Part shown: piece by piece, positions 1 through 64,000 of the stretch
Layout: the number at the start of each line of letters is the position of its first letter
How positions within the stretch are numbered: position 1 is the first letter of the stretch
Assembly: GCA_026026165.1 (NCBI GenBank)
Contig: JAPEUD010000011.1
Span: 186,001-250,000 of the forward strand
DNA length: 64,000 nucleotides
Direction: 5' to 3'
Source: Sarea resinae
Taxonomy: Eukaryota
Position numbers and translations under genes: made by a program
The notes under the pieces: model-generated
Seen by the model: the letters and a program-made list of their open reading frames with translations, nothing else
Databases searched by the model: none
Told to the model about the DNA's origin: nothing

Positions 1-3000
1 GTATTGGAAAGCAATCTTGTTAAGGCTGTTCTCTACGACAAGTCTCTTGAAAGCGAGTCGAGATCGTAGATGAGTTTGGAAGAGGCAAGTCGCGTTCTCC
101 TGAGCTTCTAGAGAGAGGGGATCGTCTCCTCGTACCACAACAAGTCGGCTGATCATGTCTCGGACTTTTGGAATGACGTCGTTAGGGTGTAGGTCACTCT
201 GCGATCCCTCTCTGATCCTGAAGATTGATTTCGCAGTATCTATAATCCGAATGACGTTGATGGGAAGCGGTATTGTTTCCGAGTCCTCTTTGAGCTTGTG
301 CTGTCGAAGGAAATTTCGGTCTGCTTTGAGCTGCTCCCACTCCGCGTCGAGATGACGTTGAACATCGATGTCACCTTGGATTTCACGCGCTTGTTCGAGT
401 AGCTCCGGGGTGATGCCTCCTTTCGGATCCATGACGTCGACACGGAACTTCTTCTCGAACTCTTTATCCGAACAAAAGACGACGTCCAGACGTTGCGATT
501 CAATGTGAACACCGTCCAATCCATCTTCGCCGTAAACGAACTGCACGATGTCTCCCAGAGAGTTTCTGACAGTACCATCATATTTGGCCATGACATCCTC
601 GAGAGCCTTGACCAGTCGTCGCTGAATATAACCAGTCTCAGCTGTTTTAACGGCAGTATCGATCAAACCTTCACGACCAGCCATGGCGTGGAAAAAGAAC
701 TCGGTTGGAGTCAGACCACGAAGATAAGAATTCTCCACAAACCCTCGTGATTCTGGGGAATAGTCATCCTTGGTGAAATGGGGGAGAGTACGATATTTGA
801 AGCCGAAAGGAATTCGCTTTCCTTCAACTGACTGTTGACCGACGACAGCAGTCATTTGGGATATGTTGATCGAAGAACCCTTAGAACCAGAACGAGCCAT
901 TTGGATGGCGTTGTTAAGATCTTTCAAACTCTTCTCTGTCTGATTTCCCGCCTCGTCACGCGCAGTATTGAGAGCCTTCGATACCTTACTTTCGAACGTC
1001 TCTCGGACGTTCATACCAGGCAGGGGTTCCAGAGTGTTCTCAGTGGCCTCTTTTGTGATATCTGCCACTTCAGCTTTCTGCTTGGACACCGCGTCCTGAA
1101 TTTGCTGGATCGTCGCTCGATCAGGAATGGTGTCTCCAATACCGATACTGAAACCATTTTGCAGGAGCCAGTAATTGACGACAGTCTGAGCACCGTTGAA
1201 GAATTTCATCGCTGCTTCAGGTCCGGACTCATTGAAGATAACGTGAATGACACCATTCGAAGCTGCACCCACAATGTTCTTCTTGAACAGACCATACATC
1301 AACTCTCCATTATGAATCCAGATCCCGTCATCATTCAATGGAGTCCAACCTTCGGCACTCGGCCGTATCAGATTCAACCCCTTAGGGAGGACGAGACTGA
1401 TGATCTGCTTGCCCGTCCAGCGGGGTCGCGGCTTCAAGATGGCTGGTTGGGGAATCACACCATCCCAATCTGGTACCCACAGCAGGACATTCATGACATC
1501 TTCCTTCGACAGAAAGACGTCTCGTCGGCACATCTTGTAAACGCCACAAAGGGTATCCTGCACGATACCCATAAGAGGACCGTTTCGTTGGGGCGACACG
1601 ATATTCAACGGGACCATGCAAAGCTGACTGATCTCGGCTCTAGTCTCTTCGCTCTGAGGTACATGCAAGTTCATCTCATCACCGTCGAAGTCAGCGTTGT
1701 ACGGAGAGGTGACGGAAAGATTGAGTCGGAAAGTCGAATATGGCATGACGCGTACGCGATGACCCATCATAGACTCTTTGTGTAGAGACGGCTGCCGATT
1801 GAAGATGATGAAATCTCCATCGATAATATGTCGCTCTACCTTCCATCCATATTGCAGGGATATCTCTCCTGCTCGTTTGTGATACCTCAGATCTATCCGC
1901 TCGCCTGTGTCACGAATCACGTACTTGGCTCCAGGGTGTTCATTCGGTCCATTCTTGACAAGCTGGTGAAGCCTATGGATGTTGTATGGCGTCACAGTCT
2001 CTGGATAGGTGAGTGTCCTCGCGATACTGCGAGGTACACCGACTTCGTCTAGCGACAGGTTCGGATCACCCGTAATGACAGTACGGGCCGAGAAGTCCAC
2101 ACGCTTTCCCATCAAATTGCCTCGCAGACGGCCTTCCTTTCCCTTTAGACGGGCGCGAATAGATTTGACAGGTCGGCCGGACTTTTGTAACGCCTGGGGC
2201 TGGCCCGCGATATCGTTGTCCATGTAGGTAGCCACATGGAATTGAAGTAGAGATTCGAATTCGTTGACGACATGCGCTGGCGAGCCTTCTTGTTCGCATC
2301 GTCGGACATTGCCATTCGCGCGGACGATATCGCCCAGCTTGTATGTAAGATCGTCCTCCCCTCGCATACCTTTTCCAGTGCCATCGACAGAAATACTAGG
2401 CCGGACCGGCGGAGGTGGAACGGGCAGAACGGTGATGATCATCCATTCGGGTCGCGCATAGTCATTACTGAGACCAAGTTTCCTAGCATCCTCAGTAGTT
2501 ATGTGGCGAAAGATGTTGAGGACAGTCTGAGGTTTGAGTTCTCGCTTTTCCGGCTGCTGGTCCTCATTGTCTTCATCGCCCTTTGGCAACTTGTAGGTAC
2601 CCATGAGCTTCAAACCCTCTTTCCGTATGACTGGCTGCAAATTTCCACATCCGCCATGGCTGCGCTTCTTGGCAGGGTCCTTGGATACGCCGAAATCCTC
2701 ATCATCGGGCGACGCGTCAGTTTCGCAGACCTGCTTGGCCTTACATTCTCGCCAAACGGCATCAAACCGGCGTTTCGGATCTCGAATCCGAAGTGCATCC
2801 ACGAACCTTGGATTGCTCTGATGATACGCATGTTAGCATTAAGCACGAAGAAGAGGCCATCCCATAGGGACGACTAACTTCATCTACCAAGATCTTCCCG
2901 CAGTTATGGCAAACCGACTCAAGGAGTTTCTTGATCTTGGTCATGAAACCTGGAAAGAACATTAGCGTCTTAAAGCTTGAGCAGAGAAGGTCAAATACCA

Positions 3001-3353
3001 ATATGAAAAACGGGCGTAGCCAGCTCAATATGACCGAAATGTCCAGGACACTCGCCCATATCTTCATCGCAAGTTGCACATTTGACAGCACGGTCGATCG
3101 TTCCAAGGTGAGCATCGTTCAATCCTTTTTCGCGAGTGGTCTGCTTTGCATCATCCTGTGGAAGCGGTCAGCGCTGATTCGCCACCTTTCTTTCCGACAA
3201 GAATGCTTGCTAATGAAGACCTACCATAGTCTCAGGATACTCGATATGGACCACGCTCATGCCCTTGATCTCTTCGGGTGAGAAAAGTCCAAACTGGATC
3301 TCCTGGATCGTGCGCAGCGGCGCGCTGGAGTATTTGAAATTGAGGTTCGCCAT
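1..3353 (-). CDS. RPB1: DNA-directed RNA polymerase II largest subunit, 5' portion (runs off window start); 3 short introns near 3156-3224, ~2950-2998, ~2818-2878
   Basis: Manual minus-strand translation from ATG 3353: [75 protein letters not shown]; later [17 protein letters not shown] and [13 protein letters not shown] (catalytic Mg2+ motif, ~1670-1705). The main exon is absent from the ORF track because it runs off the window edge. Confidence 0.98.
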
Positions 3354-4137
3354 GGTGATGGTTGTCGACGGTTCGAAGTTTTCAGCGTAAGGTGCTGTCG
3401 GTCTTCACAGGATCGCCTTGTCGCTCCACGACTTCACTTCCGGCCTTCCAACCCCAAAATTGCCCTGCTTCGACTCGAGATGAGATGCCTCGCTGGCCAA
3501 GATGGAGAATTGGCTCGCGTCGATGATGTCGTGCCTGACGGAACGCGGCCAAGGGCCGTAGGTCGGGCCAGGCGATGGCGCCTTCGACCGAACTCGCCAC
3601 TTCAGGACCCGTCGCTTGCACGAAAGAAAGACAGTGAGGATCTTCTCTGCGAAATGAGTGATCAGATAGAAGATTTCGCGAATGCAGCAGCGATAACCTT
3701 CGATGGTAACGGGGGGTGATGGTGGTGACAGTGGTGAGGACTGCTGTCAAAGGGAGATGATCTGGATTCGCCTCAGCGGGTCGATGCGATCAGTTGTAAC
3801 TGTCTCTCAGCCGCCAAAATCTCTCGTGAATGACTAATGCGATCGGCGGAGCCGCACCGTGTACCCATGTACCCATCCATGGATGTACTCCGTACTCGTA
3901 GTGGTTCGTGCCTGCTGCTTCAAGGCTCGGCCGGGTACGTACTTGGCTTGCTTAGATAATACAATCGGGAGGTGAATGAATGCGATGTTTGGATAACAGC
4001 TTCGTACGTCAGGTGGCTGTAGGTGAGGGCGATCTGCTTCTCACGAGAACGAGATCAAGACTGAACCGACGCGCCTATGCTGTTGCTGCTGTTTTGTGGA
4101 TGATGATCAATGGCCATTGAGGCATTCACCTCTCATC

Positions 4138-5852
4138 ATGAATCTCTCACTTATTGATCCCTTCGTCCTGGCTCAGGACTATCCGGATGCTCTGACGGCC
4201 AAGCTCCGTGAGCCTACCCTTCGCCGATCAAGACACGTTCGCTGACGATGATTGCATCCAAGGCAGTGGACATGCGACCTGTATAAGATTCAATCGCAAA
4301 GGGGATCTCCTGGCTTCTGGCAGGGTACGACGCTGTTGATGCGATTCAGCATGAGAATACTCTTCTGACTTTCACTTCCAGGTCGATGGGACTGTTGTGG
4401 TATTTGACGTCGAGACCAATGGCGTCGCGCGAAAACTGCGTGGGCACACTCTGCAAATTCAGTCTCTGAGGTAAGCGCAAGTTCTAAAGAAGTAAACAGA
4501 TCTATGCTGACTGCCCAAGTTGGTCTCGAGACGGCCGATATCTTCTCTCCTCCTCCCAGGACTGGAAATGCGTGCTGTGGGACCTGAAAGATGGCTCCAG
4601 AGTCCGGACCGTCCGCTTTGAAGCGCCCGTATACATTGCAGATCTGCATCCCTTCAATCAGTGCGCGACAACCCTTAACCCGGAAGGAGTATCTTAGCTG
4701 ACACGTCTCGCTAGTTTAATGTTTGTTGTCTCGCTTTTCGAGGCTCAGCCTATGCTTGTCGACGTCTCAGACGAAATACCTCTCAAACGCGCCCTTCCAT
4801 CGGCACCAAAGCGACCGCACGTCGATGGCGAAGAGATCAGCGAGAAGCAGGCGGCGCAGGATGCGAAACAGACGACAACAGTGACGGTTTTCTCTGCCTC
4901 CGGAACGCATATCATTGGTGGGACTAGCAGAGGCTGGCTGAACATTATCGAAACCGAGTCCTGCGAGACGATACATTCGGCGCGACTCTCAAATGGGGTG
5001 CTGATCTTCTTTCGTCTTTCAGCTTCGGGCCGCGACATTGTCGTCAACTGCAGCGATAGAATCGTTCGAACGGTACATCTGCCTGACTTGACGGACGCAA
5101 AGGTTGATCCGGACAAGATCAAGATCGACGTGGAGCACAAATTTCAGGACGTAGTCAACAGACTGTCGTGGAACCATGTCGCTTTCAGCGCTACGGGAGA
5201 GTATGTGACTGCTTCTACATACATGAACCACGATATCTACGTCTGGGAAAGAGGTCATGGCAGTCTAGTCAAGATCCTCGAAGGGCCCAAAGAGGAGCTC
5301 GGTGTTGTCGAGGTACAGTCTCCCTAATCTACTTGTTTCAATACATATCTCACGCTTGAAACCCAGTGGCACCCCCATAGACCTCTGGTAGCAGCCTGCG
5401 GTCTCGACTCCGGCCGCGTGTACATCTGGTCCATCATCTCCCCGCAGCGCTGGTCAGCACTAGCGCCCGACTTCGCAGAAGTAGAAGAGAACGTCGAGTA
5501 TATCGAGCGCGAAGACGAGTTCGACATCCACCCGAAAGAAGAAATCCACAAGCGGCGGCTCGATCTCGAAGACGAGGACGTCGACGTCTTGACCATCGAG
5601 CCCGTGAAGGGAGAGTCCGAGGACACGGCCTTTTTGATGCCCGTGCTTCTTGATATCGATGACAGCGAAAGCGAGGAAGAGATCATTGCGGTTGGGCCAG
5701 GCACCATGCGGAGGAAGTCTCCCGGCGAGGGCAGGGAATGGATGAATGGCGACAGCGGCGGGAGTGGTGACGAGCGGGCGGCGTCGAAAAAACCTGCCGC
5801 TAATGGCGTCTCTAAGACTCAGAGTCGTAGTAAGAGACGGAAGCCAGATTGA
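4138..5852 (+). CDS. SWD1: COMPASS/Set1C WD40 subunit Swd1 (RBBP5 homolog), 5 introns
   Basis: MNLSLIDPFVLAQDYPDAL..LRSGHATCIRFNRKGDLLASGR|VDGTVVVFDVET..QSLSWSRDGRYLLSSSQDW..HKFQDVVNRLSW..QRWSALAPDFAEVEENVEYIEREDEFD, typical of Swd1/RBBP5. Confidence 0.95.
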
Positions 5853-6649
5853 AAGCTATATGATGTATCAGCATCACGTCTACACATACGATGATTTGAG
5901 ATACGAACTTGACCGGTCCGACCAGTCGTTCTGGTATCTGCAGGCACCCTTGCCCGAGTATCCTCCTTTTCTCGTCCTTGGAGCTCGACCCTAAACGCCC
6001 CGCAAGGTCTGCCAAACCGTCTTTCGGCATTATGGAAGTCTTAGGTCTTTCTCAAACGACCATATCGAGCATCCATACACTCGTGCAGGGTAACACAACT
6101 CCGGCCACAAGAGCCTTAGGATCGCACCCCCACCACGAGTCTGCATTCTCGTTCATCAAAGTCAACTGCAGAGTCGCACAGACATACATGTCTTACGCGT
6201 CTCAAGCTCATCGACATACTCCACTTACACAGTCACCTCTCACGGAAGCTTAGCCGCCCTTCTTCAAGCCATCGAACCAAGTGTGCAGTATGATGACTCG
6301 AAAAAGAACAATACCAAAGCACCAATAACGCGAGTATTGCACCGTGCGCCTAGAACCTAAACGTGCACACCCACATGCTTACGCACTACCTACCTTTGCC
6401 ACCCCTGTATCAAGTCTGGTGGAACGGTCAGAAAGAAGCCCGAGTCCAGCAGGACGCGAGATACATAGATGGGTAGATAGATAAGCACCAATCTAAAGCC
6501 CCCGTCTCTCTGTCTTGCTCTCTCTGTCTCTCTCTCTCGTCGAATACACAACCGCACAGCCAAGAAGACAGCCAATTCCAAGACGCGAATGTGCGAAAAC
6601 CGGGCTATCTGTGACTTAAAATAATTCGAACATCCTGCGACCTATCTCG

Positions 6650-7754
6650 AAGACATTATAGAGGACAAGACGTAGACATTTTTACACATTAATTTCATCA
6701 CATGAAAACACTTAAAGAAACTGCATTATCACTCGGTATCGAATCCGCAGAATACCTAATTACAGTAGAATCAGCACGTATAAAGAAGCAAGGTAGCTAG
6801 CTTCTAAGTGTAACCAAACACCCACCTATACAGTAACACCAAACAATCCCTCTAATATATCCAAACTAATGCTGTAGCTATCCCTTGACTATAAAAAAGA
6901 TTCAGTGTCTATAGAACTACTAAAAGCAAGAGAGCTTAGAACTACTAAAAGCAAGAGAGCTTATAACCTTTTTTTAAGAATGTGAATACAGTCTAATTTT
7001 ATATAAGGTCTAGTATAGTAAATAGTAGATAAACTTGTTCCTACATACGCTGAAAAGACTACTCTACTGTGACCTAGCTTATCTCAGTTATGCCTATTTG
7101 CCTTCCTATCATATATATAGTAGCGCTTCTTATGTTTAAGTAGTGTTGTAAGGTATATAAACACAATAGCTAATTTTATTTCATTTTATACTCAACCTGC
7201 AATTGCGTTATATAGGCGTACTTACACTGGGTAATCTGCGATTTTTTTTAATGAAGGCAGTCTGTGGGTTACAATACTCTACAGGGGATACTACAGTCTC
7301 TAGACTGTTCTTCTAGGTTTTCTACGCGTTTTGCCTTTTATTATTTGGTCATCTTATTATTTCATTATCCTATTATTCTATCACGTCAAAAGCAAACAAA
7401 AAGGACAAGAAGCATACAAAGCTAATAAAGAGACAAAACAATTCACTAGTGCGAGTGCTAGGGCAGGCATGATTGAATTTTCTACTAACGCGCACCTTTA
7501 CCTTTGGCTTCACGTTTAACTTCATCCTGATCTTCGCCTTCGCCTTTGCCATCGCCTTTATCCTTATCTTTATTTTCACTTCTACCCTTACCTTCCTCTT
7601 AATGTCAGTAGTTTCCTATGACAATAATCAGATCACGTCTCTATTCAGAGAAGAGCAAGGGAGTAGGGTCCCAGCTAACAGGATTCAGAGCAGTTCGAGG
7701 GAAGCTAAGGCTAGCTAGGACAGGGTACTCTGATTTAGCGTTTTACAACGACAT
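6650..7754 (-). pseudogene. RIP-mutated, AT-rich relic of a formerly coding sequence (acidic E/D/G-rich segment recognisable)
   Basis: Abrupt TpA-rich composition. The minus strand has a pyrimidine-rich leader then catcatcATG TCG TTG TAA at 7754. At 7600-7450 it reads GAG GAA GGT AAG GGT AGA AGT GAA AAT AAA GAT AAG GAT AAA..CGT TAG TAG, which reverts to an acidic ORF by TpA->TpG/CpA changes. Left boundary approximate. Confidence 0.65.
6912..6961. repeat. Perfect 25-bp tandem duplication (TAGAACTACTAAAAGCAAGAGAGCT)x2
   Basis: Read directly at 6912-6936 and 6937-6961. Confidence 0.95.
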
Positions 7755-8360
7755 GATGATGTGATGATGATGTGATGTGAGAGGTGCTGGGACTTGATTT
7801 ACGCTATAGTACCGGAGAGCTCGGAAGAAAGAGTTCAGAGAAGATGGATGAAATGCAATGGCGAAGAAAGATAAAAGGGGGAAAAATCGAAAATCGAGGG
7901 GAAGGGGAAAACCGAACGGGAAGTTGGGGAAAAGAAAAGAGATGTTCGTTTTGAAAGTAAGCAGGTGCACAAATAAGAGAAAAAAGGTAAAGTACGCAAG
8001 TCCTTCAACTCCCTCGACTCCCTTGCTCGATAGGAAGATAATACCAGAAACAGTTTCGAGGTCCCAATTGCATGCGAGTGAGCGAGGCGTAGGACATCAT
8101 AACATAGAATCCCATCTCATGCCATCCAATGGCGTTGACTTCAATCTGGTATCTTACCATGTTGAACCGAACAAGACAATGGCCAATGATTGTTCTCCTT
8201 GCTCAAGAGCGAGCTAGATACGGAGAAGTATGAATGATGGTGGGGTTGGCTTAGAAATGCGATATTGGATGTCGGAAGAGAGCGTCTCTGCCTTGATGTG
8301 CCTAATCTTTTGTTCTTGACGCCCGTACAGATGGCGATATCGATTCTGTACGTCTTTCGT

Positions 8361-10567
8361 TCAAGCGTTCGAATCGTGGACATGGCCAATAGCATCAGCA
8401 GCAGGAGTAGGAGCATCCGTAGCACCATCCGTACGCGCCTGAGACCGACCACTTCCAACACCCCCATACAACAAGCGGGCATCATTTCTCATCTCCGTGG
8501 GTCCAAAGCTCTCCAAGTAGTGATCCAAATCGCCCCCAAAGCCAACAGGAAGCACGCACTCACAACTCGCGCAAACAATCAACGGACACCCGAGGCACTT
8601 ACTCAACGCATACCCAGGGCAGATGCAGCAAGAAGTCTGCCGATTACGCATGATATCCGTCATTGGGCGTCCAGCCTGGCTCAAGCTCTCTGGCCCCGCG
8701 GCGTGCACAGAGATGGGAAGGAAGGTGACGTGCTTTTCGTGGCTGATGATATGCATGCGGCGGTATGCGCAGCCGTGGCACATCTTACTTGCCGCGGAGC
8801 GGGGCACGTTGGTGTCGATTAGCAAGATTCCGCGGCCCGGGAGACCCCATGTCTGTTCGGTGAGACACCAGTCGCAGAACTTTTTGGAGTGGACAAAGTT
8901 CAGGCGTGCGAGGATGAGAGTAGCAGAGACCTTGCGGTAGACATCGTTAGGGATCATGGGTTCCGGGAATGTGTTAGGGACGCTGGCTGCGTAGTTGGTG
9001 TCACCGATGGTTGGGATGCGGGCGTTCGGGGCGGTGGGGGCTGCAGAGCTGGTGGAATCGAGCGGTTGGGGGACATCTTCCCTATTGTCGAGGGAGAGAA
9101 TGTGGCTGATGCAATGAAGAACTGCAGCGCGTCGGCGAAGTGGTTCGGAGATGTGACCATCTGTTGTGAGGATGCTTCGGATCTCTGCTGTAATTCTTCC
9201 GCGAACATCAGGGATGACACCGTTGTTGAAGGGACGAGGGCGTCTCTTGGGTACCTCACAGCGATACAGTGGATTGATGTGGTTCACGCCTTGTTCGTGC
9301 TGTCGCTGACGTGCCAGTGATGGAAGCGGGGGTGGACCGAGCGGTACAAGCAGAGAGCTTGTCGCTTTGCGATCCTGGTTCACGGCACGAGCTGTGGCAT
9401 TGTCTTGACCGGCCACTGCGACGACATGATGGTTGAGAGATGAACGGCGAGGGGCATTCTGCACTGTCCGGCTGATTGGAGTTGGTGTAGTCCCCCCTAG
9501 TAGCGGACGACGGGAAAGGGTTTGGGGAGTCTGGCGTTGGGCCGCTTGATGTCCTTCGTCAAGGGCTGGAGCGACCTCTGATATTGTGTCACTCTCTGAT
9601 GGGAGGTCATGATGAGTCTGTAAGGTCAGCGAGATTATGAGCAGACATACTGAGCAAAAAACATAAGAGAGACGAAGATTGGGCAGCTCTTCATACTTAC
9701 TGAGAGAGTCCCTGTAAAAGAAGCGGTCGCCCCGCCCTCTTTTCCTCTGGTCGGAAGTATGCTCGCGTTTCTAGAGTCCTGCATTTTGGTATTGTATCAG
9801 CCGACAGAGAACAAAATAATTATCAATAGAACCTTGCTCGACTTACTATGTGAGGCTTCACTGAAGGTATGTCAATACTTTCATTCACCATTTCCGTCAG
9901 ACTCCTTTGCTCATCCTCTTGATGAGTGAAGTTGCCGTTTCTTGGCAGTCTCTTGATTCCTGCGGTAGGTTGCGTTCGATGGATCGGCGTTGACTAGAGC
10001 AAGTCATTTTATATCAGCAGGATGCTTTTTGTTTTTTTGAAAACCTGCAATTTGACATTCGCATTAGATGGGCGTTAGAGCACGCACCGGAGCTACAGCC
10101 TTCCGAACCGTGCTTGGAACTTTCGTTGGCGTTGAGTGTGCTAAACCTAAGCTGCGAGGCTTCATCTGAATTTGTGTCAGATCATCTAAGTCCGGAACAT
10201 TCGATGAAGATGATTTGTTGAGAGTTAAGCTCTCTGGAGTTGAGTTTAATGCCAAGTTGTGTGAAGCTTTGATCTTCAAATTTGGTTTCTTTGGAGTTGC
10301 GTTCTCTGTTGCCGAAGTGAACGTCCCCGTCATTAATTCTGCATGGTCTCTCTTCGGATCCCTCTTCCCTAGTTTTGGTGATCCTATTTGGCTGTCTTCG
10401 GACAAGGTAATTCGGCTGGGTGTACTATCACCATTTTGAGTAGATGGGGATGGCTGAAAATTTCCATCTTGCGGTCGCGTGTTTTCAAGCAAGATCGGAA
10501 TTGGCTGAGCACTAGAAAGCCCAGATGTTTTCCTGCCCTTCCTGGCTGTCTGTTTGATGCGCGGCAT
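8361..10567 (-). CDS. Uncharacterised ~653-aa protein with H3-tail-like N-terminus, S/T/P-rich disordered middle and Cys-rich C-terminal zinc-binding domain; exons 10567-10088, 9993-9847, 9778-9701, 9617-8361
   Basis: Three phase-0 introns (GTGCGT..TAG, GTAAGT..CAG, GTAAGT..CTGAC..CAG) join ORF 10064..10882 to ORF 8361..9464 in one stop-free frame. N-term MPRIKQTARKGRKTSG; C-term CDWC-x28-CHGC..CCIC-x7-CLGC-x4-CASC. Confidence 0.8.
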
Positions 10568-11280
10568 GATTTGAGTCGGACTTGATATAATTGACGAAGG
10601 CCTACTGTGGGCTGCGCCGCAGAAATCAACACCGGAAGATGGGATTGTACAGGCAGTCAACAATGCCAGCAGCTGGCACGGAGGCGTTGGATGAAGTTGA
10701 TGACAGGCGGAGAATTGACTCAATTGAGAAAAAAATAAAGGGAGCTCACTTATTTGTCGAGTTCGACACGGTTCACTGAGGCTCGGCTCCAAAGTGCATG
10801 AAATGGACGACAGAGCGAATTGGCAGTCACGTTGATGACGCGTTGATGATAAAAATGAGATGCGATGTGATTGAGGGAGCAACAGGTCACCTTTAATTTC
10901 TCTGACGGGTATCCTTCCGGTTGACGTAAGTGCTTAGAATTAAATGGCAAGAATAGGGTTCCATTTGAGGCTATTCAAGGAAGGTGCAGCTATGAGAACA
11001 TGCGACGCATACGAAATCTAAATTCAAGACGCCAGTCATCACCGTGAGAACGCATGCAGACAGCCGTACGATTGAGCTATGATGTTAGCCTTGTGACACA
11101 ATACTAGAAAGAATAAAGGGGTTTCAAACTAGGAATCGCCAACCAACTCCATCCGCATTTGATACGTTCATGATGAAAGCATTGAAATCTGTTGCATGCT
11201 AAATGGTGCTGACGAGGATGGTCACAATGCCAAGCTCTGCTCATGAGGAGCCTATGATATGGAAGACTCTGCTTAGCCCT

Positions 11281-14200
11281 TTAATCGGTCTTTAAGCTTT
11301 CCTCGATCGCGCGTCTGAGTTCAGGATCGTCATCAGCATCAACCTGGATTTCCTTTCCCTTCACAAGCTGGTGGTGCTCCTTTTCGAGCAAACTCTGCTT
11401 CTTGATATACTCCATGACAACCCTTTCCTCACTCTCCGCGCGCGACTCGTTTTCCTGATGTTGCTGATGAATTTGCCTTGACTCCTCTATGGCCTTCCTC
11501 AATTCGCTATCATCCTCATAAGGCTCGTGTTGTAGTGAATCTTGCAAAGCCTGCTTTATATCTTCGTCTGTGTCAATACCAGAGTCATTATTATGCTGCT
11601 CTCGTGTCTTGGACATGTTGCCGATACTGTCGTTCTGTTTCGAGTCACCACTATGACGAGATTGATCTTCATTTACGCGGTGTCGTGTAGACTTCAGTTC
11701 GAGGACGCTTGCTCTGATCGCCCGTTCGATCAATCTATCTTCCGCATCATCGCCTCTCGATGTTGCCGCAACAGAACGCCTAATGGCCTCTTCAAATTCG
11801 GCATCTTCTCGTTCCTCGCTTGGAGTTCTGCCATGAGGAGAGCCCGAATGGATGTCTTCTTGAGAAATTGTAGATCCAATACCCGTGGCCTTTGCAGGAT
11901 CTTCTTTTCTCCGCTTCTTCTCTTCTGCCAATGCCTTCCTCTCACTAAAGGACAGATGTCTCGTCTCCCAGAAGCCATTTGGGAGCTTCGATGTCTGTGT
12001 GCTGTAAGTGGGATCTGTCGCAATACGCTTTTGCTTCTCGGGCTCGGCCGAACGGGTTTTCGTCCTCACCGGCTCTACTTGGGTGAGCGATATTTGGAGG
12101 GCTTTCCAGTTGTTGATGATCTCATTACGCTCTTTCTCGGTGATCTGTTTCCACTCCTCATAGCCCTGTGTTGCTCGAGCGGCATAAATATAATTCTGAA
12201 TGTTGGCGCCAAATCGCTTTTGGATTTCTCTATAAATCCCTCGGAATGTGTAGCCGGGCACACCCCAGAAAGCTGTGGAAGTATAGTCAGCAAGAATCAC
12301 ACGTATCTAAACACACCGTTGAAGCACTAACCAGCACTAGGCTTCAATACGACCCCTCCTATACCTTTGCCGAAACCCTTAATAGCACCTGCGAAACCTT
12401 CCTTTTCGGCACCTTTCAAAGGTTGGGTGACTAGGCCAGAGATACCATCGTATAAGCCGTAACCAAATTCCTAAAAAGATGTTAGCATGAGCTAATAGTT
12501 ATTTTTTGGAGGTTATATACTTTTCCCGCTGCTTTGAGCCCGCTGTGAAAACCTGTGATCTTCTCGGGAGCTCTGACACTTTCATCGCCATACAGTCTAG
12601 GCGCATTGTGAAAACCCCTCGCAAGACTAAGTGTGAAGTCCATAGGTGATCGAACGCCGACATCAACGATGTGAAGAGCACTCTTTCCCGCTGACACAAC
12701 ATCATCAAATGAAACCTGACCCTGTTCAGAATCATTAGAATCGCGCCGGCTGTTGGTTGAAGAAACGGAGCTTGATCTTTGGCGTGAAGTTGTTCCTGGG
12801 TGAGGTGGCTCCAGGCGAGAGCCGGATGTTTCGTGAGTTTCGGTCTCAAAAAGACTCCCATTCAGAGCTTGAGACATTGCATTACCGCGACCATTGGCTG
12901 ATGGAGTAGATGTAGAAGGGCGTATTTTAGGGGTATCCGGCTGGCCTACGAGCTTGCCATCTAAGCTCTCGGACCCCATCGAAGGCGTATTGGCGATCTC
13001 AGGTTGCTGACTTCGGGACGCCAATGATAGACTGGAGTCGGCCCTTGCCAAATCCGAGTCAACTTTTGATAGATTGGATGATGTCGAAACAGCGGAAACG
13101 GCGCGCGAGCGTGTCTGTGATGGCTGCGGTGAGCGACTCCGGAGGCTAGAAACATCGACTGCTGAGTCCTGCTCGTCTAAAGCAACCGACTTTTTTGACG
13201 CTGACTTCATTTTCATGCTCTTAACGATGTCGATGGGTAAGTCTGCAACACCGCCCATGAGGCTGCCTATGGTACCCAATAAGGCAGAGGCACCGCCAGA
13301 GATAGGTTCCAGAGCTCCATCTTCAGCCATATAGTCGCGTGGGCGAAACCTGCAGAGTGTGAGAGCTAATTCATTGCCCATCAGGCCAGACTTACTGTTT
13401 GAGGTCGCCGAATTCGATGAGTCCCTCGTTACCCAATACCGTCGCCGCCAAAGCACTAAGTTGGATTCGTGTGCGCTTAACTCTCCATACTGCAACCCGA
13501 TTAGGGGCTATTGCACAGCGCATCTTGTCATAATCAAGCATGGTATGAAAACTCTGCGCTCCGACATCGCAACCTCTCTCTTCCCGGATCTTGTCCCCGA
13601 GTTCACCAGCTCTAGCCAAAGCATTTGGCTCTAGCGCTTCGAGTATAGCGCCAGCAAGCTTGTCGGCTGTGAGAGTCTTGTAAGGAATAGGGGCGGGACC
13701 TGCTCCAGCTTTCGCAGTCATTGCACCCCAGAAAGCTTGATCGCCAAAGAAAGGGACCACGACTGTAGGCCTACCCAAAGCAATACCAGCTGCTGTGGTG
13801 CCAGCGCCACCATGGTGGACCACGCAGGACACATGCTTGAAAAGCCAGTCGTGTGGAACATTGCCCAGCATAAAGACACCTTCTGGGATCCCTATTTCGT
13901 TTGCGCCAAACCCGCCCCATCCCTTTGAGACCAGAGCTCGCTGCCCTGTCTTTTTGACAGCTTCGAAGATCAATTTGGTCATCGCATTGGGATCATCAAC
14001 GACGATTGAACCAAACCCGATGTAAACAGGCGGTGGGCCAGCCTCGAGAAATGCAGCCAGATCTGGATCCGGTGTAAAGTTTGACGCAAGAGATAAAAAG
14101 AAGAATCCAGATATGGTTATCTCACTCCCCCAATCTCGTGGCTTAGGTATTAGGGCTGGGGACCTGTGAAATTGAGTAAGATGGAAACTACGATCTTTGG

Positions 14201-15590
14201 GGTAGTATTACTTACCAGCAGTATGTAAATGGTATTTTCATGCGATTGACCATGCCGGGTGCGCAAGCTAGACTTATGGACTCCAACCCCAAATATCTTT
14301 CCCGAAACCTATTGATAACGTCGCCAAGGCCTTGCCAGGTCATCATCTCCACTAGAGCGTAAGAGATGAAGTTGGCCAAGCTCAAATCAGAATTGTTCGA
14401 TTGGATGTTGGCTAGTGGATGAGGGAATGCTTGTGTAGGCGTCCAAGGCATACTAGGTTTCTCAGTCAGTTTGAAATAGCCATACCAGCTCTAGTCGACC
14501 TACGTAAACATTAAATGCAGTGGGATACCAAGCCTCTCAGCACAATGAACATGAGCAAAGCTTGGAGGATTGGCAATAATGGCATCCGCAACGAAGGGAG
14601 TCAACGGCTCTGATCCAGACGAGTCGCCAGTGTCGAGTCGGGTGAATTCAGCCGCCGCGTCATCCGAGGCTGCGATACCGGTGCCATCACCAGCCTCGAT
14701 ACAGGACCTCCAGCACCCTTTAATGATCTCGTACATGCCTTTCCGGCGTTTACCGATATCGCCACTTCGAAGCGTATCCATACCAGGCATAAGCCCGGGG
14801 TTCTTCACCATGAAAGCCATGAGCTCTGCCGGATCTCCCCCGATGCTGAAAAATTCAAGTCCATTCTCTTCGACAAATTCCTTGAAAGAAGGATGCGTTG
14901 CCAGGCGGACTCTATGGTTATAATCTCGTTTCAAGACTTTTCCTAATGCAACAAAGGGCTGTACATCTCCACGAGAACCGACCACGTGGATGACGACGTT
15001 CATGGGCGGAGGACAGTTTTGACCAGGGCCACCGCCAAGCGATGGAGGAATGTAACTGGGAACCGGTTCTGGCTTTTCACAAATGTGTAGTTGGTGGCGT
15101 AGAGCTGGTACGAGAAGATTCGAAAGGGTCAATGCTCTCTGATTGATTTTGATATTGACACGTCCATCATCTGTAAGGCTATTAGCATGTCAAACATCGA
15201 ACATAAACAGCCGGATTATATACTTGAAACATCCGCATGCGTGTTCAGTCCACCTTGATCAAAGTCGAGCTGATTGTGAGCTTTGCTGTATGCTGGTGGC
15301 GGTATAGACTCGATGGAAAGTTCGTCCATAGAAACTCTGGGAGCGGGAGGAGGCTTGCTACCAGTCGACGTTTCATGATGAGTGCTGTCTCGGGCACTCG
15401 TCCTGTAGACTTTGCAATTAGCCAAGTGTCCACATCATCAAAGAGATTGGAAGCAGTCTTACGAAGATCTCTTATGGCCTTCAGATTCGACCCCAGACTC
15501 ATCTGCATGACGGCTAGGTTCATGCTGACCTGACGATATGCTCTCTTTCCGATCGTCGCCCATCTTCTCTGTTTCTGATGGCTCTCCCAT
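11281..15590 (-). CDS. Glycosyltransferase family 1 / GT28-domain (UDP-glucose:sterol glucosyltransferase-like) protein with C-terminal UIM-like repeats, multi-intron
   Basis: MNVVIHVVGSRGDVQPFVALG..HRVRLATH; DAIIANPPSFAHVHCAERLGIPLHLMFT|MPWTPT; PHDWLF..VVHHGGAGTTAAG..VVPFFGDQAFWG (UDP-sugar signature); C-term EDAEFEEAIRRS, DDSELRKAIEES, DDPELRRAIEESLK. Start codon choice (15590) is inferred. Confidence 0.88.
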
Positions 15591-16677
15591 ACTGACTTGT
15601 GTACCTTCGAAGTTCGACTTTTGGCTCTTCGAATGGTCAAGGTCCACAGACCAATGCTAGGGGCGCCTATGCTTTTGCCGCTCGTGATGGTAAGGTAGGT
15701 GCGCGAAGTACGGTTCTCGCAGAGGCGCAGAAAATCGATAAGCCAAGACCTCTCAAGTCATATTAGGCCAGGCTGCTTCAAGTCTGTGGTGAATAAACCA
15801 TTCACGAGGCAATTTGATGAGCAATGGAATACCTGGACACCGAGGACAGTAACAGGAGATGGTGCTATTTACTAGCATTGGAGGCAGATTCGAAGTGTTG
15901 CGACCAGTTCCAGGGTCAAGTGCATAAGCACAGCCTACTTGCTAAATGTGAATCGAAACTGGAAAAGAGGTGAAAGGTGACAAGACGAGTTTCAGGCAGT
16001 CAAGAATAGACGTGTAGGATCACAGACTGGATTCTCTGGTGCCTCTGCTTCGAAAGGACGACGGTGATGCTGAAACAATGAACGAGGTGGGGAGCTACTA
16101 CTACTATGTACTACTCTTCTCTACTGTGTACTACAGCAGCAGTAAGTGGAGGCAAGTTGATGCACACATGGTTTAGTGCCTCGCTGTCGTTATTATTGAC
16201 AGGCTCTAGACTACCTTACGTAGTATGCCCGGGCCCCCACACAATCCCAGTCTCTGCGGAGATCCTGAATGTTGACGGTTGCTGAGCCACAGCCGATGAG
16301 GTAAGGGGCTTATGACGGTGCTTACGACGGTGCCATCATTGATGCTTGTGACCATTGTGTAAGACCTACCTTGAGATAAGGTAATCGTGCCTATGAAGTA
16401 CTGCTCTGTACTATGAGTACGTGGTCAGGTAAGGTAGACACAAGGTACTCTGTACTGAGCACCGTGGACATTGAAAGGGATAATCAAGGCTCACTTCACT
16501 TGAGCTGTACTTCAGCCTCTCGCTTACCGTAGTCATTCATTTCTGCAGTCCACTTCGTACGAGGTCTATCTCGCCAAGCGTATCCAATAGTGATCCATTT
16601 GCACAGTGAGCATCAACATTTCACTTCGATGTGATTTTCTGCTACATTGATCGGGCCTGTCTAATCGGAGACGGCAA

Positions 16678-19149
16678 ATGAAAATGGCACAAGACGCTGA
16701 CATCGCCACCATTGATGACGCCCCAGTCAATCCACTCGATCCAACCTCTCCTCTTAAACGGCCACAACCTGGGACTCTCCCAGAAGACGCACATGCACCT
16801 CAACCTCCTCTACCAGAGGACTCGGCCGTCACAAACGCCGAAAAGGTCGAGCGCACTGGATTGATAGACAATCAACCTCTGGTCGACGACTTTCAAGAGT
16901 CCCCTGCAAAGAAGATCAAGTTGAACGGCGATGCAGACCAAGCAGCCAAGCCTGTCATTGATCCTAGGCAGAAAGGCGTTGCGCCCATAAAGAAAGAGTA
17001 AGCATTTCCAGAATCACTAGGTTCATCAATCGCTCGACAATTGACTTATCGGTTTCTTGATCAATTTCTCCAGATTCTTAATCTTCCCCCTAGGAAGTAA
17101 GAAGCCAGACAATCTTCTCGTTACAGATGACGATGCCGCCGAGGCTGCGGGACGCAATGATGAAGATCGATCCGGCGGGAAGAGGAAGGGCAAATCGAAA
17201 GGGCAAAATACCGGTCGACAATTCGGATCGTCAAGAGACAAACTAGAACTGTGCTCTTCCCGAGCTAAATACCCAGAGTTCTCTCCACTGGAATGTCGCT
17301 TTGGGGACGGATGCAAATTTGAGCACGACCTTCGAAAGTATCTTCAAGAAGGCAAGAGGGACGACTTAAAGACCTTCAATGGACTATGTCCTGTGTGGGA
17401 AGCCAATGGGGTCTGCTATTCTGGGTGGAAATGTCGTTTCGTCGGATCACATATGAAAGAGAGAGTTGCGGACGACGGACGAAAAGAGTTGGTGCTTACC
17501 GAGAATACGGAACTGAAAACCAAGCTCGGCCGGAATCCCGATTCAGAGGAGGGCGCTGGGGTCGTCAATGTCGTCAGTATGCAGAGCAAGGTGGACCTGG
17601 CAAGACGGAAGACGAAGACTCCGAAAGCGGACAAGTACATAGCATGGCTAGACAATACCGCGAAGGAGCCTTCGAAGCAAGGAGGCCCCGAAAAAGAGAG
17701 CACTGAAAAGACAGAAAAGACAGATGGAATCACTGATAATGCCGAGGAGAAAGAAAATGGACTTGTAGCGGATAACAGAGCTCAATATCGCGAACCTCCT
17801 TTCTTAGCTTCGGAGAAGAGGCGACTTTACTTTGGACCCGACACACCAGTTCTTGCCCCTTTGACAACTCAAGGCAACTTGCCGTTCCGGCGTTTATGCG
17901 TCAGCTTAGGCGCTCAGCTTACCTACTCGGAAATGGCAATGAGTATGCCTATTGTTCAAGGTGTCAAGTCAGAGTGGGCACTGATGAAGGCCCACGAGTC
18001 TGAAATTTCTCCACCAGTCTTGAGGGGTCAAAATCAAACCGTAACCGACTATGACAATTCCAAGGACTTGAAGTTCGGTGTTCAAATCACAGCCAACAAG
18101 GCTTGGCAAGCGGTGAAGGCGGCTGAAGTGATGACTGCTTTATGTCCTCATATTCGGCTCATCGATCTGAACTGCGGCTGTCCTATTGATTTGGTTGTGC
18201 GTACTGGTGCTGGCGCGGCTTTGCTTGACAATGCGTCCAAGCTCGAGAAGATTGTACGGGGAGTGAATGTGGTGTCTGGCGATGTTCCTGCTACCATAAA
18301 AATTCGGATGGGTACGAAAGATTCGAAGCCTACTGCCCAGAAGCTTATCGAACGTATGTTGCATGGACAATCTGAAGGAACCGGGTATGCAGAAGGGGCT
18401 GCAGGTGTTGCTGCCATCACGCTCCATGGGCGGAGTAGACAGCAACGGTATACGAAGAGTGCCGACTGGGGATACATTGCCGAATGCTCCGCCCTAATCA
18501 ATTGGCACAATCAGCAGAGGAACGAGCTTGCCGACACCGTTAGAGAAGCAGACCCAAGAACGGAGCCCGCTAGTTCAGGTGGTCGCGTTTACTTCATCGG
18601 AAACGGCGATTGCTATTCCCACGAGGATTACAATACTCATATCCAGGACGCGAAGGTAGACTCCGTGATGATTGCTCGTGGGGCTCTGACAAAGCCATGG
18701 ATATTCGAGGAGATCGAAAAAGGACAATATCTCGACAAAAGTGCAAGCGAACGTCTCGGGCTGGTGGAAAAGTTTGCCAAATACGGGCTTGAGGCGTGGG
18801 GATCAGACGAGATCGGCGTTGGAATCACAAGGAGGTTTCTCTTGGAGTGGTTGAGCTTTGCCTACCGATATATACCAGTAGGCATACTAGAACATCTCCC
18901 GCCGAGTCTTCAGGATCGGCCACCCGCCTGGAGAGGCCGAAATGATCTAGAGACGTTGCTTGGCAGCGATAACTACAAGGACTGGATTAAGATCAGGTGC
19001 GTTGTCTTGTCTTGCCCCATCTTGATGACTAGACTGCTCGGAAGACTAATATCAGAGACAGCGAGATGTTCCTTGGCCCAGCGCATAAGGATTTCAAGTT
19101 CGATCCCAAGCACACATCGAACAGTTACGATATTGAAGCGGAGGGATAG
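16678..19149 (+). CDS. DUS3: tRNA-dihydrouridine(47) synthase Dus3, 2 introns
   Basis: CCCH-type fingers, [70 protein letters not shown]; last exon [22 protein letters not shown]. Confidence 0.95.
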
Positions 19150-19831
19150 ATTAGCTGCAAACATCTCGCGGCACCTGGAAGTCTAAAAGCTCTTGACCCT
19201 GCGACAGCTTCCTATTCATCTTTGAGCTGTATAGATCTAAAATTCAAGCCATGAAATCAGGAGATGACGAGAGCGTCGCTCCACTAACATAGACATGATT
19301 ATGGCAAGTATTCAATAAAGAAAATGAAATGAAATATGACGCGCTACTGCTGGGTTGACTTGAGAGTACCTTACTACCTATCCATGAACGCACAGTGGTG
19401 TGGCCCGTTTGGTAGATGTGCAGCTGAGGGGTGATATCAGGCTGGTTGGAGCGTTGGGGCCATTGCCTAGTTTAGACTCAGTGACGTACCAATCGATGAA
19501 TAGCGGCGTGGCTGAAGTCAAGCCACGTCCGTAGCGAACAACAGTGACGAGCCCAGGTAGACGTAACACCTCACGACCGTCGACCGTCACTCGTCCTGTT
19601 TATCCAACTTCATCCGTCTTTCACGCTCAATAACCTCAGGGCTCTCCATTGACTGTTCTCTCTTATCCAAACACCTTACCTGAGCGTTCTTCACAGGTTC
19701 AGTCTTGTGTGTTCCCAGCTTGAACCATCTCAGACACGACTGCACCTTTGGCACTATTCAGCCTCAGGTCCGGCTTAGCCTTGTGACAGTTGTCCTCAAG
19801 CATCAACATCAATCAATAGCCAACCGTCAAG

Positions 19832-20769
19832 ATGACGCTCTACTACAGCCTGGTGAGTTCTTTCTTGATCATCGCATATCGTTGTCTTGTCCCGTTGTCG
19901 CTGATTGTCGACTCACCTCGCCACTATTCTGGCCACTACTCCGTTTCGACTCCTATGTCTTCTCTTTGCCATTTGAATGCATCTGCTTTTCGGTCGCATC
20001 CAGGGCTCTCCGGCTAATTGTCATATTTTATAGGTGTTCCTTTTGCTCGTTGCGGAAATGAGCATCTTCATGTTGCTCATTGTCCCACTACCATTTACCT
20101 GGAGGAGGAAGCTCTTCACCTTCATCTCCGAGAGTCCGATTATAGCGAAGTTACAATATGGCATGAAGGTATGACATTGCTCCTCAGGCTTTTAGATATT
20201 CGGTCCTAATATACCCTAGATCACGTTTATCTTCATTCTTATCCTGTTCATTGACAGTGTCAATCGCGTCTATCGCGTCCAGGTCGAACTGGCGTCAGTG
20301 TCTAAGGATAGTGCGCAGGCTAGGTATGCTCGTACTCTTATCCCGCTACATGGTATGCCTATTAATCTTTAGTTCGTGGTACAGAGCCACCGTTCTTGGA
20401 GGATCCGAGCGCATGGAAGTGCAAGCCCGCAAGTTCTACTCTCAACGCAATATGTATCTTTGCGGCTTCACTCTCTTCCTCTCGTTGATCTTGAACCGAA
20501 CCTATGTAATGATCCTCGACGTTCTTCGCTTGGAAGATGAGGTTAAGCGTCTCAATGGCGATTCCAAGGCCAAGGGCAAGGACTCTGCGTCCCTTGCAAA
20601 GGCAGGTGATGCCGGAGAGATCGGTAAATTGAGGAAGCAACTCGCCGAGAAAGAGACCGACTTCCAGACGCTCAAGAAGCAGAGTGAGGGCCTGAGGCGG
20701 GAATACAACAACTTGAGCGACCAATACAGCAAGCTTCAAGAAGACGATACCCCCAAGAAGGAGAGGTAG
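19832..20769 (+). CDS. BAP31/BAP29 (Yet1-3-like) ER membrane protein, 3 introns
   Basis: MTLYYSL|VFLLLVAEMSIFMLLIVPLPF..ITFIFILILFIDSVNRV..ARKFYSQRNMYLCGFTLFLSL, coiled coil, C-terminal KKxx (PKKER*). Confidence 0.92.
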
Positions 20770-21398
20770 AGACTGGACCAGAGTGCACGGTGGGCAGAGC
20801 TCAGCAACTACTGGGTTAGGAAGCTTTACTGTTTGGAGCAAAGTTCAATCTGCAACTTGACAGCCGCGCCAAATTTGTAAAGCCTTGGTGCGATGCTGCG
20901 GTAATTGAATTCTCTGCGATCTCTCTTATACAAGATTGGTGTTAAAATCAGGTTTCCGATTCCTGGCAGCGAGGCAGTCATGCTGGTTTGCCAGGCTCAA
21001 GATCTGTTCCCTTAGGTTGTGTAGGCGGAATATCGAAAGAATAAAATAAAAAGCGCTGGAATTGATTAGTACCTATCTGCTTCGAGTATCAAAGCAAAGG
21101 AGAGTATTCTTGCGATCGTATTATAGGAGATGCAATGTCACCTTGATCCGATGTGTGCCATACTATCTACTCCGTAGTACAGTAGATTTCAGGATTGTCC
21201 TTCTGTCGGTAGCAAAGTTCCCCGAGCGGCAATTCCCGGCGATCAACTTAGCCGTTGTTGACTTTTGGCTGGGCCGTAGCTCAGGTAGATACTTGCAGCA
21301 ACATGACTTTCCAGGGAGGGAATTTAATGGATACCGACTAGCCTTACAGTCAGAAGGCTTTACGACTTTTCAGGATGCTCACTCGCTGATAGAGTGCC

Positions 21399-22948
21399 AT
21401 GGCAGATAGCTACAAAAATCTAAAGGAGGACTTCGTGTCGAACCTGACAGGCGGAGAAATATCAGAGATCAACTATGTGACTGCCGTGGCTCCAGTATGC
21501 TTGCTTTCCTTGCGCCTGATATATATTGAGCATTGCTGATGTTTCCTCTCAAGATATCCGTGTTTCTTTACTCGGTTCTTCAGTCGCGGCAATCGTTTTT
21601 CGTTCCTTATGGGCGAGCGGCCTCCGTGACAGACTTCCTCCTCACCTGCGCCTCGATTCTTCTAGCGACGACAGCCTACTCTTCCTCTCCTCTACTACTC
21701 AACATACTACTTTTATCTCCTGCGGTCTTACTATATCTACTTCCAAGACAGACGGCCGGGAAGAAAGTGAAGCGAAATTCCACGCAGACGTCTAATGGCC
21801 ATGGAGAGACATCCATCTCCCAGTCGCCCCTGGATCAATTTCCATACAGACCATTTCTTACTGTATACCGCGGCTCGATGATGGTGATAACATGTATAGC
21901 CATTCTAGCCGTCGACTTCAGGATCTTTCCACGGCGTTTTGCAAAAGTCGAAAATTGGGGCACATCGCTTATGGATCTGGGAGTCGGGTCCTTCGTCTTT
22001 TCAGCAGGCGTCGTATCGGTGCGGCCCTTACTAAAGGAGCAGCACGCGGGTAGATCTACGGCGTTAGGCAAGAGACTGTATGCCTCAGCTCGCCATTCCC
22101 TGCCACTACTTGCTCTTGGACTTGTGCGATTGTACAGCGTCAAGGGACTGGACTATGCGGAGCATGTCTCCGAGTACGGAGTACATTGGAATTTCTTTTT
22201 TACTCTGGCATTTCTGCCGCCCTTTGTTGCGCTCTTTCAAACCGCGTTCCAATTCATCCCTTCATATTCATTGCTTGCTGTCATGTTAGGCGCAGGCTAC
22301 CAGGCAGCGCTCACATTAACCGACCTCCAAGCATTTATTCTGACGGCTCCGCGGACTGACCTGTTCTCTAAGAACCGCGAAGGGATCTTCTCTTTCTTCG
22401 GGTATTTGGCCATATTCTTAGGGGGGCAGGCAATCGGAACATATGTCCTGCCCCGTGGCACGACCCATAGAGCTTCAGATGCCGACAAGCAGCGGAAAAC
22501 CCTCCTCTACACCCTCGCATCTTGCTCCGTGCTCTGGGTTCTCCTCTTCAATCTTTCAACAGGCTACAGCTATGGCCTCCGCCTGCGCGTCTCTCGCCGC
22601 CTCGCAAACCTGCCATATTTCCTCTGGGTAGTGGCCTTCAACTGCTGCCAGATGACACTCTTCTGCGCTATCGAGACCCTATGCTTCCCGGGCGTCCATA
22701 AAGCAACAGACGGAGAGACGGAGAGAGAGCGGTGCACTGAGGCCACAAGTCCGATCTTGCATGCTTATAACCGCAATGGCCTTGCTATCTTCTTGCTCGC
22801 GAATCTGCTGACAGGAGCGGTCAACCTGACACTGCCGACACTGCACATGGGATCCCTGCAGGCTATGGCCGTGTTGGTGATCTATCTGGCCTCCTTGACC
22901 GGTGTGGCTGTTGCGCTAGATCGGTTCGATATATCGATCAAGTTATAA
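21399..22948 (+). CDS. GWT1: GPI inositol acyltransferase Gwt1 (PIG-W), 1 intron (~21495-21553)
   Basis: [105 protein letters not shown]. Confidence 0.97.
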
Positions 22949-24810
22949 ATTGTTGGAAGAAGATGACGGCGTACTCCGTAGACAACAATCACCAATCTAG
23001 TACGATACTTCTCTATGCCACACCCGTGAAGCTACACAAGAAAGCAAGGGCGCATGCGCGCCATGCAGTACTTGTCAATTGTGCATTCAAGAGCTCTTGA
23101 TGTAACGCGGGGGCGCCATCAAAGCTTCTTTTCGATATGCAAGATTTCGGCGGCCTGCGCCAGGACCTTAAGGTCGCACACGGCTGGTATGTTCGCTTGC
23201 GATTCTGTACTACAATGAATCTGCAATTTCCCATGCTTGCATCTGCTTGCTTTTCTCCTTCCGCCAGGCACATATGTGGAGGTACAGAGTCAAAAGTATT
23301 TTCTCCCGCATACTACTCTTGTTGCATACTACGGCAGTGGGGTACGTGGTCATTTGATAAACGCGGTACTGCGTACAAAGTTCACAGTACCTAGTAGAGA
23401 CGGCTTTGGCCGGCTGGCGTAGTATCGAGATTTGCGATGCTTAGACTCGGAGGTTCACGTTGGTTCCAGTGCGTAGTCTGATTGAGATCGGCACATTTAG
23501 GGCTCGGAATCCACTGCCGAAGTGCTTCGGAGGCGATGACTGATCGATCCGTCGGTCTCTGTTGGGCTTCCAATCACAGCTACAGAGAGTAAGGTAGGGC
23601 AGACATGAAGAAGATGAAGATGATGACGAAAAGAAGGGCGGAGATCTGGGATATGGAAATCGATATGGACATGGATAGGTATGGATGGACATGGGCATGG
23701 AGCCGAAGATGATGCCTACCAAGTGTTCACGATCGCGCTCTCACCTCTCTCTCTTGTCATGACCGAAGAAGGGTCCTTACGTATGACGACCATGTCATCA
23801 ATCGATGGTGTTGCGGAGATTCGCTTTGCCTATTTTCGTGTTACACGGTTAATGACAACAATGCCCCGACGTCCGGCCAGCGCGAAGGTTGATGATGGCT
23901 AAGGCGGGCTTGAAACATGCTAAGCCCGAGAGCTGGGGGAATCGTGTCAGGCCGGAAGGATTTGGAGTAGAGTAGTAGAGTAGTATCCCCCACCGCTCTG
24001 ATGATGGATCGATTACCCTCTGGGGACAATTGAGAGGGAGCAGAGGGAGGGTACTGTGCGTTGAGAGAGGAGAAGGGCAGAGGAGGGAAGAGAGGCCTTG
24101 AAGAGGACGGGAGGCAGGATGGTAGAGATTTTCATCGATTCATGCCCGTATTGTGAATCCAGGAACGGGCGCAAAAGGATAGCTTCCTATGTATGGTAGA
24201 TGCAATTCCCTTACTCGTACAGACGATCTCTTGGGTTCCCTCGGTTCCCAAGGGTGATAGTGCGCTGGAGGTCGTGGTAGTGCGGGAGTCAGGCAGGTAA
24301 TTCGGGCCTAGCATAGCCGTCCGGCCCCTATTCCCCTTCGCGTGTCGCTATGGGCTTGGCCTGTTCCCTGCCACTTTCCCGGCCGGGCAAGGCCAAGAGG
24401 GAAATTACTGCAGTATGAAGTACGCACCAATGGCGGTACCTGATCGCGACTTGCTGCCGGCCATCTTCCTGCGAGTCTGCAGAGGTACTGCCGAGTAGAC
24501 TCCGAGTACGAACGCATTGATGTACAGTAGAGTAGAGTCGACAACGGCCATCCATGGCTCGGACCATGCCCAGGGCTGGACTCGAAATGAAGGAAGGAAG
24601 GAGCCGACGGGGCGAGGGATGCTCATGGTTGGGCAGTGAGGAATACCCCGATGGGAGGTAGTCGCGGGCCCATCGTGCTCGCTGTAAGGTACTTGATGCC
24701 CGTGTAGCGTCGGCGCCTGAGGTGACCTCTCGTCCTCCAGGGCTGGCAGTAGACCGATACCTCCCTCTCTCGCCCGTGGGTGCTGCGACTCCGCTGTCAC
24801 CACTACTCCT

Positions 24811-24854
24811 ACCACCACTACCACCACTACCACCACTACCACCACCACCACTAC
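24811..24854. repeat. (ACCACCACT)n-type simple repeat in the region upstream of the kinase
   Basis: accaccactaccaccactaccaccactaccaccaccaccactac read directly. Confidence 0.9.
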
Positions 24855-25855
24855 TCCGTACCTCTTCCTCTGCCACGAGAGACAGCCGTGGACACAACAC
24901 TGAGGTGTCTGCCCGTACTAGCGCCAGGTCAACTCGAGACAACGCCAAGAACAACACAACAACCTCTCGAACCCTCACGATCGGAATCTGCTCTCGCTCT
25001 ACCTCGATCGGTTTCTTGCCCTCTTCCATCGCCTCAACTCCATCGCTTTCTCCGGCGCCATCGTCCTCCAATTGTCCTCGGCAACATCACATCCTCCCGT
25101 CGTGGATGGGCCAAGAGAGACAACAATGGTTGTGGGTCGCCGTCATCGTTAAAGGAGTCTCTTGAAGACTGCATCGCCTGCCATTCGTTCGCGAAACCGT
25201 TCAATGGCCTTCTGCACTGGCTTGTGATTCCGTCCTTCCAGCCTTGATTTACTTGCATGCAGCAGTACTTGCACCCGCGTCACACAGTTCGACCTTGGGA
25301 GTCTCCCATTCACCACCGTTAGGCGTGGCAGGAACGACTGCTGCTCAACCTGAGGTACTAAGTCGATCTGTTGTTGCTCGGCTCTCTTGTTGATGCGCAC
25401 AGCCTTGAAAGAGCCATAACATTCATCCCTGCCTACGCCTCTCGAGGCCGCCTCGTTCCTTCTGTCGGGCACTTTGCGTTCCTTTCCTCGACGTTCCGAC
25501 CGAACCTTTTTCGGAAGCGACGGCTTTGCAACCTGGTTGTGGATTGAGAGCTCGACAACAAAGTGCGGTCAAACGGTTCAACGGGCGACTTGAGGCGCGC
25601 CTTCCTCCAAGGAAGGTGCTCGTTGAAGTCGAGCTTCAGGATTGTGTCACGGCTGTCGACACGGTCGGAGACGTTGGTTCGACACCCAGCTCTGCAATCG
25701 AGCTGCTAGGATTCCAGCGGAAGGAGTCGCGTGTGAGCGGTGAGCCATACTGACTTGCCAACACACGCGGATCATCAAGAAAGCATTGGAGGCTGCTTGT
25801 GCGGCCGATACTTAGTTCTCGATTGCGACTTCCTATTACGAGATATTTCGTGAGC

Positions 25856-28800
25856 ATGTCGTCGGCAGCGATGCAAGCCGCTCCTCAGCAGGCTCCGGCC
25901 TCGATCCCAATCGGTTCTGACGCGACGACAACAACAATGGCTCCAAGGAACTATCAACAGTCGGCCCCGTCTCGCGACGCCTACAATTCACAACCACCGG
26001 TGAATGCCCAACCTTCGCCATCATCGTCAAGGCGACCTTCCAAACGGCCAAGTGGAAATGAGGCATCGTCTACACCGAATAGCCCGCAGCAAGCACAATA
26101 CCAATCACCGATGGGGTCGACCACGTCCAATCTGACGACGCCTCGGGGCCAGCCAGCAGCTCAGACTGCTCACGTGTCGCCATCACTGTCTGCTGCGGTT
26201 GCAGCAACGTCTCGCAGTGCAGCTCAGGCCTCTCAGGCTGCCCAGCCTAGTGGCGGGCCGATTCCACCTCGGACGTCCTCAAATCAACCACGTTCTCAAC
26301 ATAACTCGCCAAGTACGGGGTCACACCTTGATGCGGCCACTTCCCGTAGAGCTGGTCAGGGACCCGACGGACGGCCTACTTCCTCGCGCAATGGAAACAA
26401 TGAAGACGGGAGAGAGCGCGGAGACTGGGATCGAGGTGCTGCAGGTGGTCATACGACTGGCGGTGAGCGGGAACGTGAGAGGCAGAAGGATGATGCAACT
26501 TCCGCAGCAGCGGCAGCCGCTCGATCAAGAAGGAAACCACAACAGTCTCCTCGTGAAAGACCACGTACAGCACCTAATACTCATGACGGTTCGGGCCCGG
26601 AAGCCACGCAAAGCCATTCTGCTCAGCAGCCTACGGGATCGAGCATACCTCGAGAGGGCAGTGCGGTGCTCAATCGCGTCGTCGTCACCGACCCTCAAGT
26701 TGATCTGAGTCGAGAGCATGAGCGCATGGCCGAATCGAGACCCACGACTGCCGGACAAGATGTCACACCTGTGACTGGTCTCGGTCTCGTGGGAAGTGAA
26801 GGTGTCGAAGATGGCGGACGTGGAGGTGGCAAGAGTAGACAGGATCACTCCGCGGCTAATGCGAGACGCAAAGAGACAAAGTTCGGAGAGTACATACTCG
26901 GACAGACGTTGGGGGAAGGAGAGTTTGGCAAGGTGAAGATGGGCTGGAAAAAGGAGGGCGGCGTTCAGGTTGCCATCAAGCTCATTCGACGCGAAAGCCT
27001 GGGGTCCAATCCTAGCCGTCTGCCGAAGATTTATCGCGAGATCTCGATTCTGAGAGGGCTTTCACATCCCAACATCGTGCGTCTGCATGAGATGGTAGAA
27101 ACCGAGCGACATATCGGCATCATTCTGGAATACGCCTCTGGCGGTGAACTCTTCGACTACATTCTCAATCATCGATATCTCAAGGACAATGCCGCCCGTC
27201 GGTTGTTTGCTCAACTAGTATCTGGAGTGGGATACCTTCACAAGAAGGGAATTGTCCATCGCGACCTCAAACTGGAAAATTTACTGCTGGATCGCAATCG
27301 CAACATCATCATCACGGATTTCGGCTTCGCTAATACCTTCGACCCTTTCGACGACCTTGGCGACGAGATTGAGTATAATTTGACCAATCGAGACTTTGTC
27401 AAGAAGATGGATCTCGAGCGTGTCCGTGACAGTGGACACCGGAGAGGCGACCTCATGCAGACCAGTTGCGGAAGTCCGTGCTACGCCGCTCCCGAGCTGG
27501 TCGTCAGCGATTCTCTTTACACTGGCCGGAAAGTTGACGTGTGGAGTTGCGGGGTGATCTTGGTACGTGCAGAGAAAACTCGTTGATGGTATCTTTGCTG
27601 ATGAATCTTCTCCTTCAGTACGCTATGCTTGCCGGGTATCTGCCATTTGATGATGATCCAGCGAATCCCGAAGGCGACAATATCAACCTCTTGTACAAGT
27701 ATATTGTGTCTACCCCATTGACCTTCCCAGAATATGTCACCCCGCATGCTCGCGATCTCCTTCGGCGGATACTAGTTCCAGATCCAAGAAAGAGAGCGGA
27801 CCTCTTCGAGGTCGCTCGGCATAGCTGGTTGAGCGAGTATTCGCACGTTGTTTCGTTTATCACTAGTAGCACTACGACCACTGGAGATATCGCAAACACC
27901 ACTGTTACTGCTGGTAGGCCATTTTCTAAACATATATCCTTTCGGAGTCTTATTAGGCGAATCTTTGGGATCAAATCTACTTGTGCCTTACATGAACTAA
28001 CATCTGGCGCAGAAGATGCCCAAGAGGTGCCGCTTCTCGCCCGCAGCGCTTCCGTTCGGGAGCCCACGAAGGCGCATCAACCTAGATCACCAGTCGGCGG
28101 CCTTAGTCAGAAGCATGCGCAGATTGACCCCGAGCAACAAAATGACAAGTCCAAGACACAGCGCGACGCGAAGCGAAGGACGGTGCAAGTGGAATATGTG
28201 CCTCCACAATCCCAGACGGCTAGAGGAGAGAATTCAGCGTCTGCGAGTCCTACCGCACCTGCTGCGGCCCAACCTGTAGGTGCTGCCAGCGCTTCCAAGA
28301 CTCGAGCAAGACATGATGGACCGGTCGACGTGCCGAAACAGTTGGAGGTTACACCGCACATGTCATCGCGAAATGCAGCTACCACAAAACCACTTCCGAA
28401 AGACCCACCTGGTGCAAGAGCATCTAGGCAAGCTCAGACATACACGAGCGCCCCCGTAAGTGGACGTAGCCAGCAACGACCACAAGAAGGTCAGCATGCT
28501 ACTCGAGCAGTGCGAGATCTTCCGCGATCGGTCTCGGAGGCCACTGGAGCTCATGGCGTGAATCAAAACGCTGGTGCTTCTGCAGCAAGGCCCGCTACTG
28601 GAAAGTCCATGGGGTCCATTGGTGGAGAGAGATCGGATAGCGTGAGACTTCCATCTCGCGGTAATTCATACGGGCTACCTGTTGCCCCGGCTGTGGCCGC
28701 GACTAACGCACAGGGTCGACTCGCTCAGCCCAAAAATGGGAAACAATATGTCATCTCCAGTCCTATTCCTCAGCAAGACCCATTCATTCAGGATGGCTCT

Positions 28801-29829
28801 ATTGGGAGGCCGAGCACTCAGCAACTTCCAGTAAAAGCTGTTCACGGCGCAGCCCCATCCGCGCAAGGTCAGGGCCAGCGTGGCCACAAGCGGTCAAACA
28901 CCGTTGGTGGAATTTCCGAGAAAATTTTCGGTCGATCGGCGTCTTTATTCGGCGGAAGACCGCAAACACAGTCTTCTCACGAACCCCCTCAACAGCGGCC
29001 TCAGAAATCTTACCCACCAACCAGTATGAGCGGTCCTATCGCTACAGCAGCAGATATGCCACGTCCATCCACAGACTCTCGCCGCTCTAGCTCTTTTGGA
29101 TTCGTTCGAAAGAACAGTGATTTGGCGGCGGCTGCTCGAGAGAGACCGAGAAGATTCTCTTTGTTGCCAGCATCGTTTTCCTTCAAATCGTTTGCCGGCA
29201 CCCCCCGTGATCATACACCGCCGGGTTCTTCACAATCGATGGCTGGGAGACGAGGATCGGTCCAAGTGCCCGTGAGCAGAGGAGGACCAATCCAGCAGGA
29301 GGCACCTATTTATGCGAGAGACGCAGACCGTTCTGTTAGCGGAAGTACTGAAGGCAGCGGCCAACTTGTTACCGATGGACAATATGAGCGGATCCACGAT
29401 AGTTTTGCGCAGCATCCCCGAATGGAGAATATCCCAGCCCCAAGTTCCCGGTATCCTCAGCAGCAGTCGAGTGGGTATCACGCACCACAACTCGGCAACT
29501 ACAGCGGGTCGAACATTCAGTATCCTTCTGAGAATCCTCCGCAAAGCGAGTCTGGCTTGCCTACTGAGTCTGAGTCTTCTTTGAATGCAACACAAGGGCA
29601 ACCTCAGTATCCTCCGGGGTTCAATTCTGACGACGATGACTCTCGGATGCAGCGAAAGCGGTCGGGCCGAGGCCCAGGAGTTCTCCAAAAGAACAACAGA
29701 AAGTTCACGGACGCCTACGAACAGGAGCAGGATGGGGGTTACGGTCAGCATAGTGCAGGTAGTTCCGGAGCTGCGCGGAAAGTGATGGACTTTTTCAGGA
29801 GGAGAGGGCGAGCTAGAGAGATGAATTAG
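25856..29829 (+). CDS. KIN4: CAMK-group Ser/Thr kinase, Kin4/Ppk1-like, 2 introns (27563-27618, 27914-28012)
   Basis: [40 protein letters not shown] with insert, [36 protein letters not shown]-terminal [15 protein letters not shown] characteristic of Kin4-like kinases. Confidence 0.88.
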
Positions 29830-31499
29830 AGATGAGGATGGAGGCGACCTATTGGCCATGGCTTCAGAAGAGTACGTAGGTCAAAGTCTCTCAAATGGCT
29901 TCATTGTCTCGATCACCAAACCAAGTTGACGGCGGTGGGTGGCTGAATTCAATTTGTTCCTCGTCCAGGCATTGCATAGTCTGCGCAGGATGGAGCGTTT
30001 TTCCTTGATCCGCCCGAGGTTGCGAGGTTGGCTTGTGTCACACCCTGCCTTTTTTTCTTTTTTTCTTTTGTTCCTCCATTTTGTCGGCACTGCAATCGGG
30101 GAAGCGTCGGTGCTGGAGTTTCTTATTTTAATAGGCTTTTTCTTCTCTCCGCTATACTCTCACTCACACACTCAATCAGTCATTTCATGTTCATTCTTGT
30201 AGATTGTGTTGCCTCTTCTTTCCTTGAGTCTCTTCTTGCGAGAGTGATAGAGGAAGCGGGCTCTCTTGCTGTTGGCTTAGGCCTCTATCTTCGAACGCGG
30301 TTGGGGTAATACTAGAGGATGGCGAGACGGCGGTGGCGGATAGTAAGCAGTTCGGCGAGTCCAAAGCAAGCAAACAAGCAAAGCAGATATAATAAAGATA
30401 CCATTCAAGCTCCGCGTTGTGGGCTTTTCTCATCGGGATTTGATTGATTCGTAATTAGAGAGGGCAAGGGTGATTTAAGTCGATTCAACTACTTTAAGGG
30501 GGGTTTGGGTCCTTCATGAAGTTCTTTGATTAGGTATTTTCGTGAGTGATGCTGTGTTCGCTTTCGACGCTCCTGTAAAATGGTGAAAGGACGAACGAGC
30601 TTGGTGGATGATTGTATGATTTGATTCTCGGCCACATTCTCGGCCCTTTTGGCGATGCCGGTCCCAATGCAGCCACGGCGCGACTTTATTATATCAACGA
30701 TCATGATGTAACGACGTCATCGGACCGGCGTGATGCTACCTCACCTCACGAGGAAGCATTCCTCCATCTGGCGGTGTACGCCCGCCTGTCCAACTACCTA
30801 TCTACTAGATCTCTGGTGATGCCCTCATCTGTCGTTTACTTGTCTACCTAGTACGTACGAGTGGGAGCCACGAACATTAATCGTGACAACCGGCCATCGA
30901 CGCCCCGCGCGCGATCATACCTCGTTCCATTTCAAGGCTGCAGTGGTGCATTGGGTGATCCTTGCCCGGGAATAATATAGCCGCCGCCTTCTCTTCCGCC
31001 CACCTGTTGACTGGTCTGCATCTGCATGCAACGGCCCCGCGCGCGTTCCGTGTTCATCAGCATAATAATACGAGGTCACATCTCGACGCCGGCCCACCAT
31101 TACCGTGGTACGAATACTCCTCGATCTTTTCCATGCAGGCCGCTGCGGGAATCTGCACGCTGCACCTATCCGGGGGCCCTTTTGCGGGGAAATAAACGGC
31201 CAAATCTCAGGGCCTTGCTTTGCCTTGCAATACATTGCAGCCAGACGGCCCGTGCGTGATTGATCATGGGAGCTATTGTGACTAACGGCATTGGCGATGA
31301 TGTCGCTACTTCGGGGTCAACACTCAATGCGTCTGCTTTTAAGCTCTCCGATCTGGCATCACCCGACTTCGGCTGTGTTTATGGGGTGTATATAGTCTTT
31401 CCTTGTGCCTTGCTTGGCTTTGCGATTTGGACTACCGGTGTTCTTGTTTATGGTCGATATCATTATTCGTCTCGACGCGGGGACCTTTCTTTTGCCAGT

Positions 31500-34400
31500 A
31501 TGGTTCGCTCACCTCAGCTCATGGTGGATTGTATCATGTTCTTCATTTATTTTCTATTGCTAGGATATGGCTTTGCGGCAGCCTATCCGTCGGCGAGCTC
31601 TGATAGCCAAACATCCGTGCAAGCCAGCGAAACTTTGACGTCCTATAGGGCCATCTTCACTGCTCCCGCTTCTGAAGACGATGGCCAGGCACTCGTTTCT
31701 AACATTGATGACCTGCAAGCCGTTGATGCACAAACTGTCTGTCCAGGATATACGGCATCGGACCTGAGGATCACTCCCACCAGTCTGACAGCGACTCTTT
31801 CATTGGCGGGAGATCCTTGCAACATCTACGGCACCGACATTGATCGTTTGAGTTTGACCGTCGAGTATCAGTCTGCCGATAGACTACACGTTGAGATCAT
31901 TCCTGCCGTCATCGATGCGTCTAATAGCTCGTGGTACATGATCCCGGATCATCTTGTTCATAAGCCTACAGTCGACCCAGACGCAAATGCCACCGCCTCT
32001 GACAGCGATCTCGCTTTTGGATGGAGCAACGACCCGACGTTCTCCTTTACCGTCACGAGAAAATCTACCAGGGATGTACTCTTCACCACCGCCGGTTCTA
32101 AAATCGTATTCGAGAATCAATTCCTTGAGTTTGCTAGTCCTCTTCCCGCGAATTACAATCTCTACGGTCTGGGCGAGTCAATCCATGGATTCCGCCTTGG
32201 CAACAACTTTACGAAAACGATGTATGCGGCGGATACTCCGGACACAATTGACACGTAAGGAGAATGCTTCTTGCTTGCGGTGTGAGCTAACGAGAAAAGT
32301 AACCTATATGGTACACACCCGTTCTATCTCGACACAAGATACTATGAGGTAGATGCAGACTCAGACAACATGACCCTCGTCACGACGGATGAATACGATC
32401 CTTTAGCGGAATACATCTCCTTTTCTCATGGAGTGTATTCTCGCAACGCCCATGGCCAAGAGATCCTCTTGAAGCCTCAGAACATTACCTGGCGAACCAT
32501 CGGTGGCAGTATTGATCTTTACTTTTATGCTGGTCCGTCTCAACAAGAGGTGACGCAAAGTTACCAGAAGAGTGCAATTGGTTTGCCGGCTATGCAGCAG
32601 TATTTCACCTTTGGCTTTCATCAGTGCCGGTGGGGATATCAAAACTGGTCTGTGGTTGAGGATGTTGTTGCAAATTTTGAGCGATTTGGTATTCCGCTGG
32701 AGAATATATGGTGAGACATCCGTAAAGAGTGACCTGCTCCTGAGGTTGGCACTGACACTCAATCACAGGTCCGATATTGATTATATGAATCAATACCGCG
32801 ACTTTGAGAATGATCAGAACACGTTTGGCTACGCCGAGGGTCAGAAATTTCTAGCGTCTCTGCACGCCAGTGGTCGACACTATATTCCGATTGTTGACTC
32901 TGCCATTTACATTCCCAACCCAGAGAATGCCAGTGATGCGTATGTTTCAAGCCTTTTCTTATCACAATCCTTCTGACTTTTCAGGTACCCCATTTTTGAT
33001 CGAGGCAACGCGGCAGACTCGTTTATGAAGAACCCAGATGGAAGTCTCTATATCGGGCAAGTCTGGCCAGGATACACTGTATTTCCTGATTGGGAATCGG
33101 CAGGCGCTGTCCCATGGTGGACAGATGAGCTGGTGAAGTGGCACGATCAGATCCCCTTTGATGGCATTTGGATCGATATGAATGAAGTTTCTTCGTTTTG
33201 TGTAGGGAGTTGTGGCTCTGCTAACCGTACCTTGAATCCTGTTCATCCTGGCTTCGCTCTGCCCGGGGAACCTGGGAACTTGGTGCTCGAGTACCCGGAA
33301 GCTTTCAACGCGACCAACGCAACTGAGGCAGCTTCTGCGTCTTCTGCTGCTGCCGCTGCTGCTTCATCTACACCAACAGCTACTTCTACTTCCAACGCCG
33401 CCGCGACGATGTATGTGCGGTCTTCGCCTACGCCCGGGACACGCAATATCAACGATCCGCCGTATGTGATCAACAACGTTCAAGGCGATCTGGCAGTCCA
33501 TGCCGTGTCTCCTAATGCGACCCATATCGATGGGAGTGTCGAGTACGACATTCACAATTTATTCGGACACCAAATTCTGAATGCTACTTACAACGCTCTT
33601 CTGAACGTTTTCCCCGGGAAACGGCCCTTTATCATCGGACGCTCGACGTTTGCAGGAAGCGGCATGTTTGCCGGTCACTGGGGCGGAGACAATATGTCCC
33701 GCTGGGCATATATGTTCTTCTCCATCCCGCAAGCTCTGTCCTTTTCGCTTTTCGGGATTCCCATGTTTGGAGTCGACACCTGCGGCTTCAACGATAACAG
33801 CGACGAAGAACTCTGTAATCGCTGGATGCAACTTTCAGCATTCTTCCCTTTTTACCGCAACCACAACACCATCGGCGCTATCGGTCAAGAACCCTACGTC
33901 TGGGCCAGCGTGACCGAGGCAAGTATAGCGGCAATGAGTATCCGCTACCAGCTTTTGCCGTACATGTACACTCTCTTCCACTTTGCCCATACCACGGGAT
34001 CGACGGTTATGCGCGCGCTAGCTTGGGAGTTCCCTAATGATCCTTCTCTTGCCGCTGCAGACCGCCAATTCCTTCTGGGCCCATCGATCCTCGTGACGCC
34101 TGTGCTGGAACCTCAGGCCGTCACCGTCGATGGGGTGTTTCCGGGCATCTCTCAGGGCGAGGTCTGGTACGACTGGTATAATCAGTCTGCCGTGTCCGCC
34201 GTGGCGGGACAGAATACCACCATTAACGCACCCTTGGGACATATACCCGTCTACGTACGTGGCGGGTCCGTATTGCCTCTGCAGCAGGCGGCAATGACGA
34301 CGGCCAAGGCGCGAGCGACGCCCTGGAGCCTGATAGCGGCACTGGGGCGCAACGGAACGGCTGAGGGAGCTCTGTATCTGGACGACGGAGAGAGCCTAGT

Positions 34401-34783
34401 GCCGGCGGACACGTTGCTAGTGAATGTAAATCTTGCCCTTCCTCTATCTCATGTGCGTCATCGCTGATCAAAACAATCCTCAGTTCACCGTCGCGAATAA
34501 CACCCTCTCCGCTGCAAGCAACGGCACTTACCCGGACGCCAATCCCCTCTCCAACATCACCGTTCTCGGCGTCCTCCCGAATCAGAGCTCCAACCAGAGC
34601 AGCTCCCAGACCTCCACCTCTTTGCTCACCTTTACGGCGTCCCTCAATGGCGTCGCTCTTGATGCGGCCGACGTCGCTTATAATGCTACGTCCAACGTGT
34701 TGCTGATCTCGCATCTGGACGCCCTGTTTGCTTCTGGGGCGTGGAAGGAGAGTTGGTCCATCTCGTGGGAGCTACGCACGTGA
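31500..34783 (+). CDS. Secreted GH31 alpha-glucosidase, 4 introns
   Basis: Hydrophobic signal (FFIYFLLLGYGFAAAYP), CPGYTAS..CNIYGTDI, NLYGTHPFY, GFHQCRWGY, DIDYM, catalytic DGIWIDMNE, GHWGGDN, DEELCNRWMQLSAFFPFYRNHN, LYLDDGES. Start uncertain (in-frame ATGs at 31266, 31500, 31521, 31536). Confidence 0.93.
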
Positions 34784-35225
34784 TGAGACGCGTAGGTGTG
34801 AATACTGAGGTGAATGATGTTAGTATTGACGTTGACGTTGACGTTGACATTGGCCTCTTATTATGTCGAGCGTGCTTGAAAAATGAAGGAGGAAAGGGGG
34901 AGACGGTAGATGGGAGATGTATGTATTATCAGAAAGGGGAAAACGGAAAACGGAAAACGGAAAACCAAAACCACAAGGACAAAAGGTGGTGGGTGGGTGG
35001 GTGGATGGGTAAGTGGTAGTGGTGGATGGATTGGCGAGAGAGCCAAAAAAAAAGGCGTATTGATAAATCAAACACAAAACATTTCTCCTCTCCTCTTCTC
35101 TCTTGTCTTGTTGAGATTGCTACGACGTACCCCTTGAATCATCTTTATCGTAATACGCATCTTCCTCAAAAGAAAGTGTTTCCCCCCCCCCTTCTCCCCA
35201 ATATCTCTCCACTATCGCCTAACGC

Positions 35226-37258
35226 CTAACGCCTACAACCCTCAAACCCCAAAACCTGATTCGCGGCCCCTAAGAGAGCTCTCTGACCCTCTTTCCCCTT
35301 CTCCCCATTTTCCTTCTCATCCCCCTCCTCTTTCTCCTTCCCCACCTTCTTCTCAGTATCAATATCACACTCATCCCCATCGCAGGCCCACGCCCGCAAA
35401 CCAAACGCGCGCAGGCCCTGCTCGTCCGAGAAAGCGGCCACGTCGGCGGCGCGGGACAGGCGGCCGAGATGCGCCGACTCGCCGAGTCCGCCGGGGAAGT
35501 CGGGGGGTGGTGTGCCTGGGGGGTTTGGGGGAGATTTAGAGGGGGGGTGTTTTTTATTGGGAGAGGAAAGGGGTGGTTGGTGGGATGAGAGAGGGAGGTG
35601 GGGAGAGTGGGGGTCAGAAGAGGGGGTATGGTGGTTGGTTGAATGGTTGGAAGAGGGGGAAAAGAGGAGAGGGAAGGGGGAATCGAGATGGTGGTGATGG
35701 TGGTGATGGTGGTGATGGTGGTGATGATGATGATGATGATGAGGAGGACGATGGTGATGAGGATGAGGATGAGGGAAATAGGGGAAGCAAAATGGGGCCG
35801 TACCGGATGAAAAGGCCTCGCGCTGACGGGCCAGATAGCGCGCGTTTTGCACGGTCAGCGGACAGGCCGGGATGTACATGACGCTGGAGTCGGCCGTGCC
35901 GCCGTGGACGCTGTCGACGGCGTGGATGGCTGTGGGTTTTGGATCGTTTGTACTGTTAGAGAGAAAGCGTCTGCGTGAAGACGAGGACGCGGACGAGAAT
36001 GATGATGAGAACAGGGTCCGACAGGGCGTGGCATAAAAGGAAAAAGGGGTAAACTCAAAAGACTCACTGTCGCAATGCCAGGCCACGTAATCGCCCGGCC
36101 GAACCTCGGGGACGTGGGCCATTGACTTCGAGAGGTCGAGGTGCGGATGCAGGAGCTCGTTCAGCTCCTGGCCGTGCGAGGGGATGGCCCCGTGGAGCGT
36201 GGAAACGGGCTCGAGATCCAGCTTCCAGTTGCTCGAGCTCAGAAAGTCATCCGCATCAGAAAAAGAAGCAGGATCTCGTTTGGGCGAGAAAAAGGGCCGC
36301 AGGAGGAGATAGGCCGTCGCTCTCGAGAGCAAGGGGTTGACGAGCAGAGTGCCCTCGTTCGGCCCCGTCGTCGACATCGAAAGCCAGCCTTGGTACATGC
36401 GGAACATCGAGCAGGCGCCCGGGCCGTGGTACCGGTCCATGACGACTGGCAGACGGCAACTCGACTCCCACGGATCATACTCTTCCCAGCTGCCGGCCCA
36501 GATCTTGTCGTAGACGCCGCCCTGGCCATAGCCTTCCTCTTCCCACCGCTCCACGCTGCCGCCGTCGACGTGAGCTCCCAGTGCAAATTGCGCGTCTCCC
36601 GGATGCCGGATCCGGAGCCGGTCGGCGTATGCCACGGGATGCGAGGAGGATATGAGAGCGGTCTTGTCGGCGGAGTGCCAGAAGCTCATCAGGAAACGCT
36701 GGGCCTTGAGAAGGTTTGGATGAGCACGGGCACGGAGTTGGCTTGGCGACCAGTATAATTCAAAAACCTGCGGGTCATCGGGTGGGAAAGCTGCGGCTCA
36801 TCATCAGCGGCTGCTGTGGGCGATCGATCTGAAAATAAAGTCAAACCTTTCGTCTGAGGATTATCTTTGACATATTTCCTAATGGCATCCTTATATCCAA
36901 CCGCCTCCTTCTCTGGAACCACCCCCCGGATCACCGCAACACCCCTCTTCCTATGCTCGCGCACAAACGACTCCGAGGCCTTGTCGATGTCTTGGAAATC
37001 GATTTCTGGTATTACCCGAGGCCCAAGCTGGTGGATGACGGGGATCTCCCGGCGAAGCTCCTTTAGGAGTCTCTCCCAGCTCGCACGCACCTGGTCCTCG
37101 TGGCCTTTGATCAGGCGAGCTTTGAGGTCTGCAAAGTGCTGCGGCAAGGGCTCGGCTTTCAGTCCCGACAGTGATGCAAACACTGTGGAAATGTCTCCTT
37201 CCCTCTTGGCTGCTGTTGCTGCTGCCGCTGCCGCCTGTCTTCGCAGTGTTGAGAACAT
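35226..37258 (-). CDS. DUF1479 / Gig2-like (2OG-Fe(II) oxygenase-fold) protein, 3 introns (~36790-36846, 35930-36067, 35516-35803)
   Basis: KREGDISTVFASLSG, IPEIDF, RGVAVIRGVV, YADRLRIRHPGDAQFALGAHVDGGSVERWE, CSMFRMYQGWLSMS, PGDYVAWHCD|TIHAVD, VMYIPACP, G|TPPPDFPGG. The N-term MFSTLRRQAAAA resembles a mitochondrial presequence. Confidence 0.88.
35687..35774. repeat. (GGT/GAT)n trinucleotide repeat tract within DUF1479 intron
   Basis: gatggtggtgatggtggtgatggtggtgatggtggtgatgatgatgatgatgat; minus strand = 18 consecutive CAY triplets. Confidence 0.9.
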
Positions 37259-37941
37259 CGTGCTGTTTATGGGTAGGCCTTTGAGGAGAACAATAACATC
37301 GAATGGGGAGATGTATTAGCGTAGAATGGTCCCTGAGCTCTTCAATGCATGCTCCTGGCTAGAACATACTCGACCGAGGTCCGCAATATTCATTTCATTC
37401 GATAGAGAGTTGGGTCATAGATACCTGAAAACATCCCCAGTTGCGGGGTGGGGATCTACAATCAAGCGGATCGACAGTGATCGTCGATCATATATATCCA
37501 GGCGCTCCGATTCGCGAGACCCGTCCAGACCCAGACCCCCCTAAATCCCCTAACCCCGCAAGCAGGACTTGAGCCAGCCCACCTAAAATGATTTGAACAG
37601 TGCACCATTCGTCTGATGTTGAACAGATTGCTACGGCCATGGTAGGTAGGCCCCCTGAGAGTGTCTCGAATAAGGCCTGGCTAGAAAGACATGGTATGTC
37701 CCAGCATTTGTTGTGACGCTGACTGAATAAGACAAATTTACGTCCTCCTTGTTCGAGAACGTCAATCTATGTAAAGAAGTGCAAAAAGGGATCTATAATT
37801 GCCTCGTTACAGGCCTCGACATTTCCCTTGAACGACCATCTTAATCTATGTGCCTTCACTGCCTAGACTCCATGTAGAGTAGTATTGATGGAATACTATA
37901 GAAATAGAAACGATTTTGAATGGCAAAGATGCAGAGGCTGA

Positions 37942-40373
37942 TCATTCCTCGTCGTCCTCTACGCTCTCGTCCTCGCTCGCGTCATCTTCCATACCATCCA
38001 GCATATCATCACCAGCCCGCCCACGCTCCTCCTTCCTCTTCCTCTCCTCCTCTCTTCTACCTTCTTCAAGGAGCTTAGCCTTCTCCTCCCTCGTCTTTCG
38101 CTGCCCGACCACGAACGCCCCTAGAGGACTCTTCTCCCACTCGACATCCTTGAGGAATCCTTCGACTCCAGCCCGGTCATTGGGCGCGAAATCAACCTTT
38201 GCTCGCCTCTCTTCGATCCATTTCCCGTTGGCTTCGAGCTTCTGCACCACCAGGCCTATTGCGGAGTTCACCTTGCCATTCTTATTTCCTGAACCTTTCT
38301 TCGAGACGTCCTTGAGCCATCTTTTGAGCATAACCGTCACAGGCAAGGCCAGTTCCGGAAAAGCGATACTCTTCGTCCAGAGGACAAAGAATTCGGCCAT
38401 TAGCTCCGCAACCTGCTCACCAATGCCATCCTGGTACACTCGGGTCGAGAGATACGACTTCGGCGCTCTGATCGAAGTGGCGAAATCCAGACTCTTCAGC
38501 GTGCTGGGTTTTGGGGGCTTCTTCATCTCGGCCGAATTGAGCACTTCAAGAAGAGCAGGGGCCAGTGGTATATAAGTCCCGGTGGCTAGAGACAATCGGA
38601 GTAAAGCCCGCACGAGCTGGAAGCGGAGGGGGAAATATTGAGCGGTTGGAATGAGACGCATGGCACCGAGAGTTATTTGTACCGTCGGATATATAAGCGG
38701 ACGCAGGAGTGATTCCTTGCCGGCCTCTGCTTCCTTCAAAGCTTCGCAATGAGAGGAGAGCACACGCGACCAGAAATCGAGAGAATGAGCGTATTGCCAG
38801 TTGTATATGGTTTTGTAAGAATCCTAACACTGTCAGATAAATAGCAGGCCGCTGGGCATTCAAAGACCATACCTTTGTTGGTTTTGTGATGCTTCCACGC
38901 AAGTGGATGGCCAGCTGGCGAATGAATGTGAATCCCGTCGTATATCCCACGCTCTGGTCCAGACCCCAAAGCTCGGCGGCAGAGTTCTTCATGAGATTGA
39001 CTCCCTGAATAGTGTGAACAGTCGTATTCCGACTGCCCCTGACCAAACCCTGGTAGACGGTTTTCAAAACAGCCTCCCGCAACCCGGGGTCACCAATGAC
39101 AGTTAACCGGCGGATCACGAGGAAGGCTGTGATCCGTGATGCCTCGGTGTTGGATGAATCTGACCAGATCTCTACCACTGTCTTGACCAAGTTTCGCAAC
39201 AGTTTCTTGAACGAAAGAAGATATGGCAGCAAGGGCAAGAGCGAAGATAGTGTCAACCGGAGTGTTGAAGCGTCTGAAAGTACTCCAAGGAGATGCTGGA
39301 CTGAAGTAGCGTGTGACTTGAGGAGTGGTGTAAGGGTTCGATACTTTTTAGAGTCCGTGGAAACCCGACTTTGTTGATATTAGCGTCCATTTCTTGATTA
39401 TGAGAGAGACGATACATACACTTTTCCAGAGGCACTCTCTTTCACCGGTAAGTGATGGTTCAGAACATCAGGTACATTCTTGAGAGCGATGATCAGAAGC
39501 TCATGATATACTACACCGAGTCAGCGAGATCTTTGTCCAATGGGAAGAGACTGTACCATCGGGGTTGGAGATCGTGTACTTGTACTGCTTCCCATCTTCC
39601 TCATTGGCGTGCGCCGCCGCTCTGAAGGCTAGAACCACCTGCCGCATAGCGCGCAGAGAATGATTTTCTGACAGGGCTACCCTCCACTTCTTGACCATGG
39701 CCATCGTAACCTCCGTCTCATCAAAAACCTCATCTGATTCATTATCGGACTCCGGCTTCTCCTTCTTGGCCTTTTTCTGTTTCTTCTTCGGTGCCTCATC
39801 CTCGGAAGCGCTCAGTTGGTCCACTTCGGCCAAATCTCCGTCTTCTGCAAAGTCCAGAAGTTCGGCATCGTTCTCTTTCAAGTACTTGTAGAATTCTGGA
39901 TCTTTTTCGGCCAAGGCGTCCAGAGTTTCCCTATGCGCACCAAGACTATCACCTCCTTCGGACTCGGGCTCACTATCGCTGGCAACACCATTTTCCTCGA
40001 TCGATTCAACGGATGACATATCATCTTCTTCGTTGCGTTCGATTCGTTTCCTCTTTCCGGTCTTGGTCGTAGCGCCTTTGGTTTTCGAAGCCTTTTTGCC
40101 CTTTTTTGCAGGTTCTTCTGGAATGTCAAATCCGCCTTGTAAAAAATCATCGACGCTCATCTCCGCCAGTGGATTTGCGGGCGCCTCTTTCCCATTTCGC
40201 TCGGGAGCGGAGTCTTTTTCCTCTTCAGCGCGCGCTTTTGCATTTTTCGCCTTTTTCTTTGCATTGACCTGGTGTCGTTGCTTGATTTTGGCAAAATCCT
40301 TTCGCCGTTCGAGAGTATCTTTCAGATGCTTCTTCTCGAATTTCTTCGTCGACTTCTTTGACTGGCCAGCCAT
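37942..40373 (-). CDS. NOC2: Nucleolar complex protein Noc2, 3 introns
   Basis: KKSTKKFEKKHLKDTLERRK, LAEKDPEFYKYLKENDAELLDF, NLMKNSAAELWG, FIRQLAIHLR, YNWQY, LIYPTVQITLGAMRLIPTAQYFPLRF, SIAFPELALP. Confidence 0.96.
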
Positions 40374-40839
40374 GACGGATTACTGCGCCTGGAGGCTTCG
40401 TGCTTCTACTCCGCTGAGGTGGACAGATGTGGTGGGCTTGGGACTTGGGCCGACTTTCAAAAAGTCGAAATTCGACATTGAATGGGCGACGCTAAAGCGA
40501 GAGCCTCGGCAACCTCCGTCGACACCCACCTCAGCGGAGTAGAAGCACGAATTGCAGTACTCAATGGGTTACAGTCAATGCTTCACTTCCATAACTATGT
40601 AGGCATGTGGAAGGTGACTGGTCTTCTAATAAGTCATTATTACTACTATATAATCGCCTGCCATGCAAAATCATGTCCATCTTCGTACAAGACCAGCGAG
40701 GCTCTATCCAAAGCTCTAAAGTCCCGGCAACGATACGCTCCAAACGCCCTCATACTTCGTTTCGTATCGTTTATTGGAATCACCGCTTGTGCCGATATTC
40801 AAAAGCGCATCAACAGGCTTTCCGAATGCGAGACTGCTT

Positions 40840-42135
40840 CTAGCAGCACCCTCCACGCCGTCTCCGCCCACCACTCACGTCTACTCGGAAGACATCTTCC
40901 CACTCTCTCATCCCGCTCATCCAACCATTAGTATTACCGCGCGGCCTTGCCCTGCGTCGTCTTCGGCTACCTGCTCCATCCTCGAAAGTCATCCCGCTCT
41001 TGACGCTCCCACCATCGCTGGTTCCCGTTGCTCCTCTCCATGTGCCACTGTCCCCGTATTGGATGCCGCTTTGAGGGTCATCAGGGTCTATCTCCCCCAG
41101 CTCAATCTTTGTCAGAATCATGCGCGCAAGCCGCGAAAAGATCTCATCAACATTGTCTCCAGATAATGCCGAAACCTCAACAGAGACTGGGATGCTGGAC
41201 GCAGACGCCCAACGCGATGCCTCCTCCGCCGAGACCTCTCGCCCTTCAGGGGCTATTGTGGCGGTCCTTCGAGCTCCTAAGCCGGCGCCTGTTGCGGAGC
41301 TAACAGACCCAACAGGATTGATGTATGAGGATTTCCTACTGCTCACACTTGAAGGCGTGGTTGGTGGTAGAGAACCATCTACGAGTGATGGGTTATCCTC
41401 TGGCAGCTCATCCGATGCCAGATCGGCCTTGTTCCCAACGAGGAGCACGGTAAGGTTGGGCGACGCTAATGCACGAGCGTCACTCAGAAATGTAGGCAAG
41501 GCGTGGAAAGACGGATGCGAGGCGATATCGTAGACCAAAAGCGCTCCGGCAGCGCCGCGGTAATATGAGCGCGAGACGGACCGAAAGCGTTCTGTGCCCG
41601 CAGTATCCCAGAGCTTGACTTGGATCAGCTACAAGTTCCGAGGCTTACTTATGGGGATCATACTTGAAGCTTTATTCGTTTTCTGCGCGCGCCCGTGCCA
41701 ACTTTTATAATCTTTGACGAGAATTCGACCCCTATGGTTTGCGACGATAACACCCTCCCTGATTCCGTCAGCCGCATATCATGACGAGCAGTATTTGTAT
41801 CACGAACATTCATTTTTGACGAAGCGGTGAAGCAAGCAGGATCTGTAAGAAAAAAAAATTAGAGTAAATCCATGTAAGTTGACGCGCAAGTCTAGTCGAA
41901 CGATAGGTGCAGAGATTTGGATTGGCACTTACTTTCCAGTACCGCTTGGTCCGAGTAATATAATCTTGGCCAAGTAATCGTACATACTCCCTAATTCCTG
42001 CAAGAAAGCATGTCAGCGCAGTGCCATTGAGAGTACGGGAATGGCTCGGCATAGCTTGAGCGGGTGGCCAACCTGATCTCTCTCGGTGGCCGAGGAAGTT
42101 GTCGAAGCGGCCGAGGGCGCTCTTTGCCTTGCCAT
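40840..42135 (-). CDS. Rab-family GTPase, fungal Rab4/Ypt4-like, 4 introns
   Basis: MYDYLAKIILLGPSGTGKSCLLHRF, QTIGVEFSSKII, KLQ|LWDTAGTERFRSVSRSYYRGAAGALLVYDI, LVGNKAD, EVSAL, C-terminal GGCC prenylation motif. Confidence 0.9.
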
Positions 42136-43418
42136 GATGCTCAAAGCAGGCTGGCTACCAAAGAAGATCCGATCGTAAAGTATTAGAGAGGACGGTCTAG
42201 GCAATCGGGTGGATGAGCTGTCGATGTTTGGCAGTGATCATTCCTCTAGTACTCGGTAGCTATCAACTCCTTGGCGATCGATAGCGTCACGAGATAAACA
42301 ACTATTCCTCGATAACCACGAGACCTCGGAGAACGACCAGACATGTGCTAGAATGATATCTCCGAATGATCTTTGCGATCGTTCAGGAACTTTATCTGTA
42401 GATACCGATAGGACAATGTCTTATCAGGTTCATTGTGCTTGAATCTCATCGACTACATCAAAGAATGCACGAATTCGTACTACCCAATCACCGTGGTTTG
42501 CACTTTGCTAAGGTATCCACAAGAGCAAATTGTCGCGCACACACGATTGCCGGATACATATGACGGATTTCGCTCCGATCTTGAAATCATTCAGTGTCAC
42601 AACTTCTCAAATGTTTCTCTTCTCAAAATTGATTAGACAATACACTATCTATCCCGTCATCTCCTCCCTTTCCTTCCCAGCTCCTCGGTCCTGTTCTTTT
42701 TTTTGCCTGTCGGATAGAATCAGATAGGAAATAAGGAAAGATGAAGTGTAGGCAGAATAGACACAGGCGAGGGGAGTTGATCGAGCAAGAATGGGAAAAG
42801 CCGATCTGGCTTCATATTTTCAGGCCTCGACATTGGCGGGATTTCTGCTGGACGGGAAGATAGAATATGCTTAGGGGCTTGCGCGAACGGGAAGACGTTT
42901 CGGTGGGCATGGGTATTGAAAGATGATGAGAACAACGATCAATGGTAACAATGAAGCGAAGGTACGCAGAGGCAGGGGGGAGGGGCAGAAGGTGTGAACA
43001 TGAATTAGAGCAGAACCTGGCAGGAGAAGAAAATGAAAGAACTCCTTTCGCTAATGGGAAGTGGTGTGGTAAGGCAGTTCTTAAGAAGTTGAGATGAGGT
43101 AGGCTAAGTAGGTGATGCCGAGTGACCAACTATCTGCAGTCCATATTTTTGTGCCCAGGGACTGTATGCTAATGATAAGAAATGAATCAAGGAAACGAGG
43201 AAAGTACATTTTGCATTTTTGGAGCAGAAGCTCCAGACGAGAACAAGACCGAAAAGTTGATGCAACTTCCTGCGGTCTGATGATGAGAGCCAAGGATATT
43301 GAGTATCATAGAATAGACAAGCAGAAAGACAAACAGGCAGATAAAATATGCAGTTTCGATCTCGTCCATGACGAATTCGAGCGGATTCGACTCAACGAAT
43401 TAGATAGTATGCCTTAGT

Positions 43419-45503
43419 CTATAAGGCAACATCAAGCACCAAGCTCACATCGCGGACCTGCGAGCCGGCCAGATCTTCGAGGACGGGGATGAGATCGAGG
43501 AGCTCATTGTCATGCGCGTCCGAAAACCAGCTGCTGATAGGGACGGCATGTTGTGGGTGGAATATGTAAGAGGTGGGGGAGTTATCGATGATGATGGTTT
43601 CGCGCAGATCGCGACCGACTTGTGAGAGGTCCTAGAGCAGAGGCATTAGGAGAGAAATAAAAGGTGTGAATCTTTTGAAGGGGTCATACCTTGACATAAT
43701 TACCCTGGTGATTGTAGCAGCTTTCGCGGAATAGTCGATGATGAACCACATTATGAATGTCCAGTTGATCGAGCAATGGATCGCCGTACTACAATAGCGT
43801 TAGTGAGCGGACATGCTGTGCTTTCTGGCATGCATACCTTCGACACTGATGCCGTGAACACAACGACCTCGTACAACTCGCCAATTCGCCTCATGAACTG
43901 ATCAACTCCTGGGCGCTTGATGACGTAGACATTGTGATATTGGCCTTCAATTTCCACGGGAATGGTGAAATCGGCTTGATGAAGAATCTATGATCTTGTT
44001 TAGCCCACTGCGCAACTATGATGAGACGGAAAACTTACCTTGAAGCTGCTGTGAACCAATGTTTCGTCCAAATCAAGGACTAGACACTTCTTGCCCTTGA
44101 ATTCGGGCCGTATCGGCGGTAGTAACCACTGATGACTTTCATCTACATCCGCAACAGCAACTTCGTTGTTGACATCGGTGACGTTCCCAGCTTGAGCTTC
44201 ACGATTCGCGAGTGCTGGTGGCGGAGGCAAGGCAGTCTTCGCAGACCCTGCTACGTCCGCGCCGCGAGGCTGATCGACCATCTCACTTGCTTCAGGAGCT
44301 TGGGGTGGTACCGGTACTTCAGTGGTCGCCGCCACAGGAGAAGCTTCCGTCATCTCGATATCAGTGTCTCTTTTCGCCTGACGAGGCGTCCGGTCCGAGA
44401 TGGGCTGTTCCTCTTGAGGTGGCACTGGGGTCGGCGCTTCAACCGTGACCTTCACATCGGCAGGAGGAGGGAGGCCCTGAGTTGCGATCGTGGTCGAGTT
44501 GGAGTGGAGAGCATTGTCGGGTAACGGCGGTAACGGGGCATTCACCGACTTCGTCTGATTGGGCGCGTATTCTTCTCCTCCATCAACAGGCTCTCTCGTA
44601 CTATCGACAGTCTTTGCTTTATCCGTAGAAGCATCGCCTTGGGCGATACCCGCAGGTTGACCTTCCACCGTCGACTGCGTCGTATCTGAGGGCGGTACAC
44701 CGCCAAGTTTCTCATCAAGCGGCTCCTTTGCAGGCGGCTGTCCTTGCTCCCCAGCAGTCTTTTCTTCCTTGCCAACCGGAGTAGGCTGCCTCCCGCGAAC
44801 AGATCGAAGCTTGGTCGTCTTCCGCGCAGGTTCATCGTCTGCACCCTCGACCGGATGGCCGTGCTGCGGAACGCCGCAACAGTTCAGGACCGATAAAAAG
44901 CTAAAGAAGCCCCCTTTCTGGGGCTCTTCGAGGATAGTCTTATCTTGAAGATCCGCGCCATGGCTGGCTTGGCCCGAACCTTCACCGCCCGCCTTCTTTC
45001 CCCGTCGGAAGCCCAAACTGCTAGCTATGCTTCCGTTACGCCGCTTGTCTGATATGCTTCCTTTCGAGCCCCGGCTGATGCTGTCCGCAGGGTCGCTGAC
45101 AGTGGCCCCGGTCAGAGCTGTTGCCGTTGGTGAAGGTTCTTGGTTTGCATGCGACGAAGAACGCGACGGAACGGCCAGTAGGGATCGCTTCTTCTTCGGC
45201 TTCTCCGCTCCCGGGGCGAGTCCAGCATCTTTCTTCGGCGGTGACTGAGACTGGTCCGCGTCGGGGCCATTGCTCACGAGTGGCGTCGCCCTCGCTGATG
45301 AGCTGCGTTTTGGCGGGGTGGGGGATTGTTGTGTTCTGGAAGCAGTCGGATTGTCGTCCTGCGACCGTTGTGTCGTGGTGTCATCTGCCAATTATTGGTC
45401 AACAAGCCCATCTCCACGTAGATCCTCGACCATGTCTTTCCCATCACGAGTCTTCGGTAAAGCGAATGGGCAACATACTGGAGCGATTCTCTTGCAATGG
45501 CAT
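43419..45503 (-). CDS. PSR1: Psr1/2-like SCP/NIF-family (HAD) CTD-like phosphatase, 4 introns
   Basis: [95 protein letters not shown]; internal LNCCG lipidation-like motif. First mini-exon MPLQENRS is inferred. Confidence 0.88.
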
Positions 45504-47302
45504 TGAAGGGTCCGGGCCATTATTTGTTGTGCCTTTTCCCAACGCCGCAGCTGTGCCCAAGTCCCCACCAGAGGGCTGCTCGACGTTGTTACTCATTGAG
45601 GGCAAGCCAAAGCTTCCACGATCTTAGCAGTCGTAGAGTGCCTTGACGAACGATCTTGTCGTTCGAGCTTGTCCTTCTTCGACAGCTGTCCGACCGAGCA
45701 TCAAGGTGAGCTTTCGGCAACGACCCAGCTTTCCTTTGGCGGCGACCAGCTCTGACGATTGCAGATGCTCTGTTGCTTCGTGGGGAGGCGAAATTCCGAT
45801 GCGTCGAGGATCCCAGCAAGACTGATGTTCCAGATCTTTCAAGAACGTGACGACGAAGAAAGGAAGGGCCGCTTCTCAGGCCTGCGGCGTCGAAGGTTGC
45901 CTTGGGGGTTGGAAGGCTGGAAGGTGGTTGCGACCACCGCAGCAAGCGAGATTGGGAGTCGAAAGGATGTCCACGCGAGAGCCCGTGAGGCGGCAAGCGA
46001 ACGGACACTGCGGGCGGCTATGTGGCGAGGAGGTTTAAGTGGTTCAAAGAAGTGACAAAGTAGGAGTAGTAGGAAGTAGTCAAACCATCATCTTAAATCG
46101 ATCTTGAGCCTCTCTCTTCTCTTTGGATGGAGACGATGGGAGAGGACAAAGAATGCCACAAACGATCGGATCGATCTATTAGATCCCCAGGTGTGTCGGG
46201 TAGATTGAGGTGATGTGATGGGATGCGATGGGGTGCGATGTGATTTAATTTGGTATGATTGATGTCGTTGTCAATGGAAGAAGTATGCATCCGACGGCGA
46301 AGCAACAAAGAAGAGCGTTGGAGCAGATCTAGGGGAAGAGGATAAGGAGAAGGAGGATGAGCACGAAGGGTCATTTGACAAGAGCAATGATGATGATGAA
46401 TGAATGCATGGATGTATCCATTGCCATATCATTCGACCGAGGGACAAAACCAGAGACACGAGAATGGCCGGCACTTTAAGATGGGAGCGAGCACTCTACT
46501 ACGACGATTACCAGAATGGACGGACAGCCTACCTAAGGTACTTGACCTTGAGCTACGCAACCAAGCTCGACTCGAATGCCGTCGAGCAGAGCTGGTCAGA
46601 TGGGGATAGCTGGATGGATCCTCCCTGACACGGTGCGACCGAGTACCATCTGGAGTGGGGAGAAGGTCAAGTACTACGTAGTAAGGCAGGAGAGTGAGGA
46701 CCTTACTGGAGTCGGCGGTAGTTTGGACGGTGGTGGTAAGGCTCGTTCGCTCATCGTGATCTCCAGTCGGCAACGGCCGAGGAGATCTCGCTACATTGGA
46801 TGTTGACATCGATTGCTCACCGACTCCCACCATTCATGGCATAGCCATCAAGACATCATGCAGTAGAGTCGGTATCTATCTCACTTCATCTCATCTTTCT
46901 CCCATTACTCTCGCACGGGAGGGCGCTCTCGCTGCAGCAAGCCACGCTCCGGTCGGAGAGACCTACTACGGCGTACCCATCTCATGTAAAGGGCCGAGGT
47001 CGAGGCGAACAAAGGGCGGCGACATGATTGGGAGGGGAGCGGGGAGGGGGGAACCGTTCGGAGTTACGGTGAGTGTGGATTGGGACTTGGATTGGGATAA
47101 ATGTGATGGATGTGATGTGGGCGTGGTCGGTGTCTCTCGGTGGCCATTGGGACATGCAGACAAATACAGGCCCCCTAGTCGACAGGGTCGTCAGGGGTGC
47201 AAATCAAGGAAGCAGATTGACTCGACTCGGAGTAGCACGCTCTCGCATTCAGCAATGAGCACCTATGGGATTGCAGCGCACTCGCAGATCACCCGCTTTC
47301 GG

Positions 47303-47362
47303 CAGCGCCAGCACCAGCACCAGCGCCAGCACCAGCACCAGCACCAGCACCAGCACCAGCAC
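47303..47362. repeat. (CAGCAC)10 imperfect hexanucleotide microsatellite
   Basis: Ten units, two of them CAGCGC, read directly. Confidence 0.92.
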
Positions 47363-48547
47363 AAGGCACCACTACTGGCCAAGTCCCCTTCCTACTGCGC
47401 AGTAGAGAGAGCAGAGCAGAGCAATGACTACTCGCAAGGGGCAAGGACTCTTTGAAACTCTTTGGATGACTACTTAGTAACTTCATCGTGCATTGCGCAC
47501 TGCCCATCGATCCCTTCTTTGGACACTGATGTGTGCTGGAGCAGCTTCACGACACACGTGCTCGACGCCCACAGGCTCTCATCCGGGGTGTCCTGCTGGA
47601 GGCGTTGGAAAGCATCTAGAGTGCGTAGAACACCACGAAGCCACACTTTAAAACAGTACCAAGTACCGCAGCCAGTATGCGTGGCGCGTCAATGCTCTCA
47701 CCGCAACGAAGGTTCGGATTGTTCTCTTTACGTTGGGTCCGAAGGACTTGCTGATGCGACTGGCATTGGTTCCCCCAGTCCGTAAAAGACATCAGGGAGA
47801 AGGGAGCATGCCGGACCTCCAGGGCTGGTCCTAGCGATGATGATGATGAGAACCTCGAGCTGTATCTCTCGTGATTCGTGGCCATCATCAACTGCCCAGG
47901 TGTGAATGGAGATGGCTGAGGCGCCTACGACCTTGGGTACTAGGTATGCGCAGCTGCAAGCAATACTCGTCATGATGAAATGGTTGACGTTCTCTTAAGC
48001 GTGCATCGATGCAAGGAAGGCGGCTTTCATCCGCCATCGGCCATTCAAGCTGTCCGTCGGGCGGCAATAGGCGAAATCTCTCTTAGCAGACTGGCACGGG
48101 CGCTCATGTCCAGCGAGAGGTTGAGCTACCTCCGAGCAGCACACCCAGACGCCGTGACAGAAGTACTGGTACCAGACCACAGATGATGTGCGCCCCCAAT
48201 CGTGGGGTCAATCTGGGGTTGGCGGCCGAGTGTTCACATGCTCCCTCGCTATGCCGACCATCCCTCTTGTTGGAACGGAACGCCCGAACGGCATGCTGTA
48301 GGACGTAGGACCTTTTGCAGATGCTACCTTCTCTTCCACACTCTCCGATGTGATCAAGAGCACCTTGCCCGTATTTGACTATTCCTTTGCAATTCAAAGA
48401 CGACGACGAGATCGGCTTTGGGATCATTGTGTCGTTGAGGCCAGGACAATCGCTGATCCTGGAAAGATGCGTCCCGATCGATAGTGGCGGATCGTGATCC
48501 TCCCCATCTCCGTCGGCCGGGCTCGAAAACGAATTGATAACGGCGCC

Positions 48548-51236
48548 ATGGCTGCACACTCTACCATGCGAGGCTCGGAAGATCCTCTTCTCGTCCTCTA
48601 CAAGCATTATGCGAATCTCCTCCGCTCGCGCCTCAAGCGGTCATCCCGTGCGACCAGACTGTTAGCGATACTGTCCTTGCTCTCGGCAATAACAGCGACC
48701 GGCTATGGAGGCAAGAAATGGTGGCAGCGGCGGACGGCGGAGAAAGAGAGGGGTAATCGTCTCTTACGACGAAACTCGGGCCTACGAGGAAAGGATGGAT
48801 CGCGGACCATCTACGTGCCATATCGATCGTCAACGTCGAAAGTAACCATCTATCCTACCAAGCCGACCACTTTCGATGCTCATCGACGACTTTTCCTTAA
48901 CCCTCCTCGAGCGGCTGGGCTCAGCGACAGTCAAATCAATCCGCAGGCACCGCCACCCTTGACGAGACCGGGCCTGAACCTCGCCTTCTTACATCAGTTT
49001 CTGAGTCTGCTCAGTATTATGGTTCCCCGGTGGAACAGCAAGGAGACCGGGCTGCTGATCAGCCACGGCACATTCTTGATGCTGCGGACATATTTGTCTT
49101 TGGTCATCGCACGGCTCGATGGTGAGATAGTCAGAGATTTGGTGGCCGGAAATGGCAAGGCCTTTCTTTGGGGCATCGTCAAATGGTGCGGGATTGGGAG
49201 CTTTGCTTCCTATACAAATGCTACGATCAAATTCCTGCAATCAAAAGTCTCCATTGCATTCAGGACAAGGCTCACACGATATATCCACGACCTCTACCTT
49301 AACGATAATTTGAATTACTACAAGCTTTCGAATCTGGACGGCGGCGTTGGTGAGGGGGCAGATCAATTCATCACACAGGATCTGACTCTCTTTTGCGAAT
49401 CAGCGGCGGCGTTGTACTCGTCGCTCGGAAAGCCTTTTGTGGATCTATGCGTCTTCAATTACCAGCTTTTCCGCTCATTAGGGCCGCTCGCCTTGACCGG
49501 CCTTTTAAGTAACTACTTCCTCACGGCGTCCATTCTACGGAGACTATCCCCGCCTTTTGGCAAGCTAAAGGCAGTCGAGGGTCGTCGGGAGGGAGACTTT
49601 CGAGGTTTACACGCACGTTTGATTGCCAACGCCGAAGAAGTCGCCTTCTATGGCGGTGCGGACACGGAAAAGGTCTTCCTTGATAAGGGTTTCAAAGACC
49701 TGAAGACATGGATGGAGCGTATCTACAGTCTCAAGATCCGCTACAACATGCTTGAAGACTTTGTCTTGAAGTACTCCTGGTCCGCCTTTGGCTATCTCGT
49801 CACCTCCCTTCCCGTCTTCTTGCCAGCTTGGGGCGGTTTAGGTGGCGTTATGGAGCTTGGCGACATTGTCAAGAAGGAAGGCCGAGAAAGGGGGAGAATG
49901 AAAGAGTTCATCACCAATAAGCGGCTCATGCTCTCACTCGCCGACGCTGGCGGGAGGGTAATGTACTCTATCAAAGACCTCTCTGAACTCGCCGGATATA
50001 CTTCACGCGTCTACACACTGATCTCAACCCTCCATCGAGTCCACGCAGACGCATATTTCCCACCCAGCGGTGGGCACTCTGAGCTTTTCTCCCTCTCAGA
50101 TGTCCAGGGCACAATACACAAGGGGTTCGACGGCGTCCGACTTGAGCATGTACCCATCGTGGCCCCCAGTCTATTTCCTCTCGGCGGTGAAGAGCTGCTC
50201 GACTCCCTATCCGTGGTGGTCCACTCTGGTGAGCATCTCCTAATCACTGGCCCTAACGGCGTTGGTAAGTCAGCTGTTGCCCGCATCGTCGCCGGGCTAT
50301 GGCCCGTCTACCGTGGTTTGGTCAGCCGGCCTCGGAGTATCGGTATGGACGGTATCATGTTTCTCCCTCAAACACCGTATCTCACCACCGGCACCCTTCG
50401 AGACCAGGTCATTTACCCCCATACCGAGATCGACATGCGTGATAGTGGCCGTCGGGACCATGAGTTGACGAGAGTCCTGGAAGAAGTGCACCTTGGGTAT
50501 CTACCCGAGCGCGAAGGTGGCTGGGACTGCAGGAAGGAGTGGAAGGATGTCCTCAGCGGAGGCGAGAAGCAGCGAATGGCAATGGCGCGGCTGATGTATC
50601 ATGTCAGTATCCTTTTGTGCTCTTGCTGGTCATAGAATTGCACTGATACCATGGGACAGGAACCACGGTATGCTTTCATCGATGAAGGTACTTCTGCCGT
50701 CTCTTCGGACGTCGAAGGCCTTCTTTACGAAAAGGTAAAGGAAAAGGGCATCAGTAAGTCGACCCCGTTTCTCAAAGGTCGCATCAACGCAATGGGATTC
50801 AACTTTGAGCCTTTTATCTTGCCGTTTGCGGTCTCCGAATCTCATACCCTTGGCCCCACTGACCTGCGCTCGGGAAATAGCTCTCATTACCATCTCCACC
50901 CGTGCATCTCTTAAACGCCACCACACTTATACACTTTCACTTGGCCTCGGCCCCAATGGTGATGAGTGGTCCCTCGACCGTATCGGCACGGTTCAAGAGA
51001 AAACGAACACGGAACGAGAATTGCAAGCACTGAGGGAAAAGCTGGCAGGCGTAGAAGCGTTAAAGAAGAGGCGTGACGAGATTGACAGGGAGTTGGGGAA
51101 CGTGTGGGTTATGGGCGATGATGGAGAAGAGGGCCAGAGCGAGAGTGACGAGGGGAAAGGAAAGGCAAAGATATTGGAGGCACCGGGGTATATGGAGGAC
51201 GAAGAGACGGGAAAAGAGAGTGTAGATGATGCTTGA
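48548..51236 (+). CDS. PXA1: Peroxisomal ABCD-family fatty acyl-CoA half-transporter (Pxa1-like), 2 introns
   Basis: LRTYLSLVIARLDGEIVR, FRTRLTRYIHDLYL, EAA motif LIANAEEVAFYGG, Walker A GPNGVGKS, signature LSGGEKQR, Walker B AFIDEGTSAVS. The Pxa1 versus Pxa2 assignment is tentative. Confidence 0.85.
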
Positions 51237-51825
51237 GCCGGGATCGTGCATCCTCACTGCATCTGATGCTGGCATGCTACTTACGGTCTATCGTTTTGAT
51301 GTCTGATTACAATGTTGGTGGTGTTGAAAACATGCATGACTCGGCTGCCTGCCTGTCCCACCGAATAACCCTTTCACATATCACATATCTGGGATCTCCG
51401 AGGTCTTCCAAGATCATGGCATGGTTGTGTTGAGGTCGGCCACACCAGGCCAGTGAGTGTTGAGCTGTCGGCCTGTCAAGATGCATCCTCATGCTCGAGT
51501 CCGCATATGGCTTCGCCTTGTGATTTGTACGGCTAGAGGTGCCAGGTACCTCGTACAACGGTGCATCAGGTCTGGTGCAGGTCTGGTGTAACCGATCCAT
51601 CTCGATCAAGAGGTACGGTGTACTTGTGCTTTGTACTCGTCGATTGCGCAGAACCGGCAAACCGTGCAAACAGTGCAAACACCTTCCTAACAGGGCCCCG
51701 TGCCGTTCACGATAGTCTAATTCAATAGCACGAGACAAGGCAGCATCAGCAACGTTGCCAGCGACATGTCCAGAGCCTGAAATGAGCCTCGTCTTCCCCT
51801 GATCTCCTCTCCAAAGCCTTCCAAC

Positions 51826-53259
51826 ATGTCTTCGGGCGAGCCTGTCCCCGACAAGCCGCATAGCTCTCCGCGAGACAGCAAGGGATGGGACGGCAAGTTG
51901 CGTGTCGATCGTCGGCCGGTCATCACGAACCCTGAAGCTTTGTCCGATCCCGAATATTCCGACCCTGAAGCTCCCCCGGTCGAGCAAATCGAGGCCGATG
52001 AGGGTGCGTGCATGAGCCGCGAATGCGTGCAATGGCATTTGCGAAACGGGGCTGATCTTTGTGACTACAGACCTTCTAGAAGACTACGAACCAGACACTG
52101 ACGTAAGAACTCCTTTGGTGCGCATTGCTGCAGTCGTCTTGCTGACAGTATCTCGACGATCAGGAGATCGATCTCGTCCACTGTCGAGTGTCCTCTATCC
52201 CCGCCCTCCACTTAGAGCGCTTCCCCAAAGTCGAAGTCAGTCCGCCTCGTTCGCATTCCGTCAACGACGATCTCCTTCCCCACTAACAAGCCGTGAATTG
52301 CCATAGAAACTATGTCTTCGCCAGAACCAGATCTCAAACATATCGTTCCCATCCAATATCGCCGCTGCCGTCCAAGATCTCGATCTCTATGACAATCTCA
52401 TCTCGCACATCAAGGGTCTAGATGAGCTGACCCGCCTTACCAGCCTCGATCTGAGCTTTAACAAGATCAAGCACATCAAGAACGTCAACCATCTCAAGGA
52501 GCTGAAAGACATATACTTTGTGCAGAACAAAATCCAGAAGATTGAGAATCTTGATGGATTGGAGAAGCTCAGAAATCTGGAGCTTGCGGCGAACCGAATT
52601 CGGGTATGCCGTCCACCGTTCATGCCCGGGAATCGGACTGCTGATTCATCCAAAGGAAATCGAGAATCTCGACTCGCTCAAGGCACTCGAAGAGCTCTGG
52701 CTTGGAAAAAACAAGATCACAGAATTAAAGGTATCTCCGTTCTCTTTCTGTTCTTACTTGACCTCCACTGATACCACCACCACAGAATCTAGCACCTCTC
52801 CAGTCCCTCAAGATCCTCTCCATCCAGTCGAACCGTCTTCCCGCCATCACGAATCTCTCGTCCCTCGTCAGCCTCGAGGAACTCTACATCTCCCACAACG
52901 CGCTCACCGAAATATCCGGGCTTGACGAAAACGCCAATCTCCGTGTCATCGATATATCCAACAACCGCATCTCGCATCTCGAAGGAGTCGGGCATTTGAA
53001 GAAATTGGAGGAGCTCTGGGCGAGCAACAATCTGCTGGCATCGATCGAGGAGGTGGAGAAGGAGTTAAAGGATAAGGAGGAGCTGGACACTGTGTATTTC
53101 GAAGGAAACCCGCTGCAGACGAATGCGCCTGTCATGTACCGAAATAAGATTCGTTTGGCGCTGCCGCAGGTGAAGCAGATTGACGCGAGTAAGTCTTTTC
53201 CTCTGACCTCTCGCCTACATTGTTGCTTACCGTCTTGTCTAGCTTTTGTGCATCTCTAA
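51826..53259 (+). CDS. SDS22: PP1 regulatory subunit Sds22 (LRR protein), 6 introns
   Basis: IEADE|DLL, EIDLVHCRV, LDLYDNLISHIKGL, LDLSFNKIKHI, LELAANRIR, LEELWLGKNKI, LEELWASNN, VYFEGNPLQ..YRNKIRLALPQVKQIDA. Confidence 0.93.
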
Positions 53260-54022
53260 GGGCGAGGCATAGATTGGGACTTTCGGTGGTTAGTTGTACG
53301 GCCACGAGTGAATGAGTGAATGAGAGGGCAGTGTTTCGAGGTGGGGCATCGAGGGCTGATGCCCACGTCCAGCATATACACGGTCAGGCGTTCTGGTTTG
53401 GGTGCATTTTCTCCGAACACATGTAATTCAGTCTCCGCGCATGAATGAGTCCATGAGTCCATATCGAATGAGCTGGAAAGCCAACGTGAAACCAAAGGTA
53501 TATCAAATGCGTGACCATTGACCACTCCATTGACCACCATCCCGAGTACATTGCGTTTTGATCACTGCCCGTTGCAACCAGTTGTCCGCTATCCCGTTGG
53601 GCTCCCTGGACTAGGGGTGGCCTGGCAGATTGGGAGTCCTGCATGCAGAGTCGGTAGGTAGGCAGGTTGGTCGGCCCCAGGGCAGACGACGGCGGACGAC
53701 GGACAACGGACGGCGGACGGCGGATAGCAGCCAACTGCCTCATCAACTACCCTGCATGGGATCGATGCGTCTCTGACATCTCCCTCCTGCATTTAACCGG
53801 CACATTTACCCGGAGGCTCGAGCTTGACGATGGATCGTGGGGTACATGGAAGGGCAAGGCATGAAGCGAGTACCTGATGACCGACCTTACATAGTAGTAC
53901 AGACATACTAAGGTATGTACGAGTACGGGACTAGCGGCGGCGGATAAACCAGCGACGTCAAGTCCACATGCGCGAAGAATCGAAGTGGTCAGTCGTGGAG
54001 GGGACGGACTACGTAGGATGTG

Positions 54023-54058
54023 CCCCTCCACTGTCCCCTCCACTGTCCCCTCCACTGT
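54023..54058. repeat. 12-bp tandem repeat (CCCCTCCACTGT)x3 upstream of xylose reductase
   Basis: Three exact copies read directly. Confidence 0.95.
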
Positions 54059-54265
54059 CCGGTAGGTACTCATAGTAGTCGTCGAACGGCGGGGAGAAGG
54101 ACGGAGAAGGCCAGCATCGTCGAGGAGACCAATTGAAGGAATCCATTAGACCATCTTACACTAATCATCTCTGCCGTCTCCTGCTTCCAGATCTCTTCTC
54201 GTAACGCCACTCCACTCCTCACCTCCTCCAGACCCCGTCCCCACATACCACATTCCACTGCCCAC

Positions 54266-54344
54266 TTTAGCCTCGAGCTGGAGGACGCTGTCGTGAAAGA
54301 GTAACGTTACTTTGAAACGGGCATCAACCTCTCCGGCCTATAAA
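54266..54344 (+). promoter_or_regulatory. Putative xylose reductase promoter: XlnR/Xyr1 consensus GGCTAAA (minus strand, 54266-54272), CreA-type CTGGAG (54278-54283), TATAAA (54339-54344)
   Basis: Exact matches to known consensus sites 105-185 bp upstream of the ATG of a gene class known to be XlnR-activated and CreA-repressed. The motifs are short and could occur by chance. Confidence 0.55.
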
Positions 54345-54448
54345 CCGGGTGCCACGCCCTCTGTTTCTGATCTTCACACTTCTCACACTCCCCCCATTCC
54401 AACACACATTGACTCGCATTCACCTGCTCCCCCATCATCATCATCATC

Positions 54449-55622
54449 ATGACTTCCCCAACCGTCAAGCTCAACAGCGGCCACCAGATGCCCCTGGTCG
54501 GCTTCGGCTTGTGGAAGGTCAATAACGACACTTGTGCCGACACGGTCTACAATGCCATCAAGACGGGTTACCGTCTCTTCGACGGCGCCTGCGGTATGCA
54601 TTGATCTTTTTTCTGCCACCCGAGCCATCCGCTAATTTTCCTCTGAAAGACTACGGCAACGAGAAGGAAGCTGGCCAGGGCGTCGCCCGCGCCATCAAGG
54701 AGGGCCTCGTCAAGCGTAGCGACCTTTTTATCGTGAGCAAGCTGTGGAACTCTTTCCACGACCACGACCGCGTGGGCCCGATCGCCAAGAAACAGCTGGA
54801 AGACTGGGGTCTCGACTACTTCGACCTGTACATCGTGCACTTCCCCATCGGGCTCGAGTACGTGGACCCGTCGGTGCGATACCCGCCCGGCTGGCAGGCT
54901 GCCGACGGCAAGACGGTCAAGCCGTCGAAAGCCACCATCCAGGAAACGTGGACGGCCATGGAGAAGCTGGTCGACGCCGGCCTGGCCAAGAGCATCGGCG
55001 TGTCCAACATGGCCGCCGTCCTGCTGCTCGACGTGCTCCGCTACGCCCGCGTCCGGCCCGCGACCCTGCAGATCGAACACCACCCGTACCTGACGCAGGA
55101 GTCCCTGGTCAACTTTGCCCAGTCGGAGGGAATCGCCGTGACGGCCTACTCGTCGTTTGGCCCGCAGTCGTTTATCGAGCTGGACATGCAGAGCGCCAAG
55201 GACACGCCGCTGCTGCTGCAGCATGACTCGATCACGTCGATTGCCAAGAAGCACTCCGTGACGCCGGCGCAGGTGCTGTTGAGGTGGGCGACGCAGCGTG
55301 GCGTGGCTGTCATCCCCAAGAGCAACCACCAAGGCCGCCTGCAGCAGAACCTCGAAGTCACCGGTTTCGACCTGACCGCCGAGGAGCTGAAGAGCATCAG
55401 TGCCTTGAACAAGAACCTGAGATTTAACGATCCGCCTGCTGTAAGTTTCTTGATCTCAATCCTGTCTTTTCCTCCGTTTCCTCCGTTTGCTCATATTTTC
55501 CTTTTCCTCCTATTCATGCCCTTCCCTCCTATCTACCCCCTTTCCTTGAGCCTCTGCAACTCCCAAAACAACGCTAACCCACACCGCAACAGTACGGCGT
55601 CCCGATCCCAATCTTTGGCTAG
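54449..55622 (+). CDS. XYL1: NAD(P)H-dependent D-xylose reductase (AKR2 family), 2 introns
   Basis: [108 protein letters not shown]; strong GC3 bias. Confidence 0.95.
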
Positions 55623-55751
55623 AGAATAAGAGACCAGAGACTCTACTTTCTTTCCATCTATGCCATTTTCTAGATAGCTCTCGATGACGATCCATGAAAT
55701 ATCAAAAATGTAAAACAATTCAATAAAGATAAAACACTCCACTGTCCCGAC

Positions 55752-55756
<5 letters not shown>

Positions 55757-55828
<72 letters not shown>
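55757..55828. repeat. (CT)36 microsatellite
   Basis: Read directly. Confidence 0.97.
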
Positions 55829-55832
<4 letters not shown>

Positions 55833-57059
55833 CCCTCCTGGCGGTGACGCGCATCCCAGTGCAGATCTAGAGAATCAAGACTCTCAGATCTACCATGAAG
55901 CGTGCAATACCAATCAACGGTATCCATCCATACATCTACACATACATCTACACACACAAAGAGACAGCCAGCCAGCCACCGCAGCAGAAGACCCAGGTCC
56001 TACCTCCCCATTGTTCGTCCTATACAAGCCCTGCGCAATAATTCAGAAAATGGACCTGGCACTACACAGCCAGAACGTCTAGTAAGGGTAAGTAATACAC
56101 CTTGCCCACCCACCCCTTCCTTGACATGACATGACATGACATGAAATGGCATGCAATACAACGCTGTTGTGAACAACGCCCGCCCGCCCTATGATGATCG
56201 CCTTCATATACACACACAATCGGCAGCTAGCCCCCCCATTTTCCATCGGGCGGAACAACAAACGGTCTTGGCTTGGCTTGGGCTTTTTATCACAGAGTCT
56301 GATGGCCATGGCAGGACCCTCGGCGGAATGATTCGAGTGACGGGCCGGAGAATATGAATGTCTATTTGAGAGCGTTGAAGCCAATACCTACCTACCTACC
56401 TACCTACCTACATACCTAGCTAGCAACGATACAGACCCATGTGATGGATATCCCGCTCTCGTGTCCCACGGGCCCGGAATCGTCTGGACGGATATATGGG
56501 ATTCGCCCATTGCCTGTCTCAAGTGGGAGCGAGTGAGTGAGTATCACGGATGCTCGAAGAAACGGGAGAGGAGAGGAGGGTGAGAGAGAGGCAGTGGATA
56601 CGGCTCAATGGCCATCTGGTAACATCTTTGAAGACCCCTTTTGATCGTCCTAGGGAGGGAGGGCAAGGCTCTTCTGCTCCGCGGAGTGGTTTGGTGCCTT
56701 TGCTTTGCTGGCGAGGGAGGGATGGAGATGGCTCTTCTAAACGCATTCACGCGGATGCGGCGTGCTGAGAGCTTCCTTCACCTATCAAACATGCCTAAAG
56801 CAGCAGAGGCCAGGCAGACCAGGCAGGTCAGACGCCGTGCAGGGCCGTGAATGATGGATTCACAGAACAGAGCAGAGCAGAGGCGAGGCGACAGACATCA
56901 CGGTCTATAAAAACATCCGTCCGCTGGGCACCTCTCGCGCACATTCTCGCACATTCTCGCACCTCGATCTCGCACCTCGCACCTCGACGTCTGCATCCAG
57001 CTAGATCTCGACCACGAATTTCTCACTCAGACACACCTACTGTCCATCCATCCATCATA

Positions 57060-58149
57060 ATGACGCTCATCATCCCGACCACCGTCTCCGACCTTCCTCA
57101 TCCTCCTCTTCTCCTCATCATCAACCTCCTACTCGTTCTCCTGGTCATCCGCTGCTATTACAAGATGTCTCAACTGCGCGAGAAAGCGGGCTGCGTGCGT
57201 TGCGGCGAGGTCATCTTTGGCGACCGCGACGTCCAACAGTGTGCCATCTGCCTTGCGGAAACCCCGCCGTTCTGGGTAAGTTGTTTTTGGGTCTTTTGTC
57301 TTTACTCACGGTGGTCATCTGCCTTTGTAGTGTCCTCTCTTTGACCAGTTTTCTTTGTCTGTTCTCATCTCGCTCACTGGGGCCTCTCTGTTGATTGCCC
57401 CTAATCTCTTCTCTTCTCATCTCACCTCACCTCACCTCCATCCCAATGCATCCCAAACCACTAACATCCGCCCTCTCGTCCCCACAGACCGAGCTCTGCG
57501 ACGGGCCCGGCATTTCCCAAGAGACCAAAGACCAAGCCTCCAAGGATGACGTGTACAAGCACTTTGTGGACCGCTTCACCGGCAAGATGGACCACCGGTT
57601 TCCCCTCCACAACAGCGACAGCGCCAGCGTCAACAGCGGCAAAGCCAAGTCCACCACCACCAACAACGCCGACGCCAACGCCGATGTCAAAGCCAGAGCA
57701 ATGTCTGCCCCAATCGCCGCCGCCGCCGCCGCTGCCGCTGTAGTTGAACCGGCCCCGACGGCCCTGCAGATGCGCATAGCGGACACCCTCGACAAGATCC
57801 TCGTGGAACTCAAGACTTTGAATGAGACGACGAAGCGCGATGAGGTGTGTATTCAGCCATAGCCTTCTTCTTCTTCTTCCTCCTCTTCTTCTTCCTCCTC
57901 CTCCTCCTCCTACTTCTCACCCACCCCAACCCCATACCACAAAACCACAATCACAAAGACTAACCCACCCCCTCTCTCTCTGCCCCCATCTAGGAACAAG
58001 GCCAGCTCCCCAGCGACAGAGCCACCGACATGAACATGTCCATGACCAGTGAAACCTACGCGCGTCTGGCCGACGACGAGGACGTGTCTGACGCCGTGTC
58101 CGACAAGGCCCACGACGACAACCAGGTCGACGAGAAGGCCTTGCTCTAG
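57060..58149 (+). CDS. Orphan ~242-aa protein: N-terminal hydrophobic helix, CxxC-x12-CxxC, acidic tail; exons 57060-57275, 57488-57844, 57994-58149
   Basis: TATAAAA at 56906; two phase-0 introns (GTAAGT..CTAAC..CAG; GTGTGT..TTAAC..TAG) give a continuous frame with strong GC3 bias. Alternative start at MSQL (~57165). Confidence 0.7.
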
Positions 58150-58764
58150 CCTAGTCTCCTGCAAGTGGGCGAGCGACTGAGTGGACGAGTGAGTTAGTGA
58201 GCGTGCCGACTTAGCAAGCAAGCATGGACGGATATATGAGTCCATTCGATTGTTCAATCGTTCGTTGACCCGTCCATCCATCCATCCATCCATCCATCCC
58301 TTTCCCAGCCGAAACAGCAGCACGTCCTGCAAGACAGATAGATAGAAAGAAAATCACCAAGAAACAAGAAACAAGAACCAAGAACCAAGAAAAAACAAAG
58401 CTCATCTCAACCCACCCACCGGCCCCAACTATCCAGTTGTCTTTTTTTTTTCTCTAATTTCTTAGGGGGAGAAACATCACACCGAAGCATTCCGTGATAC
58501 ACATGCATGCGTGCGTTGCGTGCGTAACCCCGTGAGTCGTAGAAAGCTACCGAGAAGACCAAGGACCAGGACCTCCATACCCACAGTAGAAAGTAGACCT
58601 AACCAAGCCAAGATAACACGACAAGACAAGACACAACAAGACACGACACAAAGCCCGCGAGTCGGAAACGGGCAATAATCATCACCATCACCATCATCAT
58701 CATCATAGCGACTGCCATTCCCACCTCCATCAATCCCGCCCACTCCCACTCCTCCAAAACCTTT

Positions 58765-58791
58765 ACCACCACCACCACCACCACCACCACC

Positions 58792-58823
<32 letters not shown>

Positions 58824-58824
58824 C
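58765..58824. repeat. Compound (ACC)n(GCC)n trinucleotide repeat
   Basis: Read directly. Confidence 0.92.
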
Positions 58825-59813
58825 GTTGCTGTTGCTGTGGCCGTGGCCGATACCATCGCAGCCCTACGCATGACCGTCCAGGGCCTGATGGACGCGGAAG
58901 ACTTTTGTCAAAAAAGGGGGTGCTAGGTGCCAGGTGCTAGGTGCCAACCAAGCGCCAAAACAAAACGTTTTAGAGAGTTTAGTTGATCGGATATGAGCAC
59001 CCCCCACCCCCACCTACCGCCAACCCGACTACCCATCGCCAAAGACGCCCTCCCTGTAGAGGACCTGGTGTAGAGGGTCCTAGGTATGTAGGTATGTAGA
59101 TATGTTGGCAGGAGAGGGAGGAGGAGGAGGAGGGGTGGTATAGGGGAGGGGGAGAAGATAAAGATGTTCACGCTCGAGAGACTGGAGGTACTGCTACTGC
59201 TGCTGCTGCTGCTGCTGCTGCTGGGCACGGCACGTACGTACATAGGGGCGGGGATAGAAAGGGGGTGGAGGGGGTCATGCAAAATAGGTAGACTGGATAC
59301 AGGGACTTCTTGGACCCGTTGGGCTCCTGGACGAACAGTCATGGGCGGGAGAGATGCATGCCTGGAAGTGAAAGGAGTCAGGGGAAGTATAGTGGTAAGT
59401 TCGGCTGCCACGGACCACGATTCTCGGCTTGGGATACGTGTTGATGTGTTGATGAGGGGGGCGGGGTTTGGCCCTAGTGGCTTCTTGATCGTTGCTAGGC
59501 TGGAAATGCTGCCGCTGATGGGAAAGACGAAGATATCTGACTGAGCTTCACGCCGCTGCTGTAAATTATATTCCCATAGAGTGAATGGGATGTCCGTGAG
59601 TGGGAAACCAGCATAAGCGAGGATCGAATTCATAGCGGTTGGGTGTCCGGTGGTGAGTAGGAATGGGCAGGAATGGGCAGTGAATATTGAGTCGTAGACT
59701 ATAAATGTTCACCGCCATCGGACAGTTCTTCTCGTCCGTTTTCCACCTCGGCCGTCTTCTTCACTTCATCTCCACAAAGACTCAGAAACAATCAGTCCAT
59801 CCACTTGCACACC

Positions 59814-60416
59814 ATGTCCAGATCAAACCCACCCGACGCGCTAGGAGTAGACTTCTGCACCCGGTGTGCGATGCACGTGGCCAGGCATCCGTCGTTAGTC
59901 CTCTGGGAGACATGTCGCGACGGAGACGGACCCTGTAAAGGATGTCGAATCATGAATGTTCGCTGCACCAAGGTGAGTCCATCCTATTCGTATCAGACGG
60001 ATCTTTCTGGCCGCTTGTTCCGATTGGGAAACATGCTGAATTGAGTTCAGATCCCTAACAGGCTCCACGAAGCCTTCAACGACCTCTGCTTCTGTGCTGC
60101 TCTACTCGTCGACGGCGAGCAGATCGCACATCTGAAAGAGTGGTTGGAAGGCCTTCAGGCGGCTTTCAATCGCTCGTTGAAGAAGTATCTGCAGCAGGAT
60201 GGAGCTGCGATGCCGGACAGGAGGATTGCAGATCCAGTTGACAGAGTGCTTTGCGGGCCGAAGATTGGCAATTCCGGAAAGATATACAAGGTCCGTATCT
60301 TGTGTATTCTCGATATCGTGGCTCTCGCTGATTTGGTACACTAGACTTTCCTGACCAGCAGCAATGGCGAGGATGGTGATGACGACGGTCTCTTTCCAAG
60401 TGATGATGGGGGTTGA
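59814..60416 (+). CDS. Small ~156-aa protein with atypical Zn2Cys6-like six-cysteine motif; exons 59814-59972, 60051-60290, 60345-60416
   Basis: TATAAA 59700, caccATG context, MSRSNPPDALGVDFCTRC-x15-C-x6-CKGC-x6-CTK|IPNRLHEAFN..; both introns phase 0 with GT..CTGA..AG. The last exon is less certain. Confidence 0.68.
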
Positions 60417-60655
60417 GATGGTATTTCGAGAGCTTCGTCGGATTGGGAGATGGAGTACGCCGTGCTGACGAGTCAGAATCAGGGTCGTTGACATGGATAG
60501 TAGCCACTGTGGAGGGTGAGATAGGTGGCAGACGGAGACAGACAATAGAGGTCTCATCGTGCCGTGCCGTTCATATGACTGATCCTGTGCTGACGTCCTC
60601 GCTGTTACTACAGCACCAATTCTCATTTGTACTCATCCACTTTCTTCCCCATATA

Positions 60656-62148
60656 TCATCGATGCACAATCCACACATCGCCGTAGCCCTTTAGCTTCCC
60701 CAACAGCTCCTTTTCACTGAGATGCAATTCTGTACATATCTCATCGAATGAGTGCCGGCCGTCAAGATATCGAGCAAGAGGCAAATCTGCGGATCCCAGC
60801 TCGGCTGTAGCGTCGGGAGCCCCTACTCTACCACCAGCCATAATAGCACCACCCGGATCGATTCCATCCCCAACACCACCACCTGCAGTAATTCCAGGCC
60901 CAACGGCGGCGGCGGCGGCGGTGGTCGCGAAACCTGCTATTGGATACTTGTGCACTCGATATAGGAACCCCTTGATGACGCCAAAGGTAATGAACCTTCT
61001 GACGTCGACTCCCGTCAACCCATCCTTGTGCTCAATGCACCAGTTCTTTAGAGTCTGTCCTTGCTTCAGACTCGTGTACAGTCCCACAATCCGCATCCTC
61101 TGCTCAGCGCCGGCATCCATATCACTCTCATCCTCGGCGGTCATCATGGACGGAGAAGTGCTAACGTAACGTGCGCATTCAGCCTGCATGGTTGTGTCAT
61201 GAACCAAGGTCGATATGGATGCCGTCGGCGCGTAGATGGCGCTGAATTGGAATATGTCAAGGAGTAGAAGACATCCGTAGTAGAGAAGGTGTGAAATTGC
61301 GCGGCGGGTGAGATGAGGGTCGGTATCCGCGAGCGATGCGATATGGGAGATGGAATTTATGCCATTGATGTGGGGGATGATCTAGTCGAGTATATTAGCC
61401 TAGCTAGTGTAGAAAAGAAAAAGACAGACCTTTGACATTGTCAGGTCCCAATTCTCATCCATGACCGACTGGAGACGGACAGTAGACAGAGGAACGTGCC
61501 ATGCCCTAACAGACGGGGGCGGTGGATAGGTCGGAAAGAGCTTGATGTTCAGGGTATTCGAGTCATCTGTACGAGATTAGTACTGCACATTGATATAGAC
61601 AGAGCATATCACCTATAGGAATCATGCACTCGCAATAGTTGTTCAGATCCTCCAAGATCATCTCGCACAGCGCATACACCTTGCCCTTCCCTGTCGCATC
61701 AGCCCCATTTCTTGACAAAAACTCCCCCTGCTCTTCCAAACTCCGGAATAGCTTTGCCAGCTTTCTGACCACGGACTGGTAGCTTGTCATGTCCGCATCT
61801 TCTTCGAGAACGATGGCAAAGTTGAAAATGAACTCATTCCGGTCGTATTTGCGTGACGTGATGCACACCGGGTAGCCTAGGATCCGATAGCGGTTGATGC
61901 AGACGGTTACGAGCCGGTCGCAGAATTCCTGGCGCGGGATCACGTATTCCGAAACACTGGAGAAATTGAAGAGGGGCGCTTGGAGAGTCGAGTCTGCAGC
62001 GGGCACGATGGAGCCTTCGGGCACCTGGTGGATGACCTTGGGGCCTGATTGCGAGGCGTGAGTTTTGTTGTGGCATATGGGAGCTCGAACCGTGGGACCA
62101 CTGACCTTCCTTGGTGAGGAACTTGCTAAAGAAGATGGATTTGATCAT
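60656..62148 (-). CDS. NPR2: Nitrogen permease regulator 2 (SEACIT/GATOR1 subunit NPRL2), 3 introns
   Basis: MIKSIFFSKFLTKEG|PKVIHQVPEG, SEYVIPRQEFCDR, KYDRNEFIFNF, LEDLNNYCECMIPI, WDLTMSK|IIPHINGINS, DVRRFITFGVIKGFLYRVHKYP, LDGRHSFDEICTEL. Confidence 0.95.
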
Positions 62149-63111
62149 TTTTTGTCAATGAAGAAAATCTACGCAGAGTGAAGCTGCTCGATCGAGATCT
62201 TGCAAGCTGTCATGTCAATCGTGGGATTCAGTTCTGGTGATCGGTGATGCGGTGATGTCGCATGCGGCCGCGCATTAACATCGTTGTACTCCGATAGCCT
62301 ATCCAGCTTGATCATGTGACCATGCCAAATTAGGCAATCAGAGCCAGAAGATATCGATCTGCTTCTGCTGCCCTTTTTTCGAGATTATGCAGCATAATTA
62401 CGCATTCAATTGCCCTTTTCTAGCTCTGTCAAGGCTCTGTATTCTAGCTGTTTGGTAGGGTAGATTTATCAATGAGTAGCTATATAACCGAGCATCCAAA
62501 CACCCAAAGATCGACCTGGTCTGTGCACACGATGGCCTGGAGCTGGCGTACGGAGTACTCCTACACCTATTTTGGCCAATTATACACACTCACAACTGCC
62601 ATATGATTCACATTACGAGAGCACTTTATTGATATCGATTGCATTGGTATCGTCCACTAATAGCCGATGTGGATGGTCGCTACGGGGCAAATAAGCCGCT
62701 AGAGATATCTGGTTCGAAGATCCTTGAGGGACTGCAAGAAAGGGGTAGTGACGTGATAGTTTAGATGGACATCTGCACAACTACGTTTGATTCAAGGGAT
62801 TGCAAGATGAGGCTGCATTGAGCTTTATGAAGAGCTTTTTAACTAGTAGGAGACAACGGGAGATACTTGAAGAGACGACTATTGGTAGGAAGCTGATATC
62901 AAGCAACCTAATTTCATCCCAAGCGTGGCCGAAGTCCAAGTGTATCTACCCGTCACACCGGTGAGCCACCTGCGCCACGCCCGAGTAGCGCCTCCAATCC
63001 GTAGCCCTCACACTAGATCTGTGTCCATTTTTCCTTCGTAATTCATTATTCTTGATGATCAAACCCGGCAGTAAGTCCGCAGTGGCAGACGATCGTGAAA
63101 AACTTGAAGCG

Positions 63112-64000
63112 TCACTCTTCAGTCTCGTCCCAGCCCTCCTGCTCCTTTTCGAGCAGAGTCTTCATGGCCAGCTGATCGAAAATGCTCTCATCCTTTCCGG
63201 GCACCTTTGTCAACCCAGGCTCGAAGACGGGGCCGATCGAGTCAATCCACTTCTTACGCCTCTCCATCAACTGCTTCGCAAAGTCTCCGATACCGGGCTT
63301 GCTGATACCAGGTCCGCCACCAACGTAGTGACTCCCGCCTCCCGCACCGCCAGGTCTCTTCGCATGCTTCTTGCCCTTGCCCAGAGTGCGAGTGCGCTTG
63401 AGATAGGCTTGTTGTACTTGGTTATCCAGGTCGTCGCGAATCGTGGTGTATTCTTGATGGGCCATGCGCTCTTTTGCCAGATCTTGGATGCGTGCCTTGC
63501 GAGCGCCGTTGACAATCATCTGTTTCTTGAGTTCCGATTGCAAGAAGCGGAGTCGGGCAGCAACATCGTCGTCGTAGTGTGCATCGTAGTCGGGCTCCTC
63601 GGGGCCAAGAAAACCCATGTGGCGAAGCTCGGCCTTGAGACGCTCGTCAACTTCCTTGTGGTCCATTTTGGTGGTTGGCACCTTCCAGCCTGGTTGGGTG
63701 GAATCCGGGATAAAGGCCGCTGGCGGAAGAGGCTCGGCCTTGTTGCCTTCACCAGGACCTTCAGCATCTCCAGTTCCAAAGCCGTTCATCAAAGCCTCTC
63801 CGTTGGCAGCACCATTCGCACTACCATTGGTCGACTTGTCGTCGTGCGCAGCATCGCGGCCTTCGAAGCGCAAGGTGGAGAGAAGACGGCTGAGAACAGG
63901 TCCGGCAGAAACTGCTTCCGATTCGGCCACTTCGTCGTTCATCTGTTCGATACCGCCACGAGGCTGATTCGCCGGAAATTTCTCGGGAGCCGTAGAAGAT
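63112..64000 (-). CDS. NGG1: SAGA/ADA histone acetyltransferase subunit Ada3 (Ngg1), 3' portion
   Basis: GPVLSRLLS, VDERLKAELRHMGFL..DDDVAARLRFLQSELK..NGARKARI..ERMAHQEYTTIRDDLDNQVQQAYLKRTR (Ada3 C-terminal domain); continues beyond window end. Confidence 0.92.
   Translation of the reverse strand, partial: SSTAPEKFPANQPRGGIEQMNDEVAESEAVSAGPVLSRLLSTLRFEGRDAAHDDKSTNGSANGAANGEALMNGFGTGDAEGPGEGNKAEPLPPAAFIPDSTQPGWKVPTTKMDHKEVDERLKAELRHMGFLGPEEPDYDAHYDDDVAARLRFLQSELKKQMIVNGARKARIQDLAKERMAHQEYTTIRDDLDNQVQQAYLKRTRTLGKGKKHAKRPGGAGGGSHYVGGGPGISKPGIGDFAKQLMERRKKWIDSIGPVFEPGLTKVPGKDESIFDQLAMKTLLEKEQEGWDETEE

Follow-up and report, generated by a model that had tools for sequence, protein, structure and literature searches.

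An in-register near-copy of the histone H3 tail at the start of a non-histone protein of the fungus Sarea resinae: candidate histone mimic or fortuitous basic N-terminus

The locus described here raises the question of whether a non-histone protein of Sarea resinae presents a working copy of the histone H3 tail at its N-terminus, or whether its likeness to H3 is a matter of chance. The window, a stretch of 64,000 nucleotides of contig JAPEUD010000011.1, contains a gene on the reverse strand whose first 16 codons (10567..10520: ATG CCG CGC ATC AAA CAG ACA GCC AGG AAG GGC AGG AAA ACA TCT GGG) translate to MPRIKQTARKGRKTSG. Aligned from the initiator methionine with H3.3 (PDB 7ux9_E, start MARTKQTARKSTGG), eight of the first ten residues are identical (M1, R3, K5, Q6, T7, A8, R9 and K10, counting Met as 1), as the initial annotation had claimed. 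The substitutions are A2 to P and T4 to I, with S11 to G next in line, so that the replacement of T3 and S10 in mature H3 numbering, by I and G, was also correctly recognised there. The string KQTARK forms a contiguous six-residue identity, and removal of the methionine would restore the H3 numbering exactly; the earlier assumption that Met is removed before Pro agrees with the rule given in PMC8166343. In mature numbering the identity ends at K9, after which the protein continues with GRKTSG and H3 with STGGKAP. The tail carries six K/R residues within its first 13 positions, and the first acidic residue is E28.

In order to judge how readily such a start arises, we estimated the chance of at least seven of nine matches to mature H3 residues 1-9 at the fixed N-terminal position, with a background of either approximate preset frequencies or the protein's own composition. 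The resulting 9e-8 to 3e-7 per protein corresponds to about 1e-3 for a proteome of 10,000 proteins. A value near 1e-7 per protein speaks for a working mimic, and the improbability of an in-register match within one proteome (about 1e-3), together with the contiguity of KQTARK and its exact H3 register after Met removal, argues against a fortuitous origin; across a scan of many genomes, however, the probability of a chance H3-like start is not negligible. Elsewhere in the window, ARKSTGG, equal to H3 residues 7-13, is encoded off-frame within a Noc2-family gene and is followed by a stop codon, so basic coding DNA can yield H3-like strings by chance.

The gene is real. The four-exon structure proposed earlier for 10567-8361 encodes 653 amino acids, and the product is identical to a database protein, P0001 ('MAG: hypothetical protein M1819_000686 [Sarea resinae]'). 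Exon 1 (10088..10567, 160 codons; this and all following features of the gene lie on the reverse strand) is rich in S, T, P and N, predicted to be disordered and weak in coding signal. It is followed by intron 1 (9994..10087, 94 nt, GTGCGT...TAG), whose junction is also implied by P0001, exon 2 (9847..9993, 49 codons), intron 2 (9779..9846, 68 nt, GTAAGT...CAG), exon 3 (9701..9778, 26 codons), intron 3 (9618..9700, 83 nt, GTAAGT...CAG) and exon 4 (8361..9617, 418 codons plus stop). All three introns have GT..AG ends, lie in phase 0 and contain branch-site-like CTRAY motifs, joining four open frames. The codon-usage signal in frame 0 is 0.017 bit per codon for exon 1 (-0.016 over its initial 60 codons), compared to 0.161 for the C-terminal domain; its near absence from exon 1 suggests little constraint. 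The search for sequencing runs listed three, none of them of RNA. Contigs of the probable source run cover 8200-10900 with 0 differences and do not represent independent DNA, those of the other two runs gave no alignment to the stretch, and our literature search on the Sarea resinae genome found no genome or transcriptome paper.

The protein is predicted to be mostly disordered. AlphaFold2 assigns no secondary structure to residues 1-373, with pLDDT mostly below 50; in the full-length model the block means are 30-49 over residues 1-390, and the ESM Atlas model has a mean pLDDT of 0.35. Pfam searches returned no family for exons 1, 2 and 4 at E<=1, nor did the complete protein give one at E<=0.1. 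The earlier statement that a histone fold is lacking is borne out, as there is neither a match to PF00125 nor a helix before residue 374; we accordingly rejected assignment of the protein to histone H3, for which Pfam and AlphaFold2 would have to place a histone fold after the tail. The first structured elements are two predicted helices (9090..9203, residues 374-385 and 393-411). This is also the first part that resembles relatives, a weak likeness judged by eye from shared short strings: BLASTP of residues 358-413 against residues 520-584 of the relative P0006 gives 16.5 bits at E 7.8.

The cysteine-rich C-terminus noted in the initial annotation proved to be a Cys/His-rich domain (8448..8876, residues 483-625) with twelve conserved Cys/His ligands (C483, C486, C515, C518, H528, H531, C565, C568, C576, C579, C584 and C587) and an RNDAxLL motif after them. 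We defined the domain family as 24 sequences, the Sarea protein and 23 relatives (alignments A1 and A2). H528, C565, C568, C576, C579, C584 and C587 are invariant across the 24, while C515, C518 and H531 occur in at least 22 rows and C483/C486 in 13; the Sarea protein has all of them and, with the twelve ligand positions and RNDAxLL, shows the traits of this fungal family. The ligands probably form three zinc sites. AlphaFold2 models residues 440-630 with a mean pLDDT of 77.3 and a pTM of 0.69. For this domain, a Foldseek comparison with the PDB produced no match at E<=0.001 (best E 0.18), a wide VIA-align comparison no fold match (best Z 2.9) and a PDB profile search nothing better than E 0.33; among ESM Atlas features the top score, 0.87, went to 'hypothetical protein' clusters. 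None of these results puts a family name to the domain. Weak matches to the B-box (PF00643; best E 0.0097) occur in 5/24 family members and a single weak match to the HIT zinc finger (PF04438) in 1/24, none of them in the Sarea protein (E<=0.1).

Conservation of the motif was assessed with HMMER, which, run exhaustively against 1.84 billion representatives, yielded the 23 relatives, all of them matching query residues 427-624 only. They share the C-terminal domain alone with the Sarea protein, at 19-35% overall identity. The initial annotation had counted absence of the motif from orthologues as refuting its reading. None of the 23 has an H3-like start, which tells against that reading only in a weak form, since these relatives are too distant to be orthologues and their lack of the motif is therefore weak evidence. 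Word-indexed searches with residues 1-40 found no orthologue in 5.8 billion clusters; with these residues, exon 4 or residues 440-630 as query, the Sarea protein itself was the sole match. For exon 1, 474 pattern matches in JGI metagenomes included none that could be confirmed as a relative, and for the first ~360 disordered residues no orthologue was found in any collection searched. Starts that are basic without resembling H3 are present in three of the 23 relatives (MAPKRKAA.. in P0017 and P0023, ..TRNKRARAS in P0007), and P0006 contains MPRKRQ at residue 49; a basic N-terminus without H3 identity thus recurs in the family.

We tentatively favour, at somewhat less than even confidence, the reading that the H3-like start is a fortuitous or NLS-type basic tail. 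The gene would encode a lineage-specific protein in which about 370 disordered residues precede two helices and the fungal Cys/His domain, and the basic first 13 residues may serve in nuclear targeting or as a generic basic tail, as in the few relatives named above. The identity to H3 would then be fortuitous or not kept by selection, having arisen in a fast-evolving disordered N-terminus, and the protein would presumably serve no special purpose in the H3K4/K9 machinery. Consistent with this are the 0/23 homologues with an H3-like start, all matching in the C-terminal part only, the non-H3 basic clusters at the start of 3/23, the lack of any relative for residues 1-40 or exon 1, the faint codon-usage signal of exon 1 and the off-frame ARKSTGG of the same window. 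The end of the identity at K9, which three of the metagenome families described below run past, and the Ile at position 3, where most of them have Thr, point the same way. Against it stand the register and improbability of the match, the remoteness of the 23 relatives and the recurrence of H3-prefixed non-histone open reading frames with a bias for Thr. If the tail is fortuitous, what remains is an orphan gene of an ordinary kind whose product starts with basic residues.

Possible, though rather doubtful, is a working mimic of the H3TM type, in which the free P-R-I-K-Q-T-A-R-K would be engaged by factors that recognise the H3 tail and would recruit them, titrate them or be regulated by them. 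Its partners could be PHD fingers, RbAp48/Msi1-type WD40 proteins, LSD1, HP1 after K9 methylation, and Set1/COMPASS as writer. In PMC8166343, H3TMs are defined by an N-terminal iMet-Z-R-X-K, where Z is A, G, S, C, T, P or V. The Sarea start M-P-R-I-K (residues 1-5) follows this rule with Z=Pro, and the tail is disordered in the AlphaFold2 and ESM Atlas predictions, in line with the disordered-tail criterion for H3TMs, and should hence be accessible. The same minimal start is common in human proteins (48/20,996; PMC8166343), which in turn supports the basic-tail reading.

A close parallel is VRK1, whose start P-R-V-K(me3) is bound by the PHD finger of PHF2 (crystal 7M10), with Pro1 tolerated and even favourable in the complex, and whose K4 is methylated in vitro by Set7/9, MLL1 and PRDM9 (PMC8166343). 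Both proteins are non-histone and have Pro1-Arg2 followed by a beta-branched residue (Val in VRK1, Ile in Sarea), Lys4 and a disordered tail; VRK1 continues with A-A-Q after K4, whereas the Sarea protein copies H3 residues 5-9 exactly (QTARK), a K4-K9 identity longer than in the human examples compared. The Sarea protein is, on the other hand, fungal, unrelated to VRK1 in sequence, and an orphan for which the searches gave no conserved orthologue. The H3TM motif is kept among orthologues in the MEF2, SALL, BCL11, FOG and TSHZ families; the H3TM authors found K4me3 in vivo on no candidate and state that an in vivo demonstration was not achieved (PMC8166343, Chen et al. 2021), which weighs against a mimic.

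A second parallel is offered by the SNAG factors (Snail/GFI1/INSM1), which likewise begin with M-P-R, carry basic residues at positions 8 and 9 and mimic the H3 tail in the substrate cleft of LSD1, binding it via P2, R3, S4, F5, R8 and K9, residues required in SNAI1 (PMC5066116). Pro1-Arg2 starts are proven H3 mimics in animals (VRK1, SNAG), a point that tells against a fortuitous tail. SNAG proteins differ in having Ser4-Phe5, of which Phe5 enters the LSD1 site, where the Sarea protein has Ile4-Lys5, and in being metazoan, conserved within their families and joined to DNA-binding domains of the C2H2 zinc-finger type; the Sarea protein shares none of these traits. We considered the Sarea protein as a SNAG protein and rejected the assignment on its I-K at residues 4-5 in place of S-F and the absence of a zf-C2H2 Pfam match. 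The N-terminal NuRD/RBBP4 motifs of FOG1, SALL and BCL11 are similarly short and basic and bind a WD40 histone chaperone in the place of the H3 tail (PMC8166343). They differ in being animal motifs that resemble H3 loosely and have structural proof, where the Sarea tail is a candidate. Their motif letters are R..KQ, and we know of no canonical NuRD in fungi. Other histone mimics, namely the G9a automethylation site, DNA ligase 1 K126 and the influenza NS1 tail, use ARK-type strings for K9/K4 readers or writers; these are internal or C-terminal, out of N-terminal register, and copy 4-6 residues. Our literature search on H3 mimicry gave no fungal case among the matches listed.

Several observations weaken the mimic reading. 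The motif is absent from all 23 relatives and no N-terminal orthologue was found; T3 and S10 have been replaced, and G-R-K stands at residues 10-12 where H3 has S-T-G. DIM-5-type K9 methyltransferases are said to need these residues of H3. Exon 1 carries little coding signal and the start site is predicted, and when AlphaFold2 models the whole protein the tail is not docked on its zinc domain. Although a candidate histone mimic, the Sarea protein might just as well carry a basic tag that arose by chance. Should the mimic work, a fungal protein other than a histone would act directly within the H3K4/K9 methyl-reading system, and N-terminal histone mimicry would become genetically tractable outside animals and viruses.

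We scanned metagenomes for MPRxKQTARK and obtained 13 non-histone open reading frames in nine families (loci L004, L005, L007, L012, L014, L017, L018, L022, L025, L026, L027, L029 and L032). None of the 13 has a histone-fold marker within 1.5 kb downstream, and the ten that were scanned gave no Pfam family. The free position is Thr in six of the nine families, compared to none of seven chance matches in 596 Gb of prokaryote DNA, and in three of the nine the H3 identity runs past K9, reaching residues 11-17, which points to derivation from H3. H3-prefixed orphan proteins therefore recur, an argument for the mimic. Like the Sarea protein they carry an in-register H3 prefix, lack a histone fold and fall into no known family; they differ in that most have Thr3 and three extend past K9, where Sarea has Ile3 and ends at K9, and beyond the motif no relationship to the Sarea protein was found. 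Such exact H3-tail prefixes suggest recurrence in nature and may outweigh the Sarea case in usefulness. It is on balance unlikely that the far-reaching form of the mimic reading holds, according to which the Sarea protein would be a true in-register H3(1-9) mimic, the first from a fungus and with a fuller K4-K9 copy than the animal H3TMs compared. The H3K4/K9 machinery would in that case write, read or erase marks on its tail, and the protein would belong to a wider undescribed class of H3-prefixed orphans with nine further metagenome families.

It is quite improbable that the H3-like start is an artefact of the gene model, with exon 1 untranslated, the mRNA starting downstream and translation beginning elsewhere or at the ATG at 9782..9784. 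This codon, in frame with exon 3 within intron 2, has a good context (CAAAATGC; the open reading frame 9635..9796 reads ..KMQDSRNAS..), and its product, M-Q followed by exons 3 and 4, would have about 446 amino acids and no H3-like tail, a length that fits most relatives (14/23 have 292-466 aa). The model stems from automatic MAG annotation, residues 1-357 are without homologue support and exon 1 has next to no codon-usage signal. Upstream of ATG 10567 the reading frame is moreover free of stops for 122 codons without an ATG, the other two frames having 3 and 7 stops, so open frames here are partly compositional. On the other side, when the region was shuffled 2000 times by dinucleotides, an ATG-initiated frame of at least 168 codons arose in only 21 cases and a 289-codon open frame in none; three canonical phase-0 introns link the four open frames; and exon 4 requires an upstream start, since it offers no ATG ahead of residue 456 in full-length numbering. 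ATG 10567 has an A at -3, is the first in-frame ATG and would be the first of any frame for transcription starts within about 230 nt upstream, the sole other ATG within 390 nt belonging to an eight-codon upstream open reading frame (10773..10799). Inspection of 10568-11300 for ATGs, donors and acceptors revealed no plausible upstream coding exon.

With six K/R among the first 13 residues, no D or E before residue 28 and Pro at position 2, the N-terminus might also act as another known signal, either a mitochondrial presequence or, once Met has been removed, a Pro/N-degron. This is very improbable, given the multi-zinc Cys-rich domain at the C-terminus, the NLS-like starts of relatives and the few hydrophobic residues among the first 16, which make an amphipathic helix unlikely.

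The gene next on the 3' side encodes the COMPASS subunit Swd1/RbBP5 (match to PDB 6e29_D, E 2e-74); this adjacency would suit a mimic of the H3 tail, but was noticed post hoc and is regarded as a post hoc coincidence.

On the reverse strand of the window, nucleotides 10567-10520 read MPRIKQTARKGRKTSG, and this start shares eight of its ten opening residues with histone H3.3 (PDB 7ux9_E, which begins MARTKQTARKSTGG), the mismatches being A to P at position 2 and T to I at position 4, followed by S to G at position 11, counted from Met. The string opens a gene of four exons on the same strand (10567-10088, 9993-9847, 9778-9701 and 9617-8361), whose introns of 94, 68 and 83 nt are all GT..AG and in phase 0, and the spliced product of 653 aa matches the database protein P0001 ('MAG: hypothetical protein M1819_000686 [Sarea resinae]') at every residue. 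The initial annotation had described this gene, its eight matches to H3 and the replacement of T3 and S10 by I and G, and its factual statements on the gene are all correct. They extend to a protein that lacks a histone fold and is disordered apart from a Cys-rich domain: no Pfam family matches at E≤1, and the full-length AlphaFold2 model is without secondary structure before residue 374, after which two helices (374-385, 393-411) precede a domain modelled with confidence at ~460-623 (pLDDT 77.3 and pTM 0.69 for the C-terminal domain prediction).

Searched exhaustively with HMMER (E≤0.001), 1.84 billion representatives yielded 24 proteins including the query, and all 23 relatives align to query residues 427-624 only; no homologue of residues 1-357 was detectable in any collection searched. 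The common domain features an RNDAxLL motif and 12 conserved Cys/His positions, all of them carried by the Sarea protein. H528, C565, C568, C576, C579, C584 and C587 are invariant in the 24 rows, C515, C518 and H531 occur in at least 22, and C483 and C486 in 13. No solved fold was matched (Foldseek best E 0.18, VIA-align best Z 2.9), and Pfam B-box/HIT profiles match weakly, in some relatives only. The domain is a fungal zinc-binding domain.

The H3-like string is found at the N-terminus of none of the 23 relatives, an absence that does not amount to an orthologue comparison, as the relatives are distant (19-35% overall identity) and their likeness is confined to the C-terminal domain. Three of them carry other basic N-terminal clusters, MAPKRKAA in two (P0017, P0023) and ..NKRARAS in one (P0007), while in a fourth, P0006, MPRKRQ stands at residue 49 and may mark where the protein truly begins. 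This distribution suggests that a basic N-terminus would be a loose family trait and the H3 identity would not. The two long relatives starting M-A-P-K-R-K present another chromatin-flavoured N-terminus in the family; X-P-K is the motif of N-terminal alpha-methyltransferases, which M-A-P-K-R-K would fit once Met is removed.

We tentatively favour the reading that the Sarea tail is a basic, probably nuclear-targeting one, and that its likeness to H3 is fortuitous or unselected. The probability that a given protein matches mature H3 at seven or more of residues 1-9, with the N-terminal position fixed, lies between 9e-8 and 3e-7, using approximate frequencies set by hand or the Sarea protein's own composition as background; this corresponds to ~1e-3 per proteome and to the order of 0.1-1 across millions of proteins. 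Such independence-based estimates understate chance in basic-rich sequence, because the same window contains ARKSTGG (H3 residues 7-13) at ~40182 (-), within 39501-40379. These seven residues are read off-frame where a Noc2-family gene has its basic N-terminal exon, a stop codon comes after them, and their likeness to H3 is due to chance.

A working mimic of the H3TM (H3 N-terminal mimicry) type is possible, if somewhat doubtful. H3TMs are defined by iMet-Z-R-X-K, found in 48 of 20,996 human proteins (Chen et al., 2021, PMC8166343), and the Sarea start conforms to this pattern and goes further with QTARK. The same report describes VRK1 (P-R-V-K...), which is bound by the PHF2 PHD finger on K4 trimethylation, with favourable contacts made by Pro1 in the VRK1-PHF2 crystal (7M10), and is methylated at K4 in vitro by Set7/9, MLL1 and PRDM9; by the authors' own statement in vivo K4me3 was not found (PMC8166343). 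SNAG-domain factors share the M-P-R start and act as H3 mimics towards LSD1, and P2, R3, S4, F5, R8 and K9 are described as required in SNAI1 (PMC5066116); the Sarea start departs from the SNAG consensus at residues 4-5. The tail is mimic-like by analogy only, and by sequence a candidate H3TM.

Scanning JGI metagenome contigs with the back-translated pattern MPRxKQTARK yielded 33 loci, of which 15 are true H3 genes, recognised by downstream histone-fold markers, five are short or internal and 13 (L004, L005, L007, L012, L014, L017, L018, L022, L025, L026, L027, L029, L032) are non-histone ORFs of 56-496 aa that open with the motif and show no histone-fold marker, in any frame, over the next 1.5 kb. 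These fall into nine families by BLAST with the first 12 residues cut off, and the ten scanned of the 13 contain no Pfam family. The free position is Thr in six of the nine families, and H3 identity continues past K9 in three (L017, L018, L029), in L017 and L018 to ~residues 15-17. In the control, 596 Gb of prokaryote genomes, eight loci comprised seven chance matches, none with Thr at the free position, and one H3-like gene on a MAG contig. Taken together, families and control argue that H3-prefixed non-histone proteins are, as far as sequence tells, real and recurring. The Sarea tail lacks the marks of H3 derivation (Thr3, extension past K9), and none of the 33 loci shows kinship with the Sarea protein outside the ten motif residues. 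L005, L007, L026 and L027 have a C2H2-like Cys/His pattern after the tail. The MAG locus (L041, labelled Desulfosporosinus) encodes an H3-like protein that begins MPRTKQTARKSLGGKAPRK and continues into histone-fold-like sequence; eukaryotic or viral DNA may have contaminated the bin.

That the gene model is an artefact and the tail is not made we regard as unlikely. Exon 1 scores close to zero in codon usage (0.017 bit/codon; -0.016 in the first 60 codons), compared with 0.161 in the C-terminal domain and -0.169 in the 366 nt upstream of the ATG, and starting at an in-frame ATG at 9784, within intron 2, would give 446 aa, a size typical of the relatives (14 of 23 are 292-466 aa long). Against this, the ATG at 10567 is the first in frame, with A at -3. 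When the region was dinucleotide-shuffled, an ATG-initiated ORF of this length (at least 168 codons) came up in 21 of 2000 cases and a 289-codon open frame in none. The only other ATG in the preceding 390 nt, at 10799, opens an 8-codon uORF, and the 714 nt separating the start from the end of the same-strand upstream gene at 11281 contain no plausible candidate for an extra exon. At 10568-10933 (-) the gene's frame is stop-free for 122 codons, with no ATG inside, against 3 and 7 stops in the other two frames, and scores like non-coding sequence in codon usage (-0.17). That the tail would be another N-terminal signal is very improbable.

The next recognised gene 3' of the Sarea gene, at ~4138-5852 (+), encodes an orthologue of Swd1/RbBP5, one of the core subunits of the H3K4 methyltransferase COMPASS (PDB SWD1-like 6e29_D, E 2e-74; Swd1 6bx3_B; RbBP5 6kiu_N). 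The two genes run towards each other and are ~2.5 kb apart, an arrangement noticed post hoc. Clustering of such genes is rare in fungi. Just upstream of the Sarea gene, ORF 11281-12306 (-) contains several ubiquitin-interacting-motif-like repeats (..LRRAIEESL.., ..LRKAIEESR.., ..IERAIRASV..); ORFs bearing glycosyltransferase 28 and UDPGT domains (13395-15189) lie upstream of it. The window (1-2832 (-) and beyond) is ordinary core genome, its other genes encoding RNA polymerase II Rpb1, a Dus3-type dihydrouridine synthase, Bap31, GWT1, a protein kinase, GH31, a Gig2-like protein, Noc2, a Ras-family GTPase, an ABC (membrane_2) transporter, an aldo-keto reductase and NPR2.
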